In this document: positions 1-64,000 of the stretch, piece after piece
Position numbering within the stretch: position 1 is the first letter of the stretch
Layout of the letters: each line of letters begins with the position of its first letter
Source of the DNA: a bacterium
Lineage (GTDB): Bacteria; Hydrothermota; UBA3073; JACQXS01; JAGMCI01
Direction of reading: 5' to 3'
Assembly (NCBI GenBank): GCA_030018315.1
Contig: JASEGA010000005.1
Span: 8,351-72,350 of the forward strand
DNA length: 64,000 nt
Notes under the pieces: model-generated
Told to the model about the DNA's origin: nothing
The model's database searches: none
What the model saw: only the letters and a program-made list of their open reading frames with translations
Position numbers and translations under genes: made by a program

Positions 1-1092
1 AATTCTTAGCTCTCTGAGCTCATTTGCAATACTTATAGAATAACCGGAACTTGCTTCATCAAATTGAGTTACAAGCACTTTAACTTTTGGCTTAAATTCT
101 GGCATCATACCGAGTTTTTCCATAACAGCAATAACCCGTTCAACTCCGATAGTAATACCAACTGCAGGTATTTCTTTCCCAAGAAATATGCCAATAAGAT
201 GGTCAAATCTGCCTCCGCCAGCAAGGCTACCAATTTTAGGCTCTTCAACCACAGTCTCAAATATAGGGCCTGTATAATAGTCAAATCCTCTTGCAAGCCA
301 CGGATTGAAAGAAAATCGCTCTTTCTTAACTTCAAAATGTTCTAAATAGTTAAATAGAGATTTAAGCTCTTGTAATCCATCATTTTGTGGTAATACTTGT
401 TCTAATTCTGGTAAACTTTTGCAAGCCTGTAACATATCTAAAAGCTCCTCTATAACATTTGATTTGATTCCTCTTAATTTAAGCTCCTCCTTTATACCAA
501 CAACTCCTATACGCTCAAGTTTATCTATTGTTCTATAGACTTCAAATTCTCTATTTTGCTCCACTCCCGTATACTTACATATACCTTCAAGTATTTTTCT
601 ATTATTGACTTTTGTTTTGAACTCTTTAAACCCAAGCGCAGAAAAAATCTCGTCTGTCATAGCAAGGATTTCAGCCTCTGCAAACATTGAATTAGTGCCA
701 ACAATATCCACATCACATTGATAAAACTCTCTAAACCTACCATATTGTGGCTTATCAGCTCGCCATACAGGTTGAATCTGGTATCTCATGAATGGCATTG
801 AAATCTCTGGGTACATTGCAATAACCCTTGCCAAAGGAATAGTAAAATCAAATCTTAAGCTTACATCTCTTTTACCTCTATCCTTAAATTTGTAAATAAG
901 CTTTTCTTCTTCTCCATATCTATTTTTACCTGATAATATTTCAAAATATTCAATAGCAGGAGTTTCAATAGGTTCAAATCCATAATTTTCAAAAATGTTT
1001 TTTATAATATTAATAACATACTCTCTTCTCCTCATCTCATCGGGTAGAAAATCTCTCATTCCTTTTAAAATTTTTGGTTTTATTTCACTCAT
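1..1092 (-). CDS. hisS: histidyl-tRNA synthetase (N-terminal ~364 codons; C-terminus runs off the window start)
   Basis: My own translation of the minus strand from ATG at 1092 gives MSEIKPKILKGMRDFLPDEMRRREYV...FMRYQIQPVWRADKPQYGRFREFYQCDVDIVG...ARGFDYYTGPIFE...LAGGGRFD, which are class II HisRS blocks. The frame stays open to position 1. It is absent from the ORF track, presumably because there is no stop in the window. Its ATG overlaps the hutH stop (ATGA). Confidence 0.9.
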   Translation of the reverse strand, partial: MSEIKPKILKGMRDFLPDEMRRREYVINIIKNIFENYGFEPIETPAIEYFEILSGKNRYGEEEKLIYKFKDRGKRDVSLRFDFTIPLARVIAMYPEISMPFMRYQIQPVWRADKPQYGRFREFYQCDVDIVGTNSMFAEAEILAMTDEIFSALGFKEFKTKVNNRKILEGICKYTGVEQNREFEVYRTIDKLERIGVVGIKEELKLRGIKSNVIEELLDMLQACKSLPELEQVLPQNDGLQELKSLFNYLEHFEVKKERFSFNPWLARGFDYYTGPIFETVVEEPKIGSLAGGGRFDHLIGIFLGKEIPAVGITIGVERVIAVMEKLGMMPEFKPKVKVLVTQFDEASSGYSISIANELRELRI

Positions 1093-2636
1093 ATTTCACC
1101 TACTTCATTTTCAACTGCGGTTAGTATCTCATTATTTTTAACAAGCTCCAATACTGCTTGAATATCTTTATAAATTTCTCTATCCTCATCTAAAAATGGT
1201 ACTTTTTCTCTTATTTTTTGGTATGCAACAAGTGTTCCTTTTCCGAGTTCTTGCAATTTTAGGCCTCCTAATTTCACTCTCAAATCTATTGACTGGGTGG
1301 CAACGAGTAATTCTATAGCTACAATGTGCTCAACATTTTTTATAATTTCTCTTGCGTCTTTTGCTGATATAGGAGCCATTGACACATAATCTTCTTGCCC
1401 TTCAGATGTAGGAATTGAATCAACCGATGCAGGATTGGCTAACACTTTATTTTCTGATACTAAGGAAGCAGCAGTGCACTGTGCAATTGCAAACCCCGAG
1501 TTTAGCCCAGGTTTAGTTGTAAGGAAACTTGGTAACCCTTTATTCAAATAGCTTGTGAGGAGTCTGAAAATTCTACGTTCTGAAATGTTACCAAGATTAG
1601 CTATCCCTATCCCTAATGCATCAAGCCATACTGCGATAGGTTCACCGTGAAAGTTACCACCTGATATGACTTTATTTAATTCTGTGAATACTAATGGATT
1701 ATCTGTTGCAGAATTTATCTCAATTAAGAGCTGTTTATCTACTATTTGTATAATGTCTAAAATCACCCCTAATACTTGAGGGATACACCGCAATGAATAA
1801 GCGTCTTGAACATGCTTTTTATCAGTATCTAACCACTTACTTCCTTGAGTTATATTTAGTATATTTTGTGCAACTTTACATGCACCCGGATACGGTCTAA
1901 TTTTATGAATTTCTTGGCAAAAAGGTGACCTAAATCCTATAAGAGCTTCAAGGCTTAATGAACTAGCTATTTCACTATTCTTAAAAACCTGCTGTGCATC
2001 CCATACAGCAATAGCACCAATTCCAGCTGATACCTGGCTTCCATTAATCAATGCAATCCCCTCTTTTGGTTCAAGTTCTAATGGTTTAATGCCAGCATTG
2101 TTAAGCGCTTGAATTCCAGTCATCCTCTGTCCTTGGTAATCTGCTTCTCCCTTTCCTATAAGAACAAGTGCAATATGGGCGAGTAAAGCAAGGTCTCCAG
2201 ATGCTCCGACAGACCCTTTTTCTGGAACGATAGGATAAATACCTTTATTAAGTAGTTCAAGAATAGTCTCAATAACTTCACATCTAACTCCAGAATACCC
2301 TTTTGCAAGTGCATTTGCTCTGAGTAATAAAGTAGCCCTAACAATCTCATGTGGTAAGGGTTCTCCTACTGCTGAAGCATGTGAAAGTATAATCTTTTGC
2401 TGAAAATCTTTAAGTTCAGTAGCTGTAATCCTAACATTTTCTTGTGAACCAACTCCTGTGTTCAATCCATAAATGGGTTCAAGAGCAGTACTCTTTTCTC
2501 TTACCCAATCTGAGCTCTTTTTAACTTTAAACTTTGCTTCTGGTGATAAAACAACTTTTATAGCTTGAGAACGAGCTACCTCCACAACATCTCTAATTGT
2601 CAAAGACTCTCCATCTATCACTAATTTCCTATTCAT
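1089..2636 (-). CDS. hutH: histidine ammonia-lyase family enzyme (MIO-dependent lyase/aminomutase)
   Basis: 515-aa ORF. It has the MIO-forming Ala-Ser-Gly triad in GSVGASGDLALLAH, plus YGLNTGVG, INGSQ and GGNFHGEP blocks typical of HAL/PAL/TAL enzymes. Substrate and lyase-versus-mutase activity cannot be decided by eye. Confidence 0.8.
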   Translation of the reverse strand: MNRKLVIDGESLTIRDVVEVARSQAIKVVLSPEAKFKVKKSSDWVREKSTALEPIYGLNTGVGSQENVRITATELKDFQQKIILSHASAVGEPLPHEIVRATLLLRANALAKGYSGVRCEVIETILELLNKGIYPIVPEKGSVGASGDLALLAHIALVLIGKGEADYQGQRMTGIQALNNAGIKPLELEPKEGIALINGSQVSAGIGAIAVWDAQQVFKNSEIASSLSLEALIGFRSPFCQEIHKIRPYPGACKVAQNILNITQGSKWLDTDKKHVQDAYSLRCIPQVLGVILDIIQIVDKQLLIEINSATDNPLVFTELNKVISGGNFHGEPIAVWLDALGIGIANLGNISERRIFRLLTSYLNKGLPSFLTTKPGLNSGFAIAQCTAASLVSENKVLANPASVDSIPTSEGQEDYVSMAPISAKDAREIIKNVEHIVAIELLVATQSIDLRVKLGGLKLQELGKGTLVAYQKIREKVPFLDEDREIYKDIQAVLELVKNNEILTAVENEVGEI

Positions 2637-2722
2637 TAAATATTAGAAGTTAATTCTCTTTATACACGATTTTCCTGTACACAAACATGGTTTGTTATTT
2701 AATAATTTAGCTTTATTCCCAC

Positions 2723-2863
2723 TCAATTAAAAGCTTTAATTTGAGTCCCAGTAATCTCCGGTGTAACTATCTTGGAGTATACTTTCTGCTCTCTCACTCT
2801 TCTACCTATCAAATGACAATATTGATCACCAAAGTCAAATACAAGAATTGTATCGGGTTGCAT
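2723..2863 (-). pseudogene. remnant of GMP synthase glutamine-amidotransferase N-terminus (46 codons then stop)
   Basis: Hand translation gives [46 protein letters not shown]. This matches the conserved GuaA start (ILxLDFGSQYxQLIARRVRExxVYxE...). I saw no continuation of similarity in any frame after the TGA at 2723-2725. Confidence 0.5.
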
Positions 2864-2890
2864 GGTATTTGTCACTCACATTAATATTAA

Positions 2891-3229
2891 TTAGCAAGTT
2901 AGATGTAAGGCGGCTATCACTTTCTTTGTATTAATCAACTTATTATAATCTTCACATGCTTCATTTGTTGGCTTTACTATAACTTCTACTTGGTTTGCTT
3001 TTATAGTTTCTAATAATTCATTAGGAACATCCATCACTCCATAAGCTCCAGTTCCTATTATAAGTACATCTGGAGACTCCTTTAACACTTCAGAGAGGTC
3101 ATCTATTTGCAGTAAATGCCCACTCTTACGCCACCAATTTTGGTTAACCCTATCCGGATATATAATGACATCATGAGTGTATGTAATCCCATTTATTACA
3201 ATTCTTCCAAATTCGTAAGAATCAATCAT
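2891..3229 (-). CDS. Mth938-like (DUF498) domain protein
   Basis: 112 aa. The pattern YGxIxING..Y..DVII.P......W........L...DL..VL...PDVLIIGTG is typical of Mth938/NDUFAF3-like proteins. It has a 4-nt overlap with the mreD stop. Confidence 0.55.
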   Translation of the reverse strand: MIDSYEFGRIVINGITYTHDVIIYPDRVNQNWWRKSGHLLQIDDLSEVLKESPDVLIIGTGAYGVMDVPNELLETIKANQVEVIVKPTNEACEDYNKLINTKKVIAALHLTC

Positions 3230-3681
3230 TTTACCTTCCTTTTTATCCTTCTAAGAATAGAAAATATAATCACCCCCACTATAGTTGTATACAATGCTCC
3301 GGGCATGATATATCTTCCAAAGAAAAAAAGTGACAGCTCTTTTTGACTTGCAAAAATGACAGTCTCGTAGAACAAGGATGTTACGAAAAGTGTAATCATC
3401 CATAAAATTGGAGTCTCTCGATAAACTCTGGTCCCAATACTCCCTACTCCATAGCCAACCATAGTTCCTACAAGGGCATTATAACCTAAAGATGAACTAT
3501 ATAAATCCAGAAATAGACCTGTCAAAAAGCCAACCCACATAGCTGTTTTTCCATAAAATAGGGCTATGTAAATTACAAGAATCATCACGATATTTGGTGT
3601 AACCTGAAATACAGCTATGTTTAGGAGTATACTTATCTGAATTATGCATAAAAAGAAAGTAATGATACATAAACCTATCAT
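3226..3681 (-). CDS. mreD: rod shape-determining protein MreD
   Basis: 151-aa polytopic membrane protein that directly abuts mreC, in the mreB-mreC-mreD position. Confidence 0.7.
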   Translation of the reverse strand: MIGLCIITFFLCIIQISILLNIAVFQVTPNIVMILVIYIALFYGKTAMWVGFLTGLFLDLYSSSLGYNALVGTMVGYGVGSIGTRVYRETPILWMITLFVTSLFYETVIFASQKELSLFFFGRYIMPGALYTTIVGVIIFSILRRIKRKVK

Positions 3682-4572
3682 TTACTCATGCAGCTCTGTC
3701 CGAATTGAAGGTTCTTGAATTTTAAATTTAGTAGGAATCCATCTGTCTTCTTTTGGATAGATTTCCCATACAGGAGTTTCATAAATAGCTTCTTTTTCCG
3801 ACACAGTTGGCATTTCTTTTACGATAAAAACGTATTCAACTTCTGAAAATTTACAAACTGGTTTTAACCTGATTGAATAAAACAGCTTTGTCTTATCCAC
3901 ATCTATTTTTTCTACTTCACCGATTTCTAATCCCTTAGGAAACACACTGCCAAGTCCAGAAGTGACTATTTTATCACCAACTTTTATATCAGAATAAATT
4001 GGCACCTTTTCAAGTATACAGCCTTCACCACTCTCCCATTTTGCAATTCCCTGAATTCCAGTACGTATATCCATAGCACTTACTCTAAAATTAAAGTTAA
4101 AAAAAGTCTGGACCACGGCTATATTTTTTCTATTTTCCAGTATCTTACCGTATACTCCATCCATCGTAATAACAGGTAGATTCTTTTCTACTCCGTCATC
4201 TTCTCCTTTATCAACTACACATATTCCTGACATCGGGTCTGGGTCTCTACCTACCACTTTTGCTGCAATTAGTTTGTATGGCTTTTGAGTCTTAAATTCA
4301 AGTAATGACTTTAGTTTTTCATTTTCATATTTATACATCTTAAGCTGTTGATTTTCAAATACAAGTTGAGCCATTTTCTGTTTAAGGATTTTATTCTCAT
4401 GTCTTATTTTAAAAGTATTAAAAAGAAAAGAAGCATATTTTTGAAATGGCGAAAAGAATGAAGTTGCTCTAAGTTGAACTCTTATCCCTCTTTGTGTTTT
4501 TCCAAGTCCAATTAACACTATACAAATGATAATAAGTAAGATAAACCATATACTAACTTCTCTTCTCCACAT
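3682..4572 (-). CDS. mreC: rod shape-determining protein MreC
   Basis: 296 aa with an N-terminal TM, a coiled-coil (ENQQLK..ENEKLKSLL) and then a beta-rich domain. There is no gap to mreB. Confidence 0.85.
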   Translation of the reverse strand: MWRREVSIWFILLIIICIVLIGLGKTQRGIRVQLRATSFFSPFQKYASFLFNTFKIRHENKILKQKMAQLVFENQQLKMYKYENEKLKSLLEFKTQKPYKLIAAKVVGRDPDPMSGICVVDKGEDDGVEKNLPVITMDGVYGKILENRKNIAVVQTFFNFNFRVSAMDIRTGIQGIAKWESGEGCILEKVPIYSDIKVGDKIVTSGLGSVFPKGLEIGEVEKIDVDKTKLFYSIRLKPVCKFSEVEYVFIVKEMPTVSEKEAIYETPVWEIYPKEDRWIPTKFKIQEPSIRTELHE

Positions 4573-5625
4573 CTATACGCTATGCATAAGGACTTTGTGA
4601 TACTTATCAAAATTATCAAGAATCTTACCAGTCCCTTTGACAACGCACTCAATAGGGTCTTCAGAAATTTTCACTTTAAGCGCCGTTTCTCTTGATATCA
4701 GTATTGGAAGTCCTCGAAGTAGTGCGCCACCACCAGCTAATGTAATACCGCTATCTATAATATCGGACGAAAGTTCTGGTGGAGTGCGTTCAAGTGCATG
4801 TTTTACTGCATCAATAATTGCATTTACAGGCGTTTTTAACGCTTCTCTTATCTCTTTAGAATTTACTTTAACAGTCCTTGGCAATCCAGCTATAGCGTCT
4901 CGCCCCTTTACTTCTATACTCTCCTCAGTTTCTAATGGCATTACAGAGCCTATTTTTATTTTTATCCCCTCTGCTGTAGTTTCACCTATAAGCAAGTTAT
5001 ATTTCTTCTTTAGGTACTCAACAATGGCATCGTCCATCTCATCTCCTGCTATTCTAATAGATATTTTACATACTATATCAGAAAGTGCAATAACAGCTAT
5101 CTCTGTAGTCCCTCCTCCTACATCTATTACCATATTTCCTGCCGGTGATTCAATTGGAAGTCCTGCTCCTATAGCAGCTGCAACGGGCTCCGCTACAAGC
5201 CATACATTAGATGCACCAGCATGGTCTACAGAATCCTTCACTGCCCTTCGTTCCACATCTGTTATCCCTGAAGGGACAGCTACAACAACTCTCGGTCTTA
5301 CAAACAGTCCCTTAACTTGAACTTGATGAATGAAAGTTCTAATCATTTCTTCAGTAATCGCAAAATCTGCTATAACACCGTGTTTCATTGGTCTTATAGC
5401 CTTAACAGTATCCGGAGTTCTACCCAGCATTTTTCTTGCTTCCTCTCCAACTGCTATTGGTTTATGTGAATTTGCATCAATAGCTACAACTGTTGGCTCG
5501 TTTAATACTATTCCCCTCCCCTTCACATATACAAGTGTAGTAGCAGTCCCAAGGTCAATTCCTACATCGTGGCCAAGGAATTTACTAAATATATCTTTAA
5601 GAGCCATAACGTCCCCCACATACAC
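4573..5625 (-). CDS. mreB: rod shape-determining actin homologue MreB (start may be the ATG at 5607)
   Basis: Motifs GIDLGTATTLVYV, AVPSGITDVERRA, DVGGGTTEIAV and LAGGGALLRGL. Confidence 0.95.
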   Translation of the reverse strand: MYVGDVMALKDIFSKFLGHDVGIDLGTATTLVYVKGRGIVLNEPTVVAIDANSHKPIAVGEEARKMLGRTPDTVKAIRPMKHGVIADFAITEEMIRTFIHQVQVKGLFVRPRVVVAVPSGITDVERRAVKDSVDHAGASNVWLVAEPVAAAIGAGLPIESPAGNMVIDVGGGTTEIAVIALSDIVCKISIRIAGDEMDDAIVEYLKKKYNLLIGETTAEGIKIKIGSVMPLETEESIEVKGRDAIAGLPRTVKVNSKEIREALKTPVNAIIDAVKHALERTPPELSSDIIDSGITLAGGGALLRGLPILISRETALKVKISEDPIECVVKGTGKILDNFDKYHKVLMHSV

Positions 5626-6274
5626 TTACACAGACTCCACATATATAAACTCCTATCCCTTTTAATTTGCTAAACTCCCTCAATTTACTAATGCACTTTC
5701 CCTTATCATACCCAGATTCAGTGATAGCAAGCGCAGGACACACTTCTATACACTTTTTGCAATCATTGCATCCACCATCACTTATTGGTTTATCCAGCTT
5801 TAGTGGAAAATCAGTCAAGATAGTAGCATACCTAACCTTAGCACCATAATCTGGATTTACAAGAAGACCAGAGCGTCCAATCCACCCGAGACCGCATTCC
5901 CTACCTATTAGTGAATGAGGAAGATGCCCAATCTGGTATTCCCAATCAACTGTCTGAGATGCAGGTATTGCAACTGCATTTTTGCCTTTGGACTGAATAA
6001 AGTTTGACACCTGCTCAGCAACTTGGTCGAGTATCCAATTCACAGTTTTATAGTGATGTTTATAAATTAAAGTAGGTGCTCCTTTAATTGTTGAAAGTAC
6101 CGAATCCGAAAGCCTATATCCAATAGAGATACCATAAGGTAAGCTTTCTGCCACTTCTCTTATAGAAGGGTGAAATTTCTCCTTTAACTTCTCAATATTA
6201 CAGACTCCAAAAAGTGCAATTCCTTTATTAACAACGAACTCTTTAATTTCACTGTAATTTTTTTCTTCCTTCAC
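5597..6274 (-). CDS. QueG/reductive-dehalogenase-like 4Fe-4S protein (short, epoxyqueuosine-reductase-like)
   Basis: 225 aa with a GTG start. Motifs GLGWIGRSGLLVNPDYGAKVRYATILTD and CNDCKKCIEVCP resemble the QueG core. It lacks the long N- and C-terminal parts of canonical QueG. Confidence 0.5.
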   Translation of the reverse strand: MKEEKNYSEIKEFVVNKGIALFGVCNIEKLKEKFHPSIREVAESLPYGISIGYRLSDSVLSTIKGAPTLIYKHHYKTVNWILDQVAEQVSNFIQSKGKNAVAIPASQTVDWEYQIGHLPHSLIGRECGLGWIGRSGLLVNPDYGAKVRYATILTDFPLKLDKPISDGGCNDCKKCIEVCPALAITESGYDKGKCISKLREFSKLKGIGVYICGVCVSVCGGRYGS

Positions 6275-6280
6275 TTCCTA

Positions 6281-6308
6281 ATTTTACTCAAAGACGCTCT
6301 AATGTCAA
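6281..6308 (-). promoter_or_regulatory. sigma70-type promoter for the QueG-like gene
   Basis: Minus strand reads TTGACA, a 16-nt spacer, then TAAAT-type TAAAAT. The -10 box ends 6 nt before the GTG at 6274. Confidence 0.5.
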
Positions 6309-6394
6309 GATATAATTTTCATGAGACTACTCAAAATTTAACAATTTTCAAATAGAGTATTGAAAAATAGGTAAACTTTATGTCAATATTTTAC

Positions 6395-6423
6395 TTGACA
6401 CATCTTACAAATTTCAGTAAAAT
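6395..6423 (+). promoter_or_regulatory. sigma70-type promoter for rpe
   Basis: TTGACA (6395-6400), 17-nt spacer, TAAAAT (6418-6423). The ATG is at 6433, 9 nt after the -10 box, and there is no SD. Confidence 0.6.
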
Positions 6424-6432
6424 CTACCAACA

Positions 6433-7080
6433 ATGGTACAAATAGCGCCTTCATTACTTTCGTGTGATTTTTCTTGTCTTGAGCATGAGATTCGTACAGT
6501 AGAGGTAGCAGGTGCAGATTTATTACATCTTGATGTTATGGATGGTCACTTTGTCCCAAATCTCACTTTTGGGCCAGTTGTGATTAAAGGCATTCGTAAA
6601 CTAACTTCGTTACCCCTTGATGCTCATTTAATGGTTGAGACTCCCGAGCGCTGGGTTGAAAAATTTATTTCTGCTGGCGTAGACTGGATAAGCTTTCATA
6701 TTGAAGTGGCGAAAAATCCAAAACAAGTAATCAATCTTGTAAAAAGTAGTAGACTTAAAGTTGGGCTTGCTATAAATCCACCAACTCCATTGGAATCAAT
6801 TATAAATTGGGTTAATGATGTAGATTTCATCCTTGTAATGACAGTAAATCCTGGCTTTGGTGGTCAAGAATTTATATCTGAACCTCTTGAGAAAGTAAAA
6901 GCCCTAAGTAAAATGGGCGTAATGGTAGAGGTAGATGGCGGAGTCAACTTAAGCAATGTCTCTAAAGTAGCCGATGCAGGTGCGTCCACTATTGTAAGTG
7001 GGGCTGGCGTATTTAATACTAAAGACCCTGGCACTACCTTAAAGAAGTTAAAATCTATTGCCAATGGCACGCAAATGTGA
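6433..7080 (+). CDS. rpe: ribulose-phosphate 3-epimerase
   Basis: Motifs HLDVMDGHFVPN and MTVNPGFGGQEF, plus the VDGG block. Confidence 0.9.
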   Translation: MVQIAPSLLSCDFSCLEHEIRTVEVAGADLLHLDVMDGHFVPNLTFGPVVIKGIRKLTSLPLDAHLMVETPERWVEKFISAGVDWISFHIEVAKNPKQVINLVKSSRLKVGLAINPPTPLESIINWVNDVDFILVMTVNPGFGGQEFISEPLEKVKALSKMGVMVEVDGGVNLSNVSKVADAGASTIVSGAGVFNTKDPGTTLKKLKSIANGTQM

Positions 7081-7252
7081 AATATGTAGTAAAAGGGGGC
7101 TTTACGGTTCAAGTATAAGTCACTCACACCGTGTTACAAAGCGTAGACAGTTTCCCAATCTTCATACTGTAAGGACTAAAGTTGGTGGGAAAGTCAAAAG
7201 GATACTAATTTGTACCCGGTGTCTAAGGTCTGGTAAAGTAGAAGTTGTGTAA
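7064..7252 (+). CDS. rpmB: 50S ribosomal protein L28
   Basis: MARKCEICSKRGLYGSSISHSHRVTKRRQFPNL. I prefer the ATG at 7064 over the TTG at 7058. It overlaps the rpe 3' end. Confidence 0.9.
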   Translation: MARKCEICSKRGLYGSSISHSHRVTKRRQFPNLHTVRTKVGGKVKRILICTRCLRSGKVEVV

Positions 7253-7269
7253 AATAGTTTAGCTTTACT

Positions 7270-7295
7270 GAGAAATCCAAAGTCCAAATTTCAAG
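7270..7295. repeat. CAAAT-type oligo-repeat tract
   Basis: gagaaatccaaagtccaaatttcaag lies between convergent rpmB and lpxH and overlaps the lpxH stop. Confidence 0.6.
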
Positions 7296-8013
7296 ATTGT
7301 TCCCAAAAGTATAGCTTAAATTCACCGTCTATTAACTTTCCATAAGAGAAATGGTGTTTCCAGTCCCCGAGCATCAAGAACTGTTTATTTTTATAACTTA
7401 TGTGTTTAGGTAAGTGTATGTGTCCTAAAATAACAGCATCAAACCCTTGTTCAAACTTTTGGCAAGCAAATTTATATAGATACTTCCATCTCATAGTTTC
7501 TTTATTTGATAGCTTTCTTGAAATTCTTGCTATCAATCTTGCTATGTTTCTTCCAATATCGGGATGTAACCAGTAAAAAATGAAATTACTTAATCTATTT
7601 CTGAGTACAAATCTCATTAGGTCAAATGAATAAATTTCATCTCCGTGTGCAATAAAAACTCTTTTTCCTTGTAGCATAAGTTCTACTGGTTTTTTATAAA
7701 CGCTTATATTGAGCTCTTTTGTAAAAAAGTCACCTACCCAAAAATCATGGTTCCCAATTATATAATAAATTTTAACTCCTGTTTTTCTAAGTGAACTTAG
7801 TGCACATAGAATATTAAAGTAAACTTTTGGTATTTGTGTTTTGTATTCAAAATAGAAGTCAAAAAGGTCACCTACAATAAAAAGCGAGTCGCATTTTCCT
7901 TTGATGTACTCTATAAACTCAAGAAATTTACATAGCTTAGTTGATTCACTGTCAGCTTCTTCAAAATGTTGGTCAGATATAAAATACACTGGCATATATT
8001 CTAAAAATTCCAA
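7291..8013 (-). CDS. lpxH: UDP-2,3-diacylglucosamine diphosphatase-like metallophosphoesterase
   Basis: Calcineurin-like motifs ISDQHF, GDLFDF, GNHDFW, HGDE and GHIH, in the order and length expected for LpxH. Confidence 0.65.
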   Translation of the reverse strand: MEFLEYMPVYFISDQHFEEADSESTKLCKFLEFIEYIKGKCDSLFIVGDLFDFYFEYKTQIPKVYFNILCALSSLRKTGVKIYYIIGNHDFWVGDFFTKELNISVYKKPVELMLQGKRVFIAHGDEIYSFDLMRFVLRNRLSNFIFYWLHPDIGRNIARLIARISRKLSNKETMRWKYLYKFACQKFEQGFDAVILGHIHLPKHISYKNKQFLMLGDWKHHFSYGKLIDGEFKLYFWEQS

Positions 8014-8070
8014 ATCTCAAGCATCAAATTCCAAATAAATCCCAATGTTCAAACTCCAATTTTCAAAATA
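8003..8070. repeat. CAAAT-type oligo-repeat tract (about 8 units)
   Basis: aaaaattccaaatctcaagcatcaaattccaaataaatcccaatgttcaaactccaattttcaaaata, made of degenerate 7-8-nt units (T/A)(T/C)CAAA(T/C). Confidence 0.7.
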
Positions 8071-8127
8071 TCATCTGCTTTGTCAGTTCAGGGGAACTGA
8101 CCTAATTACTTTCTTGCGACTAAATAA

Positions 8128-9279
8128 TTACTCTGAACATTCTGCTTTTCTCACAGTTTCTGCTATGACTTCTTCAATCCTTTTTTTCATATTGTCTACA
8201 TTAAAACATTTGTCTACTCTTTCTCTTCCTTTCTCACCCATTGATTTAGCCTTTTCCTTATCCATAAGTAAACTAATTACAGCTTCAGCAATCGGTTCTG
8301 TTTCCCCTGGTGGTACTAAAATTCCAGTTACTCCATTTTCGACAATCTCCGGTATAGCTCCATTGTTTGATGCTACCACCGGTTTACCAAGTGCTCCAGC
8401 CTCTATAAGAACACGTCCAAATGGTTCTGGTAGAATTGGTGTATGAACTAGTACATTTAATTTTGCTATATAAGGTAAGGCTGGAATTTTCTCGCCGATA
8501 AATTGTATTTTGTCGCTCATCCCTAATTTGTGAGAAAGTTCTTTAAGTTCTTCCAAATACTTGTAATCACCAAAAATTGGGCCTCCCACTATTATGAAAT
8601 TAGCCTCCTCGATTTTCTTACTTATTATATCAGCAGCTTTAATAAAATATTCTATCCCCTTCCATTTAGCGATTTGCCCCACATATCCAACTATAGGGAC
8701 CGCTGATTCACACCTTGTTTCTGTATAAGGCTCGACTCTTATCCCGGGGTAAACAACTTTAACCTTACTCCTCATTGGAAACTTTTCTGCTACTGCACGA
8801 GAGTCCGCTATTATTCGTGTAGAAAGTAAGTAAAGAATCCACAACCATATTTTTGTAATTATATTTCTTGGTAGTATATCTCTAAAATGGCAAATACTTG
8901 GTATCCTTGCAAGTCTTGCTGCAATAACTCCTATAATATGTGCTTTTTGAGTATTAGTGTATACAACACAAGGATTCTCTTTTCTCAACAGTTTAAAAAA
9001 CCGAAATATTAGAGTAGGTAGGTTATAAATATCTGATAATGAAAGTGGACTCTCCCTTTTTCTCATTATGATTCTCAAAGGCATAGGAAATGTTATGCAT
9101 TTTATTCCTACAGCTTCAAGTTGTGTTACCAAAATTGTCTTATTACTTGGGCTTACAAATACTGGTTTAAATTTAATTCTGCATATTATATCCTTTAAGC
9201 TATGTTCAGCTCCCCCAAATTGTGTAGAGTGGTCAAAAAATAAGACTTTACAGGATCGGTAGGTCCTTTTTGATTTCAT
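8128..9279 (-). CDS. glycosyltransferase family 4 (GT-B fold)
   Basis: N-terminal GGAEHS and C-terminal EPFGRVLIEAGALGKPVVASNNGAIPEIVENGVTGILV. The start overlaps the glnA end by 32 nt. Confidence 0.75.
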   Translation of the reverse strand: MKSKRTYRSCKVLFFDHSTQFGGAEHSLKDIICRIKFKPVFVSPSNKTILVTQLEAVGIKCITFPMPLRIIMRKRESPLSLSDIYNLPTLIFRFFKLLRKENPCVVYTNTQKAHIIGVIAARLARIPSICHFRDILPRNIITKIWLWILYLLSTRIIADSRAVAEKFPMRSKVKVVYPGIRVEPYTETRCESAVPIVGYVGQIAKWKGIEYFIKAADIISKKIEEANFIIVGGPIFGDYKYLEELKELSHKLGMSDKIQFIGEKIPALPYIAKLNVLVHTPILPEPFGRVLIEAGALGKPVVASNNGAIPEIVENGVTGILVPPGETEPIAEAVISLLMDKEKAKSMGEKGRERVDKCFNVDNMKKRIEEVIAETVRKAECSE

Positions 9280-10543
9280 ACTGAGTAACCTGAGCTCTAT
9301 ACTCTGTCCACACTCTTTCTTTGTTCTCTATAAGTGTCCAAAACACATGTTCACCCAGTGTCTTTTTCAGCAATTTAGACTTTCTAGCATGAGCAATTGC
9401 TTCACCCAGGCTCTCAGGGAGGCACTTAATTCCTTCCGTTTCTCTCTCTTTAACGGTCAAGTGATAAATATCTTTTTCAACTGGTGACGGCAATTTGTAT
9501 TTTTTTCGTATGCCTTCAACTCCTGCTTGCAGCATCACTGCGAAAGCCAAGTACGGATTACAAGCTGGGTCTGGTGCCCTATACTCCACTCTATCAGCTA
9601 TTTCTCTTCCTGGAGGATGTGCTGGTACTCTTACAAGTGTAGACCGATTCTTCTTTGCCCATGAGATATAGACTGGAGCCTCATACCCTGGCACCAATCG
9701 TTTATAAGAGTTTTCCCACTGGTTTGTAACGAGTGTTATTTCCTCTGCATGTTTGAGTAACCCTGCAATAAATTGGTCGCCAATTTTTGAATTCATAATA
9801 TTTTTGTTTCCCTTAAACAACGAAAGGTGTACATGCATCCCTGACCCTGTCACTCCAAATATTGGTTTTGGCATAAATGTAGCATAGACACCACTCCTTT
9901 GGGCTATTTCTTTAACTACGAGTTTATATGTCATTGTATAATCAGCCATTTTAAGTGCCTCTTGATATGCGAGGTCTATTTCATGCTGTGATGGGGCAAC
10001 TTCGTGATGCGATGCTTCCACAGAGATGCCTAACTCCTCGAGTGCTAAAATAGTTTGCATTCTTAGCTCATCGCCAATATCTGGAGGTGTAAGGTCAAAG
10101 TAACTCGAGAAATCAAGTGTTTGAGTCTCTGTTGATGCCTTGAAATAGAAGTATTCAAGTTCTGGTCCTACATAACAAGTAAACCCAAGTTTTTTAATTT
10201 CATCAAGATTCCTTTTAAGTATATATCTCGGGTCACCTTCATAAGGAGTTAAATCTGGCAGTAAAATATCACAAAACATCCTTGCCTCTCTTTGCTCTGG
10301 AGTGCTCCATGGCAGTATTCCAAATGTATTAGGGTCAGGCTTAGCTACCATATCAGACTCGTAAATCCTTGTAAAGCCCTCAATTGAGGAGCCATCAAAA
10401 CTTTTACCGTCCTCTAATGCACTATCAAGTTGTGTAACTGGTATGGTAACACTCTTTAAATTGCCTATTATATCAGTAAACCACAGTTGGATAAATTTTA
10501 TTTTCTTAGCCTGAGCAAGTTTTAAGATTTCTTTTTTATCCAT
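9248..10543 (-). CDS. glnA: glutamine synthetase, type I
   Basis: Motifs FDGSSIEGF, GSGMHVHLSLF, NSYKRLVPGYEAP and RVEYRAPDP. Confidence 0.9.
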   Translation of the reverse strand: MDKKEILKLAQAKKIKFIQLWFTDIIGNLKSVTIPVTQLDSALEDGKSFDGSSIEGFTRIYESDMVAKPDPNTFGILPWSTPEQREARMFCDILLPDLTPYEGDPRYILKRNLDEIKKLGFTCYVGPELEYFYFKASTETQTLDFSSYFDLTPPDIGDELRMQTILALEELGISVEASHHEVAPSQHEIDLAYQEALKMADYTMTYKLVVKEIAQRSGVYATFMPKPIFGVTGSGMHVHLSLFKGNKNIMNSKIGDQFIAGLLKHAEEITLVTNQWENSYKRLVPGYEAPVYISWAKKNRSTLVRVPAHPPGREIADRVEYRAPDPACNPYLAFAVMLQAGVEGIRKKYKLPSPVEKDIYHLTVKERETEGIKCLPESLGEAIAHARKSKLLKKTLGEHVFWTLIENKERVWTEYRAQVTQYEIKKDLPIL

Positions 10544-10583
10544 TATATAAATATAAACGAATTATACGAACAATGGTATTCAA

Positions 10584-10612
10584 ATTTTATTTTCTATTAT
10601 TCTCAATGTCAA
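10584..10612 (-). promoter_or_regulatory. sigma70-type promoter for glnA
   Basis: Minus strand reads TTGACA, 17-nt spacer, TAAAAT. The leader is about 35-40 nt with no obvious SD. It lies back-to-back with the HAD promoter. Confidence 0.5.
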
Positions 10613-10620
10613 GAAAAATC

Positions 10621-10648
10621 TTGACCTCGTTTGTTTTTATGTTATATT
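10621..10648 (+). promoter_or_regulatory. sigma70-type promoter for the HAD hydrolase gene
   Basis: TTGACC, 16-nt spacer, TATATT. The ATG at 10658 is 9 nt after the -10 box. Confidence 0.55.
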
Positions 10649-10657
10649 AAAGAACTA

Positions 10658-11392
10658 ATGATTAAGGGTGTATTTTTTGACTTTTGGGAGACTTTAGTTG
10701 TTTTTAATGGTGAATCTGCTCTAAATGAGATGCGACTCAAGAGGGTAGATGGGTTTAGGGATACATTACTCCATTATAACTATAATTTTAGCAAAGAAGC
10801 AGTTTGGAAAGCTCTTGAATCAGTTCGTTTATACTGTGGTGAGCTTCGTGAGAAGACCAATAAGGAATTCAGTTCTAAAGAAGTGATAAAGATGGTGCTA
10901 CAGAAACTAAGTGTTAAATTGACAGCTGAACTTTGCAATAAAATCTTAGAAATCTACTCAAATTCAATTTTATCAATGGATTTGACTCTACGAGCAAAAG
11001 TGGATAAGATATTAGCTATCCTTAAGCAAAAAGGACTCAAAATTGGTTTAATTTCAAACACTGAACATGGAGCAATTGAACGATATCTTCTTAAAAGATT
11101 TAATATTGGCCAATATTTTGACTCACTGACTTTTTCCTGTGATGTAGGAGTGAGAAAGCCGAGAGTTGAAATATTCAATGAAGCCCTAAAATCATTAAAC
11201 CTAACCCCTACTGAATCTGTCCATATCGGTGACTGGCCTGAGATAGATATTTTAGGTGCTAAGCGTGCCGGTTTAGGTACAATTTATTTAAAAGTAAAAG
11301 ATAGACCTTATTCAGAAGAGTTACCTTTACCCGACGCTGTAATAGAAGACATTGCTCAGGTTCCAATAGTTTTGGATAAAGTATTTATATGA
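10658..11392 (+). CDS. HAD superfamily hydrolase
   Basis: MIKGVFFDFWETL (motif I with the second Asp replaced), ISNT (motif II) and the GDW..DI.GA..AG motif III/IV region. I prefer the ATG at 10658 over the TTG at 10631 in the track, because of promoter geometry. Confidence 0.65.
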   Translation: MIKGVFFDFWETLVVFNGESALNEMRLKRVDGFRDTLLHYNYNFSKEAVWKALESVRLYCGELREKTNKEFSSKEVIKMVLQKLSVKLTAELCNKILEIYSNSILSMDLTLRAKVDKILAILKQKGLKIGLISNTEHGAIERYLLKRFNIGQYFDSLTFSCDVGVRKPRVEIFNEALKSLNLTPTESVHIGDWPEIDILGAKRAGLGTIYLKVKDRPYSEELPLPDAVIEDIAQVPIVLDKVFI

Positions 11393-11394
11393 AT

Positions 11395-11458
11395 AAATTT
11401 CAAAGTTCAAACTCCAAATGTCAAATGAATGCCAAAGCTCGAATACCAAATGAATAAG
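11395..11458. repeat. CAAAT-type oligo-repeat tract
   Basis: aaatttcaaagttcaaactccaaatgtcaaatgaatgccaaagctcgaataccaaatgaataag. The reverse strand contains TTGACA. The track ORF 11429.. reads through it as MPKLEYQMNKNKVG. Confidence 0.7.
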
Positions 11459-11470
11459 AATAAGGTGGGT

Positions 11471-11824
11471 ATGGAGTTTATTGTTGTATATACAACTTTT
11501 CCTCACCGTAGACATGCAAGGAGATTAGCTAAAAAATTGGTCAAAGAAAAGCTTGTCGCCTGTGCTAATATTTTTAAAATTGACTCTTTATACGAATGGA
11601 AAGGTAAGTTAGAGGAAACTCGTGAATACGGTATATTCTTGAAGACACGTGCCGACCTATACTCTTATGTAGAATCGCAAATAAGGGCTAATCATCCATA
11701 TGAACTGCCATGTGTAATTTCGTGGAAGCTTGATTATGGGTCTAAAGAGTTTCTAAACTGGATATCTAAAAATGCGTCTTATAAAGCATCCGATAGTAGA
11801 GTTCAAAAGAGGCAAAAAAGTTAA
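11471..11824 (+). CDS. cutA: divalent-cation tolerance protein CutA
   Basis: MEFIVVYTTFP...LAKKLVKEKLVACANI...YEWKGKLEE..E..IFLKT. An AAGGTGGG SD precedes the ATG at 11471. Confidence 0.8.
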   Translation: MEFIVVYTTFPHRRHARRLAKKLVKEKLVACANIFKIDSLYEWKGKLEETREYGIFLKTRADLYSYVESQIRANHPYELPCVISWKLDYGSKEFLNWISKNASYKASDSRVQKRQKS

Positions 11825-12068
11825 GTTTTATTTTGAAGCCAAAGAACTCGAAGCTTATGAAGGTGAGACTGTGGCTTCTGCTCTTATAGCCTCTGGAGTA
11901 AAGATATTTAGATACAGTAAACACTATAAACGACCATTAGGCTTCTTTTGTGCAATTGGTAAATGTTCAAGTTGTCTTATGGAGATTAATGGTGTTCCTA
12001 ATCAAATGACTTGTATGAGATTAGTAGAAGAAGGTATGAAAGTGAGACGGCAAGCAGATAAGAAATGA
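11772..12068 (+). CDS. small (2Fe-2S)-binding subunit (sarcosine-oxidase-alpha/HcnA/opine-oxidase type)
   Basis: 98 aa with GETVASALIASG and the Cys cluster FCAIGKCSSCLMEINGVPNQMTC. Confidence 0.6.
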   Translation: MRLIKHPIVEFKRGKKVKFYFEAKELEAYEGETVASALIASGVKIFRYSKHYKRPLGFFCAIGKCSSCLMEINGVPNQMTCMRLVEEGMKVRRQADKK

Positions 12069-12096
12069 CGAAAATCCGAATGACAAATGACGACGG
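12064..12096. repeat. ATGACGAA-type oligo-repeat tract
   Basis: aatgacgaaaatccgaatgacaaatgacgacgg, starting at the stop of the 2Fe-2S gene. Confidence 0.65.
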
Positions 12097-12245
12097 AATT
12101 AATTAAGAATTTTTGTATTAACAGGTAGATTTTAGTGATTATATTAGGACTGTAGGAGAGAATGATGAGAGGCATCGTAGAATTTCAACTAAAGAATTAG
12201 GAGGAATACCATGGCAAAAAAGACACAAAAAAGGAGGATAGAGTG

Positions 12246-12317
12246 ATGAAACTATTTCCCATTATTCTTTGTGCATTCTTTGTTGGCTGTGCTACACCTT
12301 TTACCAGAGAGACCTAA
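12246..12317 (+). pseudogene. isolated lipoprotein signal-peptide fragment (23 codons)
   Basis: MKLFPIILCAFFVGCATPFTRET*. It has a lipobox-like FVGC but no mature domain. Confidence 0.35.
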
Positions 12318-12498
12318 ATTAGATTGGATGAATGCCGAATTAACTAAAGTTGGTATTTATAATAAAAATGTGCAAAAGCAAGTTACTGCTTGGGCTGGAG
12401 TTAGAAATAGTGCAGCACACGGGAAGCCAAATGAGTTTACAAAAGCTCAAGTGAAAGATATGATTAGTGGGGTAGTTAATTTTAATGCCACTTATTAA
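12271..12498 (+). pseudogene. C-terminal fragment of a HEPN-like protein
   Basis: ...QVTAWAGVRNSAAHGKPNEF.. contains an R-x4-H motif (RNSAAH), as in HEPN RNase families. The N-terminal part of the ORF is out-of-frame read-through of the lipoprotein fragment, and no partner gene is present. Confidence 0.35.
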
Positions 12499-12542
12499 AA
12501 GTAGTATCGTCTCTATTTTGAGGCTCTTAAGGAATTAGATAA

Positions 12543-13107
12543 ATGAAAAGTTCTGACAAGCAGCGTAAGAGTATTCAGTTGAAGGGATACGATTATTCGC
12601 AATCTAGGGCATATTTTGTAACAGTTTGCATTCACAACAAAGAATGTTTATTAGGTAATATAGCGGATGGGCAAATGCAGCTTAATGAATATGGTCATAT
12701 AGTTGTAGAATGTTGGAACACTATTTCCGACCATTTTAACAATGTGCAATTAGATGGGTCTGTTATGATGCCGAACCATATTCATGGGATATTGATGATT
12801 GTGGATAATTGTAGGGACACACCATGCCATGTCTCTACAGGAGAACAATTTGGTAAGCCGACAAGAGGGTCCTTACCTACTATTATTCGGTCATTCAAAT
12901 CAGTTGTAACCAAACGAATTAATGAAATGAGAAATATATCCTGTATTCCAATATGGCAATCTAGATATTATGAACACATTATACGAAATGAAAAATCATT
13001 AAACAAGATTAGAGAATATATAATATATATTGAATAATCCATTGAAATGGGAATTGGATATAGAAAATCCATACAGAAAAAAGATTATAAAAGTTTCACT
13101 GATTATT
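12543..13107 (+). mobile_element. REP-associated/IS200-like Y1 tyrosine transposase (RAYT-type), C-terminus frameshifted
   Basis: Motifs YDYSQSRAYFVTVC, MPNHIHGILMI (HUH-type HxH) and WQSRYYEHIIRNEKSLNKIREYI. The ORF stops at 13037 inside a tatataatatatat tract. The expected family ending NNPLKWELD continues in the +1 frame (13030-13107). Confidence 0.8.
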
Positions 13108-13123
13108 TAAAGGAATAATTAAA

Positions 13124-14233
13124 ATGAAAACTGATATCCTTGTGATAGGGGGTGGTCCTGCTGGCTTATCTGCTGCTATAACTGCAAAAAGTTTAGGTAC
13201 TGATGTCATTGTAGTGGATGAGAACCCTAAAATAGGTGGTCAGCTGATAAAGCAGACACATAAGTTTTTTGGCTCAAAGCAACACTGGTGTGGTGTTAGG
13301 GGAATTGATATTGCTACAATACTTATGAGACTTGTAGAAGAAAGTGGGATAAAAGTGTTCCCCAATGCCTCTGCTATAGGGATTTATAATGAAAATGGCA
13401 AGAAAATTGTTGGAGTAGTACTGAACAATGCTCTTGTGCCTATAGAGGCGGATGGCATAATTGTAGCTACAGGGGCACAGGAGAATATGCTTAATTTTGT
13501 AAATAACGATTTACCTGGAGTCTATGGTGCAGGTGCAGTCCAGACACTTGTAAATGTCTACGGTGTCCCACCTGGTGAGAGAGTTTTGATGATAGGGTCA
13601 GGCAATATTGGGCTCATTGTGAGTTATCAGCTGATGCAAGCCGGAATCCAGGTGATAGGAATAGTAGAGGCTATGCCTTATATTGGTGGCTATTTGGTTC
13701 ATGCGTCAAAAGTCAGGCGGCTTGGTATCCCAATTTATACTTCACATACAATAAAGGAGGCGATTGGGACTGATGAAGTTGTTGGTGCAGTGATTGTAGA
13801 GTTAGATTCTGACTGGAATGAAATTGCGGGGACTGAAAAGAGATTGGACTGTGATGTAATCTGTCTTGCTGTCGGGTTGACTCCATCAGCTGAACTCTTG
13901 TGGCAAGCTGGTTGTGATATGGTCTACATTTCGGAATTAGGTGGCTATGTTCCTTGGCATAATAAAGAGCTACAGACGAGTATTCACAGAATTTATGTAG
14001 CTGGTGATACATCAGGTATAGAGGAGGCAGTCACTGCTATACTTGAGGGTCGTATTGCCGGTGCTGCTTGTGCATACGAAATAGCTGGAGTAAAAGAGGC
14101 TAAAGAAATTATAAAGCAAAATCTTCATGAATTAAGAGAGTTTAGAAAAGGACCATTTGGAGAGAAGGCGAGGGTGGAGAAAGAGAAATTGAAAATGACG
14201 AAATCCGAATGTCAAATGACAAACTTACTTTAA
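13124..14233 (+). CDS. FAD/NAD(P)-binding pyridine-nucleotide-disulfide-type oxidoreductase (partner of the 2Fe-2S subunit)
   Basis: GGGPAGLSAA and GSGNIGL dinucleotide folds, plus VAGDTSG. The last 13 codons (KMTKSECQMTNLL) are encoded by an oligo-repeat tract. Confidence 0.7.
   Translation: MKTDILVIGGGPAGLSAAITAKSLGTDVIVVDENPKIGGQLIKQTHKFFGSKQHWCGVRGIDIATILMRLVEESGIKVFPNASAIGIYNENGKKIVGVVLNNALVPIEADGIIVATGAQENMLNFVNNDLPGVYGAGAVQTLVNVYGVPPGERVLMIGSGNIGLIVSYQLMQAGIQVIGIVEAMPYIGGYLVHASKVRRLGIPIYTSHTIKEAIGTDEVVGAVIVELDSDWNEIAGTEKRLDCDVICLAVGLTPSAELLWQAGCDMVYISELGGYVPWHNKELQTSIHRIYVAGDTSGIEEAVTAILEGRIAGAACAYEIAGVKEAKEIIKQNLHELREFRKGPFGEKARVEKEKLKMTKSECQMTNLL
14191..14224. repeat. ATGACGAA-type oligo-repeat tract
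   Basis: gaaaatgacgaaatccgaatgtcaaatgacaaac. It forms the 3' end of the oxidoreductase ORF. Confidence 0.65.
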
Positions 14234-14746
14234 AACTTTGTCTGGTGGTAAGGATAGCTTACAAGCTTGTTCTGAGTTGGGTAAGTCCTCAAGTAATTCT
14301 TTAACTGTCTTTTTAAGTATAGGATGTATTAAGTCTGGTACTATCTCAGATAATGGCAGGAGTACAAATTTTCTTTGCTGTATGTGTGGGTGTGGGATTA
14401 TAAGGTTTGGGTCGTTTATAATGAGACTGTCATAAAATAATATATCTAAATCTATGGTTCGTGGTCCAAATCTTTTTGTTCTTTTTCTCTTGAGCTCAGT
14501 TTCAATTTGGGAGAGTTTATTTAGTAGTTTGTATGGTGATAGTTTGGTCTTTACTAAAACAACACAATTTAAGAACAGCGGCTGATTTTTCTCTCCTCCA
14601 CAGGATTCTGCGAACCACGGCTCTGTCTCCCATATAGAAGACATTTTTATTATCTCTCCCATTTGAGATAACTTTTTGATAGCTAATTTAATATTTGTAA
14701 GCCTATCCCCAAGATTAGAGCCTATTCCTAAATATACTGATGCCAT
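14225..14746 (-). CDS. folK: 2-amino-4-hydroxy-6-hydroxymethyldihydropteridine diphosphokinase
   Basis: Motifs GIGSNLGDR, SSIWETEPW, QPLFLNCV, GPRTIDLDILFY and IPHPHIQQRKFVLLPL. Confidence 0.85.
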   Translation of the reverse strand: MASVYLGIGSNLGDRLTNIKLAIKKLSQMGEIIKMSSIWETEPWFAESCGGEKNQPLFLNCVVLVKTKLSPYKLLNKLSQIETELKRKRTKRFGPRTIDLDILFYDSLIINDPNLIIPHPHIQQRKFVLLPLSEIVPDLIHPILKKTVKELLEDLPNSEQACKLSLPPDKVLK

Positions 14747-14752
14747 AGTATA

Positions 14753-14781
14753 ATTATATCAAATCAAAAATCAAATGTCAA
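14753..14781 (-). promoter_or_regulatory. consensus sigma70-type promoter for folK
   Basis: Minus strand reads TTGACA, 17-nt spacer, TATAAT. The -10 box ends 6 nt before the ATG at 14746. The spacer and -35 box are made of CAAAT-type repeat units (tcaaatcaaaaatcaaatgtcaa). Confidence 0.65.
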
Positions 14782-14832
14782 AAATATAACAGGAATTGGA
14801 GTAGAATTTAAGAGATAGAAAATAAGCCCTTT

Positions 14833-14866
14833 GATGAGATTCTTCGTTTTGCTCAGAATGACAGAG
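14833..14866 (+). repeat. GATTCTTC...CAGAATGACA hairpin motif (solo copy)
   Basis: gatgagattcttcgttttgctcagaatgacagag. The same module occurs inside both MITE copies, with variants at 43138 and 49934. Confidence 0.6.
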
Positions 14867-14901
14867 AAAAGGTATATGTGTTGTAGAGAATGAAAAATTG
14901 T

Positions 14902-14930
14902 TTGACAATAGATGTGTTACAATATATTAT
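14902..14930 (+). promoter_or_regulatory. consensus sigma70-type promoter for alaS
   Basis: TTGACA, 17-nt spacer, TATTAT. The ATG at 14938 is 7 nt after the -10 box, and there is no SD. Confidence 0.65.
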
Positions 14931-14937
14931 TTAGCTA

Positions 14938-17508
14938 ATGAAGGCACAGGAACTTAGGGAAACATTTTTGAATTTTTTTAAAGACCGCGGTCATACGGTA
15001 GTGGGTTCATCTGGTCTTGTCCCAAGAGGTGACCCAACCCTCTTATTTACGAGTGCAGGTATGGTTCAGTTTAAGAAGTTATGGTCGGGTGAGTCACCGA
15101 TTTCATACCGTCGTGCAGTTAGTATTCAGAAATGTTTGAGGGCGAGCGACCTTGATGAGGTGGGGAGGAGGGTCAAGTATAACACATTCTTTGAGATGTT
15201 GGGCAACTTTTCGTTTGGTGATTACTTTAAGCTTGACGCAATCAAATGGGCGTGGGAGTTTATGACGAAAGTGTTGAAGTTGTCCGAAGATAAATTGTAT
15301 GTGTCGGTTCTGAGTGATGACACTGAAGCATATAAGATTTGGCGTGATGAGGTTGATATAGATAACAAAAAGATATTTAAGTTAGGTAAGGATGACAATT
15401 TTTGGCTTCCTGCTGGTGGCACTGGTGCTTGTGGACCATGTTCTGAAATATTTTATGACCTTAGTGAGGATGTAGGGTGCGGCAAACCTGACTGTAGACC
15501 AGGCTGTAAATGTGACCGATTTCCTGAAGTTTGGAACCTTGTTTTCCCTCAGTATGATTCACAGCCTGATGGCACTCTTAAGCCGCTTAAGAATAGGGGT
15601 ATTGATACTGGAATGGGACTTGAGCGTCTTCTTATGGTGGTTCAGGGTAAGAAGTCGCTGTTTGAGACTGACCTGTTCAATCCAATTGTTGATGAGGTAT
15701 GTAAAATTTGTGATGTAAAATATGAGGAGAATAAAGTATCTATAAATATAATTGCAGACCACATAAGGGCACTGACATTTGCGGTTGCTGAAGGTGTATA
15801 TCCTTCTAATGTAAGCAGGGGCTACCTTTTACGTCGTCTTTTACGTCGTGCTCAAAGGGAGATGTATGAGTTTGGTGTAAAGAAGCCGTTCCTTTATAAA
15901 CTTGTGCCCATAGTAGCAGATGTGATGCGTGACTGTTATCCTGAGCTTGTCTCTCGCAGAGAGAGTGTAGCATTGATTATAAAGTCAGAAGAAGAAAGCT
16001 TCTTGCGTACACTTGGGCAAGGGCTTGTAGTCTTTAACGAAGTCCTTTCTGGGCTCAAGTCACGCACAATTCCGGGTGATGCTGTTTTCAAATTATACGA
16101 TACTTATGGCTTTCCACCCGAGCTTGTTGAGGAGCTTGCTACTCACAAGGGATTTAAAGTAGATAAAGTTGGCTTTGATAAAGTTATGAATGAAGCAAAA
16201 GAGCGTACTAAGATGACAGGTAAGTTTAAGGACTCTGCAAAAGTAGACTGGACTGAAATTTTCCCCATTACTGTGACTGATTTTGTTGGCTATAAAGTTT
16301 TACGCACTCGGTCAAAGGTAGCAAAATGGAGGCAAGTTAATGATAATATAGAAATTGTATTGGACCGTAGCCCGTTTTATGCAGAAGCGGGTGGACAGAT
16401 TGGTGACTGTGGTAAAATATACAATAGCTCAATGGAAGTAGAGGTTTTGGACACTAAAAAATTAGGTGATTTATATGTCCATATTGGGAAATTAAAAAAG
16501 GGTAATATAAATAATAAAATGGTAATATGTGAGGTAGATAAAGATAGGCGAAAGGCTGTTGAGCAGAATCATACTGGGACGCACTTAATTCATTCAGCTT
16601 TGCGTAAAGTTTTAGGTGACCATGTACATCAAGATGGCTCGTTAGTGGAGGCTGATAGATTCAGGTTTGACTTCACTCATTTTAAGCCCCTCAGTAACTA
16701 TGAGATTGAAAAAGTTGAGTCACTTGTAAATGGTTGGATATTAGAAAATATTACTGTAAAGACATATGTAACTTCATTTGATGCAGCAGTAGATTCGGGT
16801 GCGACTGCTATTTTTGGTGAGAAATACGGGGATAAAGTAAGGGTAGTCCGTATTGGTGACATCTCAATGGAGCTTTGTGGTGGCACTCATGTCCGCTCTA
16901 CAGCAGAGCTTATTTTTTTAAAAATTATTTCTGAAACTGGTATTCATACTGGTATAAGGAGGGTTGAAGTTTTGACTGGTGCCACTGCTATTAAGCGGCT
17001 AATGGGTTATGAGTCAGATTTAGTTTCAATTTCAGATAGATTAGGAGTAGAACCTTCTCAAGTTAAGGATAAGGTTTATAATTTGATAGAGGATAATAAG
17101 AAGCTAAGAGATAGATTGATGGAACTTGAGCGCGTCTCAATTTTAAATCTGGTGCCTGAAATTTTAAGTAAGAAAGAGGTGATTGATGGGATAGATGTTT
17201 TAATATCTAAAGTTCCGACTGAGAACATTGAAATTTTACGTATTTTAGCTGATAAGTTAAGAGTGGGCAGTCAAAGAGTAGGTGTTTTATGTTCTGTAAT
17301 AAATGGGAAGCCAGTTTTTATCACTTTTGTCTCTGATGATTTAAAGTCACAAATAAAGGCTTCTATTATTGCTAATAAGATAGGTAAATTAGCGGGTGGT
17401 GGGGGAGGAGGTAAGGATACAATTGGACAAGCAGGTGGTAAAGATACGAGTGAGTTGGACTATGTCTTGGGACATGTCCCAAGATTAATTTCTGAAATTA
17501 TAAAATAG
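14938..17508 (+). CDS. alaS: alanyl-tRNA synthetase
   Basis: 856 aa with FTSAGMVQFK, the editing-domain HTGTH...CGGTH block and a C-terminal GGGGGGK DHHA1 region. Confidence 0.95.
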   Translation: MKAQELRETFLNFFKDRGHTVVGSSGLVPRGDPTLLFTSAGMVQFKKLWSGESPISYRRAVSIQKCLRASDLDEVGRRVKYNTFFEMLGNFSFGDYFKLDAIKWAWEFMTKVLKLSEDKLYVSVLSDDTEAYKIWRDEVDIDNKKIFKLGKDDNFWLPAGGTGACGPCSEIFYDLSEDVGCGKPDCRPGCKCDRFPEVWNLVFPQYDSQPDGTLKPLKNRGIDTGMGLERLLMVVQGKKSLFETDLFNPIVDEVCKICDVKYEENKVSINIIADHIRALTFAVAEGVYPSNVSRGYLLRRLLRRAQREMYEFGVKKPFLYKLVPIVADVMRDCYPELVSRRESVALIIKSEEESFLRTLGQGLVVFNEVLSGLKSRTIPGDAVFKLYDTYGFPPELVEELATHKGFKVDKVGFDKVMNEAKERTKMTGKFKDSAKVDWTEIFPITVTDFVGYKVLRTRSKVAKWRQVNDNIEIVLDRSPFYAEAGGQIGDCGKIYNSSMEVEVLDTKKLGDLYVHIGKLKKGNINNKMVICEVDKDRRKAVEQNHTGTHLIHSALRKVLGDHVHQDGSLVEADRFRFDFTHFKPLSNYEIEKVESLVNGWILENITVKTYVTSFDAAVDSGATAIFGEKYGDKVRVVRIGDISMELCGGTHVRSTAELIFLKIISETGIHTGIRRVEVLTGATAIKRLMGYESDLVSISDRLGVEPSQVKDKVYNLIEDNKKLRDRLMELERVSILNLVPEILSKKEVIDGIDVLISKVPTENIEILRILADKLRVGSQRVGVLCSVINGKPVFITFVSDDLKSQIKASIIANKIGKLAGGGGGGKDTIGQAGGKDTSELDYVLGHVPRLISEIIK

Positions 17509-17517
17509 TATGCAGGG

Positions 17518-17560
17518 AAAACGAATGTACTGAATGATAGCGAACGTGACGAATATCATT
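17518..17560. repeat. ATGACGAA-type oligo-repeat tract
   Basis: aaaacgaatgtactgaatgatagcgaacgtgacgaatatcatt, directly after the alaS stop. Confidence 0.55.
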
Positions 17561-17673
17561 ATTGAGATTTCAAATTCCGAAGCTTGTATCAACGAGTTAA
17601 CATCTTTTTATAAAAGCAAAAATAACTTGACAAAGAGCAAATTGTGATAAATATTAAAGATTGGAGGTGTAAT

Positions 17674-19392
17674 ATGAAACACTCTTTAGTTTGTCTTGTT
17701 GTGGTATTGACTACAGCTCGTAGTTGGTCTACGACTGTAATAAAAGGAAACTATAAGACTCCTTTCAATTATGCTATTGTAGTGAAAAATTCTACACTTG
17801 AAGATTCTTCCTGGTCAGCAGTAGCTGATACATTACAAGCCCGTCACGGTGGTACTATATTTACTCATACTGGCAATGTATGGGATGTCCAGTCCTCTCT
17901 CTCAGAATATAAGCCGACCCATATTTGCTTTTTAGCTAAAGTTACAGATATAACAAGTGTAGGCTCGACTGAATATGTACGTAGAATACACCAATTAACA
18001 AGAGCATTGGATGACGACCCTTATGGTGATGCGGTATGGGGTATATTGACAGGCTATAATGCAGATGATGCCATGAAGATAGCAACTACACCAAAAGAGG
18101 TTCTAATTTCTAATGTTCTACTTAAGGATTGTATGGGGCTCCTTTATTGGGTGAGGCAAGGTATGTATTTTGCCTGTCATATATATGGGCGTGTAGGGGT
18201 GAAGCGGCCTGATTGCGACACTGTTGAAGTATACAATAATGGACCGCAGGATTGTACTGATACAATGGTAACTCTGATTAATACAAACACATTTCACCTG
18301 ATAATGCCAGGTGGCCACGGTGATCATGACGCTTGGCAGTTACATTACCCAAGCCCTGGTTATGAAGGCTATTTTCGGTCAAGTAACGGGCAGGTGTACG
18401 GTGACCCTTATTCTGGCTCAAATATAAATGTGAGTTCAACTAACCCAAAGGTATTTTTTGCACCATTTAACTGTCTTCATGGTCAAATATTAGGTGGTGG
18501 CTCTTTTGTCCCTTCTTGGGCGCATACTGGTGGAGTATGCCAATATTGGGGAAATACAATACCTGTAGGTACACCAGCTATTATGAAAGGTTTCTATTAT
18601 GTATGGTATCAGCCTGACCGAAATACATTTGCTGAAGCTTTCTATTATGAGAACCAATCGGTAATCTTTAATATAGTTAATAATATACCCGGTTCAAACC
18701 AGAGTGGGTTAAACACTGAGAAAGATGTTTGGGGCTTTTACGGTGACCCGGGGTGTGATTTCCGTTTTGAAAAGGCAGCTATAGAGCCATGGTCTGAGTA
18801 TGAGTTTATAATAAAAGAAGGGACTGGTGGAGTAGATACTGTAACTTTTAGAATAACTGTAACTCGTGAAGGCAAACCCGGTGCTTGGCCTTGGGGGCAA
18901 CCCGAGATTGCATTGTTGCCATTTATAGCAGAAGATGTGCATATTATATCTACAGATGCATATAATGCAGTGGTGACAGAAAATTTTGTATTGTTAGATA
19001 TATGGCATCAGGGAGATTCTAATTTACAACCCGGTGCTACCCGTGAAGTAGTTTTCACTGCCAAGAAGATGGGTGTAGAAGAATCACATATATCAGTTAC
19101 TAAATTTGTTATCCTATCCCAGAACTGTCCTAACCCGTTCACTAATGTAACCACTATCCCGTATTACTTTTCAAATGCTACTCGCACTCCTTCTCCTGTG
19201 AGTTTAAAAATCTACTCTATTTCTGGTAATCTAGTCAAAGTTCTTGTGGCTGGGTATCAGAGCCCTGGTTCTCATAATGTGAGTTGGGATGGTTGTGATA
19301 ATTTTGGCAATAAAGTGCCAAATGGAGTATATTTTTGTAGACTTAGTGTTGACAATTGTAGCGCGACAAAAAAGTTGAGTATTTTGAGATAA
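17674..19392 (+). CDS. secreted clan-CD (gingipain/C25-like) cysteine-peptidase-like protein with T9SS-type C-terminal sorting domain
   Basis: A GGAGG SD precedes the ATG at 17674, followed by the signal peptide MKHSLVCLVVVLTTARSWS. A His-Gly / hydrophobic-strand-Cys pair (IMPGGHGD ... VFFAPFNCLHG) is present. The C-terminus NCPNPFTN..IPYYF...LKIYSISGNLVKVL...HNVSWDG.DNFGNKVPNGVYFCRL matches the T9SS/FlgD-Ig-like CTD pattern. Confidence 0.5.
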   Translation: MKHSLVCLVVVLTTARSWSTTVIKGNYKTPFNYAIVVKNSTLEDSSWSAVADTLQARHGGTIFTHTGNVWDVQSSLSEYKPTHICFLAKVTDITSVGSTEYVRRIHQLTRALDDDPYGDAVWGILTGYNADDAMKIATTPKEVLISNVLLKDCMGLLYWVRQGMYFACHIYGRVGVKRPDCDTVEVYNNGPQDCTDTMVTLINTNTFHLIMPGGHGDHDAWQLHYPSPGYEGYFRSSNGQVYGDPYSGSNINVSSTNPKVFFAPFNCLHGQILGGGSFVPSWAHTGGVCQYWGNTIPVGTPAIMKGFYYVWYQPDRNTFAEAFYYENQSVIFNIVNNIPGSNQSGLNTEKDVWGFYGDPGCDFRFEKAAIEPWSEYEFIIKEGTGGVDTVTFRITVTREGKPGAWPWGQPEIALLPFIAEDVHIISTDAYNAVVTENFVLLDIWHQGDSNLQPGATREVVFTAKKMGVEESHISVTKFVILSQNCPNPFTNVTTIPYYFSNATRTPSPVSLKIYSISGNLVKVLVAGYQSPGSHNVSWDGCDNFGNKVPNGVYFCRLSVDNCSATKKLSILR

Positions 19393-19427
19393 AGGGTTTA
19401 AAGAGGTCTAAAGGTTTAAAAGCTTAA
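19391..19427. repeat. GTTTAAAG-type oligo-repeat tract
   Basis: aaagggtttaaagaggtctaaaggtttaaaagcttaa, between the two T9SS cargo genes. Confidence 0.5.
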
Positions 19428-19437
19428 GGAGGTTAAT

Positions 19438-21501
19438 ATGTGGTTTTTACTTTCTTTTTTATTAGGTGTTTCCTTTAATGATTGGTCGTTAATTGACTCT
19501 GTTTCAATTAATCTTGATGTTTCAGCTGGTAATTATCTTTGTGTAAAGTTTGATGCTCCTATTGACAGTCTTGAAGTTTACACTCCACCTGATTTCCTTA
19601 CTCCATTATCAAAGCAAGCTGTAGCTTATTCTCCGGGGTGGTTGAGGATTGACCTTGTTGCTAATCTTAGTCAGCTGGATTCCGATCTTCAAGACCAGTA
19701 TGCGACTATGATTTTGGATGCCCCACCTGCATGGGTTGATGAGCTTTCATTTCAGGTGGCTCATATTCCGTCAAATATTTTAAGTAATCCAAACTTCTAT
19801 CCAGAAGTAATAACTGAGAATACCAAGTTTATTTATCAAGCTGATAGTGTTCTTGCCTATGCTGATATAATTGATTATGGTGGAGCAGATTATTACTCGA
19901 CTGTCCGGTATCGTGCAGTCAATGAATCCGGCGATACTATTGAGCTTGAGTATCCAAAAGAGTATTATTATTGGTATATTGTGCATCCAAAGATTTCTCG
20001 TGAGCTATGCACTTATATTAATCCAAATACTGGTGACCCAAGTTTTCCACCAACTGGTAAGTTTTGGCGTGATTACCTATTTAATCAAGCGGATGCTGGT
20101 TATCCAGTTTTACGAGATTATTTTACAAATTGTTCAATTCTTTGGGGTTGTCTTCATAATGATACAACAGATGCAAATGGTGCAGTTGCAAAATTGAATA
20201 ACTGGATGCGTCAAGTTATGGTATTCCAGTCACCGAGTTCAAGAAAGTATCAGCCTGTTCATATATACCATCAGCATCGCGGTACTTGCACTGAATGGGG
20301 TATATTAACTGCGGCTGCTGCAAGGGCTTGTCTTATTCCGACTGTCAGGACTTCTGCATATGGGGATAACCATCACTGGAACGAATTTTACGAGTCTAGG
20401 TGGGTTCAGTGGGAGCCTGTTAATAAGATGATAGATAATTACACTTATGACCCTGGTTGGTGGCAATTAGCTGCAGCTATAAATTGGCGTGGCGATGGCT
20501 ACACTTGGACAGTAAGTGAGCGCTATACTCCTTTTTGTACTTTAACTGTGAAAGTAATTGATGTTAACCAAGACCCGGTAGACGGTGCCTTTGTCGCTGT
20601 CCGTGGCGGTCCGAATCAGGTAACTTGGTATTGTGCTTTTGGGTATACAAATTCAGCTGGTGAGTGTTCGTTTACTTTGGGTGATTTGCTTAATTATGAT
20701 TGTCGTGTCACAAGCTCAATTGGTGAAGTCTACTGGACTCCCGTAATTACCAATAGTCAAGGTGGTGAACATTACTCTTGGACACCACAACTTGATGGTG
20801 TAGTTCCCAGTATATCTGTGTTTGATGATACTTTACCAGAGAGTCCTCAAGATGAATATAAAGTAGCTGTTAACTTAGATGTTCCTCAGGAAGCAATATA
20901 TGGAAACAATCCCGATGATAACAGCCTTTTTATAAAAAGGGATTCAACTGGTAATTTAGAATTCTTCATTTGTGACTCTTTAAATTTTACTAAATTTGTT
21001 GCTGGCTCTAAGTTTCTTGCATTTTTAATCTCTAAAGATATATCCACAATAGACACAAGTTTTGTCTTCCCCACATCTGAGCCATGGTATCTTATAGTCT
21101 CTAACAAAGATGTGGTAGCTAATGCTCAGAGTGTCTCTCTTCGTGTGGAATTATACAAAAAAACGGGTGGTATTGCAAGTGTAGTTTATAATCCGAGTCA
21201 AAATCTATCTGTCTACCCTAATCCATTCAACCAAAAGGCAGTAATTAGGGTTCAGGGGTTAGGTAGGGGTTTGATTAATCAAACTCCTACACTGCAAATT
21301 TATGATTTAGCTGGCAGATTAATTAAGTCTTTACCACTAATCACTGACAACTTATCCACAGGATTCTGCGAATCACTGACCACTGCTGTGGCTTGGGATG
21401 GTACTGATTCCAGTTTCAACAAAGTTCCATCTGGTATATACTTTCTCAAACTAAAATTAGGTCCAGAGCAAGTAATGACCAAATTACTTTTGCTAAGATA
21501 G
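19438..21501 (+). CDS. secreted transglutaminase-like cysteine-protease-domain protein with T9SS-type C-terminal sorting domain
   Basis: AAGGAGG SD. The transglutaminase-core pattern is HRGTCTEWGIL ... GDNHHWNEFY. The C-terminus YPNPFNQKAVIRV...LQIYDLAGRLIKSL...VAWDGTDSSFNKVPSGIYFLKL is a T9SS CTD. Confidence 0.6.
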   Translation: MWFLLSFLLGVSFNDWSLIDSVSINLDVSAGNYLCVKFDAPIDSLEVYTPPDFLTPLSKQAVAYSPGWLRIDLVANLSQLDSDLQDQYATMILDAPPAWVDELSFQVAHIPSNILSNPNFYPEVITENTKFIYQADSVLAYADIIDYGGADYYSTVRYRAVNESGDTIELEYPKEYYYWYIVHPKISRELCTYINPNTGDPSFPPTGKFWRDYLFNQADAGYPVLRDYFTNCSILWGCLHNDTTDANGAVAKLNNWMRQVMVFQSPSSRKYQPVHIYHQHRGTCTEWGILTAAAARACLIPTVRTSAYGDNHHWNEFYESRWVQWEPVNKMIDNYTYDPGWWQLAAAINWRGDGYTWTVSERYTPFCTLTVKVIDVNQDPVDGAFVAVRGGPNQVTWYCAFGYTNSAGECSFTLGDLLNYDCRVTSSIGEVYWTPVITNSQGGEHYSWTPQLDGVVPSISVFDDTLPESPQDEYKVAVNLDVPQEAIYGNNPDDNSLFIKRDSTGNLEFFICDSLNFTKFVAGSKFLAFLISKDISTIDTSFVFPTSEPWYLIVSNKDVVANAQSVSLRVELYKKTGGIASVVYNPSQNLSVYPNPFNQKAVIRVQGLGRGLINQTPTLQIYDLAGRLIKSLPLITDNLSTGFCESLTTAVAWDGTDSSFNKVPSGIYFLKLKLGPEQVMTKLLLLR
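21263..21290. repeat. 28-bp GTAG...CTAC palindrome, copy 1 (inside the CDS, in frame)
   Basis: gtaggggtttgattaatcaaactcctac, with one mismatch to a perfect palindrome. It is translated as GRGLINQTPT in a loop of the T9SS CTD. Confidence 0.8.
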
Positions 21502-21511
21502 CGACTATATA

Positions 21512-21563
21512 GAATGTCAAATATCAAAGCTCAAAATCCAAATAAAGTTCAAAGGCTCAAAAG
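21512..21563. repeat. CAAAT-type oligo-repeat tract
   Basis: gaatgtcaaatatcaaagctcaaaatccaaataaagttcaaaggctcaaaag. Confidence 0.65.
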
Positions 21564-21647
21564 TTAAATTTATAAGTTGCTGACTATTAGCATCTATATT
21601 GGAATATATTTTCAGCTCAAGCTCCGGGTATAATTCTCAAAAATAAC

Positions 21648-21675
21648 TTGATTTTTTAGGAATTTTGGTTATAGT
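21648..21675 (+). promoter_or_regulatory. sigma70-type promoter for lepB
   Basis: TTGATT, 16-nt spacer, TATAGT. The ATG at 21689 is 13 nt after the -10 box, and there is no SD. Confidence 0.45.
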
Positions 21676-21688
21676 ATTTATATAAATT

Positions 21689-22375
21689 ATGGTAAAAAAG
21701 AAAAGTAAACTTCGTAAGTGGATAGAAGACATTGTTTTTGTTGCTGTCTGTGTTCTTGTAATTCGTACTTTTATAGTTCAAGCTTATAGAATACCGTCGG
21801 GGTCAATGGAGCCTACGCTTCTAATTGGTGACCACTTATTTGCGTGTAAGTTTTTTTATGGGATAAGGATTCCAATAACTGGTAAGCATGTTATTCGGCT
21901 TCGTAAGCCCCGTCCTGGTGACATAATAATTTTCAGATTTCCTTATGAGCGTAAGGACTTTGTCAAGCGTTGTATAGGGGTGGGTGGTAATATTGTAGAA
22001 ATAAGGAATAAAAATGTGTATGTGAATGGTGTACTGTTAAACGAGCCTTATGCTCATTTTAGTGATTTACGCACTTATTCTAAATTAGAGTCAATTGGCT
22101 CTAATTATCAGGATGCTTGGGAGCGTGGTGAGTTAAGGACTGCGGGTGGTTTAGTCCGTGACAATTTTGGACCTGTTCGCGTTCCTCCTAATTCTATATT
22201 TGTGATGGGTGACAACCGCGATTACTCATTTGATTCACGGTTTTGGGGTCCTTTGAATGATAAATATATATTAGGTAAGGCAATTGTATTGTATTTTTCG
22301 TGGAATAGGGAGCCACCACTTTATAAAATTTGGGAAAAAGTGAGATGGACGAGAATAGGGAAGTTAATTAAATAA
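21689..22375 (+). CDS. lepB: signal peptidase I
   Basis: Motifs SGSMEPTLLIGD, KRCIG and GDNRDYSFDSRFWG. Confidence 0.9.
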   Translation: MVKKKSKLRKWIEDIVFVAVCVLVIRTFIVQAYRIPSGSMEPTLLIGDHLFACKFFYGIRIPITGKHVIRLRKPRPGDIIIFRFPYERKDFVKRCIGVGGNIVEIRNKNVYVNGVLLNEPYAHFSDLRTYSKLESIGSNYQDAWERGELRTAGGLVRDNFGPVRVPPNSIFVMGDNRDYSFDSRFWGPLNDKYILGKAIVLYFSWNREPPLYKIWEKVRWTRIGKLIK

Positions 22376-22417
22376 ATTTCAAATTCCAAAATCCAGATTC
22401 CAAACAATTTTGAATCC
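22376..22417. repeat. CAAAT-type oligo-repeat tract
   Basis: atttcaaattccaaaatccagattccaaacaattttgaatcc. Confidence 0.6.
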
Positions 22418-22451
22418 TTTTTGAGTAGTTTGCATCTAAACTATTGAATTA

Positions 22452-22964
22452 GTGGGTAAGAAGACACTAAAAGAGGAATTAGAAGAATATAAGGATAAGT
22501 ATTTAAGGGCTCTTGCTGAGCTTGATAATTACAGGAAGCGTATAAAAAAGGAGAAGGAAGAGCTTGTAAATTATGCATCTGAGCGTCTCATCCTTGAGCT
22601 AATTCCAGTTTTAGACAATTTTGAGCGTGGTCTGAGTTCTTTACGAGATATAAAATCTGATAATTTAGATGATTTCTACCGTGGTATTGAGCTGATTTAT
22701 GATAGATTTAAAGAATTGCTTGAAAAGGAAGGCATTAAATCGTTTAGTGCTGTAGGTGAGAAGTTTAACCCTGCTCGTCATGAGGCAGTTTCGGTAACTG
22801 ATTCAGGTGACTGTCCTCCTGATACTGTGGTGTCTGAGCTCTGTAAGGGCTATATATTGAAAGATAAGGTTATAAGACCTGCAAAAGTAGTGGTAGCAAA
22901 AAAAAGAAATGACGAAGTCCGAATGACGAATAACGAAAAAAGAATGCTAGGGGAAAATGCTTAA
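22452..22964 (+). CDS. grpE: nucleotide exchange factor GrpE
   Basis: Motifs YLRALAELDNYRKR, LPVLDNFERG, FNPARHEA and VIRPAKVVV. The C-terminal tail KKRNDEVRMTNNEKRMLGENA is encoded by an oligo-repeat tract. Confidence 0.9.
   Translation: MGKKTLKEELEEYKDKYLRALAELDNYRKRIKKEKEELVNYASERLILELIPVLDNFERGLSSLRDIKSDNLDDFYRGIELIYDRFKELLEKEGIKSFSAVGEKFNPARHEAVSVTDSGDCPPDTVVSELCKGYILKDKVIRPAKVVVAKKRNDEVRMTNNEKRMLGENA
22907..22947. repeat. ATGACGAA-type oligo-repeat tract
   Basis: aaatgacgaagtccgaatgacgaataacgaaaaaagaatgc, inside the grpE 3' end. Confidence 0.65.
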
Positions 22965-23013
22965 AAGTCCTAAATACCTAAATGATGAGTAAAGAGAGTG
23001 AGTGGAGGTAATA

Positions 23014-24969
23014 ATGGCAGAGAAAGCAATAGGAATTGATTTAGGTACAACTTACTCCTGTGTAGCAATAGTAGAGGGTAAGGAGCGTGTAGTTATTCCA
23101 AATCCAGATGGTGGCCGTACAACTCCTTCTATAGTAGCGATAACATCTTCTGGCGAGCGTCTTGTCGGTCCTTTAGCCAAGCGTCAGATGGTGACTAATC
23201 CTGAAAATACAATATACTCAATTAAGAGGTTTATGGGTAGGCGTTATTCTGAGGTCTCTGAAGAAATAAAGCTTGTTCCGTATAAGGTAGTAGAGGGGCC
23301 GCATCAGGATGCGCGAGTAGTGATGGCTGGCAAGCAGTACTCGCCACCTGAAATATCGGCTTTGGTTCTTCAATACTTGAAGAAAGCAGCAGAAGATTAT
23401 TTAGGCGAGAAAATAACCAAAGCTGTAATCACAGTGCCTGCTTACTTTAACGATGCTCAGCGTCAGGCGACTAAGGATGCGGGTAAGATAGCTGGGTTAG
23501 AAGTTTTGAGGATAATAAATGAGCCAACCGCTGCCTCTTTAGCTTATGGGTTAGGGACAAAGAAAAGGGAGCGTATCGCTGTGTACGACTTTGGGGGTGG
23601 CACATTTGATATCTCTATAATAGAGATAGATATGAAGGAGACTCCTCCTTTGTTTGAAGTAATAGCTACGAATGGTGATACCCATCTTGGTGGCGATAAT
23701 ATTGACCAGCGAATAGCAGACTGGATGGTGAAGGAGTTTAAAAAAGAATATGGGATAGACTTAAGTAAAGACAGGTCTGCTTTACAAAGGTTACGCGATG
23801 CAGCTGAGAAGTCAAAATGTGAGCTTTCCACTACTCTTGAGACAAGTATTAATCTACCTTTTATAACAGCTGACTCATCTGGGCCTAAGCATCTTGATAT
23901 GAAGTTAACACGAGCCAAGTTAGAGTCCTTAGTAGAAGATTTAATAGAACGTTCTCGACGTCCTTGTGAGCAGGCAGTAGAAGATGCAATTAGTAAGACA
24001 GGCTCATCAATAAAGAAGATAGAAGATATTGACCAAGTAGTTCTTGTAGGTGGTATGACTCGTATGCCAAGGATACAGCAATTTGTGCGTGAATTTTTCA
24101 TGAAAGAGCCTAACCGTGGTGTTAATCCTGACGAAGTTGTAGCAGTAGGTGCTGCAATTCAAGCTGATGTCTTATTAGCTGGTGAGGAGAAGAAAGAAAT
24201 CCTTTTATTAGATGTGACTCCCCTAACATTAGGGATTGAGACTTTGGGTGGCGTGATGACTTCTATGATTCAACGTAATACAACTATTCCGACAAGGAAG
24301 TCTCAAATATTTACAACTGCTGCTGATAATCAGACTGCGGTAACTATCCATGTTCTTCAAGGTGAGCGTCCTATGGCAGCTGATAACCGCTCCTTAGGCA
24401 GATTTGACCTTATAGGGATTCCACCTGCTCCTCGTGGTGTCCCACAAATAGAGGTAAGTTTTGATATAGATGCGAATGGTATTTTGGCGGTTAAGGCAAT
24501 AGATAAGGCTACTAATAAAGAGCAATCTATAAGGATTACTGCTTCATCTGGTCTCTCATCTGAAGAAATTGACCGCATGGTGCGTGAGTCAAAGGAACAT
24601 GAGGCTGAAGATAAGCAGAAGAAGGAATTGATTGAGACAAGGAATCAAGCTGACACCTTAATTTACTCAGTTGAGAAAAGTTTAAATGAGTTTGGTGACA
24701 AGGTATCGGAAGATAATAAGAGTAATATTCGTAATGCAATTGATAGTTTAAAGAAAGCAATATCTGGCACTGACATTTCAGCAATCAAAAGCGGTATGGA
24801 TATACTTCAGAAGGCGAGTTACAAGCTTGCTGAAGAAATGTATAAGAAAGCGGGGCCAACTCCTGAGGCAGGTCCAAAGAAGGAAGAGGAGCATAAAGAG
24901 AAGAAAGAAGGTCCTATAGAGGCAGAGTATGAAGTCATAGATGAAGAAAAGAAAGATAAGGATAAATAA
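23014..24969 (+). CDS. dnaK: molecular chaperone DnaK (Hsp70)
   Basis: Motifs [23 protein letters not shown] and [18 protein letters not shown] precedes the ATG at 23014; the track starts at the GTG at 23002. Confidence 0.95.
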
Positions 24970-24971
24970 AA

Positions 24972-26126
24972 ATGGCAGCGAAGCGTGATTATTACGATAT
25001 TTTAGGTATCTCTAAAAATGCAAGTGCTGACGAGATTAAAGAGGCTTACCGTCGTCTTGCCCGAAAATATCATCCTGATATGAATCCGGATAAGGATAAA
25101 AAGGAGGCAGAGGAGAAATTCAAGGAACTGTCTGAGGCTTACGAAGTTCTAATTGACCCTAATAAACGTAGTATGTACGACCAGTTTGGTCATTCTGGAG
25201 TAGAGTCACAATTTGGACCTGGTGGCTTTAGTTGGAGTAATTTCACCCATTTTTCTGATGTAGAGGATATATTTGGTGACTTACTTGGCGATTTTTTTGG
25301 TGGTTTTAGAGGCGAGTCCATAATTGATAGACTATTTGGGCGAGGGACTTCCACAGGCGCTGCTGGACGTACGAGAGGGGCGGACATCCAAGTAACTATC
25401 CCATTATCTTTACAAGAGATAGCCCATGGTGTAACAAAAAAAATCAGGCTCAAGCGTTATGAGAAATGCTCTTCTTGCAATGGAGTAGGTGGTAAAGGTT
25501 ACAATTCTTGTTCTACTTGTGGTGGTAGCGGTCAAGTAAAGCAGGTGAGTTCAAGTATATTTGGTCAATTTGTGAACATCAGTTCTTGTCCTAAATGTAG
25601 AGGTAGTGGTAGGATTATAAAAGAGCGTTGTCCTGAATGTAGAGGCTCAGGTAAGGTTGAGAAGTTAGCAACGGTCTCAGTAAATGTGCCTGCTGGTGTA
25701 AGTCATGGTAATTATATTCCTATAAGGGGACAGGGGAATGCAGGAAATAACGGAGGTCCTCCTGGTGATTTAATTGTAGTAATAGACGAGAAATCAGACC
25801 CAATATTCAAAAGAGATGGTGCAGATATATTTGTGAGAGTTCCTGTATCTTTTTCAGTTATAACTTTGGGTGGTAATGTTGAGGTTCCCACTCTTGATGG
25901 CAGAGTGGCACTCCGTATACCTCCGGGAACTCAGAGTGGTAAAATATTTAAGCTTCGTGGCAAAGGGCTTCCCAAATTAAATGGTTATGGTAGTGGTGAC
26001 GAATTAGTAGAGGTCTTTGTCCATACTCCTGTGGGTTTATCTCGAGAGGCAGAGGAATTAATAAAGAAGCTTGATAAACTAATTGGACACCCTAAAGTTA
26101 ATACCGGAGGAGGTGAATATGGATGA
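24972..26126 (+). CDS. dnaJ: co-chaperone DnaJ
   Basis: J domain with HPD (KYHPDMN), a G/F-rich region and four CxxCxGxG zinc-finger repeats. Confidence 0.95.
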
Positions 26127-26299
26127 TTATTGTCAAAGTAAAAGAGGGCGAATCTTTCGAATCTGCCTATCGTCGTTTTAAGCGTCAGTGTGAGAAGGAG
26201 CGTCTTTTTTCAGAGTTTAAGAAACATGAGCGATATGAGAAACCGTCGCAGAGAAGAAAAAGTAAAAGGTCTCAAGTTATAAGAAAAATAGGTAAGTGA
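26123..26299 (+). CDS. rpsU: 30S ribosomal protein S21
   Basis: Hand translation gives [58 protein letters not shown] (58 aa, below the track cutoff). It has an ATGA overlap with dnaJ and a GTGA overlap with dnaG. Confidence 0.85.
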
Positions 26300-27918
26300 A
26301 AATACCCCAGGATAAGATATCCCAAATTCATGATGCAATCCCAATTGAGGAATTAATTGGGTCTTATATCCCTTTGAAGAGAGTGGGCAAAAATTTTAAG
26401 TCCCTTTGTCCTTTTCATTCTGAGCGTACTCCTTCTTTTTTTATCTCTCCTGAAAAAGGACTTTATCACTGTTTTGGTTGCGGCAAATCTGGTAATATAT
26501 TCACTTTTATGATGGAATATAATAATTTGACATTCCCTCAAGCTATTAGGTTTCTTGGTGAGAAGGCAGGTATTCATGTAGAATCTGTAGAAGATGTAAA
26601 TGAGAATTTGTATAAAGCAAACGAATTTGCAGCCAGACTTTACCACTCGTCTCTTTTCAGTGATAATGGACTTCCGGGTCGCAAGTGGCTTGAGTACCGT
26701 GGCATTCAAAGAGATATTGTTGATAAATTTATGATAGGTTATGCACCGAGTGACTCTATTGTATATCTAAATTCAAGCTCCAAAGGAATAAATTTAGCAG
26801 ATCTCGAAACCCTTGGTCTTTTAGTCAAGCTTGAAGGTGGTGGCTACCGCGATACCTTTAGTATGAAGGTGATTTTTCCTATAAGGGATAGGTGGGGTAA
26901 GGTCTTAGGTTTTGGTACAAGAGTTCTTGACAATAGTGAGCCAAAATATATAAACTCACGAGATTCTCCTGTGTTTAAGAAGGGCAATTTATTATATGGA
27001 CTTTACGAATCTCAGCCCTACATAAAAGAAGAAGTAATTCTCGTAGAAGGTTATACAGATTTACTGACTCTTTATCAATCTGGTATAAAAAATGTAGTAG
27101 CAAGCTTGGGAACTTCACTTACTGCTTATCAGGCGCGTCTTTTAAAACTTCATGCTTCAAGTGTAATCCTTATCTACGATGGTGATATTGAAGGACTTAA
27201 GGCAGCTGAGAGAGCCATAGATATATTACTTGAGACATCACTTAATGTTAAAATCCTTCCTTTATCTGAAGGTGAGGATCCTGATTCATTTGTCAGAAAA
27301 TATGGCAAACTCGACCTAAGCGGGGCACAAAGTTTTGTAGAATTTAAATTTAAAGAATGTAAAGATGTGTATGAAAAGGGTGTTCTTGTAAGAAGTTTTC
27401 AGCAAACTTTAAGTAAAATTTCTGATGCACAGAAAAGGGAACTTTGGGCAGATTACATTTCACAGAAGTTAGGTGTGAATCGCAACTTCCTACTTGTAGT
27501 CCCTACCTCGTCCCCATATGTTAAACCTGCTGTCTCCAAAATGGAATTGGAGGGGTTAGAAATTGAGCTATTAGCTCTTGCATCTTCTTATCCAATAGTG
27601 AAAGAGTTACTGCTTAAGAATCAGTTTGAATTTTCAACACCCGAATTAAGTTCTCTTTTTGATTTAGTATTAAAAGGCATGAAACCTTCAGAAATTCTTA
27701 ATTCTGTAAGTGAGTGTTTGAGAACCAGTTTTACAAAGGTTATCTTCTTGGAAGGTGTTGATTCTAAAAAAATGGCTTTTGATTATATCAATCGTATAAC
27801 GAGATGGAAAGCCGATCTCCGTAAAATAGAGTTACGTGAGATAGGCGATAAGGAAGGTTGGACTCCTGAGCATTTAGCTGAGTATCAAAAGCTAACCACA
27901 AAACTAAAAGGAGGTTAA
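26296..27918 (+). CDS. dnaG: DNA primase
   Basis: Zinc finger [16 protein letters not shown], and TOPRIM motifs EGYTDLL and YDGDIEG. Confidence 0.9.
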
Positions 27919-27923
27919 AAGTT

Positions 27924-29456
27924 ATGGGCCAAGAGATAAAGAGGATAATGAAATTTGTAGACGAAAATGGTGAGATAACTTATGAAAAGTTAAACGATGT
28001 TCTTCCCGAGGACTTCATATCTCCACGTACATTTGAACGTATTATTTCCGAACTTGAGACCTTAGGTATAAAAGTTGTAGAAGAGACTCGTAAGCCTACC
28101 CCCCAAGAACCTCCTCTTGAGACTCATCGTCTTGAAGACCCTATAAGGATGTACCTTCGTGATGTTGGTTCAGTTCGTCTCTTATCTAAAGATGATGAAG
28201 TAAGATTATCAAAGCAGCTTGAAGATAACTATATTGAGATAGCGAATATTATTTTTTCTACTACGTTTGCAATGGATGAACTTCTCAAGTACCGCTCCAA
28301 GATCGAGCATCGTCAGATTCCGCCTGATGAATTTATCAGAATAGGTGTCCCTTCACCTTCTCCAGAACTCGTTGAGCAAGAAAGGCGTCGTATCCTTGAT
28401 ACTATGAACTTTATCAAAGCTAAGCGTGACGAAATTGTAAATTTGTATCGAAATAGGACTCCAGCATCTGTTATTAAGAGAAGACGCCGCTGTATAAGAG
28501 ATAAAATTGTAAAGATTGGCTTACAATTTAGTTATATAGATGAGATTTTACACAAACTTAGGGATTTTTATGAAAAAAACTGTGTAGAGGAAGAACGTTC
28601 AATTGTAACTCGTAAGCACTCTCGTTCCAAGCACGCACATAGAAATATAGAAGAAAAACTTTGTATGAAAAAGGGCAGTTTTAAAAAATTGCTCTCCAAA
28701 GTGAGTAAGTACGAGCGTGCAGCGACAAAAATAAAACAGCATATGGTTCATGCAAATGTGCGTTTAGTAATTTCAATTGCAAAGCGATATATAAGTCGGG
28801 GGCTTGAATTTACTGACCTCATTCAAGAGGGTAATGCCGGTCTAATAAAAGCGGTCTCTAAGTTTGACTATCGCAAAGGGTATAAGTTTTCGACTTATGC
28901 CAGTTGGTGGATTCGTCAATCAATTTCGAGAGCGATATCAGATTACTCGAGAGCCATAAGAGTCCCTGTCCATATGACTGAAATAGTTCATCGTGTCCTT
29001 CGTGAGATAAGGCTTATTATGCAAGAAGATAGTAAAGAACCAAGTCCAGAGGAGCTTGCTGACAGACTAAGTCTGCCACTGAATAAAATAAAAAATGTGT
29101 ATCGCATAGCGCAGGATATAGCCTCACTTGATCGTCCAATTGGTGACGATGACGACTCATTCTTAGGCGACTTTATTGCCAGTGATAGTGAGAATTCACC
29201 CGCCTATTCAATTTCAAGGACTATCTTAAAAGAGAGATTAGAAGATATCTTAAAAGATCTTTCTAAGAGGGAGCAAAAAGTAATTGAAATGCGATTTGGT
29301 CTTCGTGGTCATCAATCAAAGACATTAGAAGAGATAGGTCTTATATTTGATGTAACACGTGAGCGTATTCGTCAAATTGAGCAAAAGGCACTTAAAAAAT
29401 TAAAGTATAAAGAAAGGAAGAAAAAGTTAGAGCCTTTACTTGAATTACTTAAATAA
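27924..29456 (+). CDS. rpoD: primary RNA polymerase sigma factor (sigma70 family)
   Basis: Region 2 motifs [14 protein letters not shown] and [13 protein letters not shown], and region 4 [20 protein letters not shown]. Confidence 0.9.
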
Positions 29457-32400
29457 ATCCGTTTTCTCCCTATGTCGCTTTGCTTGGTACATAAATACTT
29501 CAAGCCTTGTCTCTATTGTGGATTGTTCAAGACCATCATAAGTAAGATCTAAGCAAGGTATCCGGTAGTCTTCCCTGAATCTCTTCAATACAGCAGTAGT
29601 AACCGTTCCCGGCATACAAGTGAAAGGCATGACATTGATGAGCCCATTAATCCTACCTTTGTGCGCCCAATTTACAGCATTGCCAATACTTAAGGCTGCT
29701 TCACCAAAGTACTTGATTAAATAGGGGGCAGCAGCATCCCATATCTTATATATTTCAGTCTCTTCCAAATCCATTGAAAAGTCCTTTACCTTTCTGAATA
29801 ATCCATGCTCAAAATATTTTAAGAATTTATCAAAAAACAGAAGAAAAAAACATGGTAAATATTTTCTCTCCATAATGTAATCCAACCTCCTTGTCCCACT
29901 TGTGTGAAAACCCCATTCTTGAGCTGAAGGTAAAACTACTTCACCGCCAAGGGACTCTATCCTTCTTACTATATTATTGTTACTATAAACATGATTACGA
30001 ACAAATATTTCTCCTACTATTCCTATCTTTGGTCTAGATTCATTGATCACTGGAATTTGCTCAAATTCAGTCCTTGCTCTCTGTAAAGCGGAAACAACTC
30101 CGCCTCTCTCTATTGCATCACAAATTGCATAAAGAGAGCTCTTGTACACACTATCTGTCTCACCTATGTTCGCTTCATAAGGTCTTGTCTTTCTTAACAT
30201 TTTATCAAGACAATCAATAGCAATGACGCCCTGCAATGCTTTTAGAAATGTGAAGATACCTCTCGGATTTGCTATATTACATGTTTTATAAAATTCATTG
30301 CTCTCAGGGGCAAGAGGTGAAATAATTGGAACATCCTCATAACCTAACTCATCAAGTATCATTCTCTGTAATTTGTTATATTGCCCGAATCGGCATGGGC
30401 CATAGGCTGTTGGCATTAAGAAAGCAACTTTAGAAGGGTCATTCCTTTTGAGCACCTTTATCATATCACCCGTCGTTATAATACATGGATAGCATTCCTT
30501 ACCAAGGGTAAATTTTCTCCCCCATTCAAGTGTCTCGTCATCCGATGAAAGTAATTCTGCTTTAATACCATTTGCTTTAAAAGCAGTGAGAAGTGCAAAA
30601 GCGTAATCTCCCATATGTGGGATATAAATAGTGCGGTCAGAACGCTTTGTGAATGTACAAGTTGTCTCCTTTTTTATAAATTTACTCGCACATGAAAAAG
30701 CAACCATCTTTTGACTGAGTGAATCCAAAAAAGCTTCACACCTTGTCATTACACCGACATCTGCACTATGTTCATCAACTTCTATTTGTAGAAAGGGTTT
30801 ATTTCCAATCTCTTTTCTAAAGAACTGAGTTATGAAAGAATCAGGACCACACCCAAAGTTTGTTATATAGATGCAATTTAATCTTGGGTTATCCCTAATC
30901 ACACGGGCAGCAGATAGAATTCTATGACCAGATTTCCAATACATATTTGGCCAATCAGAAGAGATATCCATATCGTCAACTGGTAAGTAGTCCATTGGTA
31001 TAGCTGTTACGCCAAGCTCCCTTAACTTTCTTGAAATACCAAGACTAATACTTTGATCACAAATATTATAAGCTCTCCCAACTATAACAATTGCACTCTC
31101 AAGATTTTTTAATACCTCCTTACCTCTTAGCTTGATTGAACTATAGAATTTCTGTTGCGCAGCCAGTGCATGTAAAAATGATTTTGTGACCTCCATTTTG
31201 CTTTTCCCAAGACTTTGTCCGAACTCTAAAAGTTCTCTCCTCAAGACTTTCTCTATCCTGAAATGTAGAATTGGATGTAGAATTGGGATATCAGGCTTTA
31301 TAGCAGCTTTAATAATATGAGGAATTTCCTGGTTATAAGGACAAGTATAACTTTTTTCCATTCCTTTTGGACAGAGTGTATCAATAATGCTTGGCAAAAA
31401 TACGTAGTCCACGCCCTTATCCAAGAGGTTTAATACATGACCATGAGCAACCTTCACTGGAAAGCAAGTTTCAGCTACTACACGTTCAAGCCCATTATAT
31501 ATCATCCTTTTGTTTGTTGGGTCTGAAAGAACTACCTTAAAACCAAGTTCATTGAAGAACATATTAAAGAATGGCAAACACTCATGGAAGAGTAATGCGT
31601 AAGGGATACCAATTCTTAAGGGATGCTTCCCCGTCTTTAAAACCTCTTCTGAACCATAACCTTGTTCCTGTTTGTAAGATTTAAGGAGCATCTCTTCGCG
31701 CTCAGTAAATAAGTCTAACTTTGAACTTTGCCCTGAATTAAGTTCAGGCTTGAACTTTGAACTCTTTTCATACTTTTCACATCTTCCACCATAGAATAAA
31801 GGCTTACTATCCTCAACAACAACGCTTTTAATTTCACACCTGTTTGGACAACCATTGCATTCAAAAGAATTCTGACTGTATTTTACCTTAGGGATTGTAT
31901 CAAAGCCCCTAAATTTAGTCCTCCAATTAACTCTTTCAAGAGCAATTATTGCTGCGCCTATTGCTCCAGTCACATGGTGGTTTTGAGGGACAGTTATTGA
32001 TTTACCAAGAACTTTTTCAAAAGCAGCTACTACTCCTTTATTAAATGCAACTGCACCCTGAAAAAAAATGTGGTCACCAATTCGCTTCTTACCTACAACA
32101 CGATTTAAGTAGTTTGTTACAATAGAATAGGCTAAACCTGCCACAAGGTCAGCCTTGATAGCCCCTTTTTGTTGATATGAGACAAGATTTGTCTCCATAA
32201 ACACCGTGCACCTTTCACCAAGGTCGAGAGGAGATTTTGAAGCAAGAGCAATATCACCAAACTCCTCTATCGTTATACCGAGTCTCTCTGCTTGCTCTTC
32301 AAGAAAAGAGCCCGTCCCAGCTGCACATACTTTATTCATCTCAAAGTCAACAATTGCACCATTTTCTAATGATATATACTTTGAGTCTTGCCCCCCAATC

Positions 32401-33668
32401 TCAAAGATTGTATCCACTTTACTATCTATGTCAGATGCCGCTTTCGCTTGAGCAGTAATTTCATTAATCACAACATCAGCTCCAACAAAGTCGCCAATCA
32501 TGTATCTACCAGAGCCAGTGGTGCCCACACCTACAACATTAATATTGTTGCCTACCTGTTTACTAATCTCTTCTATGCCCCTTCGGACAGCTTCTATTGG
32601 ACGGCCAGCAGTCATTAGATAACATTTTGCAATAAGCTTTTTGTATCTGTCTATAGCTACCACATTAGTACTTATTGAGCCCACATCTATTCCAATAAAA
32701 GCATCCACTTTTCCATTTCCAAAGTTATACTCAGGAGGGTTATCAGTTGGCATCTTAGACTTAACCAGCTCTAATCGCTCAAGAACTTTGCAATCAAAAT
32801 TATGCTTTTTAAGATAGGCATCTAAAATCTTGATATAATCCCCAATTTTATCCGTTGAATTATGGTATATATGGGTCTGCTGCCCTGTATCTATAGACTT
32901 AGAATTCTCTATTAACACCAGAGCTACCCCAATTGCACCCATTGATGCGCAGTGCTCCGGAACTATTAACTCTCCAATTGATAATCCAATTACCTCTTCA
33001 AAAGCTCTCACTACACCTTTGTTATATGCACAGCCACCCTGAAATACTATAGGCCTTTTGAATTCTCTCCCTTTTGCAACATTGGATTTGAAATTACGTG
33101 CCAAAGCATAACATAAGCCAGCCACTATATCATAATCTGGGGTCCCCTCTTGTTGTAGATGGATCATATCTGTCTTAGCAAAAACACTACACCTGCCAGC
33201 AATCCGTGGAGGGCTATTCGACTTAAGAGCTATATCACTAAATTCCTCTATTGATAGACCAAGTCTTGAAGCCTGTTGGTCAAGGAATGAGCCAGTCCCA
33301 GCTGCACATAGCTCGTTCATGGCATAATCTTCTGTCTCTATATCAATAAATTTGGAGTCAGCACCTCCAATCTCAATTATAGTACGAGCCCCATTATACA
33401 AGTGCTTAACAGATGTGGATTGGGCACTCATCTCATTGACAAAATTTATGCCAAGTAAATTAGATATAAGCCTACCACCAGAGCCTGTAACTCCTATATT
33501 AGCTATAGTCTCAGACTCGTTGAGAAGAGACTTAAGGCAATCAATTACAACTTTAATAGGTTCTCCTAAATGTTTTGTATAAGGGAAGACATTTAGTATT
33601 CTGCCTGTCTCATCTAAAACGGCTGTGTTTACACTGACAGACCCTATATCAATGCCAATATATAACAT
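29445..33668 (-). CDS. giant fusion: two BadF/BadG/BcrA/BcrD-type (HgdC-like) activase ATPase modules plus a dehydratase/DUF2229-like C-terminal region
   Basis: 1407 aa. Duplicated actin-fold ATPase starts ([16 protein letters not shown]; [16 protein letters not shown]) and duplicated CAAGTGSFL(D/E)(Q/E)QA and ERC(S/T)VF motifs carry the cluster-bridging Cys. The Cys-rich linker is [11 protein letters not shown]. The 3' end overlaps convergent rpoD by 12 nt. Confidence 0.75.
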
Positions 33669-33710
33669 AAGTCTTATAACAATTTATCCTAAAGCGAATT
33701 AAGGAGTTTC

Positions 33711-33738
33711 TTGACAAATTTAAAATATTTGTTATTAT
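33711..33738 (+). promoter_or_regulatory. sigma70-type promoter for the ABC-2 transporter operon
   Basis: TTGACA, 16-nt spacer, TATTAT. The ATG at 33749 is 10 nt after the -10 box, and there is no SD. Confidence 0.55.
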
Positions 33739-33748
33739 AAATCAACTA

Positions 33749-34690
33749 ATGAATAATAATATATCAATAGTGAATCTTGTCAAGCTTTTTCGTAAGCATA
33801 AAAGTACTGTTCGTGCAGTATCAGGTGTTTCATTTGATATAAAAGCTGGTGAACTTTTTGGTCTTGTAGGTCCAAATGGGGCTGGCAAAACTACTCTTAT
33901 AAAATGCCTTTCTACTTTACTTATCCCTGACGAAGGAACAGCCACTGTGGGTGGGTATGACATTCTAATGTTTCCATTTGAAGTTCGTAAAAATATAGGC
34001 GTCCTAACAGGCGGTGAGCGTTCCCTTTATTGGAAATTAACCCCTATTGATAACCTTCGCTATTTTGGCACTCTTTACGGTGTACCTAAAAATGAACTCG
34101 CTCATCGTATAGATTATCTTCTTGAGCTAATGGAGCTTGTCTCCAATGCAAACGAGCGTGTCGAGCGTCTATCTCAAGGTATGAAGCAAAAACTGTCTTT
34201 TGCACGTACCCTCATTCATGACCCTCCTATTTTACTTGTAGATGAACCTACACTTGGACTTGACCCATCATTTGCCAGATTTATAAGGAGCTTTATTAAA
34301 AATGAACTTAATAAAAAGTTGAAAAAGACAATACTATTAACTACTCATTATATGGAGGAAGCAGACGAGCTATGTGATAGGGTTGCATTTATGAACGATG
34401 GCAAAATAAAAGCAATTGATACTCCTCAGAATTTAAAAGACATGATAACCCATGAAAAGATAATTGAACTTAAATGCATGGGTAACATTGACTCCAACAC
34501 GGTTCCCGGAGCTTCCATTTTCCATAGTGATGGTTTTACATTTTTACGAATGCCTTCAGCTGACCCCGAATCCTGTCTTTCTTCACTTATTGATAAAATT
34601 CGTAATTCTGCAAAGGTTCTTAGAGTAGAAGTAACAAACCCCACACTTGAGGATGTATTTGTTTATCTCACTGGTAGGGGATTAAAATGA
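33749..34690 (+). CDS. ABC transporter ATP-binding protein (DrrA/ABC-2 type)
   Basis: Walker A GPNGAGKTT, signature LSQGMKQK and Walker B ILLVDEPT. Confidence 0.85.
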   Translation: MNNNISIVNLVKLFRKHKSTVRAVSGVSFDIKAGELFGLVGPNGAGKTTLIKCLSTLLIPDEGTATVGGYDILMFPFEVRKNIGVLTGGERSLYWKLTPIDNLRYFGTLYGVPKNELAHRIDYLLELMELVSNANERVERLSQGMKQKLSFARTLIHDPPILLVDEPTLGLDPSFARFIRSFIKNELNKKLKKTILLTTHYMEEADELCDRVAFMNDGKIKAIDTPQNLKDMITHEKIIELKCMGNIDSNTVPGASIFHSDGFTFLRMPSADPESCLSSLIDKIRNSAKVLRVEVTNPTLEDVFVYLTGRGLK

Positions 34691-35490
34691 GAATAGTAGT
34701 AGAAGAAGTGCGTAAAATGATAAAAATTGTTAGTGCTTACCCAATTGAGATTGCTTTCTGGATTTTTGCTCCTCTGCTTTGGGTTCTCCCACTTGTGTTT
34801 CAAGGTATGGCACTTGCTGGAGGGCTTAATAGTGTGGCTTTCAAAAAATTAGCAGGAACAGGCGACTTTATTCCGTTTGTGATTGTGGGTGCAATTGTGA
34901 GCACTTATATGTTTTCAGCAGTCTGGGGGATGGGTAACTCTTTACGTGAAGAGATATACTATGGGACACTTGAACATATTTTATCATCGCCGAGTCCTAA
35001 AATATATATACTTCTTGGTAAAGCATTATTTGAATCAATGCTATCAACACTATTTGTTTGTATACAACTACTTATCTGTATCTGCTTCTTCGGTATAAGA
35101 CTAACTTTAGTTAAAATAGCACCTATCCTACTATTTCTTATCTTACTTCTTGCAGGGTTGTATGGGATAGGAACTGCAGTTGCAGGTCTTACTGTTGCTC
35201 TAAAGGAAACACATGGTATATTCCATTGCTTGGAGTCTGTTCTGTACTTGTTTTCACCAATTCGTTATCCTGTAACCATACATCCTGTGACTCGTATAGT
35301 AAGTGCTTTCATTCCTCTTACCTATGCACTTGTAGCACTGAGAGGCATTATTTTAGATATACCTGTTAACTTATGGAGGAATGCACTATTTCTTCTTGCA
35401 ATTGATTGCATCATTGTCCCTTTAGGCTTCTTTCTATTTCAGCGTGTAGATAAGAGTACAAGATTGAAAGGGACCTTATCACATTACTGA
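34687..35490 (+). CDS. ABC-2 type transporter permease
   Basis: 267 aa, about 6 TM, with an ATGA overlap with the ATPase gene. Confidence 0.7.
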   Translation: MRIVVEEVRKMIKIVSAYPIEIAFWIFAPLLWVLPLVFQGMALAGGLNSVAFKKLAGTGDFIPFVIVGAIVSTYMFSAVWGMGNSLREEIYYGTLEHILSSPSPKIYILLGKALFESMLSTLFVCIQLLICICFFGIRLTLVKIAPILLFLILLLAGLYGIGTAVAGLTVALKETHGIFHCLESVLYLFSPIRYPVTIHPVTRIVSAFIPLTYALVALRGIILDIPVNLWRNALFLLAIDCIIVPLGFFLFQRVDKSTRLKGTLSHY

Positions 35491-35491
35491 A

Positions 35492-36325
35492 GTGAATCAA
35501 TTTCTCCACTATATTCGTGCAATAAATGCAGAAAATATAAAAGAGTGGAAATTAGAGCTTGTTTATCGGGCTGATTTTGTGCGTCAATTTATTGAGCCAT
35601 TTGTTTATCTCATCCCATATCTTTTATATGGAATGGCAGTAATTGGGGGTAGATTCTCATCTCATCTTAAGCAGCTTGTAGGTGTGAGTGATATGATAGC
35701 ATACACATTTATTGGCTATATTCTGATGGGATTCATTTCTACTGCCTGTTGGGGTATGGGCTTTTCTTTACGAAAAGAACAATGGTATGGGACATTAGAA
35801 TCAATATTTGCTGCACCCGTCCCTCGCTGGGTATACATATGGGGGATGGCACTTCATTCAACTATACATCAAGGTTTGATTATGTTGGTCCAACTTATTG
35901 CTATAACTATTTTCTTTAATCTCTTTGTTGAAAGTGGCGGTATAATCCCATCTCTCTTTATAGTTGTACTTATGCTACTTTCACTGTATGGGTTAGGAAT
36001 CCTAATAGCTGGATTAACTCTAACAGTTAAACAAGGTTATGTCATTGCAGAAGCTGTTTATACCCTGTTTAGTATAGCTACTCCTATTGCTTATCCGATA
36101 GCTGTTTTGCCACTGTTTTTACAAAAGGTATCATTATTGCTACCTACAACTTATGGAATTATAGGTGTACGTCATTATCTTGTAGGAGAGGGCTTAAATA
36201 TCTCTATTCCTATACTCCTGTTACGCTTATTTTTACTTATAATTCTATGGGTAGTTTTTGGGCTTTCTATCTTTATAATAACAGACAAAAGAGTGAGACA
36301 GCGGGGCACACTCGCCCATTATTGA
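35492..36325 (+). CDS. ABC-2 type transporter permease (paralogue)
   Basis: 277 aa, about 6 TM. Its C-terminal ...R.RGTL.HY ending is shared with the preceding permease. Confidence 0.7.
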   Translation: MNQFLHYIRAINAENIKEWKLELVYRADFVRQFIEPFVYLIPYLLYGMAVIGGRFSSHLKQLVGVSDMIAYTFIGYILMGFISTACWGMGFSLRKEQWYGTLESIFAAPVPRWVYIWGMALHSTIHQGLIMLVQLIAITIFFNLFVESGGIIPSLFIVVLMLLSLYGLGILIAGLTLTVKQGYVIAEAVYTLFSIATPIAYPIAVLPLFLQKVSLLLPTTYGIIGVRHYLVGEGLNISIPILLLRLFLLIILWVVFGLSIFIITDKRVRQRGTLAHY

Positions 36326-36414
36326 GGACGATAGTATCAAAATTTAGAAACTCCAATTTTTTACTTGACTTCTTAAAATTTCATAGTACGTTTTAAGCTT
36401 AAGGGGGTAATAGT

Positions 36415-36615
36415 ATGAAAAGAGTAGCTACTGCGACAGTCGCCTTTTATGTAGGCATTTTGTCTCTACTTCTAAGTGTGATAAGCGGTGCTTTTGGCGT
36501 AAGGTTAGTGGGAGTGCGTCCAATTAGTTTTGTCCATTTTGCCAATGTCTGGTTCCTTATAGCACTTATTTCCTTACTGCACGAAATCTCTAAAAAATTG
36601 GGCGAGAAGAAGTAA
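36415..36615 (+). CDS. small two-TM membrane protein
   Basis: 66 aa with two hydrophobic helices and an AGGGGG SD. Confidence 0.4.
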   Translation: MKRVATATVAFYVGILSLLLSVISGAFGVRLVGVRPISFVHFANVWFLIALISLLHEISKKLGEKK

Positions 36616-36643
36616 GAAGACAAAGTAAGTTAGTTTCAAATAA

Positions 36644-36690
36644 ACTATAGAGGTCGGGGGAGTTGAAATTTACCCCGACTCCTCTATAGT
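36644..36690 (+). promoter_or_regulatory. long imperfect inverted repeat / hairpin immediately upstream of the cupin gene SD
   Basis: actatagaggtcgggg-(loop gagttgaaattta)-ccccgactcctctatagt: 9+6 bp arms with a 2-nt bulge, no U-run, and the GGAGA SD follows directly. Confidence 0.5.
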
Positions 36691-36702
36691 TATGGAGATA
36701 GT

Positions 36703-37011
36703 ATGAAGGTAAAAATGGAGGGTGCAAAAGGGACAAGTATAAGGTGGCTCATATCTAAACCTGATGGAGCACAAAAATTTGCTATGCGGCTATTTGAGAT
36801 AAAACCCGGAGGCTATTCACCATTACATACTCATCCTTATGAGCATGAAGTATATGTCATAGAAGGGAAAGGAGTTCTTGTATACGAGGGTGAGGAATAT
36901 AAATTTGACAAAAATTGTTGTATATTTGTGCCACCTGATAAACTACATCAGTTCAAAAACACAGGCAAAACAGTGCTCAAATTTTTATGCCTCATCCTAT
37001 ATAAACTGTAG
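36703..37011 (+). CDS. cupin domain protein
   Basis: GGYSPLHTHPYEHEVYVIEGKG and the second motif PPDKLHQFKNTG. Confidence 0.7.
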   Translation: MKVKMEGAKGTSIRWLISKPDGAQKFAMRLFEIKPGGYSPLHTHPYEHEVYVIEGKGVLVYEGEEYKFDKNCCIFVPPDKLHQFKNTGKTVLKFLCLILYKL

Positions 37012-37170
37012 AGATCTCATCCAATTTTTCCATAGAGTTAGCTTTGAAAAATAAGAAATTTGCTTAATAGAACCCCCTAAAAGGCGTTTTTTTTTGAATT
37101 GAGTATAGAAAAACTATCTTGTTTATACTCAATAATCCTTCCATCAGCTTTTATTTGCTTTTGGTTTTTC

Positions 37171-37198
37171 TTGACATTCTTTTTGTTTATTATATATT
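37171..37198 (+). promoter_or_regulatory. sigma70-type promoter for arcC
   Basis: TTGACA, 16-nt spacer, TATATT. The ATG at 37205 is 6 nt after the -10 box. Confidence 0.5.
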
Positions 37199-37204
37199 TA
37201 AATT

Positions 37205-38137
37205 ATGCAAAAAGTTGCAGTTGTGGCTCTTGGGGGTAATTCTTTAATTAGAGATAAAAATCATCAGTCAGTGCAAGACCAATATGAGACTGTTAGAAGG
37301 ACTTGCGCTCATATTCCAAAATTAATTAAAAGTGGATACGAAATTGCTATTACCCATGGTAATGGGCCGCAAGTTGGCTTTTTACTTTTAAGGTCAGAGC
37401 TTTCAAAAAGTGTGCTTCCCCAAGTTCCACTTGATTCTTGTGGTGCTGATACACAGGGTGGGATTGGATATAATATACAACGTGCTCTTATCAACGAATT
37501 AAAAAAGCACAAAATAAAAAAGAAGGTTGTAACTGTGATTACCCAGGTAGTAGTTGACTCAAATGACCCTGCATTTAAAAACCCTACTAAACCAGTAGGG
37601 CCTTTTTACATAAAAGAACAAATAAAGGAAAAAAAAGAGTGGACAATTCAAGAAGATGCTGGCAGGGGCTATAGAAGGGTAGTTCCTTCTCCACTTCCCA
37701 AGAAAATTGTAGAAATTGAAGCTATTAAAAATTTAATTAATGCTGGATTTGTTGTGATATCTGCAGGAGGTGGTGGGATACCTGTAATTGAAGAAGACGG
37801 AAAGCTTAAAGGAGTGGAAGCTGTAATCGATAAAGACTATACTTCATCACTTCTTGCAAGTGAGCTAAAAGCTGCTTTTTTACTTATCTTAACAGCTATT
37901 GAAAAAGTATATATTAACTTTGGGCTCCCAAATGAGTATCCTATTGAGAATATGAATGTTAAGGAAGCCAAAAGGTACTTAAGACTTGGTCATTTTGCAG
38001 AAGGGTCAATGGCACCAAAGATACGTGCTTGTATATCATTTATAGAAAATGGAGGAAGAGAGGTTTTAATTACTACGCCAGATGCTATTGGAAAAGCATT
38101 AAATTATGAAACGGGAACAAGAATCACAGCTTATTAA
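37205..38137 (+). CDS. arcC: carbamate kinase
   Basis: Motifs VVALGGNSL, ITHGNGPQVG and GGGGIPV, with a length of 310 aa. Confidence 0.85.
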   Translation: MQKVAVVALGGNSLIRDKNHQSVQDQYETVRRTCAHIPKLIKSGYEIAITHGNGPQVGFLLLRSELSKSVLPQVPLDSCGADTQGGIGYNIQRALINELKKHKIKKKVVTVITQVVVDSNDPAFKNPTKPVGPFYIKEQIKEKKEWTIQEDAGRGYRRVVPSPLPKKIVEIEAIKNLINAGFVVISAGGGGIPVIEEDGKLKGVEAVIDKDYTSSLLASELKAAFLLILTAIEKVYINFGLPNEYPIENMNVKEAKRYLRLGHFAEGSMAPKIRACISFIENGGREVLITTPDAIGKALNYETGTRITAY

Positions 38138-38666
38138 ATCTGTATTACTACATATTTGTTGTGCTCCTTGTGCTACATGGGTTGTGAAAGAATTACGCAG
38201 AGAAGGGTATAAATCATTAATTGGGTATTTCTATAATCCTAATATTCACCCAAAAGAAGAATACAAACGTAGACTATCGGAACTTAAACAATTAGCAGCT
38301 AAAATAGAGCTTCCACTAATAATTGGGCCATATGAAATAAAGAAATGGTTTAAACAAATAAATGGATTGGAGGCAGAATCTGAGGGTGGTAAGAGGTGTG
38401 AGATTTGTTACAAAATGAGACTCAATAAGACAGGCAAGCTTGCTAAATATAAAGGATACAGTGCATTCACAACAACCCTTACAATATCACCTTATAAATC
38501 CACAAGTATAATAAATAAAATTGGACAAGAAGTGGGTGAGAGGTACGGAACAGAATTCTTATTGTATGATTTCAAGAGTAAAAATGGGTTTAGTAATTCT
38601 ATAATTCTTTCCAAGAAGTACGGACTTTACCGCCAATTATATTGTGGCTGTGCTTTTAGTTTATGA
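38106..38666 (+). CDS. queH: epoxyqueuosine reductase QueH (DUF208)
   Basis: Motifs LLHICCAPCA, YFYNPNIHP, EGGKRCEICY and LYRQLYCGC. Confidence 0.8.
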   Translation: MKREQESQLIKSVLLHICCAPCATWVVKELRREGYKSLIGYFYNPNIHPKEEYKRRLSELKQLAAKIELPLIIGPYEIKKWFKQINGLEAESEGGKRCEICYKMRLNKTGKLAKYKGYSAFTTTLTISPYKSTSIINKIGQEVGERYGTEFLLYDFKSKNGFSNSIILSKKYGLYRQLYCGCAFSL

Positions 38667-38828
38667 TGCTTTGTTGAATAAATATTTTTTGGCACCTTTG
38701 ATTTTCAATCTCTGGCTTGGTTTTAGACAACTTTGACCTTGTCATTCTGGACGAAGTGAAGAATCTCATAAATTGGTGTCAATCAAGGTGTTGCAAGTTT
38801 TGTAAAGCGAATTATTCAACAAAGCAAG
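38667..38828 (-). mobile_element. MITE-like element, copy A (fills the whole queH-recJ spacer)
   Basis: About 162 bp with 17-nt terminal inverted repeats (CT)TGCTTTGTTGAATAA ... TTATTCAACAAAGCAAG. It is about 95 percent identical (my hand alignment) to the reverse complement of copy B. It starts right after the queH TGA and ends 3 nt before the recJ ATG. Confidence 0.8.
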
Positions 38829-38831
38829 TTT

Positions 38832-40520
38832 ATGAAAAGAAACTGGATACTCCCAAAATGTGTCTCACCTGTTGTAGTTAATCAGCTCTCAAAATCACTT
38901 GGCACATCTCAAATTGTATCAGAACTCCTTGTGAGTAAGGGGTATATCTCTATAGAAGAAGCCTATAAATTCCTTAATCCTAAGATTGAAGACCTATCCG
39001 ACCCATTCTTAATGCCTCAAATGGAAATTGCAGTTAATCGTGTAATTCATGCAATTAAGTTGCAAGAGAGAGTCCTGATATATGGCGACTACGATGTAGA
39101 TGGAATAACAGCTTCTGCTCTTCTTTACCGTATTCTTAAAGATATTGGTCTTACTCCCATGATTTATATACCATACCGCCTTAAAGAAGGATACGGGCTA
39201 ACAGAGCAAGGGGTAGAGTATTGTCTAAAATCTTATGTAAACTTGATAATAACTGTTGATTGTGGAATATCTGAAGTTGAAGAAGTTGAGTTGTTACAAG
39301 GCAAGGGAATAGATGTGATAATAACGGACCACCATGAACCAAGGGATAAATTACCGAAAGCTTTGGCTATACTTAATCCCAAAATTGGTGAACATTTTAA
39401 TGAACTTTCAGGATGTGGTGTAGCTTTTAAACTTGCGCAGGGAATATATAAAAAACTGGGACTTATGGATAGAAAGCTATTAAATTACTTGGACTTAGTA
39501 GCTCTTGCTACAGTTTGTGATATAGTTCCCCTTGTAGGAGAGAATCGAATAATTGCTAAATATGGGATGAAAATGTTAGAAAGCACTGAAAATATGGGGT
39601 TACAAGTATTACTTGAACTGACCCAGCTTAAAGGCCGTCCACTTAATACATATCACTTGGGATTTATTTTGGGTCCTAGAATAAACGCCCAAGGTAGATT
39701 GGGAGAAGCCAAACCCGCAATTACATTGCTAACTACTGAAAATAGGGGAGAGGCTGTCAGAATTGCACAAAAACTTGAAAAAGAAAATCTTGAGAGGCAC
39801 CAAATACAGGAAAAAATTGTGAAAGAGGCTGAAGATGAAATAAAAAAGATAAACCTCGATGATAAAATAGCAATTGTACTTACAAAAGAATGGCATCCGG
39901 GAGTGATAGGAGTAGCAGCCTCAAAGATTGTTGAAAAATTTTATAGACCCGTAGTTCTTATAGCAATAGATGAAACTATTGGTAAAGGCTCAGCAAGATC
40001 AATACCAGAATTTCACTTGTATAATGCGCTATGTGAGTGTAAAGAATTATTGGTCTCATTTGGGGGACACAAGCTTGCTGCCGGTTTCGTTATTGAGGTA
40101 AAAAATATCAACCATTTTGAAAATAAATTCCAATCCATTGCCTCTCTTAAATTAAAATCTGAAGAATTAACACCTAAGTTCTTTATTAATAAAGAAATAT
40201 TACTTCAAGAAATAGATGAAAACTTGATATTGGAACTTGAGCAGTTTGCTCCTTTTGGACTTGGGAACCCAAGACCGGTTTTTTTAACTAAAGAAGTTCA
40301 AATAGTGGGTTATCCTAAAATTGTGGGAGAAAATCATGTAAAATTTAAAGTGCGAGGAGGAAACAATGTAGTCCTTGATGCTATTGGATTCAACCTTGCT
40401 AAGACTCCTTTATCAATGGGCACTATAGTAAACTTAATTTATGAACTTGGTGAGGAAGAGTGGCTTGGGAAATCTAACCCCATTTTATATATTAAAGATG
40501 TTGAAATTTTAGGAGGCTAA
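38832..40520 (+). CDS. recJ: single-stranded-DNA-specific exonuclease RecJ
   Basis: DHH motifs YGDYDVDGITA, TVDCG and ITDHHE, and DHHA1 FGGHKLAAG. Confidence 0.9.
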   Translation: MKRNWILPKCVSPVVVNQLSKSLGTSQIVSELLVSKGYISIEEAYKFLNPKIEDLSDPFLMPQMEIAVNRVIHAIKLQERVLIYGDYDVDGITASALLYRILKDIGLTPMIYIPYRLKEGYGLTEQGVEYCLKSYVNLIITVDCGISEVEEVELLQGKGIDVIITDHHEPRDKLPKALAILNPKIGEHFNELSGCGVAFKLAQGIYKKLGLMDRKLLNYLDLVALATVCDIVPLVGENRIIAKYGMKMLESTENMGLQVLLELTQLKGRPLNTYHLGFILGPRINAQGRLGEAKPAITLLTTENRGEAVRIAQKLEKENLERHQIQEKIVKEAEDEIKKINLDDKIAIVLTKEWHPGVIGVAASKIVEKFYRPVVLIAIDETIGKGSARSIPEFHLYNALCECKELLVSFGGHKLAAGFVIEVKNINHFENKFQSIASLKLKSEELTPKFFINKEILLQEIDENLILELEQFAPFGLGNPRPVFLTKEVQIVGYPKIVGENHVKFKVRGGNNVVLDAIGFNLAKTPLSMGTIVNLIYELGEEEWLGKSNPILYIKDVEILGG

Positions 40521-40521
40521 A

Positions 40522-41184
40522 ATGGCTAAAAGAGTTTTAAAGAAAGAATTGAAGAAAAAGGATAGATTTATAGAAAAGGGGATACAGTTTTTTGTTTGGA
40601 CTCGTAAACATAAAATACAAGTAAGTTCAATAATAGTGGGAATTTTAGTGATAGGTATAGTGTTGATGTGGTTCTATTATTCAATGCAAACAAAACAAAA
40701 GAAAGCAAACCACGAATTCTTTCAAGCACTCACAGCCTATGGAATTGGTAATATGGAAGAAGCACTAACACGATTTGAAGACATATCAAGGTTATACCCG
40801 CGAACTGAGCCTGGTATAAAATCCATTTATTGGCTTGGTAATATTTATTATTTTCAAGGTCGGTATAAAGAGGCACGTAATAAGTTTCAAGAGTATCTTA
40901 AAAGAGGCAAAGACATAATCATTCTCCCGGGTGCGTTACTTGGGGTTGGTGATACATATATGCAAGAAGGCGACTATTTTTCAGCATCTCAAAAATATGA
41001 AGAATTGGTAACACGTTACCCAAATTCTTCGCTTATTCCTAGAGCCTTATTTCAGGGACTTAGGTGCTATCAATTTCTTAATCAACCAGAACGTGTAAAG
41101 TCAATTATCCAGACCTTAACCAAAAACCACCCCAATTCACCATACACCAGAAAAGCACAGAGTCTGATAATAAATCTTATGTAA
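40522..41184 (+). CDS. membrane-anchored tetratricopeptide-repeat protein
   Basis: N-terminal TM, then TPR-like repeats (YWLGNIYYFQGRYKEA, GDTYMQEGDYFSA). Confidence 0.6.
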   Translation: MAKRVLKKELKKKDRFIEKGIQFFVWTRKHKIQVSSIIVGILVIGIVLMWFYYSMQTKQKKANHEFFQALTAYGIGNMEEALTRFEDISRLYPRTEPGIKSIYWLGNIYYFQGRYKEARNKFQEYLKRGKDIIILPGALLGVGDTYMQEGDYFSASQKYEELVTRYPNSSLIPRALFQGLRCYQFLNQPERVKSIIQTLTKNHPNSPYTRKAQSLIINLM

Positions 41185-41230
41185 ACTAAAATGAAGAATA
41201 TTGATATGCAATAATTTCTACACCACTACC

Positions 41231-43117
41231 CTATTTTCTGAGAAAAATCCATTCTAAGGATAGCAAGATAATAAGTATAATGAAAAAAATTGGATATTGT
41301 GTCGGATTCAGTTGTATTTTAGATTTAATTGGTTTAAGTTTTATATCTAAATTTTTTAAATTCTCTCCATAGCGTCCACCTGATACTTGTGATATTGTTT
41401 GCAGGAGATGCAAATTTGGGTCAAGGTTGTAAAATTCAAGATTAGAAGTCACAAAGAAAGTCCCTCTTGCTCTTCTTTTATCTTCTGGATAAGCCTGCCT
41501 TGACTCGGCGATGCATGCCTCATACTCGTACTCTCCTGGATACAAGAAATCAATAACTCCTTCATATCTACCGTTCCCAAGTGAATAAAGTGAAACGGCT
41601 TTTTGTAAAATTTTAGGTTTCGCACTCCACACTTTAACAATAATTTCACATTTTGTGTCCGGTTCGTAATCTTTAGTATAAGCTTGAGCCTTTAATATTA
41701 TCCTCTCCCCCACTGGATAAGCTGGCTCTGTCTCTACCCATAGTGTAGGCAGTTCTATGGGTTTGGTGACAAGTCTTACAATTTTATCCCAGAACTTAAC
41801 TCCTGGATAAAAATTCCATCTCCATAGGTCTTTAGCTGCTATTCCAACCACTATCCCTTTGTTATACTTCATCTCAGCAATTATTGGTGTAGCTTGTGTT
41901 CTGCATAAAACCTTACTCCCCCCTTTAATTCCTAAAACTGAGTAAACCTCTTTTAATGGTGGTAATTCTTCTGCTCCAAAAATATCAAAACCAGCTTCAA
42001 CTTTTACAGGATATCTCGTCTTCAATTGTATTGGATGCCCAATAATGAATGGTGATACACTTTTGCAAGCAGCGCCTAAAATAATAACCCCCATTCCATT
42101 GGATACAAGTTTCTCTATATTAGGGTATTCAAACTCATCTAAAACAACCACATCATAAGCTGTTTTAAAATCTGGCGCTCCAACAACCCCATTTTTAGAT
42201 AACCATTTCTCTTCGTCAAGTTTTACCCAGTAGTTGAATTCAATATTTTGGTTCTCTTTAAGTTCAAGTTTTGCAAACTTAAAATTCCAACTCGGCATCA
42301 AAGCAAACCAGCCTACTTTTATTCTTGACTTCAATATACGGATACCAAACTCTCTTTTATTGTTCTCATAGGATAACTCCTCAGGGAGCTCAGAAATGCC
42401 AACTTCATACAAGTGCGTCCCTGGGACATCGGGAATTACTGAGAACTCTACCTCTTTTTGCAATCCATTTTTTGGTAATAATATTTCCTTTTTCTGTAAG
42501 ATACGACCTCTTTCTTTAAGTATTGCTTGAACTTTTTGCTCTTCATACCCCTTCTTTTCAAATTTTGCTTTGATTACCACACTATCTTTGGTATAAGCTA
42601 TTTTGTTACAAGCTATCTCTGTGATAAATATATCTTTATGGATAGAATCAAGTTTAATAGTATATATAGGTATATTTTTATATCGTGCAACCTCTACTGG
42701 GTCAGGACCTGAGTTATTGATTCCATCGGTTAAAAGCAGGTATGCGGCTGGATTAGGAGTCTCAAGTATGGCATTTCCTATGTTAGTTTCTTCCCCTTTG
42801 ATAGTTATAGAATCTCTCATCAGGTATGGATGAGAATCAAATCCATATATTTTATTTCTAATCTTGAGTTCAGCTATTACTCTCTTTGCACTTTCAAGCC
42901 TCCCCCCTACTTCCATTGATTTTGATGTATCCACAAGTACAAGAAGCCACGGTCTACTCCACAGTACGAGTTCACAAATTGGCTCAAATATGAAGCCAAG
43001 CACAAGAAGGAAAGATACAATTCTAATAATTTTAGGTATCTTTCTCTCCTTTTTAAATAATAGAGTTAAGAAAATTAGGGCTAATAAAGCTAAAATAAAG
43101 AGAAAAAAGGTTGTCAT
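41231..43117 (-). CDS. vWA-domain membrane protein (N-terminal double-TM, BatA-like architecture)
   Basis: Two N-terminal TM helices, MIDAS-like LVLVDTSKSM and LLLTDGINNSG, a long beta-rich region and a C-terminal TM. Confidence 0.55.
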   Translation of the reverse strand: MTTFFLFILALLALIFLTLLFKKERKIPKIIRIVSFLLVLGFIFEPICELVLWSRPWLLVLVDTSKSMEVGGRLESAKRVIAELKIRNKIYGFDSHPYLMRDSITIKGEETNIGNAILETPNPAAYLLLTDGINNSGPDPVEVARYKNIPIYTIKLDSIHKDIFITEIACNKIAYTKDSVVIKAKFEKKGYEEQKVQAILKERGRILQKKEILLPKNGLQKEVEFSVIPDVPGTHLYEVGISELPEELSYENNKREFGIRILKSRIKVGWFALMPSWNFKFAKLELKENQNIEFNYWVKLDEEKWLSKNGVVGAPDFKTAYDVVVLDEFEYPNIEKLVSNGMGVIILGAACKSVSPFIIGHPIQLKTRYPVKVEAGFDIFGAEELPPLKEVYSVLGIKGGSKVLCRTQATPIIAEMKYNKGIVVGIAAKDLWRWNFYPGVKFWDKIVRLVTKPIELPTLWVETEPAYPVGERIILKAQAYTKDYEPDTKCEIIVKVWSAKPKILQKAVSLYSLGNGRYEGVIDFLYPGEYEYEACIAESRQAYPEDKRRARGTFFVTSNLEFYNLDPNLHLLQTISQVSGGRYGENLKNLDIKLKPIKSKIQLNPTQYPIFFIILIILLSLEWIFLRK

Positions 43118-43137
43118 TTTGCAAACACCTTTAAATT

Positions 43138-43173
43138 AGATTGCTTCGTCGCTTTGCTCCTCGCAATGATAAG
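43138..43173 (+). repeat. variant of the GATT-hairpin-TGA(C/T)A motif
   Basis: agattgcttcgtcgctttgctcctcgcaatgataag, with the 5-bp inverted pair ATTGC/GCAAT. Confidence 0.5.
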
Positions 43174-43450
43174 AAAAGACTCCTCACAACAATGGCAACC
43201 CTTATTTTAGAAAAACTTACCTATACTTATTTTAACTATATCCTAAATATAGAGATTTGTAAATAAAAAATTTAAACGCAAGAGAAAAATGTAATTACGC
43301 ACAAAAACCCTCTATTTTTGATTTTTTTGACCTTACCTTACGTTTTTTTCCTATACTCCCCACTATTTCATGGCAAAAACTTAACAGTTAGCTGTAATTT
43401 AGTAAAGAAAGTAATAAAACGTAGCATTTTAGCTTAAAAGTGATAAAAAA

Positions 43451-43613
43451 CTTGCTTTGTTGAATAATTCGCTTTACAAAACTTGCAACACCTTGATTGA
43501 CACCGATTTATGAGATTCTTCACTTCGTTCAGAATGACAAGGTCAAAATTGTCTAAAACCAAATCAGAGGTTGAAAATCAAAGGTGCCAAAAATATTTAT
43601 TCAACAAAGCAAG
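43451..43613 (+). mobile_element. MITE-like element, copy B
   Basis: 163 bp, CTTGCTTTGTTGAATAA ... TTATTCAACAAAGCAAG, in inverted orientation relative to copy A. It contains the gagattcttcacttcgttcagaatgacaagg module. Confidence 0.8.
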
Positions 43614-43657
43614 GTTTTTTTATTTTGCAAAATTAAAAATGTTATTTCTTTAATCTT

Positions 43658-43795
43658 ATGCAGTCCTACTTTGTGGCTTTACGCATTATTTGGGATTATC
43701 AATGCCCTTAGAACTGACCGGATACTATGCGTGGTACCCGTATGGTGGAAATAAAAGTGCATAGGAAAAGAACATGAGTAGGGAGTGCATTTTTT
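43658..43795 (+). ncRNA. candidate small structured RNA (family not recognised)
   Basis: A possible promoter is TTGCAA(43626)-17/18 nt-TTTAAT. The ends can pair (atgca..cctact 43658-43670 with agtagg..tgcat 43777-43790). An internal helix acgcat/atgcgt is possible, and the T5 run at 43791-43795 follows. There is no coding potential. Confidence 0.25.
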
Positions 43796-43797
43796 AC

Positions 43798-43826
43798 TTG
43801 CAAATTGAATAGACTTGGAATATTAT
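43798..43826 (+). promoter_or_regulatory. sigma70-type promoter for the rhomboid gene
   Basis: TTGCAA, 17-nt spacer, TATTAT. The ATG at 43835 is 8 nt after the -10 box. Confidence 0.55.
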
Positions 43827-43834
43827 TTATAATA

Positions 43835-44512
43835 ATGATTCCATTAAAGGACGATAATCAATTAAATAGATTCCCAATCTTTACAATCTTAATCATTGCA
43901 GTTAATGTATTCTTATTTGGATATGAGGTATGGCTTGGTAAGGGGATAGAGGCTTTTGTAACAAAGTTTGGCTGTATTCCTTACGAGATTACACATGGAG
44001 TTGATTTATTTCCTTACCTTGATTTTCCTGTATATTTTACTTTAATCACTTCAATATTCCTTCATGGCTCATGGTTTCACCTTCTTGGGAACATGTGGTT
44101 TTTATTCATATTTGGTGACAATGTTGAAGACTGGCTTGGTCGTGGTAGGTTTATTTTGTTTTACTTAGGATGTGGAGTTGCAGCCAGTCTCGTTCAAATA
44201 TTGTTTCACCCAATGTCTAAGGTACCAACAATTGGTGCATCAGGCGCTATTGCAGGAATTATGGGAGCATATCTTATTCTTTACCCAAGAACCAGAGTGC
44301 TTTGTCTTATTCCATTTTTTATATTTTTTAGGATTGTTAGGCTACCTGCATTTTTATTCCTTGGAATATGGATAATGTGGCAGCTATTTTCAAGTATGGC
44401 CACTTTCCCTGTAGGCACAAACATTGCATTCTTTGCCCATATAGGTGGCTTTTTTGTTGGCCTTTTTTTTGTTAGGTGGTTGAGAAACCGTAAATTAATA
44501 GGATGGAGGTAA
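43835..44512 (+). CDS. rhomboid family intramembrane serine protease
   Basis: Motifs HGSWFHLLGNMWFLFIFG, GASGAIAGIMGAY (catalytic Ser) and AHIGGF (His). I prefer the ATG at 43835 over the TTG at 43805 in the track. Confidence 0.85.
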   Translation: MIPLKDDNQLNRFPIFTILIIAVNVFLFGYEVWLGKGIEAFVTKFGCIPYEITHGVDLFPYLDFPVYFTLITSIFLHGSWFHLLGNMWFLFIFGDNVEDWLGRGRFILFYLGCGVAASLVQILFHPMSKVPTIGASGAIAGIMGAYLILYPRTRVLCLIPFFIFFRIVRLPAFLFLGIWIMWQLFSSMATFPVGTNIAFFAHIGGFFVGLFFVRWLRNRKLIGWR

Positions 44513-44515
44513 TTT

Positions 44516-45796
44516 ATGAGTAAAATTGTATCATTACAGGCAAGGGAGATTCTTGATTCAAGAGGCAATCCTACAATTGAAGTAGATTGTGGACTTGCAA
44601 CAGGTATCTGTGGTAGAGTATCTGTCCCTTCTGGTGCATCTAAAGGGGCTTATGAGGCAATTGAACTAAGGGATGGTGATAAGAGGTATGGTGGTAAAGG
44701 GGTGCTTAAGGCAGTTGATAATGTAAACAATAAGATTGCAAAAAAGCTTGTTGGAATAGATGCCATGAAACAAGAAGAGATTGACCGTCTCTTAATTGAG
44801 CTTGATGGTACTCAAAACAAATCAACTCTAGGCGCCAATGCATGCATAGGGGTATCACTTGCAGTTGCTACTGCCTCTGCATTGGAGCTCGGCTTCCCTA
44901 TTTATAGGTATATTGGAGATATAGGGAGGTACAACCTCAAGATGAACACCTTACCTGTTCCAATGTTAAATGTCATAAATGGCGGCGTCCATGCAGATAA
45001 CAATCTTGATATACAAGAGTTTATGTTAGTCCCTGCTGGGGCTAAAAATTTTAGAGAAGCAGTAAGGATGGGAGCAGAGGTCTTTCATACCTTAAAGAAA
45101 TTACTTAAAGAGGCATGTTACTTTACCGGGGTAGGTGATGAGGGTGGCTTTGCTCCCAACCTCAAATCAAATCAGGAGGCGTGTGAATTTATATTGAAAG
45201 CCATAGAGACGGCTGGCTACAAACCTGGCAATGATGCATGGATTGCAATTGATGCAGCAGCAACCAGCTTTTATAAAGATGGTAAATATGTAATAGAAGG
45301 TAAGTCGCTCTCTACTCGTGAGCTTATAGATTTTTATAAAAGTTGGGTAAGTAAATTCCCAATCCTATCTATAGAGGATGGGCTTGCTGAAGATGACTGG
45401 GCTGGCTGGCAGCAGCTGACAAGTGAACTTAGTGATAAAGTTCTAATAATAGGCGACGACTTATATGTGACAAATGTGGCCCGTCTTAAGAAAGGTATAG
45501 AACTATGTGCTTCAAATGCAATCCTAATTAAGCCAAACCAGATAGGAACATTGACAGAGACTTTAAATTGCATAGATGTCGCCCAAAAAGATGGCTACAA
45601 GTGTGTAATCTCACACAGGTCAGGTGAGACAGAGTCCACATTTATAGCTCACCTTGCTGTAGGGACTGGCGTTGGAATTATAAAAGCAGGCTCAATGTCA
45701 AGGTCTGAGCGGATAGCTAAATACAACGAATTAATGAGGATAGAGGAAGAGCTTGGCAATACAGCTGTGTATCCCGGAATTGATGCCTTTAAGTAA
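44516..45796 (+). CDS. eno: enolase
   Basis: Motifs [21 protein letters not shown] and SHRSGETE. Confidence 0.95.
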
Positions 45797-45842
45797 AAAT
45801 ACACAGATAGATACAGATATGAATACGGATGGACACAGAAAG
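45797..45842. repeat. ACAGATA/ACGGATA-type oligo-repeat tract
   Basis: aaatacacagatagatacagatatgaatacggatggacacagaaag. Confidence 0.6.
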
Positions 45843-45844
45843 TT

Positions 45845-46081
45845 ATGAATGTGAAAAAGGTGATTATCATCCTATTTTTGATTGTATCTATTTATGTGCT
45901 TGTATTCAGCCCATGTGGGCTTGTAAAGATAATCTCAATTAGGCTCAATATTTGGAAGGTGCAAGATGAGATAAACATACTCAAGGCTAAAGAAATTGTA
46001 CTTGAACGTGAGACTAAATTGCTTGAGAGTGATCCAGAATATATAAAGAGAGCCATTCGTGAGAAATTGGGTATAGAATGA
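45845..46081 (+). CDS. ftsB: septum formation initiator (FtsB/DivIC family)
   Basis: 78 aa with an N-terminal TM plus coiled coil, ending EKLG, in eno-ftsB synteny. Confidence 0.65.
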   Translation: MNVKKVIIILFLIVSIYVLVFSPCGLVKIISIRLNIWKVQDEINILKAKEIVLERETKLLESDPEYIKRAIREKLGIE

Positions 46082-46611
46082 GTAAACGAGCAGTATATCC
46101 TGGCACTTTTGACCCCATTACTAATGGGCATCTTGATATAATCAAGAGGGCACTTAATTTGTTTAAGTCTGTGATTGTTCTTGTAGTAGAGCATAGTGAA
46201 AAATCGCCAATGTTTAGTGTTAAAGAAAGGGTTAGATTTGTGCGTGAGGTTACAAAGATATATAAAGGGGTTGAGGTTGATTCATTTGATGGTTTACTTG
46301 TTGATTATATAAAAAACAAGGGAGCAAAAGTAATAATAAGGGGACTACGTGCTATATCAGATTTTGACTACGAGTTCCAGCTTACCCAACTAAATCGTAA
46401 GCTTTGTCCTGAAATAGAGACTATATTCATTATGCCGGGTGAAGAGCATTTCTTCTTATCATCAAGTATGGTAAAAGAAATTGCCTCGCATGGCGGCGAT
46501 GTAACTCAATTTGTGCCTAAAATAGTAGCTGATGCATTAAAGAAGAACACCAGGATAAACACAGATAGAAGTAAAACACGAATAGACACGGATAAACGGA
46601 GTAATGTATGA
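46078..46611 (+). CDS. coaD: phosphopantetheine adenylyltransferase
   Basis: YPGTFDPITNGHLDII and RGLRAISDFDYE. About 20 C-terminal codons (NTRINTDRSKTRIDTDKRSNV) are encoded by a repeat tract. Confidence 0.9.
   Translation: MSKRAVYPGTFDPITNGHLDIIKRALNLFKSVIVLVVEHSEKSPMFSVKERVRFVREVTKIYKGVEVDSFDGLLVDYIKNKGAKVIIRGLRAISDFDYEFQLTQLNRKLCPEIETIFIMPGEEHFFLSSSMVKEIASHGGDVTQFVPKIVADALKKNTRINTDRSKTRIDTDKRSNV
46547..46602. repeat. ACAGATA/ACGGATA-type oligo-repeat tract
   Basis: aacaccaggataaacacagatagaagtaaaacacgaatagacacggataaacggag, inside the coaD 3' end. Confidence 0.6.
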
Positions 46612-47429
46612 AATTAGTTGACCTCCATATTCATACCATATTTTCGGATGGTACACTTTCACCTCATGAAGTAGTGAGGCTTGCTGCTTCAAAAGGACTC
46701 TCTGCTATAGCTATAACTGACCATGATGAACTTAGCGGTCTACCTGATGCAACTGAGGCGGGTAACCAATTTGGGATTAGCATAATTTCAGGAGTTGAGC
46801 TTTCAGGTAGGCTAAAAGATAAAAGTGTGCACATACTTGGCTATTTTGTGGACAAAGAAAACCGAGAGTTAATTAATTTCATACAGTCTATGAAACAATC
46901 AAGATTTGACAGGGCAGAAAAAATTGTTGAAAAACTAAATGAGCATGGTATTTATATAACGATTGATGATATAAAAATACGCTCCGGGTTAGGTGGCATT
47001 GGCAGACTCCATATAGCAGAGACACTTATGGATGCCGGTGTAGTGAAAGACACACATGAGGCATTCTCAAAGTATATAGGTTATGGTAAGTCTTGCTATG
47101 TCTCAAAGTCAAATATATCTACTAAATTCGTTATAGAGCTTATCATTAAGGCGGGTGGAATCCCTGTTATTGCACACCCGTCATTACATGATACAGAAGA
47201 TTTAATATCAGAACTTATAAACGAAGGGATTATGGGAATTGAAGTTTGGTATCCAACACATTCTGAATCACAAGTTAAGAAGTATCTTGAGATAGCTAAA
47301 AAGTATAGACTTGTACCTACCGGTGGTTCAGACTCACATGGGACACGACCAGGATACCCGGGAATTGGCGAGTTTACTATACCTTATGATGTTTTAGATA
47401 GGTTAATAGAAGCTAAAAATAGGATATAG
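46608..47429 (+). CDS. PHP-domain phosphoesterase (TrpH/YciV-like)
   Basis: Motifs DLHIHTIFSDG, ITDHD, IAHP and GGSDSHG. Confidence 0.8.
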   Translation: MKLVDLHIHTIFSDGTLSPHEVVRLAASKGLSAIAITDHDELSGLPDATEAGNQFGISIISGVELSGRLKDKSVHILGYFVDKENRELINFIQSMKQSRFDRAEKIVEKLNEHGIYITIDDIKIRSGLGGIGRLHIAETLMDAGVVKDTHEAFSKYIGYGKSCYVSKSNISTKFVIELIIKAGGIPVIAHPSLHDTEDLISELINEGIMGIEVWYPTHSESQVKKYLEIAKKYRLVPTGGSDSHGTRPGYPGIGEFTIPYDVLDRLIEAKNRI

Positions 47430-47455
47430 AATACAGTAGGTAGGATACGGATAAC
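47422..47455. repeat. ACAGATA/ACGGATA-type oligo-repeat tract
   Basis: ggatatagaatacagtaggtaggatacggataac. Confidence 0.5.
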
Positions 47456-47463
47456 TTTTATTT

Positions 47464-47685
47464 ATGTGCTTAGGAATTCCGGTTCAGGTAATAGAAATTA
47501 AAGAAAATAGTATGGCGATAGCTGAAATAGGTGGAGTGAGACGTGAAATTTGTATCGCTCTTGTGCCAGGAGTAAAGATTGGTGACTGGGTCATCCTGCA
47601 CGCCGGGTTTGCTATTCAGATACTTGATGAAAAAGAAGCTAAAGACACCCTTAAACTCCTTAAAGAAATAAGTTTATTGAGTTAA
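47464..47685 (+). CDS. hypC: HypC/HybG/HupF-family hydrogenase maturation chaperone
   Basis: 73 aa, starting MCLGIP and containing GDWVILHAGFAI. Confidence 0.75.
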   Translation: MCLGIPVQVIEIKENSMAIAEIGGVRREICIALVPGVKIGDWVILHAGFAIQILDEKEAKDTLKLLKEISLLS

Positions 47686-47715
47686 TAGAGTTTGTAGAGT
47701 TTATACAATCTTCTT

Positions 47716-48735
47716 CTATGGACCCGACTTAAATTCAATAGTTCTTATTGGGAACGGAATCACAATACCTTCATCTCTGTATCTTTTACGCAGCCTTTTT
47801 ATAAACTCATGAATTATAAGATATCGTGCAACATATTCTTTTGCACGAAGGACGACAGTAAATTTTATACTGGAATCAGCAAAAGTATTATATCTTATAA
47901 ACGGCTCAAACCCTGGCACACCACCAGGGATTTCAGATAACACCTGCTTAGCTACATCAATAGTTACCTTCTCAACCTTATCTAGGTCAGAGTCATAGCT
48001 CACCCCCACATCTACAAGTACAGCTAACTCTGGTTCCGGTGAATAGAAGTTAGTTATTTGTGTATTGGAGAGTTTTAAATTTGGAATTATAACTTCATTA
48101 TTTGGTAATGTTCTAATCCTTGTACTACGCCAGCCAATCTGTGTCACATAGCCTTCTTCGCCTGATTCCAGCTTTATATAATTACCGACACTGACAGGCT
48201 TATCTATCAAAATATGAATCCCTGAAAACAGGTTTGATAAAGTATCCTGCAGTGCCAATGCAATAGCTAAACTTGCTACCCCTAACGAAGCTATTAAAGG
48301 AGTTATTGATATACCAAATGAGTTGAGTATAATCAAGCCAATAATTGCTAACATAACAACTCTGAAAATTGTCTTTAGTACAGTGCCTGCTGTCTTTATA
48401 AACTCTATACGTTTTGAGTATACCCTAATCCAGTTGACAAATAATCTATCAAGAAATAATATTATTCCAAAAACAAAAATACAGATTGCTGTTATCTGTG
48501 TGTATTTATTTACCTTTGTCGGTAAATTGACTGCATCTATCCAGAGCTTGATTCCGAGTGCTAATAGGATTAGAATAAGGGGTGCAGAGATAGAATTAAC
48601 TATTATATCATCAAATATACTATGAGTCTTCTTAGCTGTTGTCCTTAATAGCTTAACTACAACTGGAATCACAACAAAGAGTATTGCTATCCATACACCA
48701 AGCAAAACAGTTGGTAATAACCAATTAGTTAACAT
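47716..48735 (-). CDS. mechanosensitive ion channel (MscS family)
   Basis: N-terminal TM helices, pore-helix region GVASLAIALALQDTLSNLFSG and a beta-domain. AAGGAGGG SD. Confidence 0.85.
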   Translation of the reverse strand: MLTNWLLPTVLLGVWIAILFVVIPVVVKLLRTTAKKTHSIFDDIIVNSISAPLILILLALGIKLWIDAVNLPTKVNKYTQITAICIFVFGIILFLDRLFVNWIRVYSKRIEFIKTAGTVLKTIFRVVMLAIIGLIILNSFGISITPLIASLGVASLAIALALQDTLSNLFSGIHILIDKPVSVGNYIKLESGEEGYVTQIGWRSTRIRTLPNNEVIIPNLKLSNTQITNFYSPEPELAVLVDVGVSYDSDLDKVEKVTIDVAKQVLSEIPGGVPGFEPFIRYNTFADSSIKFTVVLRAKEYVARYLIIHEFIKRLRKRYRDEGIVIPFPIRTIEFKSGP

Positions 48736-48755
48736 TATACCCTCCTTCTTTTATT

Positions 48756-48800
48756 AAAAACGAACAAAACGAATGACAGCGAATAATTTGCTATCATTCG
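48756..48800 (-). terminator. intrinsic terminator after the amidase gene, built from ATGACGAA-type repeat units
   Basis: The minus-strand RNA reads CGAAUGAUAGC-aaauuauu-GCUGUCAUUCG (11 bp including one G-U), followed by UUUUGUUCGUUUUU. Confidence 0.6.
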
Positions 48801-48816
48801 GGTAATTCGTTACAGT

Positions 48817-49932
48817 TTAATAATTCATTTGCTCTTCATACCATTTCTTAAATTCTTGCACTCCTTTTACAATTCCAGTTGCAATTTTAGCACGAAAATC
48901 TTCATTTCTTAAATTCTCCTCTCCTTTTGTATTTGATATAAATGCAACCTCTATCAAACAAGCTGGCATATAAGTCCCGCGTAGGACAAAAAAGTTTGCC
49001 TGCTTCACTCCCCTATTATATGTAGAAGCAGAAGTTGAAATAAGACTCACAAGCTTACCTGCAAGAAAATTTGATTCCTTCAGAAATTCAGTTTGTGCCA
49101 TATCCCATAAAATAGCTTCTACTTCTCCTCTATACTCTGGTAGCTCATACTTAAGACTTGCATTCTCTCTTGCCTCTACAGCCCTCTCCCATGTAGTCTT
49201 GGCAGGCGATAAGAAATAAACCTCAGTTCCACATCTTTCTTTAGACGAAGCATAATTACAATGAATTGATAAAAATAAGTCTGCCTTACACTGGTTAGCA
49301 ATCTTTGTACGCTCTAAAAGTGAGATAAATGTGTCAATATCTCTTGTAATGATACAGGTAATGCCAAGCTCTGACTCAATAAGTTTAACTACCTTTTTTG
49401 CAATATCAAGCACTACATCTTTTTCTTTTAGCCCCTTATGGCCAACTGCACCTGAGTCATGACCTCCGTGCCCGGGGTCTATCACAATCTTTTCTATCCG
49501 CATCCCAATCCTGTAAGTACTAAGTTTATCACCTTCTATGTGTATATTTTGAGATAAGAAATACCCTATTACCTCATTTAAAACTGGTATAGGAAGCCAA
49601 AGCATATCTTTTGCAACTTTGGGTGCCACTGGCATATTTAGGAGCTTTGAATTTATTGTAATCCATGGATTATCTGGAATAAGGACGACCTTTTTACCTT
49701 GATACTCAACAATCCACCTGTGGCGGATTGAGTCGCATGAAACATTAAATCCAAATGCAAGTTGTAAATCATTTAGGTTAAAATAATTAAATCCATCTAT
49801 GATTTGATAGTTAATATCATAGAAGTCCTGATTATATTCAAAAGTTAGTGATTTAGAGTAAATATTAAGTGGAATTAAAAGAGCTACTGCTATCCTGAAA
49901 TAAATATTCGGGAGTAGTATCTTATCACTCAC
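48817..49932 (-). CDS. N-acetylmuramoyl-L-alanine amidase (Amidase_3) with N-terminal extra domain
   Basis: Motifs IDPGHGGHDSGAVG, LFLSIHCN and EVAFISN. GTG start. Confidence 0.85.
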   Translation of the reverse strand: MSDKILLPNIYFRIAVALLIPLNIYSKSLTFEYNQDFYDINYQIIDGFNYFNLNDLQLAFGFNVSCDSIRHRWIVEYQGKKVVLIPDNPWITINSKLLNMPVAPKVAKDMLWLPIPVLNEVIGYFLSQNIHIEGDKLSTYRIGMRIEKIVIDPGHGGHDSGAVGHKGLKEKDVVLDIAKKVVKLIESELGITCIITRDIDTFISLLERTKIANQCKADLFLSIHCNYASSKERCGTEVYFLSPAKTTWERAVEARENASLKYELPEYRGEVEAILWDMAQTEFLKESNFLAGKLVSLISTSASTYNRGVKQANFFVLRGTYMPACLIEVAFISNTKGEENLRNEDFRAKIATGIVKGVQEFKKWYEEQMNY

Positions 49933-49933
49933 G

Positions 49934-49963
49934 TAGATTCTTCGCTATCGCTCAAATTGACAG
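49934..49963 (+). repeat. degenerate copy of the GATTCTTC...TGACA motif
   Basis: tagattcttcgctatcgctcaaattgacag, between smpB and the amidase gene. Confidence 0.45.
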
Positions 49964-49972
49964 TTTATAGCT

Positions 49973-50404
49973 CTAAATGTTTTGAGCCCTTATTTCTCTT
50001 TCAAGGTCTCTCATTTTAATAGCTTCACGCTTCTCGTATTTCTTTTTACCACGACAGATTGCGAGCTCAATTTTTACCTTACCTCGCTTGTTAAGATACA
50101 AAGCGAGTGGAATAAGAGTAAACCCCTTTTCAGAAACTTTGCCAATGATACGATTTATCTCATCCCTATGTAGTAGCAGTTTTCTATTACGCTTTGGGTC
50201 AATTGAGTTCCTTGAGCTCTCATAATGTGCTATATGGAGACCGATGACAAAGATTTCATCACCTAAAATCTTACAAAAGCTGTCTGATAGCGATACTTTA
50301 CCTTCTCTTATAGACTTGACCTCAGGCCCAAGAAGTGAGACTCCTGCCTCATAGCGCTCAATAATATTATATTCATATCTTGCTTTCCTATTCTCAATCC
50401 TCAT
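49973..50404 (-). CDS. smpB: SsrA-binding protein
   Basis: MRIENRKARYEYNIIERYEAGVSLLGPEVKSIREGK...RKLLLHRDEI. I prefer the ATG at 50404; the track's extension to 50503 overlaps the upstream gene. Confidence 0.9.
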   Translation of the reverse strand: MRIENRKARYEYNIIERYEAGVSLLGPEVKSIREGKVSLSDSFCKILGDEIFVIGLHIAHYESSRNSIDPKRNRKLLLHRDEINRIIGKVSEKGFTLIPLALYLNKRGKVKIELAICRGKKKYEKREAIKMRDLEREIRAQNI

Positions 50405-51788
50405 TTTGAGGTTCTTCACAAAAAACTTCTGCCTGAAACCGATAGATTTCAGCCTCCTTCCAGGCATCGGAAGGTAACCCTGCTTTCCAGCAAGTTTGTT
50501 CAATAAACTTATCCCTATCCCACTTATATTCTGTAGCTACCTGTGGCAACAAAAGGCCTGAATATACACCTTTCTTTATGTAAAGACCGTCGCGTCCTAC
50601 CTGTATTTCATCTATAGATTTAACACGTTGAAGTGGGCTAAGCACTGATATCTCAATTTTAAGTTCTGCCAGCTCCTCCGGGCTCACTGGTGTAAACCTT
50701 GGATCCCCCATAGCAGCCTCTACTGCCATCTCAGCCACTGTTTGATAAAGTGGTTTAGCCGGTAAAATATAGCCAATACAACCACGCAGCTCATTATTCC
50801 GTTTGATTGTCACAAAACAGCCTCTCTTCTCTCTCATGCTTGTAAACTCTGGCGGATTTATCTTTTCTTTTGGAGCACCAGTTACTGCACGTGTTATTGA
50901 ATTTCTTGCCAGCTTAAGTAGAAAATCTTTGTCCTCTTTAGATAACTTAGCTGTTTTAGGATTAATAAGCATAAAACTTGCATATCCAACTACATAGCCA
51001 CTCATCATACCAGTGACATCACCAGAATTTGTTGAGTAAAGTAGCATCGCCTCTTTTGCACCAAGTTTCTGTGCTGCAAGCATACAGGTGACAATCGCAC
51101 CACCACCACAAGCAGCACCACGTTCAGTAAAAGCTTTATGAAACCCTTCAATGTCATATTCACAGATTAAAGAAGTTGACTCTTTAACACTTAGTTTACA
51201 CTCATCATAGTCATACCCATGATAAAAGTCAGATGATGCAACTATAAGTACACTCTTTCCCGTTACTGACTTAACTATAGCATCAGCAAGTATTTTACAA
51301 ACTCCAATAGATTGGTCACCCATACAGATTGGGACAATCTTGAACTCCTTAAGTACAGTCTGAAGAAAAGGTAACTCTACCTCTAACGAATGCTCCTCCT
51401 GGTGTGGCTCTATCATACCAGTGATATATTTACTTTGAGGTGCTACCTCTTGTGAAATAATAGCTTCTGCAAGAGAAGAGTCTATTTCAACTTCACCAAG
51501 TGGTGTCTTAAATGAACCTGTCGGATAAACAGCTGCTCCCCTAAATGGGAACTGGTGTGACGGTCCAATAATTATCACTGTATCGTATTTTTTACCCTCA
51601 ATTTGCTTAAAAGCATAAGAAGCTGTCTGGCCTGAGAATTCATAGCCTGCATGTGGCACAATAAGGCCGAAGATTTTAGCCTCTATTTTTTCTGGCACAC
51701 TTTTTAGGAATTTCTGAATTGAACTTTTGAGCACTGCTGGATTCCCCGGATAAAATTGACCCGCAACAGCCGGCTCTCTTACATTCAT
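50394..51788 (-). CDS. fusion of Memo-like (AmmeMemoRadiSam protein B) and AMMECR1 (protein A) domains
   Basis: N-terminal half: EPAVAGQFYPG, VPHAGYEFSG and SSDFYHG (Memo/extradiol-dioxygenase-B-like). C-terminal half: CFVTI....LRGCIGY and DPRF.PV (AMMECR1). A GGAGG SD precedes the ATG at 51788. Confidence 0.8.
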   Translation of the reverse strand: MNVREPAVAGQFYPGNPAVLKSSIQKFLKSVPEKIEAKIFGLIVPHAGYEFSGQTASYAFKQIEGKKYDTVIIIGPSHQFPFRGAAVYPTGSFKTPLGEVEIDSSLAEAIISQEVAPQSKYITGMIEPHQEEHSLEVELPFLQTVLKEFKIVPICMGDQSIGVCKILADAIVKSVTGKSVLIVASSDFYHGYDYDECKLSVKESTSLICEYDIEGFHKAFTERGAACGGGAIVTCMLAAQKLGAKEAMLLYSTNSGDVTGMMSGYVVGYASFMLINPKTAKLSKEDKDFLLKLARNSITRAVTGAPKEKINPPEFTSMREKRGCFVTIKRNNELRGCIGYILPAKPLYQTVAEMAVEAAMGDPRFTPVSPEELAELKIEISVLSPLQRVKSIDEIQVGRDGLYIKKGVYSGLLLPQVATEYKWDRDKFIEQTCWKAGLPSDAWKEAEIYRFQAEVFCEEPQNED

Positions 51789-51840
51789 ATTTCTACCTCC
51801 ATCACTCAATACTACTAAGTTTTACACAACCCTTTCCTTT

Positions 51841-51869
51841 AATTTATATATTAGTTGCTTAATTGTCAA
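51841..51869 (-). promoter_or_regulatory. sigma70-type promoter for the Memo-AMMECR1 gene
   Basis: Minus strand reads TTGACA, 17-nt spacer, TAAATT. The leader is about 45 nt and carries an SD. Confidence 0.5.
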
Positions 51870-52020
51870 GATAAAAAACAGAAACTGAAGCTCTTCTTTT
51901 TAAAGTGTAAACAGTTACTGTTTGTAATTAATTTTACTAATTGGAAAGTAGGATAAGTACAAGTTAAGATAATTAGGTGTAAACTTTGGGGCTGATGTTC
52001 AATAAGAAATCTTTTATAAT

Positions 52021-52908
52021 TTAGAATATAATTGAACCAGAAATTCTTTTGACTAAGCCAAGGTCCGGATGGAACTTGACTCCATAATCAAGCTTTATTG
52101 TTCGATGAACTATGCCACAGCCGGCACTAAAAATTCCTTTGTCCCAACCGAGTCTAACAGCTAACCTTTGTTTCCACCAGTACTCAAACCCAATGTATGT
52201 ATCTGTGTGTAGTGGCACAATCTCAGCCACCCTTTTTTCTGGGCTTGTATCAAATCCTAAACAAATGTTTAACTTACCAACAGTAAAATTATGGACTGCT
52301 GATATTCCTGTCTTTATAAGTGGCGATATCCAATCTCTTAGAGTAGTGTCTGACCCAAAAATCTCTGTCCCTGTCAAGTTGACAATGTTTACTCCATAAG
52401 TTACACCTTTAAAATCTGATAGTATACCTAAATCTGTTCCCACTCCATACGCAGTTGCTATATCCCAATCTCTAAATATGCATTTAATATTTAAACCAAG
52501 CTTAAATTTTGTAAACTCGCGTGCGTAAGAAAAGTATCCAACATAATCACATACATCTACATATTCATTAATATTTATGCCAGCCTCAGATGAGTCTGTA
52601 ATTCCTATTTCAGGGACCCCAACCCAATAAAGTGCTACCCCTAATGTGTATGATGGAGCTGGATAAGTGATAGCAACTGTATTAGTTTGCACTATCCCGG
52701 CCTCAAAATCTTCTGAATGCATCAGGAACAGTTCACGATTTTTAACTCTCACAAGACCTGCCGGATTCCAGTAAAATGCAGTCGGGTCATCTGCAAGTGC
52801 AACAAATGCATTCCCCATTCCAAGAGCCCTTGCACCGACACCTATTTCCATAAATTCGCCTAAATATACATCACCAAAACCTAACAACAAACAAAATAGA
52901 AATAACAT
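52021..52908 (-). CDS. PorV/PorQ-family outer-membrane beta-barrel protein
   Basis: N-terminal GVGARALGMGNAFVALADDPTAFYWNPAGL signature, alternating beta-strand pattern and a terminal aromatic (..GSIIF). Confidence 0.6.
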   Translation of the reverse strand: MLFLFCLLLGFGDVYLGEFMEIGVGARALGMGNAFVALADDPTAFYWNPAGLVRVKNRELFLMHSEDFEAGIVQTNTVAITYPAPSYTLGVALYWVGVPEIGITDSSEAGININEYVDVCDYVGYFSYAREFTKFKLGLNIKCIFRDWDIATAYGVGTDLGILSDFKGVTYGVNIVNLTGTEIFGSDTTLRDWISPLIKTGISAVHNFTVGKLNICLGFDTSPEKRVAEIVPLHTDTYIGFEYWWKQRLAVRLGWDKGIFSAGCGIVHRTIKLDYGVKFHPDLGLVKRISGSIIF

Positions 52909-52956
52909 TTCTATTCTAAAATATTATATGATTACCTATTTGTCAACCAAAATAAT

Positions 52957-53001
52957 TCATTGATGTAGACAGATTGATTTCAGTCTATCTCAATGATTAT
53001 T
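52957..53001. repeat. imperfect inverted repeat containing the CAGTCTAnnTCAATGATTATT motif
   Basis: cattgatgtagac ... gtctatctcaatg. The 21-mer at 52981-53001 recurs (19/21) at 60386-60406. Confidence 0.55.
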
Positions 53002-53004
53002 CTC

Positions 53005-53033
53005 TTGACATTTGTTCGCCATTGATTTAAACT
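53005..53033 (+). promoter_or_regulatory. sigma70-type promoter for dgt
   Basis: TTGACA, 17-nt spacer, TAAACT. The predicted start falls at the left edge of the 28-bp palindrome (53036-53063). Confidence 0.5.
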
Positions 53034-53035
53034 GA

Positions 53036-53063
53036 GTAGGGGTTTGATTAATCAAACCCCTAC
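53036..53063. repeat. 28-bp GTAG...CTAC palindrome, copy 2 (perfect)
   Basis: gtaggggtttgattaatcaaacccctac, a perfect 14+14 palindrome in the dgt 5' UTR. Confidence 0.85.
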
Positions 53064-53074
53064 AATGACAAGTT

Positions 53075-54241
53075 ATGCAGACAAGGAAAGAATTTGAAGA
53101 ATTGGAAAGAAAAACACTCGCCCCTTATGCTATGAGGTCAGTTGAGACAAAGGGTAGAAAATATCATGAAGAAGAAGACCTATACAAGTCTTGTTATCAG
53201 AGGGATCGCGACCGTGTCATCCATTGTACTGCATTTCGTAGACTTGAGTATAAGACACAGGTATTTGTTAACCATGAAGGTGATTACTATCGGACAAGAC
53301 TTACTCATACAATTGAAGTGAACCAGATTGCACGCACAATTGCACGTGCCATGAGACTAAACGAAGACTTAGTTGATGCTATATCACTTGCTCATGATAT
53401 TGGACATACACCATTTGGACATGCAGGCGAGGAAGCATTAGCTGAGCTTATGAAAGATAGAGGCGGCTTTGAACATAATCGGCAGGGATTAAGAGTAGTA
53501 GATGAGCTTGAGGAGCGGTATCACGGCTTTTGTGGGCTTAATCTCACATTTGAAACAAGAGAAGGAATAGTTAAGCACTCTACTGTATATGATATACCAA
53601 ACCTTGATGGTCTTCCTGAATTCCTGCCACCATCAGCACCGACACTTGAAGCTCAGGTGATAAATGTAGCAGATGAAATTGCGTATAACTCACATGACCT
53701 TGATGACGGCTTAAAGGCAGGCTATATTACTCTTGACCAATTAAAGCAGGTTACTCTATGGGATGAGCTATACTCCAAAATAAAGGAAGATTTTAAAGAG
53801 GTGAGACCTCAAGATGAGACACTATTGATTCATAAAACAATAAGAGCTCTTATAAATAGACAGGTTACAGATATGATTAACTATACAGATAGTAAAATAA
53901 AGGAACTTGGAATAAAATCAGTTGATGATGTAAGAAAACATAAACTGATAGTTAAGTTAAGTCCAAATGAGATGAGGCTACAGCGTGAGCTTAAAGATTT
54001 TCTTTTTAATAATCTCTATCTTCATTATAAAGTGGTCAAGATGAAGAACAAAGCAAGAAGGTATGTAGAAGCCCTTTTTAAGTTATATATTGATGATTTA
54101 AGACAACTTCCACCTGATTTTACTGCCCATCTTAAGCATACTGATAAATATCAAGTAGTCTGTGATTATATAGCAGGTATGACCGACCGCTATGTTCAGG
54201 ACGAGTATGAGCGTCTATTTATGCCATATACTAAGATGTAA
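53075..54241 (+). CDS. dgt: dGTP triphosphohydrolase-like HD-domain protein
   Basis: Motifs RDRDRVIHC.AFRRL..KTQV, LAHDIGHTPFGH and DLDD. Confidence 0.85.
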   Translation: MQTRKEFEELERKTLAPYAMRSVETKGRKYHEEEDLYKSCYQRDRDRVIHCTAFRRLEYKTQVFVNHEGDYYRTRLTHTIEVNQIARTIARAMRLNEDLVDAISLAHDIGHTPFGHAGEEALAELMKDRGGFEHNRQGLRVVDELEERYHGFCGLNLTFETREGIVKHSTVYDIPNLDGLPEFLPPSAPTLEAQVINVADEIAYNSHDLDDGLKAGYITLDQLKQVTLWDELYSKIKEDFKEVRPQDETLLIHKTIRALINRQVTDMINYTDSKIKELGIKSVDDVRKHKLIVKLSPNEMRLQRELKDFLFNNLYLHYKVVKMKNKARRYVEALFKLYIDDLRQLPPDFTAHLKHTDKYQVVCDYIAGMTDRYVQDEYERLFMPYTKM

Positions 54242-54309
54242 GATAGGGGGATAAGTATGTTGATAATATTGTTCGGAGTCTTGTTACCTGTTCTTTTCAT
54301 TCTTTTCTC

Positions 54310-54624
54310 ATGATATATTTTAGAAGAACGGAGACGCGACCAGACCTTGTAAGGCCCTCTAAATTAGTTACAACTGGCCCATATAGTACTGTAAGGCATC
54401 CTCAATATGCAGCAGGTATAATTTTTATCATTGGCTGGTTTTTAATTTGGGGTGGAATTTATAGCCTTTATGTGATGCCAATATTGATTATCTCCATATT
54501 GTTCCAAGCTCTTGTTGAAGAGAAATATATCTTAGAAAAGGAATTTGGAGATGGATACATAGAATATAAGAAAAAAGTAGGGATGTTTTTCCCAAAAAGG
54601 AGGTATCATGAAAAGGTTATATAG
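54310..54624 (+). pseudogene. C-terminal part of an ICMT/PEMT-family membrane methyltransferase (N-terminus missing or split)
   Basis: LVTTGPYSTVRHPQYAAGII...EEKYILEKEFGDGYIEYKKKV. It is only 104 aa. A separate 18-codon TM mini-ORF (54257-54313, MLIILFGVLLPVLFILFS*) lies just upstream in another frame. Confidence 0.5.
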
Positions 54625-55525
54625 CAAATTTTGTTTTCTTTTGATATTTTTAACTTCTATTTCTCTTGCAGATAGGGGGATGATTTCAATTACAAGACCT
54701 GATATCTCAATATATGAGCCGGGTCAAAAAGCAATTATTGGGTGGGATGGTAATAATGAAGTTATGATACTTGCAGTAGATGCGCGTGCAGATACTGAGT
54801 GTAAGGTGCTTGAAATACTGCCTCTACCGTCAAAGCCTACAGTAGACGAGGGTAATTTTAAGTCGTTTGAAGAAATACAGCGTCTGATAAGGAAAAATGC
54901 ACCCAGAATTGAAGCCCTCTACAAAGGAAGGGAACTGTTAGCACCCGGAGTTGAAATACTATTTCATAAGAAAATTGGACCCCATAACATTACTTGTGTC
55001 AAAGCTCTGGAATACCGCGAATTTGTGAATTGGATACTTAACTTTGTAAAGAGTCAAGGCGTAGATACTATTTCTATGCCTCACGAGCTCCTATATATTA
55101 TCAACAACTACTTAAGAAATGGCATACAGCACTTTGTTTTTGATATTGTAGAACTTAGCAAAGAGACAAATAGTATAGTGCCTCTTATTTACAAGTTTAA
55201 ATCTCCTTACTTATTCTTCCCATTACATATTTCAACTCTTGCAAAAGGGGACACGAGGATACAGGTATTCCTTGTTACTAAACATATTCCATGGCCGACA
55301 GCAGTTGAGCCATTTAGGATTGGTAAATACAGAGCTTACGGACCAAAAAGAGAGGGTGACATTATTTTCAAGGTCACAAAAGATGAGCTGAAGTCAATAG
55401 AACCTGCACTTGCAAAACTTATAAGGAACGATGCATGGCTTACAGCAATTGAATTTGAAGGCAATATAAGTGAACTCACAACTGACCTAAAGCTTAATAA
55501 GTTTTGTAAAATAATAGAAGAATGA
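54608..55525 (+). CDS. secreted hypothetical protein (possibly DUF2330-like)
   Basis: Signal peptide MKRLYSKFCFLLIFLTSISLA. The family assignment is weak, resting on the pattern Q.AIIGWDG..E.MIL......D......LPLPS.P.V. Confidence 0.3.
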   Translation: MKRLYSKFCFLLIFLTSISLADRGMISITRPDISIYEPGQKAIIGWDGNNEVMILAVDARADTECKVLEILPLPSKPTVDEGNFKSFEEIQRLIRKNAPRIEALYKGRELLAPGVEILFHKKIGPHNITCVKALEYREFVNWILNFVKSQGVDTISMPHELLYIINNYLRNGIQHFVFDIVELSKETNSIVPLIYKFKSPYLFFPLHISTLAKGDTRIQVFLVTKHIPWPTAVEPFRIGKYRAYGPKREGDIIFKVTKDELKSIEPALAKLIRNDAWLTAIEFEGNISELTTDLKLNKFCKIIEE

Positions 55526-55563
55526 AAATAAATGACGAAATCCCAATGACTAATGACGAATAT
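55520..55563. repeat. ATGACGAA-type oligo-repeat tract
   Basis: gaatgaaaataaatgacgaaatcccaatgactaatgacgaata. Confidence 0.6.
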
Positions 55564-55578
55564 TTTGATATTTGCATT

Positions 55579-55612
55579 CCTGCCCGCCGGTAGGCAGGTT
55601 AATTTTTAATTT
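55579..55612 (+). terminator. intrinsic terminator
   Basis: CCTGCC-cgccggta-GGCAGG followed by ttaatttttaatttta. Confidence 0.6.
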
Positions 55613-55630
55613 TATTTAAGGAGGTGTGCT

Positions 55631-57835
55631 ATGTTAAACATAATTTTATCCACTATTTTGTTCGCATCAGTTGGCTTTGAGGGTAGTTCTGTAAGCACTG
55701 CGAGGAGAGCAGGTTCTATATTTATTAATCCCGGTGGACTTGGAATAAATATGGGATACGAGTCAATATATGAGTTTAATGATGGTTGGCATAATGTTGG
55801 ATTATGTATAGGGAATGTAGGATTGGGAGTTAAATTAAAGGATGGAATGAGACCTAATTTTGTGACTGTGACGGGGTCTAAGATTAGGGAATCAGTTTGG
55901 CTTGGATATGGGTATAAATTTGGAGCTTCCAAAGGAGGTGCGACCTCAAGCTATGAACTTGGAGCTATATATAGACCAAAAAAATTTGTCTCATTCGGCC
56001 TACGGACATCACTTGAAACTAAACCAGAACTAAGAGTAGGCACAGGACTTAGACCATGGACTGATAAAGTTACGGTGTTTTTGGATGCCATATACAAGAA
56101 TTCACTTAAAAATTATCTGTATGGGATTGGGATTGAGCCAATTGATGGGATTATACTATCTTTTAAAGGAAATGAAGAAGGTGAAATAAAAATTGGTTTA
56201 GAAATATTGCTTGAAAAAGTAAAAATTGGGGGTAGCTCATACCGTGTCATGCTGAACGAAGTGAAGCATCTCAAAAGTGATGCATTTGTGCTCCTTTCAC
56301 GTGATAAATATCCGAGTTTTAAGCGTCCAGCAAAGAAGTTGGTTGAGCTTACTATCAAGGGGTCTTATCCTGAAATGAAGGAAACTGCTAAGTATTTAGG
56401 ACTCCAAACTACGAGGGAGCCCGCCTTTTATAATCTTCTACACAACATTGAATTACTCAGAAATAGGGAAGATGTAAATGGGCTACTTATCAACTTTGAG
56501 CCACATTCACTAAGTATAGCACAAGCTGAGGAGCTACGAGCTGAGCTAATTGAATTTAAGAAGGCTGGCAAAAAGATTATTACATTCTCAAATGAGTATG
56601 GACTTAGGAGCTACTATTTAGCTTCAACTGCAGATTATATTATCCTTACACCACTTGGAGATGTGATGATTCCAGGGCTTATGGCAATGAGGGTGTATAT
56701 AAAGGGAACACTTGATAAACTTGGTATTGAAACTGATATTGAGAGGGTAGGAAAATATAAATCTGCATCTGAAATATTTGAAAGAAAGGATATGTCAGCT
56801 GAAGATAGGGAGCAAGTTGAGTCATATCTTGACGATATATGGAACCCTATGATTACGGAGATTGCAGAGAGTAGACAAATGGAAGTAGCTAAATTTGATG
56901 ACCTTATAAATAAAGGTGTGTATTTTAATTCTGACGATGCACTTGATTCAGGGCTTGTAGATACACTTGCTTACAAGTGGGAAGTTGATGATGTAATTAA
57001 AGGGGTTATGGGTAAAAAGCTAAAAAAGGAGTCAATTGATAAATTCTTGGCTAAGAAAGAAGTCCCAAGAACTTGGAAAGAAGAGAAACAAAAAATTGCC
57101 ATCCTAATGGCTGAAGGTTTAATAGTGACTGGTGAGAGTGGATACAACCTTACACCAATAATAGGCGGTAAGTATATGGGCTCAGAGACTATAACTGACA
57201 TGCTTAACAAAATAAGAGATGACAAGTCTATAAAGGCACTGGTATTTAGAGTAAATTCAGGTGGTGGAATTGCTTTGGCATCTGAGATAATAGCACGGGC
57301 ACTGAAGAGGGTATCTGAAAAGAAGCCTGTCATCGTGTCAATGAGTGGAGTTGCAGGCTCTGGTGGTTATTATATCTCATGTCTTGGTGATAAAATTGTT
57401 GCTGATAGGTTTACTCTCACTGGCTCAATAGGGGGGCTTGGTATAAACCTTGTCATGAAAGGGCTTTATGACAAGCTTGGGCTATCATGGGATACGGTTA
57501 AGATGGGTGAACATGCAGATTACTTATCTGGCCTGAGACATCTTACTAAAGAGGAGCGTGAAAAATTTAGACACGATGTTGAGTGGTATTATGAGAAGTT
57601 TGTAAGTCGTGTCTCAGAAGGGAGAAGACTCACGACTATGCAGGTAGATTCAATTGGACAGGGCAGAATATGGAGTGGCATAAGGGCAAAGGAAATTGGA
57701 CTTGTAGATGAGATTGGTGGCTTACTTAAAGCAATTGAAATTGCCAAAAAGCAGGCTGGAATAAAAGAAGCTGACCTCATGATTTTCCCAAAACCTGAGA
57801 AAAAATTCTCACTTAAACTCAGCCCAAGATTTTAG
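55631..57835 (+). CDS. sppA: signal peptide peptidase SppA (67K type, two S49 domains) with about 200-aa N-terminal beta-barrel-like extension
   Basis: AAGGAGG SD. S49 blocks are VGKYKSASE (Lys domain) and SMSGVAGSGGYYISC (Ser domain). The N-terminus STARRAGSIFINPGGLG plus alternating beta strands resembles the PorV/PorQ-type start. Confidence 0.8.
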   Translation: MLNIILSTILFASVGFEGSSVSTARRAGSIFINPGGLGINMGYESIYEFNDGWHNVGLCIGNVGLGVKLKDGMRPNFVTVTGSKIRESVWLGYGYKFGASKGGATSSYELGAIYRPKKFVSFGLRTSLETKPELRVGTGLRPWTDKVTVFLDAIYKNSLKNYLYGIGIEPIDGIILSFKGNEEGEIKIGLEILLEKVKIGGSSYRVMLNEVKHLKSDAFVLLSRDKYPSFKRPAKKLVELTIKGSYPEMKETAKYLGLQTTREPAFYNLLHNIELLRNREDVNGLLINFEPHSLSIAQAEELRAELIEFKKAGKKIITFSNEYGLRSYYLASTADYIILTPLGDVMIPGLMAMRVYIKGTLDKLGIETDIERVGKYKSASEIFERKDMSAEDREQVESYLDDIWNPMITEIAESRQMEVAKFDDLINKGVYFNSDDALDSGLVDTLAYKWEVDDVIKGVMGKKLKKESIDKFLAKKEVPRTWKEEKQKIAILMAEGLIVTGESGYNLTPIIGGKYMGSETITDMLNKIRDDKSIKALVFRVNSGGGIALASEIIARALKRVSEKKPVIVSMSGVAGSGGYYISCLGDKIVADRFTLTGSIGGLGINLVMKGLYDKLGLSWDTVKMGEHADYLSGLRHLTKEEREKFRHDVEWYYEKFVSRVSEGRRLTTMQVDSIGQGRIWSGIRAKEIGLVDEIGGLLKAIEIAKKQAGIKEADLMIFPKPEKKFSLKLSPRF

Positions 57836-57845
57836 TATTTTTCAT

Positions 57846-58613
57846 GTGAGGTGTGCCATATTTAGGTTAATTGTTAAAGGTGTGATAACTGCTGTGATTG
57901 TGTTACCTTTATGTAGCCTTGCTTCTTTTGAGGCTATAGATTGTGAGCAGGAAAGTGTATTTGAGAATCCAGTATTGAGTATTAAACCTGGGCTTCAGTC
58001 CATATGGGTACAGGCTTTTGGAATCCTTCCTTATACAAGAGTCAGTTATTCTGCTCGACGCCTTGGAGTCGGGGTTTCAAACTTTGGTAATAATGATTAT
58101 AGGGAGAATGAAATTCTATTAGGCTATAGTATAATGAAAGCTAATACAGTGTTCGGTATATCGGCTCGTGCAATGAACTTATGGATAAATGGTTATGGGT
58201 CAGATTTTGCACTCGGAATTGATATTGGGACAAATTTTCAGGTTACACATTCTACAAATTTTTATCTCACTCTATCAAATATCAATTTACCAAAAATCTC
58301 AGGTGAAGAAATCCCAAGCAGGGTTATGGGCAACTTTGTTATAAACCCCAGTCCTGACTTCAAGCTTACTGTCTCATTATACAAAGAATCGTGGTATCCA
58401 ACAGAAGTTAGACTAAGTAATGAGATTAAACTATCAGCTCTTCTCAGTCTTATGGTAGGGTTAAAGAGCTATCCACAATCATTTAGTTTTGGTATTTTAC
58501 TTTATCCTGGCAGGTTTGACATCTCATACAATGCAAGAACACATCCAACACTTGGGCTTACACATATATTTGGACTAAATATGAAAACAGACATTTTGTA
58601 TGAGGGATTGTAG
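57846..58613 (+). CDS. putative outer-membrane beta-barrel protein
   Basis: Signal-like N-terminus and alternating hydrophobic beta-strand pattern throughout. The start codon is uncertain (GTG 57846 or GTG 57882). The stop TAG lies inside palindrome copy 3. Confidence 0.4.
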   Translation: MRCAIFRLIVKGVITAVIVLPLCSLASFEAIDCEQESVFENPVLSIKPGLQSIWVQAFGILPYTRVSYSARRLGVGVSNFGNNDYRENEILLGYSIMKANTVFGISARAMNLWINGYGSDFALGIDIGTNFQVTHSTNFYLTLSNINLPKISGEEIPSRVMGNFVINPSPDFKLTVSLYKESWYPTEVRLSNEIKLSALLSLMVGLKSYPQSFSFGILLYPGRFDISYNARTHPTLGLTHIFGLNMKTDILYEGL

Positions 58614-58637
58614 GGGTTTGATTAATCAAACCCTTAT
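58610..58637. repeat. 28-bp GTAG...CTAC palindrome, copy 3 (3' arm degenerate)
   Basis: gtaggggtttgattaatcaaacccttat. The track ORF 58600.. reads it as RGLINQTL. Confidence 0.75.
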
Positions 58638-58647
58638 AGGTTCCAAT

Positions 58648-59289
58648 ATGGATTTAATTAAATTAATATTTATATTAAGTTTACAATTTACACAAGAGGA
58701 GCTTGTATACTTGGCAAGTTTTGGCTTCATAGATGCAGGTGAAATAAAGCTTGACCTAAAGAGAGACTCTTTAAATTATATAAGGTGTGAACAAGAGACA
58801 AAGGGACTCTTTTCTCTTGTTTACAGGGTTAAAGACTGGTATGAGTCTACTTCGGATAGTAATTTTGTTACCAAAAGATTTGAAAAAAGTGTAAGAGAGG
58901 GTCCCTATAGTGCATACCAACTTGTTAGTTTTAAAAATGGTTATGCCACATATCAGGATGGTGATTCAGTGTCTACAATTCAGAATGCTAAGGATATAAT
59001 AAGTATCATATATTGGTTGAGGCTACAGGAGCTCATCCCGGGGGATACACTCATAGTCCCTCTGCACACGGATAAGTGGAATTATGAAATCAAGGTTTGT
59101 GTTGAAAGTGATACTTTAGATGGGAAGCCCTGTATTCTTGTAATACCGGACCTTCATGGGATAAGAGCTTTTGGGACACAGAGTGGGCTTATGCTTTATT
59201 ACAATGAATTAAAAATACCGGTGCTACTCAAGATTAAGTTCGCATGGGGGTATATACAGGCTAGACTTACACACAGAGAATGGAGATGA
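58648..59289 (+). CDS. hypothetical protein (possibly DUF3108-like)
   Basis: I prefer the ATG at 58648 (MDLIKLIF...) because the upstream part of the track ORF is the palindromic repeat. The family call is weak. Confidence 0.3.
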   Translation: MDLIKLIFILSLQFTQEELVYLASFGFIDAGEIKLDLKRDSLNYIRCEQETKGLFSLVYRVKDWYESTSDSNFVTKRFEKSVREGPYSAYQLVSFKNGYATYQDGDSVSTIQNAKDIISIIYWLRLQELIPGDTLIVPLHTDKWNYEIKVCVESDTLDGKPCILVIPDLHGIRAFGTQSGLMLYYNELKIPVLLKIKFAWGYIQARLTHREWR

Positions 59290-59294
59290 GATAT

Positions 59295-59309
59295 ATCTGT
59301 TTAAATCAA
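59295..59309. repeat. 15-bp inverted-repeat arm upstream of manC
   Basis: atctgtttaaatcaa is the exact reverse complement of 60344-60358. Confidence 0.7.
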
Positions 59310-59314
59310 TAAAT

Positions 59315-60340
59315 ATGGTTTATGGAGTAATTCTTGCTGGAGGACGAGGGGAGCGGTTTTGGCCTGAGTCAAGGAGGAAGCATCCTAAACAGCTACTCCC
59401 AATTGTGTCTTCTCAACCAATGTTACTCGAAACTGTAGATAGGATACTCCCACTCATCCCAATTGATAGAATTATTATAGTTGCTGGCAAAGAACTAAAG
59501 TCATCTATTAAGAAACTACTTCCTAATGCGTGTTTACTATTAGAGCCATTTGGTAGGAATACTGGCTGTGCCATTGGGTATGCCACTATTAACCTCAATC
59601 CGGCTGATATAATGGTTGTACTTCCAGCAGACCATTACATCCCGGACCGGGGCAAGTTTTTGCAAGCACTGGATGTAGCAATCAAATTTGCTAAAAAAGG
59701 ATGGCTCACAACATTTGGGATTGTGCCTACACGTGCAGAAACTGGGTATGGTTATATAGAAATAGGAAATAAGATAGATATAAATGTATATGAGGCAAAA
59801 GGATTTAAGGAGAAACCAAATCAAAAACAAGCTCAAAGTTTTGTCCGTGAGAAGCGATTTCTTTGGAATTCAGGTATGTTTATATGGACTCAAAAGAATA
59901 TACTCAATGCTTTTCGTACCCATATGCCTGAGTTATACCAGGATCTATTAAATTTTAGAGCCAAAAAGATTTCGCTTCTTACTCTTTATAGGAGAGCCTC
60001 AAATATATCTATAGATTACGGAGTAATGGAGAAGGCAACAAATGTGGCTGTCGTGAGATCAAACTTTATTTGGGATGATATTGGGTCGTGGCTTGCACTT
60101 GAGCGGCTTTACAAGGCAGACAAGTACGGGAATATAAAGGCCGGCCTCCATAAAGGGCTGGGGACAAGGAACTGTATCGTTGTCTCAGATAAAGGGGCTA
60201 TTGCTACTATTGGTATATCTAATCTTATTATTGTTAAGAGTAAGGATGCAGTCTTTGTGTGCGACAAGCATAGAGTAGGAGATATTAAAGAACTTGTACG
60301 TGAACTATCGCAAGACAAAAAGTTTACAAAGTATCTGTAA
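59315..60340 (+). CDS. manC: mannose-1-phosphate guanylyltransferase
   Basis: LAGGRGERFWP, LPADHYI and the nucleotidyltransferase fold, 341 aa. Confidence 0.8.
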   Translation: MVYGVILAGGRGERFWPESRRKHPKQLLPIVSSQPMLLETVDRILPLIPIDRIIIVAGKELKSSIKKLLPNACLLLEPFGRNTGCAIGYATINLNPADIMVVLPADHYIPDRGKFLQALDVAIKFAKKGWLTTFGIVPTRAETGYGYIEIGNKIDINVYEAKGFKEKPNQKQAQSFVREKRFLWNSGMFIWTQKNILNAFRTHMPELYQDLLNFRAKKISLLTLYRRASNISIDYGVMEKATNVAVVRSNFIWDDIGSWLALERLYKADKYGNIKAGLHKGLGTRNCIVVSDKGAIATIGISNLIIVKSKDAVFVCDKHRVGDIKELVRELSQDKKFTKYL

Positions 60341-60343
60341 TCG

Positions 60344-60358
60344 TTGATTTAAACAGAT
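60344..60358. repeat. 15-bp inverted-repeat arm downstream of manC
   Basis: ttgatttaaacagat. A partial third copy, ttgatttaaac, is at 53022-53032. Confidence 0.7.
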
Positions 60359-60401
60359 AGTAGAAATAATTAGCTTTCATTTTATCAGTCTACATCAATG
60401 A

Positions 60402-61556
60402 TTATTTGCGGAAATTTATGCTTATTTGTGTATAAGCTGGAACTTTACATTTTACAGTTTGACTCTCTAATTCTTGATTAGCTTCAGATGGCTGTGGGTA
60501 ACAGTACACTCTGCCTAAGTAGTTTCTAAATATAACCTTCTCTTTACTTACTTTTATCAGATTATTTGGCGTTATAGCTACTTTACCACCGCCCCCAGGG
60601 CTATCAATAACAAAGTGAGGGACAGCCAGCCCAGAAGTGTAACCAGCTAAATTTTTCATTATTTTCAAGCCCTCCTCCACTCTTGTACGGAAGTGTTTTG
60701 TTCCTAATGTTAGGTCAGCCTGATAGATATAATATGGCTTTACCCTTATAGTTAGTAGTTTAAGCATCAATTGCTTAATAGTAGATGAGTCGTCATTAAC
60801 TCCTCTTAAGAGCACAGTTTGGTTACCGAGAGGTATTCCTGCATCAGCTAATGTTATACATGCTTTACTGGACTCAGTTGTTATCTCGTCTGGATGATTG
60901 AAATGTGTATTAATATAGAGTGGATGATACTTCTTTAGCATATTGACAAGTGTATTAGTTATCCGTGAAGGTAAAGTTACTGGCACACGTGTTCCTATCC
61001 TTATTATCTCAACATGCTGAATTTGGCGAAGTGGTTGCAATATTCTTTCAAGCTTTTCGTCTGTCAAAAGTAGTGGGTCACCTCCTGACAGGATAACATC
61101 TCTCACGCTTTTGTGGTCTTGAATATATCGTAACCCATCCTGTATGCTATCTTCGTTAATAATTGATGGTCGTCCTATTCTACGTTTCCTTGTACAGAAC
61201 CTGCAATATATAGCACACTGATTAGACACAATGAATAGCACTCTGTCAGGATAGCGGTGGACAAGGTTTCTGACTGGGCTATCTCTTTCTTCATTTAATG
61301 GGTCTATTACACCTTCAGTATCTAAAAGTTCTAATGGGTCTGGTATAGCTTGTTTCCAAAGTGGGTCTCCCGGATTACGAATGAGTGATAGATAATACCG
61401 GGTGATTCGCATTGGATACTTTTTAACTACATCTTCAATTAGGTCAAAATCGTAGTCTTCAAACATTCTTTCCCGTAAAACGGGATTAGAAAAGTAGCCT
61501 TTGAGGTCGGTAACGCTTCTCACACTCTTCTTTAACTCTTCTTGCCATGTCTCCAT
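60402..61556 (-). CDS. kamA: lysine-2,3-aminomutase-family radical SAM / PLP enzyme
   Basis: CAIYCRFCTRKR (CxxxCxxC) and SPGGGGK (PLP lysine). Asp is retained in ADLTLG and VIDSPGG. 384 aa. Confidence 0.85.
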   Translation of the reverse strand: METWQEELKKSVRSVTDLKGYFSNPVLRERMFEDYDFDLIEDVVKKYPMRITRYYLSLIRNPGDPLWKQAIPDPLELLDTEGVIDPLNEERDSPVRNLVHRYPDRVLFIVSNQCAIYCRFCTRKRRIGRPSIINEDSIQDGLRYIQDHKSVRDVILSGGDPLLLTDEKLERILQPLRQIQHVEIIRIGTRVPVTLPSRITNTLVNMLKKYHPLYINTHFNHPDEITTESSKACITLADAGIPLGNQTVLLRGVNDDSSTIKQLMLKLLTIRVKPYYIYQADLTLGTKHFRTRVEEGLKIMKNLAGYTSGLAVPHFVIDSPGGGGKVAITPNNLIKVSKEKVIFRNYLGRVYCYPQPSEANQELESQTVKCKVPAYTQISINFRK

Positions 61557-61583
61557 ATTAATGCAGGTCTCCTTGGTCCCTGT

Positions 61584-61609
61584 CCCCGCCCCTATGCATA
61601 GGTGCGGGG
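61584..61609 (-). promoter_or_regulatory. GC-rich hairpin spanning the GNAT stop codon, upstream of the kamA SD
   Basis: ccccgcccctatgcataggtgcgggg has about 10-bp arms with one mismatch. This is exceptional GC content for this window. Confidence 0.55.
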
Positions 61610-62086
61610 TATATCTTTCATATAAATAAGTTTATCATCACCTACTTTATAGAAATCCGGTATTTTTGCTATTAATTTGTATCCCTTTTTAGTGTAGAAC
61701 TGGCGTGCCTTTTCATAGTCATCTTTTGAAGATGTCTCAATAAAAATCTTGCGTCCCCCTCTTATTTTTATATCTTCCTCCAGCTCCTTAAGCAAGCGTG
61801 AACCAAATCCTCGATATTGGCTATCTTTACGTACTACTATCCAGTAAATATCAAAGACACCATCAGTTAGTGGTGTTCGTCCATAGCAAGCATAGCCTTC
61901 CAATCTGCCACTATCGTCAGTAGCAATCTTAAATAGATATTCAACCTCCTCTTCCTTATGTTGACTTAATCCATATGATACAAGTTCAAGTGCGCATCTG
62001 ATTTCTTCATCTGTAAAAAGACCTGTTTCTTCTACCAAAGTCTTTATATCTTGGTAATCAGACGGCAATAACTCTCTTATCTTCAT
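61592..62086 (-). CDS. GNAT family N-acetyltransferase
   Basis: MKIRELLPSDYQDI... and the acetyl-CoA motif Q/RxxGxG/A-like YRGFGSRLL. A GGAGG SD sits 6 nt upstream of the ATG at 62086. It overlaps the upstream gene by 29 nt. Confidence 0.75.
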   Translation of the reverse strand: MKIRELLPSDYQDIKTLVEETGLFTDEEIRCALELVSYGLSQHKEEEVEYLFKIATDDSGRLEGYACYGRTPLTDGVFDIYWIVVRKDSQYRGFGSRLLKELEEDIKIRGGRKIFIETSSKDDYEKARQFYTKKGYKLIAKIPDFYKVGDDKLIYMKDIPRTYA

Positions 62087-63107
62087 ACTTGCCTCCCCCA
62101 ATAGGAGTTAAGACGAGTACCTTTTCTTCCATCCCCAGTGATATAATTTGTGTAATAAGGTCTGTATAACTTAAACCAGCTGCCCGTGCTGCCCTTGCAA
62201 AGCCTGCTTCATAAGATATATCCGGGTTGGGATTAACATCAATGATAAAAGGCTTACCTTCTTTATTTAGTCGCATGTCAATTCTGGCATAGCCACGTAA
62301 ACCCAACACTTTAAAAGATTTAATTGCAATATCCTCCATTTTCTTTTTCTCGTCTTCTTTAATTATTGCTGGACAAACCGGCTTTGTGCGCTTGTATTCC
62401 ATACTCTCTGTTTCCCATTTAGCTCGATAAGTCACAATTCGAGGTAAGTCACTTTTCCAGCGTAGGAATTTTATTTCTGACAGAGCCAAAATTTTTGGGT
62501 TCTCATTCCCTAAGAGACTAACAGAGATTTCTCGTCCGTCAATAAAAGACACTACCAGTGCTTGCTCGTTTAACTCATCAAAAAATTTTGTTAATGCCAA
62601 TTGTAATTCTTCGTTATTGTTGACAACAGATTGCATATTAATACCAATACTTGCATCCTGTCTTCTCGGTTTGACAATAGCTGGAAAACTGGACCAGTCA
62701 ACCTCAGATGGTGAGTTAACCACTTCAAATTGAGGTGTAGGTAATCCTGCTCCCGTAAGTATATATTTTGTGTAAACTTTATCCATACAAATACCTAATG
62801 CCAAAGCTGTATTCCCTGTAAATGGTAGGCGGCTTGCTTCAAGGAGTGCAGCAAATTGGTATTCACCACTTGCATCGTCTGAAATACCTTCTACTAAATT
62901 AAATACAATATCCGGATTGATGCGCTTAATTTCTTTGATAGCTAAATAAGGGCCTTCTTTCACTGGAATGCATACAACATCATAACCTGTATTAATGAGT
63001 GCCCCTTTTACATACTTTATTTCTTGGTATACATTTGACTCATTAGCTAAAAAATGAGAGCCATCAACCACAGATTCACGTAAGTTGTATGCAATTACCA
63101 CCTTCAT
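62058..63107 (-). CDS. D-alanine--D-alanine-ligase-family ATP-grasp enzyme (paralogue 2)
   Basis: MKVVIAYN.., the central ATP-grasp region IVKPRRQDASIGI, and RIDMRL..EGKPFIIDVNPNP...GLSYTDLI. It has a TGATG stop/start overlap with paralogue 1. Confidence 0.75.
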   Translation of the reverse strand: MKVVIAYNLRESVVDGSHFLANESNVYQEIKYVKGALINTGYDVVCIPVKEGPYLAIKEIKRINPDIVFNLVEGISDDASGEYQFAALLEASRLPFTGNTALALGICMDKVYTKYILTGAGLPTPQFEVVNSPSEVDWSSFPAIVKPRRQDASIGINMQSVVNNNEELQLALTKFFDELNEQALVVSFIDGREISVSLLGNENPKILALSEIKFLRWKSDLPRIVTYRAKWETESMEYKRTKPVCPAIIKEDEKKKMEDIAIKSFKVLGLRGYARIDMRLNKEGKPFIIDVNPNPDISYEAGFARAARAAGLSYTDLITQIISLGMEEKVLVLTPIGGGKYEDKRVIAV

Positions 63108-64000
63108 CACATTTTACTCTTTGATTTTTGATATTTGATATCACTAAGCCGCCACCGTTTGGCAGAAATATTGAGTACAGCATTAATAAGGTCAGTGTAT
63201 GACATCCCCTTAGCACGCGCTGCTTTTGGGAAGCAAGAATTATCCTCAGGACGCGGCAAAATACCTGGGAGTGGATTGACTTCTATTACATTGAGGACTC
63301 CATTAGAATCAAGTCTTAAGTCAATTCTACACCAATCCTTTATGTCAAGCACTTCCCATGTTTTACGACAGGTAGCTTCAATCTCCATTTTTAGGCTATG
63401 CGAAATCTTCGCCGGGCATTCAAATATATTTAGTGGTTTATCCGGTGTATCCCATACCCATTTAGCTTCGTATGAATAGATAGGAACAGCTTCCTTTGGT
63501 AGGGCATCAAATTTCATCTCAACAATTGGTAATATTTCAAGATTAGGTAGGTTGCCAAGTAAAGCGCATGTAAATTCACGGCCTATGATAAATTCCTCTA
63601 CCAAAGCCGGTTGCTGGTATAGGCCTACACATTTGGTAACCAATTCCTTAAGCTCTTTATAAGAATAAGCTACTGAGTGGTTATTAATCCCTTTACTTGA
63701 CCCTTCCCTGACTGGTTTAACAATAAGTGGGAACTCTAAATCAACTAATTTAGCTGAATAAGAATTAAACACTTGGAAGCGTGGGGTTGGTATTTTGTGA
63801 TAAGATAGTATTTCTTTAGTCCTTGCTTTATCAAGACATATAGCTAATGTAAGTGGATTTGACCCAGTATAAGGGATGCCAAGCATCTCAAGTATAGCTG
63901 GCATCTGTGATTCTCTTGCTATCCCGTTGGTACCCTCAGCAATATTGAAGACAATGTCTACATTTGACTGGCGTAGAAATTCAAAAGCATCAGCATTTGC
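63107..64000 (-). CDS. D-alanine--D-alanine-ligase-family ATP-grasp enzyme (paralogue 1; N-terminus runs off the window end)
   Basis: LEMLGIPYTGS, IVKPVREGSSKGI, and RIDLRLDSNGVLNVIEVNPLPG...GMSYTDLI. The frame stays open upstream of M63904 to position 64000 (ANADAFEFLRQSNVDIVFNIAEGTNGIARESQ). Confidence 0.75.
   Translation of the reverse strand, partial: ANADAFEFLRQSNVDIVFNIAEGTNGIARESQMPAILEMLGIPYTGSNPLTLAICLDKARTKEILSYHKIPTPRFQVFNSYSAKLVDLEFPLIVKPVREGSSKGINNHSVAYSYKELKELVTKCVGLYQQPALVEEFIIGREFTCALLGNLPNLEILPIVEMKFDALPKEAVPIYSYEAKWVWDTPDKPLNIFECPAKISHSLKMEIEATCRKTWEVLDIKDWCRIDLRLDSNGVLNVIEVNPLPGILPRPEDNSCFPKAARAKGMSYTDLINAVLNISAKRWRLSDIKYQKSKSKM

What the first reader, a model, noticed from the sequence alone, without database searches (positions are those of the whole stretch)
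60402..64000. Tightly coupled cassette: two Ddl-like ATP-grasp ligases, a GNAT and a lysine-2,3-aminomutase-type radical SAM enzyme
Seen in the sequence:
- Four co-directional minus-strand genes are packed with overlapping or abutting codons. There is a TGATG stop/start junction at 63105-63109.
- The GNAT ATG at 62086 has a GGAGG SD and lies 29 nt inside ATP-grasp 2.
- Only a 35-nt spacer, occupied by a GC-rich hairpin, separates the GNAT from the KamA-type gene.
- The KamA-type protein has the CAIYCRFC cluster motif and the PGGGGK PLP-lysine motif. It keeps acidic residues in ADLTLG and VIDSPGG. In Clostridium subterminale KAM these positions (Asp293/Asp330, from memory) hold the lysine epsilon-ammonium, so beta-lysine is the expected product.

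Established knowledge: KAM plus a GNAT (ablA/ablB) make the osmolyte N-epsilon-acetyl-beta-lysine in methanogens and some bacteria. That pathway needs no ATP-grasp enzyme.

Inference: two paralogous D-Ala-D-Ala-ligase-family enzymes welded to a KamA/GNAT pair suggest ATP-dependent ligation of beta-lysine (or its acetylated form) to another amino acid or to itself. The product could be a beta-lysine-containing di- or tripeptide, an osmolyte variant, or a cell-envelope modification that I cannot match to a described pathway. The cassette is cut by the window edge, so more genes may belong to it.
Basis: partly seen in the sequence, partly recalled or inferred. Interest (0 to 1): 0.7.

Follow-up and report, generated by a model that had tools for sequence, protein, structure and literature searches.

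The report
Conserved beta-lysine ligase operon, product unknown
Four tightly packed genes (two ligases related to the D-alanine ligase, a small acetyltransferase and a lysine 2,3-aminomutase) form an operon kept together in many anaerobic bacteria and some archaea; it probably builds an undescribed small molecule from beta-lysine, but nobody has identified the product.

Summary
A longer public contig shows that the cut gene is the first gene of a four-gene operon: AG1, AG2, GNAT, KamA.

Of 80 species-representative genomes anchored on an AG2 relative, 60 have a KamA gene within 10 kb. Forty of them have the same four genes in the same order and spacing. They span Ignavibacteriota, Bacteroidota, Kryptonia, Aminicenantes, Acidobacteriota and Geobacteraceae. 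Rearranged or fused variants occur in Dehalococcoidia, Deltaproteobacteria, Bathyarchaeia and ANME-type archaea.

- KamA keeps every lysine 2,3-aminomutase catalytic and substrate residue. It is not EpmB-like or glutamate-type.
- Both ATP-grasp proteins keep the catalytic residues of D-alanine ligase, but they fall below the Ddl family thresholds and have altered substrate pockets.
- The GNAT is not AblB. Its closest solved relative is the uncharacterised PDB entry 2R7H (Dde_3044).
- The hairpin has no T-tract.
- No paper in the searchable library describes the cassette.

Most likely the operon makes beta-lysine and joins it by two ATP-dependent amide bonds plus an N-acetylation into a small peptide-like metabolite, perhaps a stress solute. 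The chemistry is inferred, not shown. The window's own AG2 is unusually divergent.

The parts
63107..64000 (-). AG1: first gene of the operon, a Ddl-like ATP-grasp ligase. The window holds the 3' 297 codons. The full gene is 348 aa (L001:97-1143, TTG start).
   Evidence: Pfam Dala_Dala_lig_C E 7e-35. NCBIfam Ddl subfamily model: 179.8 bits against a cut-off of 243. Keeps the DdlB equivalents K97, K144, S150, E187, K215, R255, D257, E270, N272, G276 and S281, with H63E, E68R, Y216W and M259R. Orthologues in other phyla are 50-61% identical.
62058..63110 (-). AG2: second Ddl-like ATP-grasp ligase, a paralogue of AG1 (40% identity). The start is ATG 63107 or GTG 63110 and overlaps the AG1 stop.
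   Evidence: Pfam Dala_Dala_lig_C E 3e-35. NCBIfam Ddl subfamily model: 151.6 bits against a cut-off of 243. AlphaFold model pLDDT 88, with Ddl structures as best Foldseek matches at 20-26% identity. The AG2 family differs from Ddl by S150A, G276D, S281A and L282G. The window's copy differs at 6 of 44 columns that are invariant in 40 other AG2 sequences.
63105..63109 (-). TGATG stop/start overlap between AG1 and AG2 (translational coupling).
   Evidence: The median AG1-AG2 gap in 40 canonical loci is -4 nt.
61592..62086 (-). Small GNAT N-acyltransferase (164 aa) of the 2R7H/Dde_3044 type. GGAGG lies at 62096-62092. The first 29 nt overlap AG2.
   Evidence: PDB 2R7H: E 2e-34 for the single sequence, 5e-52 for the family profile. 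AlphaFold pLDDT 95, and the top Foldseek match is 2R7H with TM 0.86-0.93. No AblB model hit. Fused to AG2 in Bathyarchaeia (P0123) and to an AdoMet_dc domain in ANME-type archaea.
61584..61609 (-). GC-rich hairpin spanning the GNAT stop codon. Not terminator-like; possibly an mRNA-stability or translation-tuning element.
60402..61556 (-). KamA-family radical SAM / PLP lysine 2,3-aminomutase homologue (384 aa), last gene of the operon. It is convergent with a mannose-1-phosphate guanylyltransferase-like gene at 59315-60340 (+).
   Evidence: TIGR00238 306.7 bits against a cut-off of 199.2. AblA model 467.6 against 525.4. Glutamate-type 413.7 against 650. EpmB 243.8 against 369.3. 2A5H E 1e-115. 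C125, C129, C132, R134, D293, D330 and K337 are invariant in 39-41 cassette-linked homologues, and the Zn-site Cys268 is replaced.

Best explanation
This is a self-contained four-gene operon for ribosome-independent synthesis of a small amide-linked metabolite built on beta-lysine.

1. KamA converts free L-lysine to beta-lysine by radical SAM/PLP chemistry.
2. AG1 still looks like a two-amino-acid ligase of the Ddl type. It uses ATP to form an acyl-phosphate and joins beta-lysine to a second amino compound.
3. The GNAT acetylates an amino group with acetyl-CoA.
4. AG2 has a remodelled acceptor pocket and is fused to the GNAT in some archaea. It makes a second amide bond, probably with the N-acetylated partner.

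The architecture suggests two modules: AG1+KamA and AG2+GNAT. The product would be an N-acetylated beta-lysine-containing di- or tripeptide-like compound. [quoted passage not shown]

Shown here: gene linkage, family assignments, and conservation of catalytic and substrate residues.
Inferred: every substrate other than lysine, the order of the steps, the product and its role.
For: Linkage
- 60 of 80 AG2-anchored species genomes have KamA within 10 kb. Forty have the identical order AG1-AG2-GNAT-KamA, with conserved overlaps and short gaps.
- In the reverse direction, 25 of 42 KamA-anchored metagenome loci with enough flank carry the ligases.
- Rosetta-stone fusions: AG2::GNAT in Bathyarchaeia and GNAT::AdoMet_dc next to an AG1-type ligase and KamA in ANME/Syntrophoarchaeum.
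- No other gene is conserved next to the cassette, so the pathway starts from common metabolites.

Enzymes
- KamA: the residues that hold lysine's alpha-carboxylate (R134) and epsilon-ammonium (D293, D330), the PLP lysine and the cluster cysteines are invariant. This points to free lysine as substrate.
- AG1 and AG2: both keep the ATP/Mg and acyl-phosphate residues. They form two distinct orthologous groups with different pocket residues, which implies two different ligations.
- GNAT: it has the acetyl-CoA-binding fold.

Hints of a solute role
- An MscS-type channel gene lies beside the archaeal variant, as it does in the proven kamA-ablB-ynaI osmolyte operon (PMC11337218).
- A PAS kinase and a sigma-54 response regulator are embedded in the deltaproteobacterial variant.

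The cassette's GC content (38.5%) matches the window (37.2%).
Against: - No product, substrate or phenotype is known, and nothing in the searchable literature mentions the cassette.
- The GNAT is absent from the deltaproteobacterial variant, and AG2 is absent from the ANME variant, so the product may differ between lineages.
- Six AG2-anchored loci lack a KamA in the available flank.
- KamA relatives of the same clade also occur with other partners.
- The source habitats are mostly groundwater, freshwater sediment and hot springs rather than saline sites. No osmolyte-type riboswitch was found in 20 loci.
- The window's AG2 carries E148Q, E180V and E270D (DdlB numbering) at otherwise invariant positions. 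It may be weakened or retuned in this organism.
Confidence: 0.5

Rival explanations
1. Protein or peptide modification. The ATP-grasp enzymes attach beta-lysine (or amino acids onto it) to a side chain or terminus of a protein, as RimK, LysX or tubulin-tyrosine-ligase-type enzymes do. The RimI-like GNAT acetylates the same target.
For: The GNAT's best curated match is RimI (46.6 bits, below the 86.4 cut-off). Beta-lysine is used for EF-P modification in other bacteria (established knowledge). Many ATP-grasp families modify proteins.
Against: No candidate substrate gene or small carrier protein is conserved beside the cassette. The ligases belong to the Ddl branch, whose known members act on small molecules. 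The KamA homologue is not EpmB-like. The cassette occurs in archaea as well as bacteria, so no single translation-factor target fits.
Confidence: 0.12
2. Oligomer or polymer synthesis. One or both ligases act iteratively to make oligo-beta-lysine or a branched cyanophycin-like polyamide, with the GNAT capping or priming the chain.
For: There are two paralogous ligases, as in the two ligase activities of cyanophycin synthetase. Epsilon-linked beta-lysine oligomers exist in streptothricins (established knowledge). No further substrate-supplying gene is present in the operon.
Against: Ddl-type enzymes have closed two-substrate pockets. No depolymerase or granule-associated gene is conserved nearby. 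AG1 keeps the residues that hold a free alpha-type carboxylate on the acceptor (S281, K215, R255).
Confidence: 0.12
3. Exported specialised metabolite. The cassette would be a minimal biosynthetic cluster for an antibiotic-like or metal-binding beta-lysine peptide.
For: A 2,3-aminomutase paired with an ATP-grasp ligase occurs in nucleoside-antibiotic clusters such as blasticidin S (from memory, not tested here). L-amino acid ligases make dipeptide antibiotics (established knowledge).
Against: No exporter, resistance or regulator gene is conserved. The cassette is stably syntenic within whole lineages, for example after recG in 25 Ignavibacteriota/Bacteroidota loci. Its composition matches the host. 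This pattern fits core physiology better than a mobile cluster.
Confidence: 0.08
4. Two unrelated functions that merely sit side by side: a Ddl pair for cell-wall D-Ala-D-Ala, and a KamA/GNAT pair for N-epsilon-acetyl-beta-lysine or lysine fermentation.
For: Automatic annotations call the genes D-alanine-D-alanine ligase and lysine 2,3-aminomutase.
Against: - The ligases miss the Ddl cut-offs and differ at D-Ala pocket positions: Y216W and H63E in both, plus S150A, S281A and L282G in AG2.
- The cassette occurs in Bathyarchaeia, which are archaea; they are not known to make murein (established knowledge, not tested here).
- The GNAT is not AblB.
- No kamDE/kdd/kce lysine-fermentation genes were found in the conserved neighbourhood.
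- Overlapping codons and fusions tie the four genes together.
Confidence: 0.05

Closest known systems
[quoted passage not shown]
   Same: A KamA-family lysine 2,3-aminomutase with all catalytic and lysine-binding residues sits in one operon with an acetyl-CoA-type GNAT. An MscS channel gene lies beside the archaeal variant, as in the Methanoperedens kamA-ablB-ynaI operon.
   Different: - The aminomutase is below the AblA equivalog cut-off (467.6 against 525.4 bits). It is shorter (384 aa against about 441 aa) and lacks the Zn-site cysteine.
- The GNAT is a different subfamily (164 aa against about 289 aa; no AblB model hit).
- Two ATP-grasp ligases are added, which the AblAB pathway does not need.
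D-alanine--D-alanine ligase (Ddl) and Van ligases
   Same: Same three-domain ATP-grasp fold. Ddl structures are the best structural and sequence matches. The ATP/Mg and acyl-phosphate residues are conserved.
   Different: - 20-30% identity, with scores 60-95 bits below the family cut-offs.
- Changed pocket residues.
- Present as a conserved paralogue pair tied to KamA and a GNAT, not to mur/fts genes.
- Also present in archaea.
N-acetylglutaminylglutamine amide (NAGGN) synthesis by Ngg, a GNAT fused to an ATP-grasp ligase
   Same: Same logic: an N-acetylated dipeptide solute made by a GNAT plus an ATP-grasp ligase. The two activities are fused in one protein in some lineages, here AG2::GNAT in Bathyarchaeia. 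The comparison with Ngg rests on established knowledge, not on a test here.
   Different: No sequence relationship to Ngg was tested or seen. There is no amidotransferase partner. A beta-amino acid supplied by a radical SAM mutase is involved, and there is a second ligase.
Pyrrolysine biosynthesis (PylB radical SAM lysine mutase, PylC Ddl-like ATP-grasp ligase, PylD)
   Same: A radical SAM enzyme rearranges lysine, and a Ddl-related ATP-grasp ligase then joins the rearranged amino acid through an amide bond (established knowledge).
   Different: PylB is not a KamA-family, PLP-dependent aminomutase. No PylD-type dehydrogenase is present. No PylC structure appeared among the sequence matches at E <= 0.001.
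PDB 2R7H (Dde_3044, Desulfovibrio desulfuricans/alaskensis G20), 'putative D-alanine N-acetyltransferase'
   Same: Same GNAT subfamily as the window's GNAT: 41-45% identity over the full length, profile E 5e-52, TM 0.86-0.93.
   Different: It is a structural-genomics entry without a tested function. Whether Dde_3044 sits in the same cassette could not be checked with these tools.
EpmB/EpmA beta-lysylation of EF-P
   Same: A KamA-family enzyme makes beta-lysine that is then ligated through an amide bond in an ATP-dependent step (established knowledge).
   Different: The window's enzyme scores 243.8 bits on the EpmB model (cut-off 369.3). The ligases here are ATP-grasp enzymes, not a lysyl-tRNA synthetase paralogue. 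No efp gene is linked.

Membership tests
KamA family radical SAM/PLP aminomutases (TIGR00238) | Score at or above the curated cut-off. CxxxCxxC cluster motif. PLP-binding lysine in PGGGGK. | tested here: met
   306.7 bits against a cut-off of 199.2. C125, C129, C132 and K337 equivalents are present and invariant in the cassette family.
Lysine 2,3-aminomutase AblA/KamA equivalog (TIGR03820) | Score at or above the equivalog cut-off. | tested here: not met
   467.6 bits against a cut-off of 525.4. It is still the best-scoring model.
Lysine 2,3-aminomutase AblA/KamA equivalog (TIGR03820) | Residues that bind lysine: Arg134 (carboxylate) and Asp293/Asp330 (epsilon-ammonium). | tested here: met
   All three align and are invariant in 39-41 cassette-linked homologues.
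Lysine 2,3-aminomutase AblA/KamA equivalog (TIGR03820) | Inter-subunit zinc site (Cys268 plus a C-terminal CxCxxC), as in 2A5H. | tested here: not met
   Cys268 is Asp, Asn or Glu in the cassette family. No CxCxxC is seen in the C-terminal 30 residues.
Lysine 2,3-aminomutase AblA/KamA equivalog (TIGR03820) | Enzyme converts L-lysine to beta-lysine. | not testable with these tools
   Needs an anaerobic enzyme assay.
EF-P beta-lysylation enzyme EpmB (TIGR03821) | Score at or above the equivalog cut-off. | tested here: not met
   243.8 bits against a cut-off of 369.3.
Glutamate 2,3-aminomutase (TIGR04368) | Score at or above the cut-off. Asp293/Asp330 replaced by Lys/Asn (the replacement is recalled from the literature). 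| tested here: not met
   413.7 bits against a cut-off of 650. Both Asp residues are retained.
Beta-lysine N6-acetyltransferase AblB | Match to an AblB model. Length of about 270-290 aa. | tested here: not met
   No AblB family is listed among 17 NCBIfam matches at E <= 10. The window's GNAT is 164 aa, against an 870-bp ablB (PMC11337218).
GNAT superfamily acetyltransferases | Pfam GNAT domain above the gathering score. GNAT fold. | tested here: met
   PF13508 38.8 bits against 27, and PF00583 37.2 against 20.7. AlphaFold model pLDDT 95, matching GNAT structures.
D-alanine--D-alanine ligase (NF002378 / TIGR01205) | Score at or above the subfamily cut-offs. | tested here: not met
   AG1: 179.8 and 154.1 bits. 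AG2: 151.6 and 148.1 bits. Cut-offs are 243 and 245.65.
D-alanine--D-alanine ligase (NF002378 / TIGR01205) | ATP-grasp catalytic set (DdlB K97, K144, E187, K215, R255, D257, E270, N272). | tested here: met
   Invariant in 41 AG1 and in 40-41 AG2 sequences. The window's AG2 has E270D.
D-alanine--D-alanine ligase (NF002378 / TIGR01205) | D-Ala pocket residues (E15-S150-Y216 triad, H63, S281, L282). | tested here: not met
   Y216W and H63E in both families. AG2 also has S150A, S281A and L282G. AG1 keeps S150 and S281 but has L282C. The E15 equivalent is conserved at >=90% in AG1 and only 60-90% in AG2, and the alignment there is uncertain.
D-alanine--D-alanine ligase (NF002378 / TIGR01205) | Makes D-Ala-D-Ala / complements a ddl mutant. 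| not testable with these tools
   Needs an enzyme assay or a complementation test.
NAGGN synthase Ngg (GNAT + ATP-grasp) | Sequence membership in the Ngg family, with an AsnO-type amidotransferase partner. | not tested
   No Ngg model appeared among the listed matches, but only the best 25 of 41-81 families were shown. No amidotransferase is conserved nearby.

The most novel reading that the evidence does not exclude
The cassette makes a previously unknown class of beta-lysine-containing N-acetyl peptide solute or polyamine-like conjugate. It would be produced by hundreds of species of uncultured anaerobic bacteria and by Bathyarchaeia and ANME archaea. AG1 and AG2 would define two new substrate specificities within the Ddl branch of ATP-grasp ligases, one of them accepting a beta-amino acid.
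Probability: 0.4. Interest if true: 0.7.

Novelty: new variant of a known kind. Interest (0 to 1): 0.6.

Why it matters
The four-gene order is kept across at least six bacterial phyla, with variants in two archaeal groups. Even so, every source calls the genes only 'ATP-grasp protein', 'D-alanine ligase', 'RimI-like' or 'KamA family'.
- Annotation: identifying the product would remove a recurrent mis-annotation of extra 'Ddl' genes in anaerobe genomes.
- Enzymology: it would extend the substrate range known for Ddl-type ligases to beta-amino acids.
- Physiology: it might reveal a new stress metabolite of subsurface and sediment microbes.
- Tractability: only four genes and common precursors are involved, and the GNAT type has a solved structure from a genetically tractable sulfate reducer.

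Tried and rejected
- Riboswitch or leader search: Rfam at gathering thresholds on 20 cassette loci (141 kb) found only a tRNA and a group II intron. No lysine, Na+ or c-di-AMP riboswitch was found.
- Terminator between the GNAT and KamA: none by the scan.
- Literature: ten full-text searches combined aminomutase, KamA, beta-lysine, ATP-grasp, GNAT, osmolyte, D-alanine ligase, Ignavibacteria, Desulfovibrio and 2R7H (one was rejected for syntax). None found a description of the cassette.
- The 2009 survey of ATP-grasp amidoligases (PMC3268129) may mention it, but the paper is not held.
- Three papers that looked promising covered only ordinary ablA/ablB or generic regulon lists: Pelobacter genome, Na+ riboswitch and sigma-54 regulon.
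- Extra conserved neighbours (transporter, carrier protein, decarboxylase) in the bacterial loci: none. MscS and AdoMet_dc queries from the archaeal variant found nothing in the 80 bacterial/archaeal GTDB loci.
- The 79-aa ORF in L084 looked like a possible carrier protein. It is the N-terminal half of a split GNAT::AdoMet_dc gene.
- PADLOC and PHROGs scans were not run. Nothing pointed to defence or phage.

Full report
**1. What is in the window**

Four co-directional minus-strand ORFs fill 60402-64000.
- A KamA-type gene at 60402-61556 (384 aa).
- A 164-aa GNAT at 61592-62086.
- An ATP-grasp gene, AG2, at 62058-63110.
- A second ATP-grasp gene, AG1, from 63107 to the window edge.

- The AG1 stop and AG2 start share TGATG at 63109-63105.
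- The GNAT start at 62086 follows GGAGG (62096-62092) and lies 29 nt inside AG2.
- A 35-nt spacer separates the GNAT from KamA.

The hairpin is real (61609-61584; the 101-nt fold gives -25.4 kcal/mol, z = -2.85). It straddles the GNAT stop codon, has no T-tract and is not called terminator-like.

**2. The operon is complete**

The KamA protein is also encoded on an 11.2-kb public contig, L001.
- It extends 1143 nt past the window.
- AG1 is a complete 348-aa gene with a TTG start after AAAGAGG.
- The 96 nt upstream hold TTGACA, an 18-nt spacer and TATATA.
- Downstream, KamA is convergent with a nucleotidyltransferase gene.

The unit is therefore four genes.

**3. Family assignments**

KamA
- It passes only the general KamA model: 306.7 bits against a cut-off of 199.2.
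- The lysine 2,3-aminomutase equivalog scores best but stays below its cut-off: 467.6 against 525.4.
- Glutamate-type scores 413.7 against 650, arginine-type 335.5 against 600, and EpmB 243.8 against 369.3.
- It aligns to the C. subterminale enzyme 2A5H at E 1e-115.
- In 41 cassette-linked homologues the cluster cysteines, Arg134, Asp293, Asp330 and Lys337 never vary. The zinc-site Cys268 is replaced.
- This argues for free L-lysine as substrate and beta-lysine as product.

AG1 and AG2
- Ddl is their only close relative in Pfam, NCBIfam and the PDB.
- They score 150-180 bits against cut-offs of 243-246.
- They are 28-30% identical to E. coli DdlB and 40% identical to each other.
- The AG2 model (pLDDT 88) matches Ddl structures best, at 20-26% identity.

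GNAT
- It is not AblB. No AblB model appears even at E <= 10.
- The proven ablB gene is 870 bp (PMC11337218).
- Its one close solved relative is 2R7H, Dde_3044 of Desulfovibrio desulfuricans G20, an uncharacterised structural-genomics entry.

**4. Is the linkage more than chance?**

I scanned one genome per GTDB species with an AG2 alignment.
- In the best 80 loci, tblastn with the four window proteins found KamA within 10 kb in 60.
- Forty loci had the canonical order AG1-AG2-GNAT-KamA.
- Median gaps in those 40 are -4, -25 and +18.5 nt.
- The canonical loci come from Ignavibacteriota, Melioribacteraceae, Bacteroidota, Kryptonia, a Chlorobiaceae MAG, Aminicenantes, Acidobacteriota, Geobacteraceae and others.

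Of the 20 loci without KamA:
- Fourteen belong to a separate lone AG2-like paralogue. It sits divergently from a C39-like peptidase.
- Six are partial or KamA-less cassettes, several of them cut by contig ends.

A KamA gene occurs about once per genome, so chance adjacency would be well under 1%.

**5. Variant architectures carry information**

- Dehalococcoidia: KamA-AG1-AG2-GNAT.
- Bathyarchaeia: an AG2::GNAT fusion protein (P0123, 495 aa) lies divergent from AG1-KamA.
- A deltaproteobacterial group: AG1, then a PAS histidine kinase, a sigma-54 NtrC-type regulator and a receiver, then KamA-AG2. There is no GNAT.
- ANME-type Halobacteriota and Syntrophoarchaeum: an AG1-type ligase, a GNAT::AdoMet_dc fusion and a 511-516-aa KamA with a partial internal duplication. 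An MscS-type channel gene is adjacent or within 3 kb.

These patterns suggest two modules, AG1+KamA and AG2+GNAT. The second can be exchanged.

**6. Reverse direction**

I anchored on KamA in metagenome contigs.
- 25 of 42 loci with at least 2.6 kb of upstream flank carry the ligases.
- In a neighbour-joining tree of 138 sequences, cassette-linked KamAs make up most of the clade.
- Two non-cassette groups nest inside it.
- One group lies next to a roughly 480-aa protein with no Pfam, NCBIfam or PDB match, plus a dCTP-deaminase-like gene. The other lies next to a tandem universal stress protein.

This KamA clade thus looks like a beta-lysine supplier that has been coupled to more than one downstream partner.

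**7. Active sites of the ligases**

I aligned 41 AG1 and 41 AG2 sequences with E. coli DbdlB's correct name, DdlB; its sequence was verified against 1IOV.
- Both families keep K97, K144, E187, K215, R255, D257, E270 and N272.
- Both replace H63 by Glu, Y216 by Trp and M259 by Arg.
- AG1 keeps S150, G276 and S281, and has Arg at position 68.
- AG2 has S150A, S274N, G276D, S281A and L282G.
- A Glu that probably corresponds to Ddl Glu15 is conserved at >=90% in AG1 (motif AE[WFC]D) and at only 60-90% in AG2. In Ddl, Glu15 holds the first substrate's ammonium.

I read this as follows. AG1 is a classical amino-acid-plus-amino-acid ligase. AG2 accepts a donor without a free ammonium, for example an N-acetylated one, which fits its fusion to the GNAT. 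This is inference from alignment only.

**8. A peculiarity of this organism**

- The window's AG2 differs at 6 of 44 columns that are invariant in the other 40 AG2 proteins. These include E148Q, E180V and E270D in DdlB numbering.
- Its median identity to the others is 37%. They are about 49% identical to one another.
- AG1 differs at only 1 of 66 invariant columns.
- AG2 is intact and translationally coupled, so it is probably expressed. Its activity may be altered.

**9. Mechanism proposed**

The steps are lysine to beta-lysine (KamA), an ATP-dependent amide bond involving beta-lysine (AG1), N-acetylation (GNAT) and a second ATP-dependent amide bond (AG2). The result would be a small N-acetylated beta-lysine peptide.

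A protective-solute role is the leading guess.
- The only established KamA+GNAT product is an osmolyte.
- GNAT plus ATP-grasp chemistry makes the osmolyte NAGGN.
- The pathway needs no other dedicated gene.
- The archaeal variant sits by an MscS channel gene.

Against this, most source habitats are not saline, and no osmolyte-type riboswitch was found. I put 0.5 on the small-metabolite mechanism and about 0.3 on the solute role. Rivals are listed separately: protein modification, polymer, exported metabolite and unrelated neighbours.

**10. Novelty**

- Ten literature searches found no description of the cassette.
- All database names are generic.
- The enzyme families and the type of chemistry are familiar.

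I therefore rate this as a new variant of a known kind, not a new category. One survey paper that might mention it could not be read.

**11. Organism**

- The window has 37% G+C and the cassette 38.5%.
- The nearest cassette relatives are an unclassified MAG (L008), Kryptonia and Ignavibacteriota.
- This suggests a member of, or neighbour to, the FCB group. It was not tested further.

Noticed in passing
window 62058-63110 (AG2): The window's AG2 differs at 6 of 44 positions invariant in 40 other cassette AG2 proteins (E->Q@150, E->V@186, N->S@195, D->G@272, E->D@290, R->E@328). It is only about 37% identical to them, whereas AG1 differs at 1 of 66 invariant positions. This may mean relaxed or retuned function in this organism.
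   Followed up: partly
L086:5026-8536; L087:4681-8189; L084:6043-9551: ANME-type Halobacteriota and Syntrophoarchaeum carry a variant made of an AG1-type ligase, a GNAT fused to an AdoMet_dc (pyruvoyl decarboxylase) domain, and a 511-516-aa KamA whose C-terminal half-barrel is partly duplicated. An MscS-type channel gene is adjacent. In L084/L085 the fusion gene is split into two ORFs.
   Followed up: partly
P0123 (also P0122, P0125, P0137, P0141); loci L003, L009, L027, L042, L076: Bathyarchaeia encode AG2 and the cassette-type GNAT as one 495-511-aa fusion protein. It is transcribed divergently from AG1-KamA.
   Followed up: yes
L018:8907-10927, L021:661-3352 and 9 other Ignavibacteriota/Bacteroidota loci: A lone AG2-like ATP-grasp paralogue, without KamA or the GNAT, is always divergent from a 278-aa C39-like cysteine peptidase. 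It usually has an isochorismatase-family gene beside it. This looks like a different, also undescribed, ATP-grasp system.
   Followed up: partly
L101:2817-4265; L099, L109, L120, L150, L151, L161 (gene just upstream of KamA): In KamA relatives that lack the ligases, the upstream gene encodes a roughly 480-aa protein with no Pfam, NCBIfam or PDB sequence match. It is often accompanied by a glutaredoxin-like ORF and a dCTP-deaminase-family gene (L151:9131-10279). It may be an alternative partner for beta-lysine.
   Followed up: partly
L123:6441-7370; L124, L128, L137, L149: Another KamA subgroup has a tandem universal stress protein (Usp) gene immediately downstream.
   Followed up: no
L016:3817-11020; L006, L010, L002, L048: The deltaproteobacterial variant has a PAS histidine kinase, a sigma-54-dependent NtrC-type response regulator and a stand-alone receiver inserted between AG1 and KamA-AG2. 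It has no GNAT.
   Followed up: partly
L086:1-1493 (-): A 720-aa protein combines a Ddl-like ATP-grasp domain with a Peptidase_M20 domain. It lies 3.5 kb from the archaeal cassette.
   Followed up: no
L033:6326-8524 and 24 other FCB-group loci: recG lies directly upstream of AG1 on the same strand in 25 Ignavibacteriota/Bacteroidota loci. This is probably lineage synteny rather than function.
   Followed up: partly
L040:217-514 (-): Group II intron domains (RF02001, RF01998) lie about 3 kb upstream of the cassette in one Bacteroidetes MAG.
   Followed up: no
window 52021-60340: The cassette's neighbours in the window are these genes.
- a UPF0164-type outer-membrane-like protein (52021-52908)
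- an HD-domain dGTPase-like gene
- an ICMT/PEMT-like small membrane protein
- DUF2330
- a 734-aa double SppA (Peptidase_S49)
- a 255-aa protein with no family
- DUF3108
- a ManC-like nucleotidyltransferase

None of them is conserved with the cassette elsewhere.
   Followed up: partly
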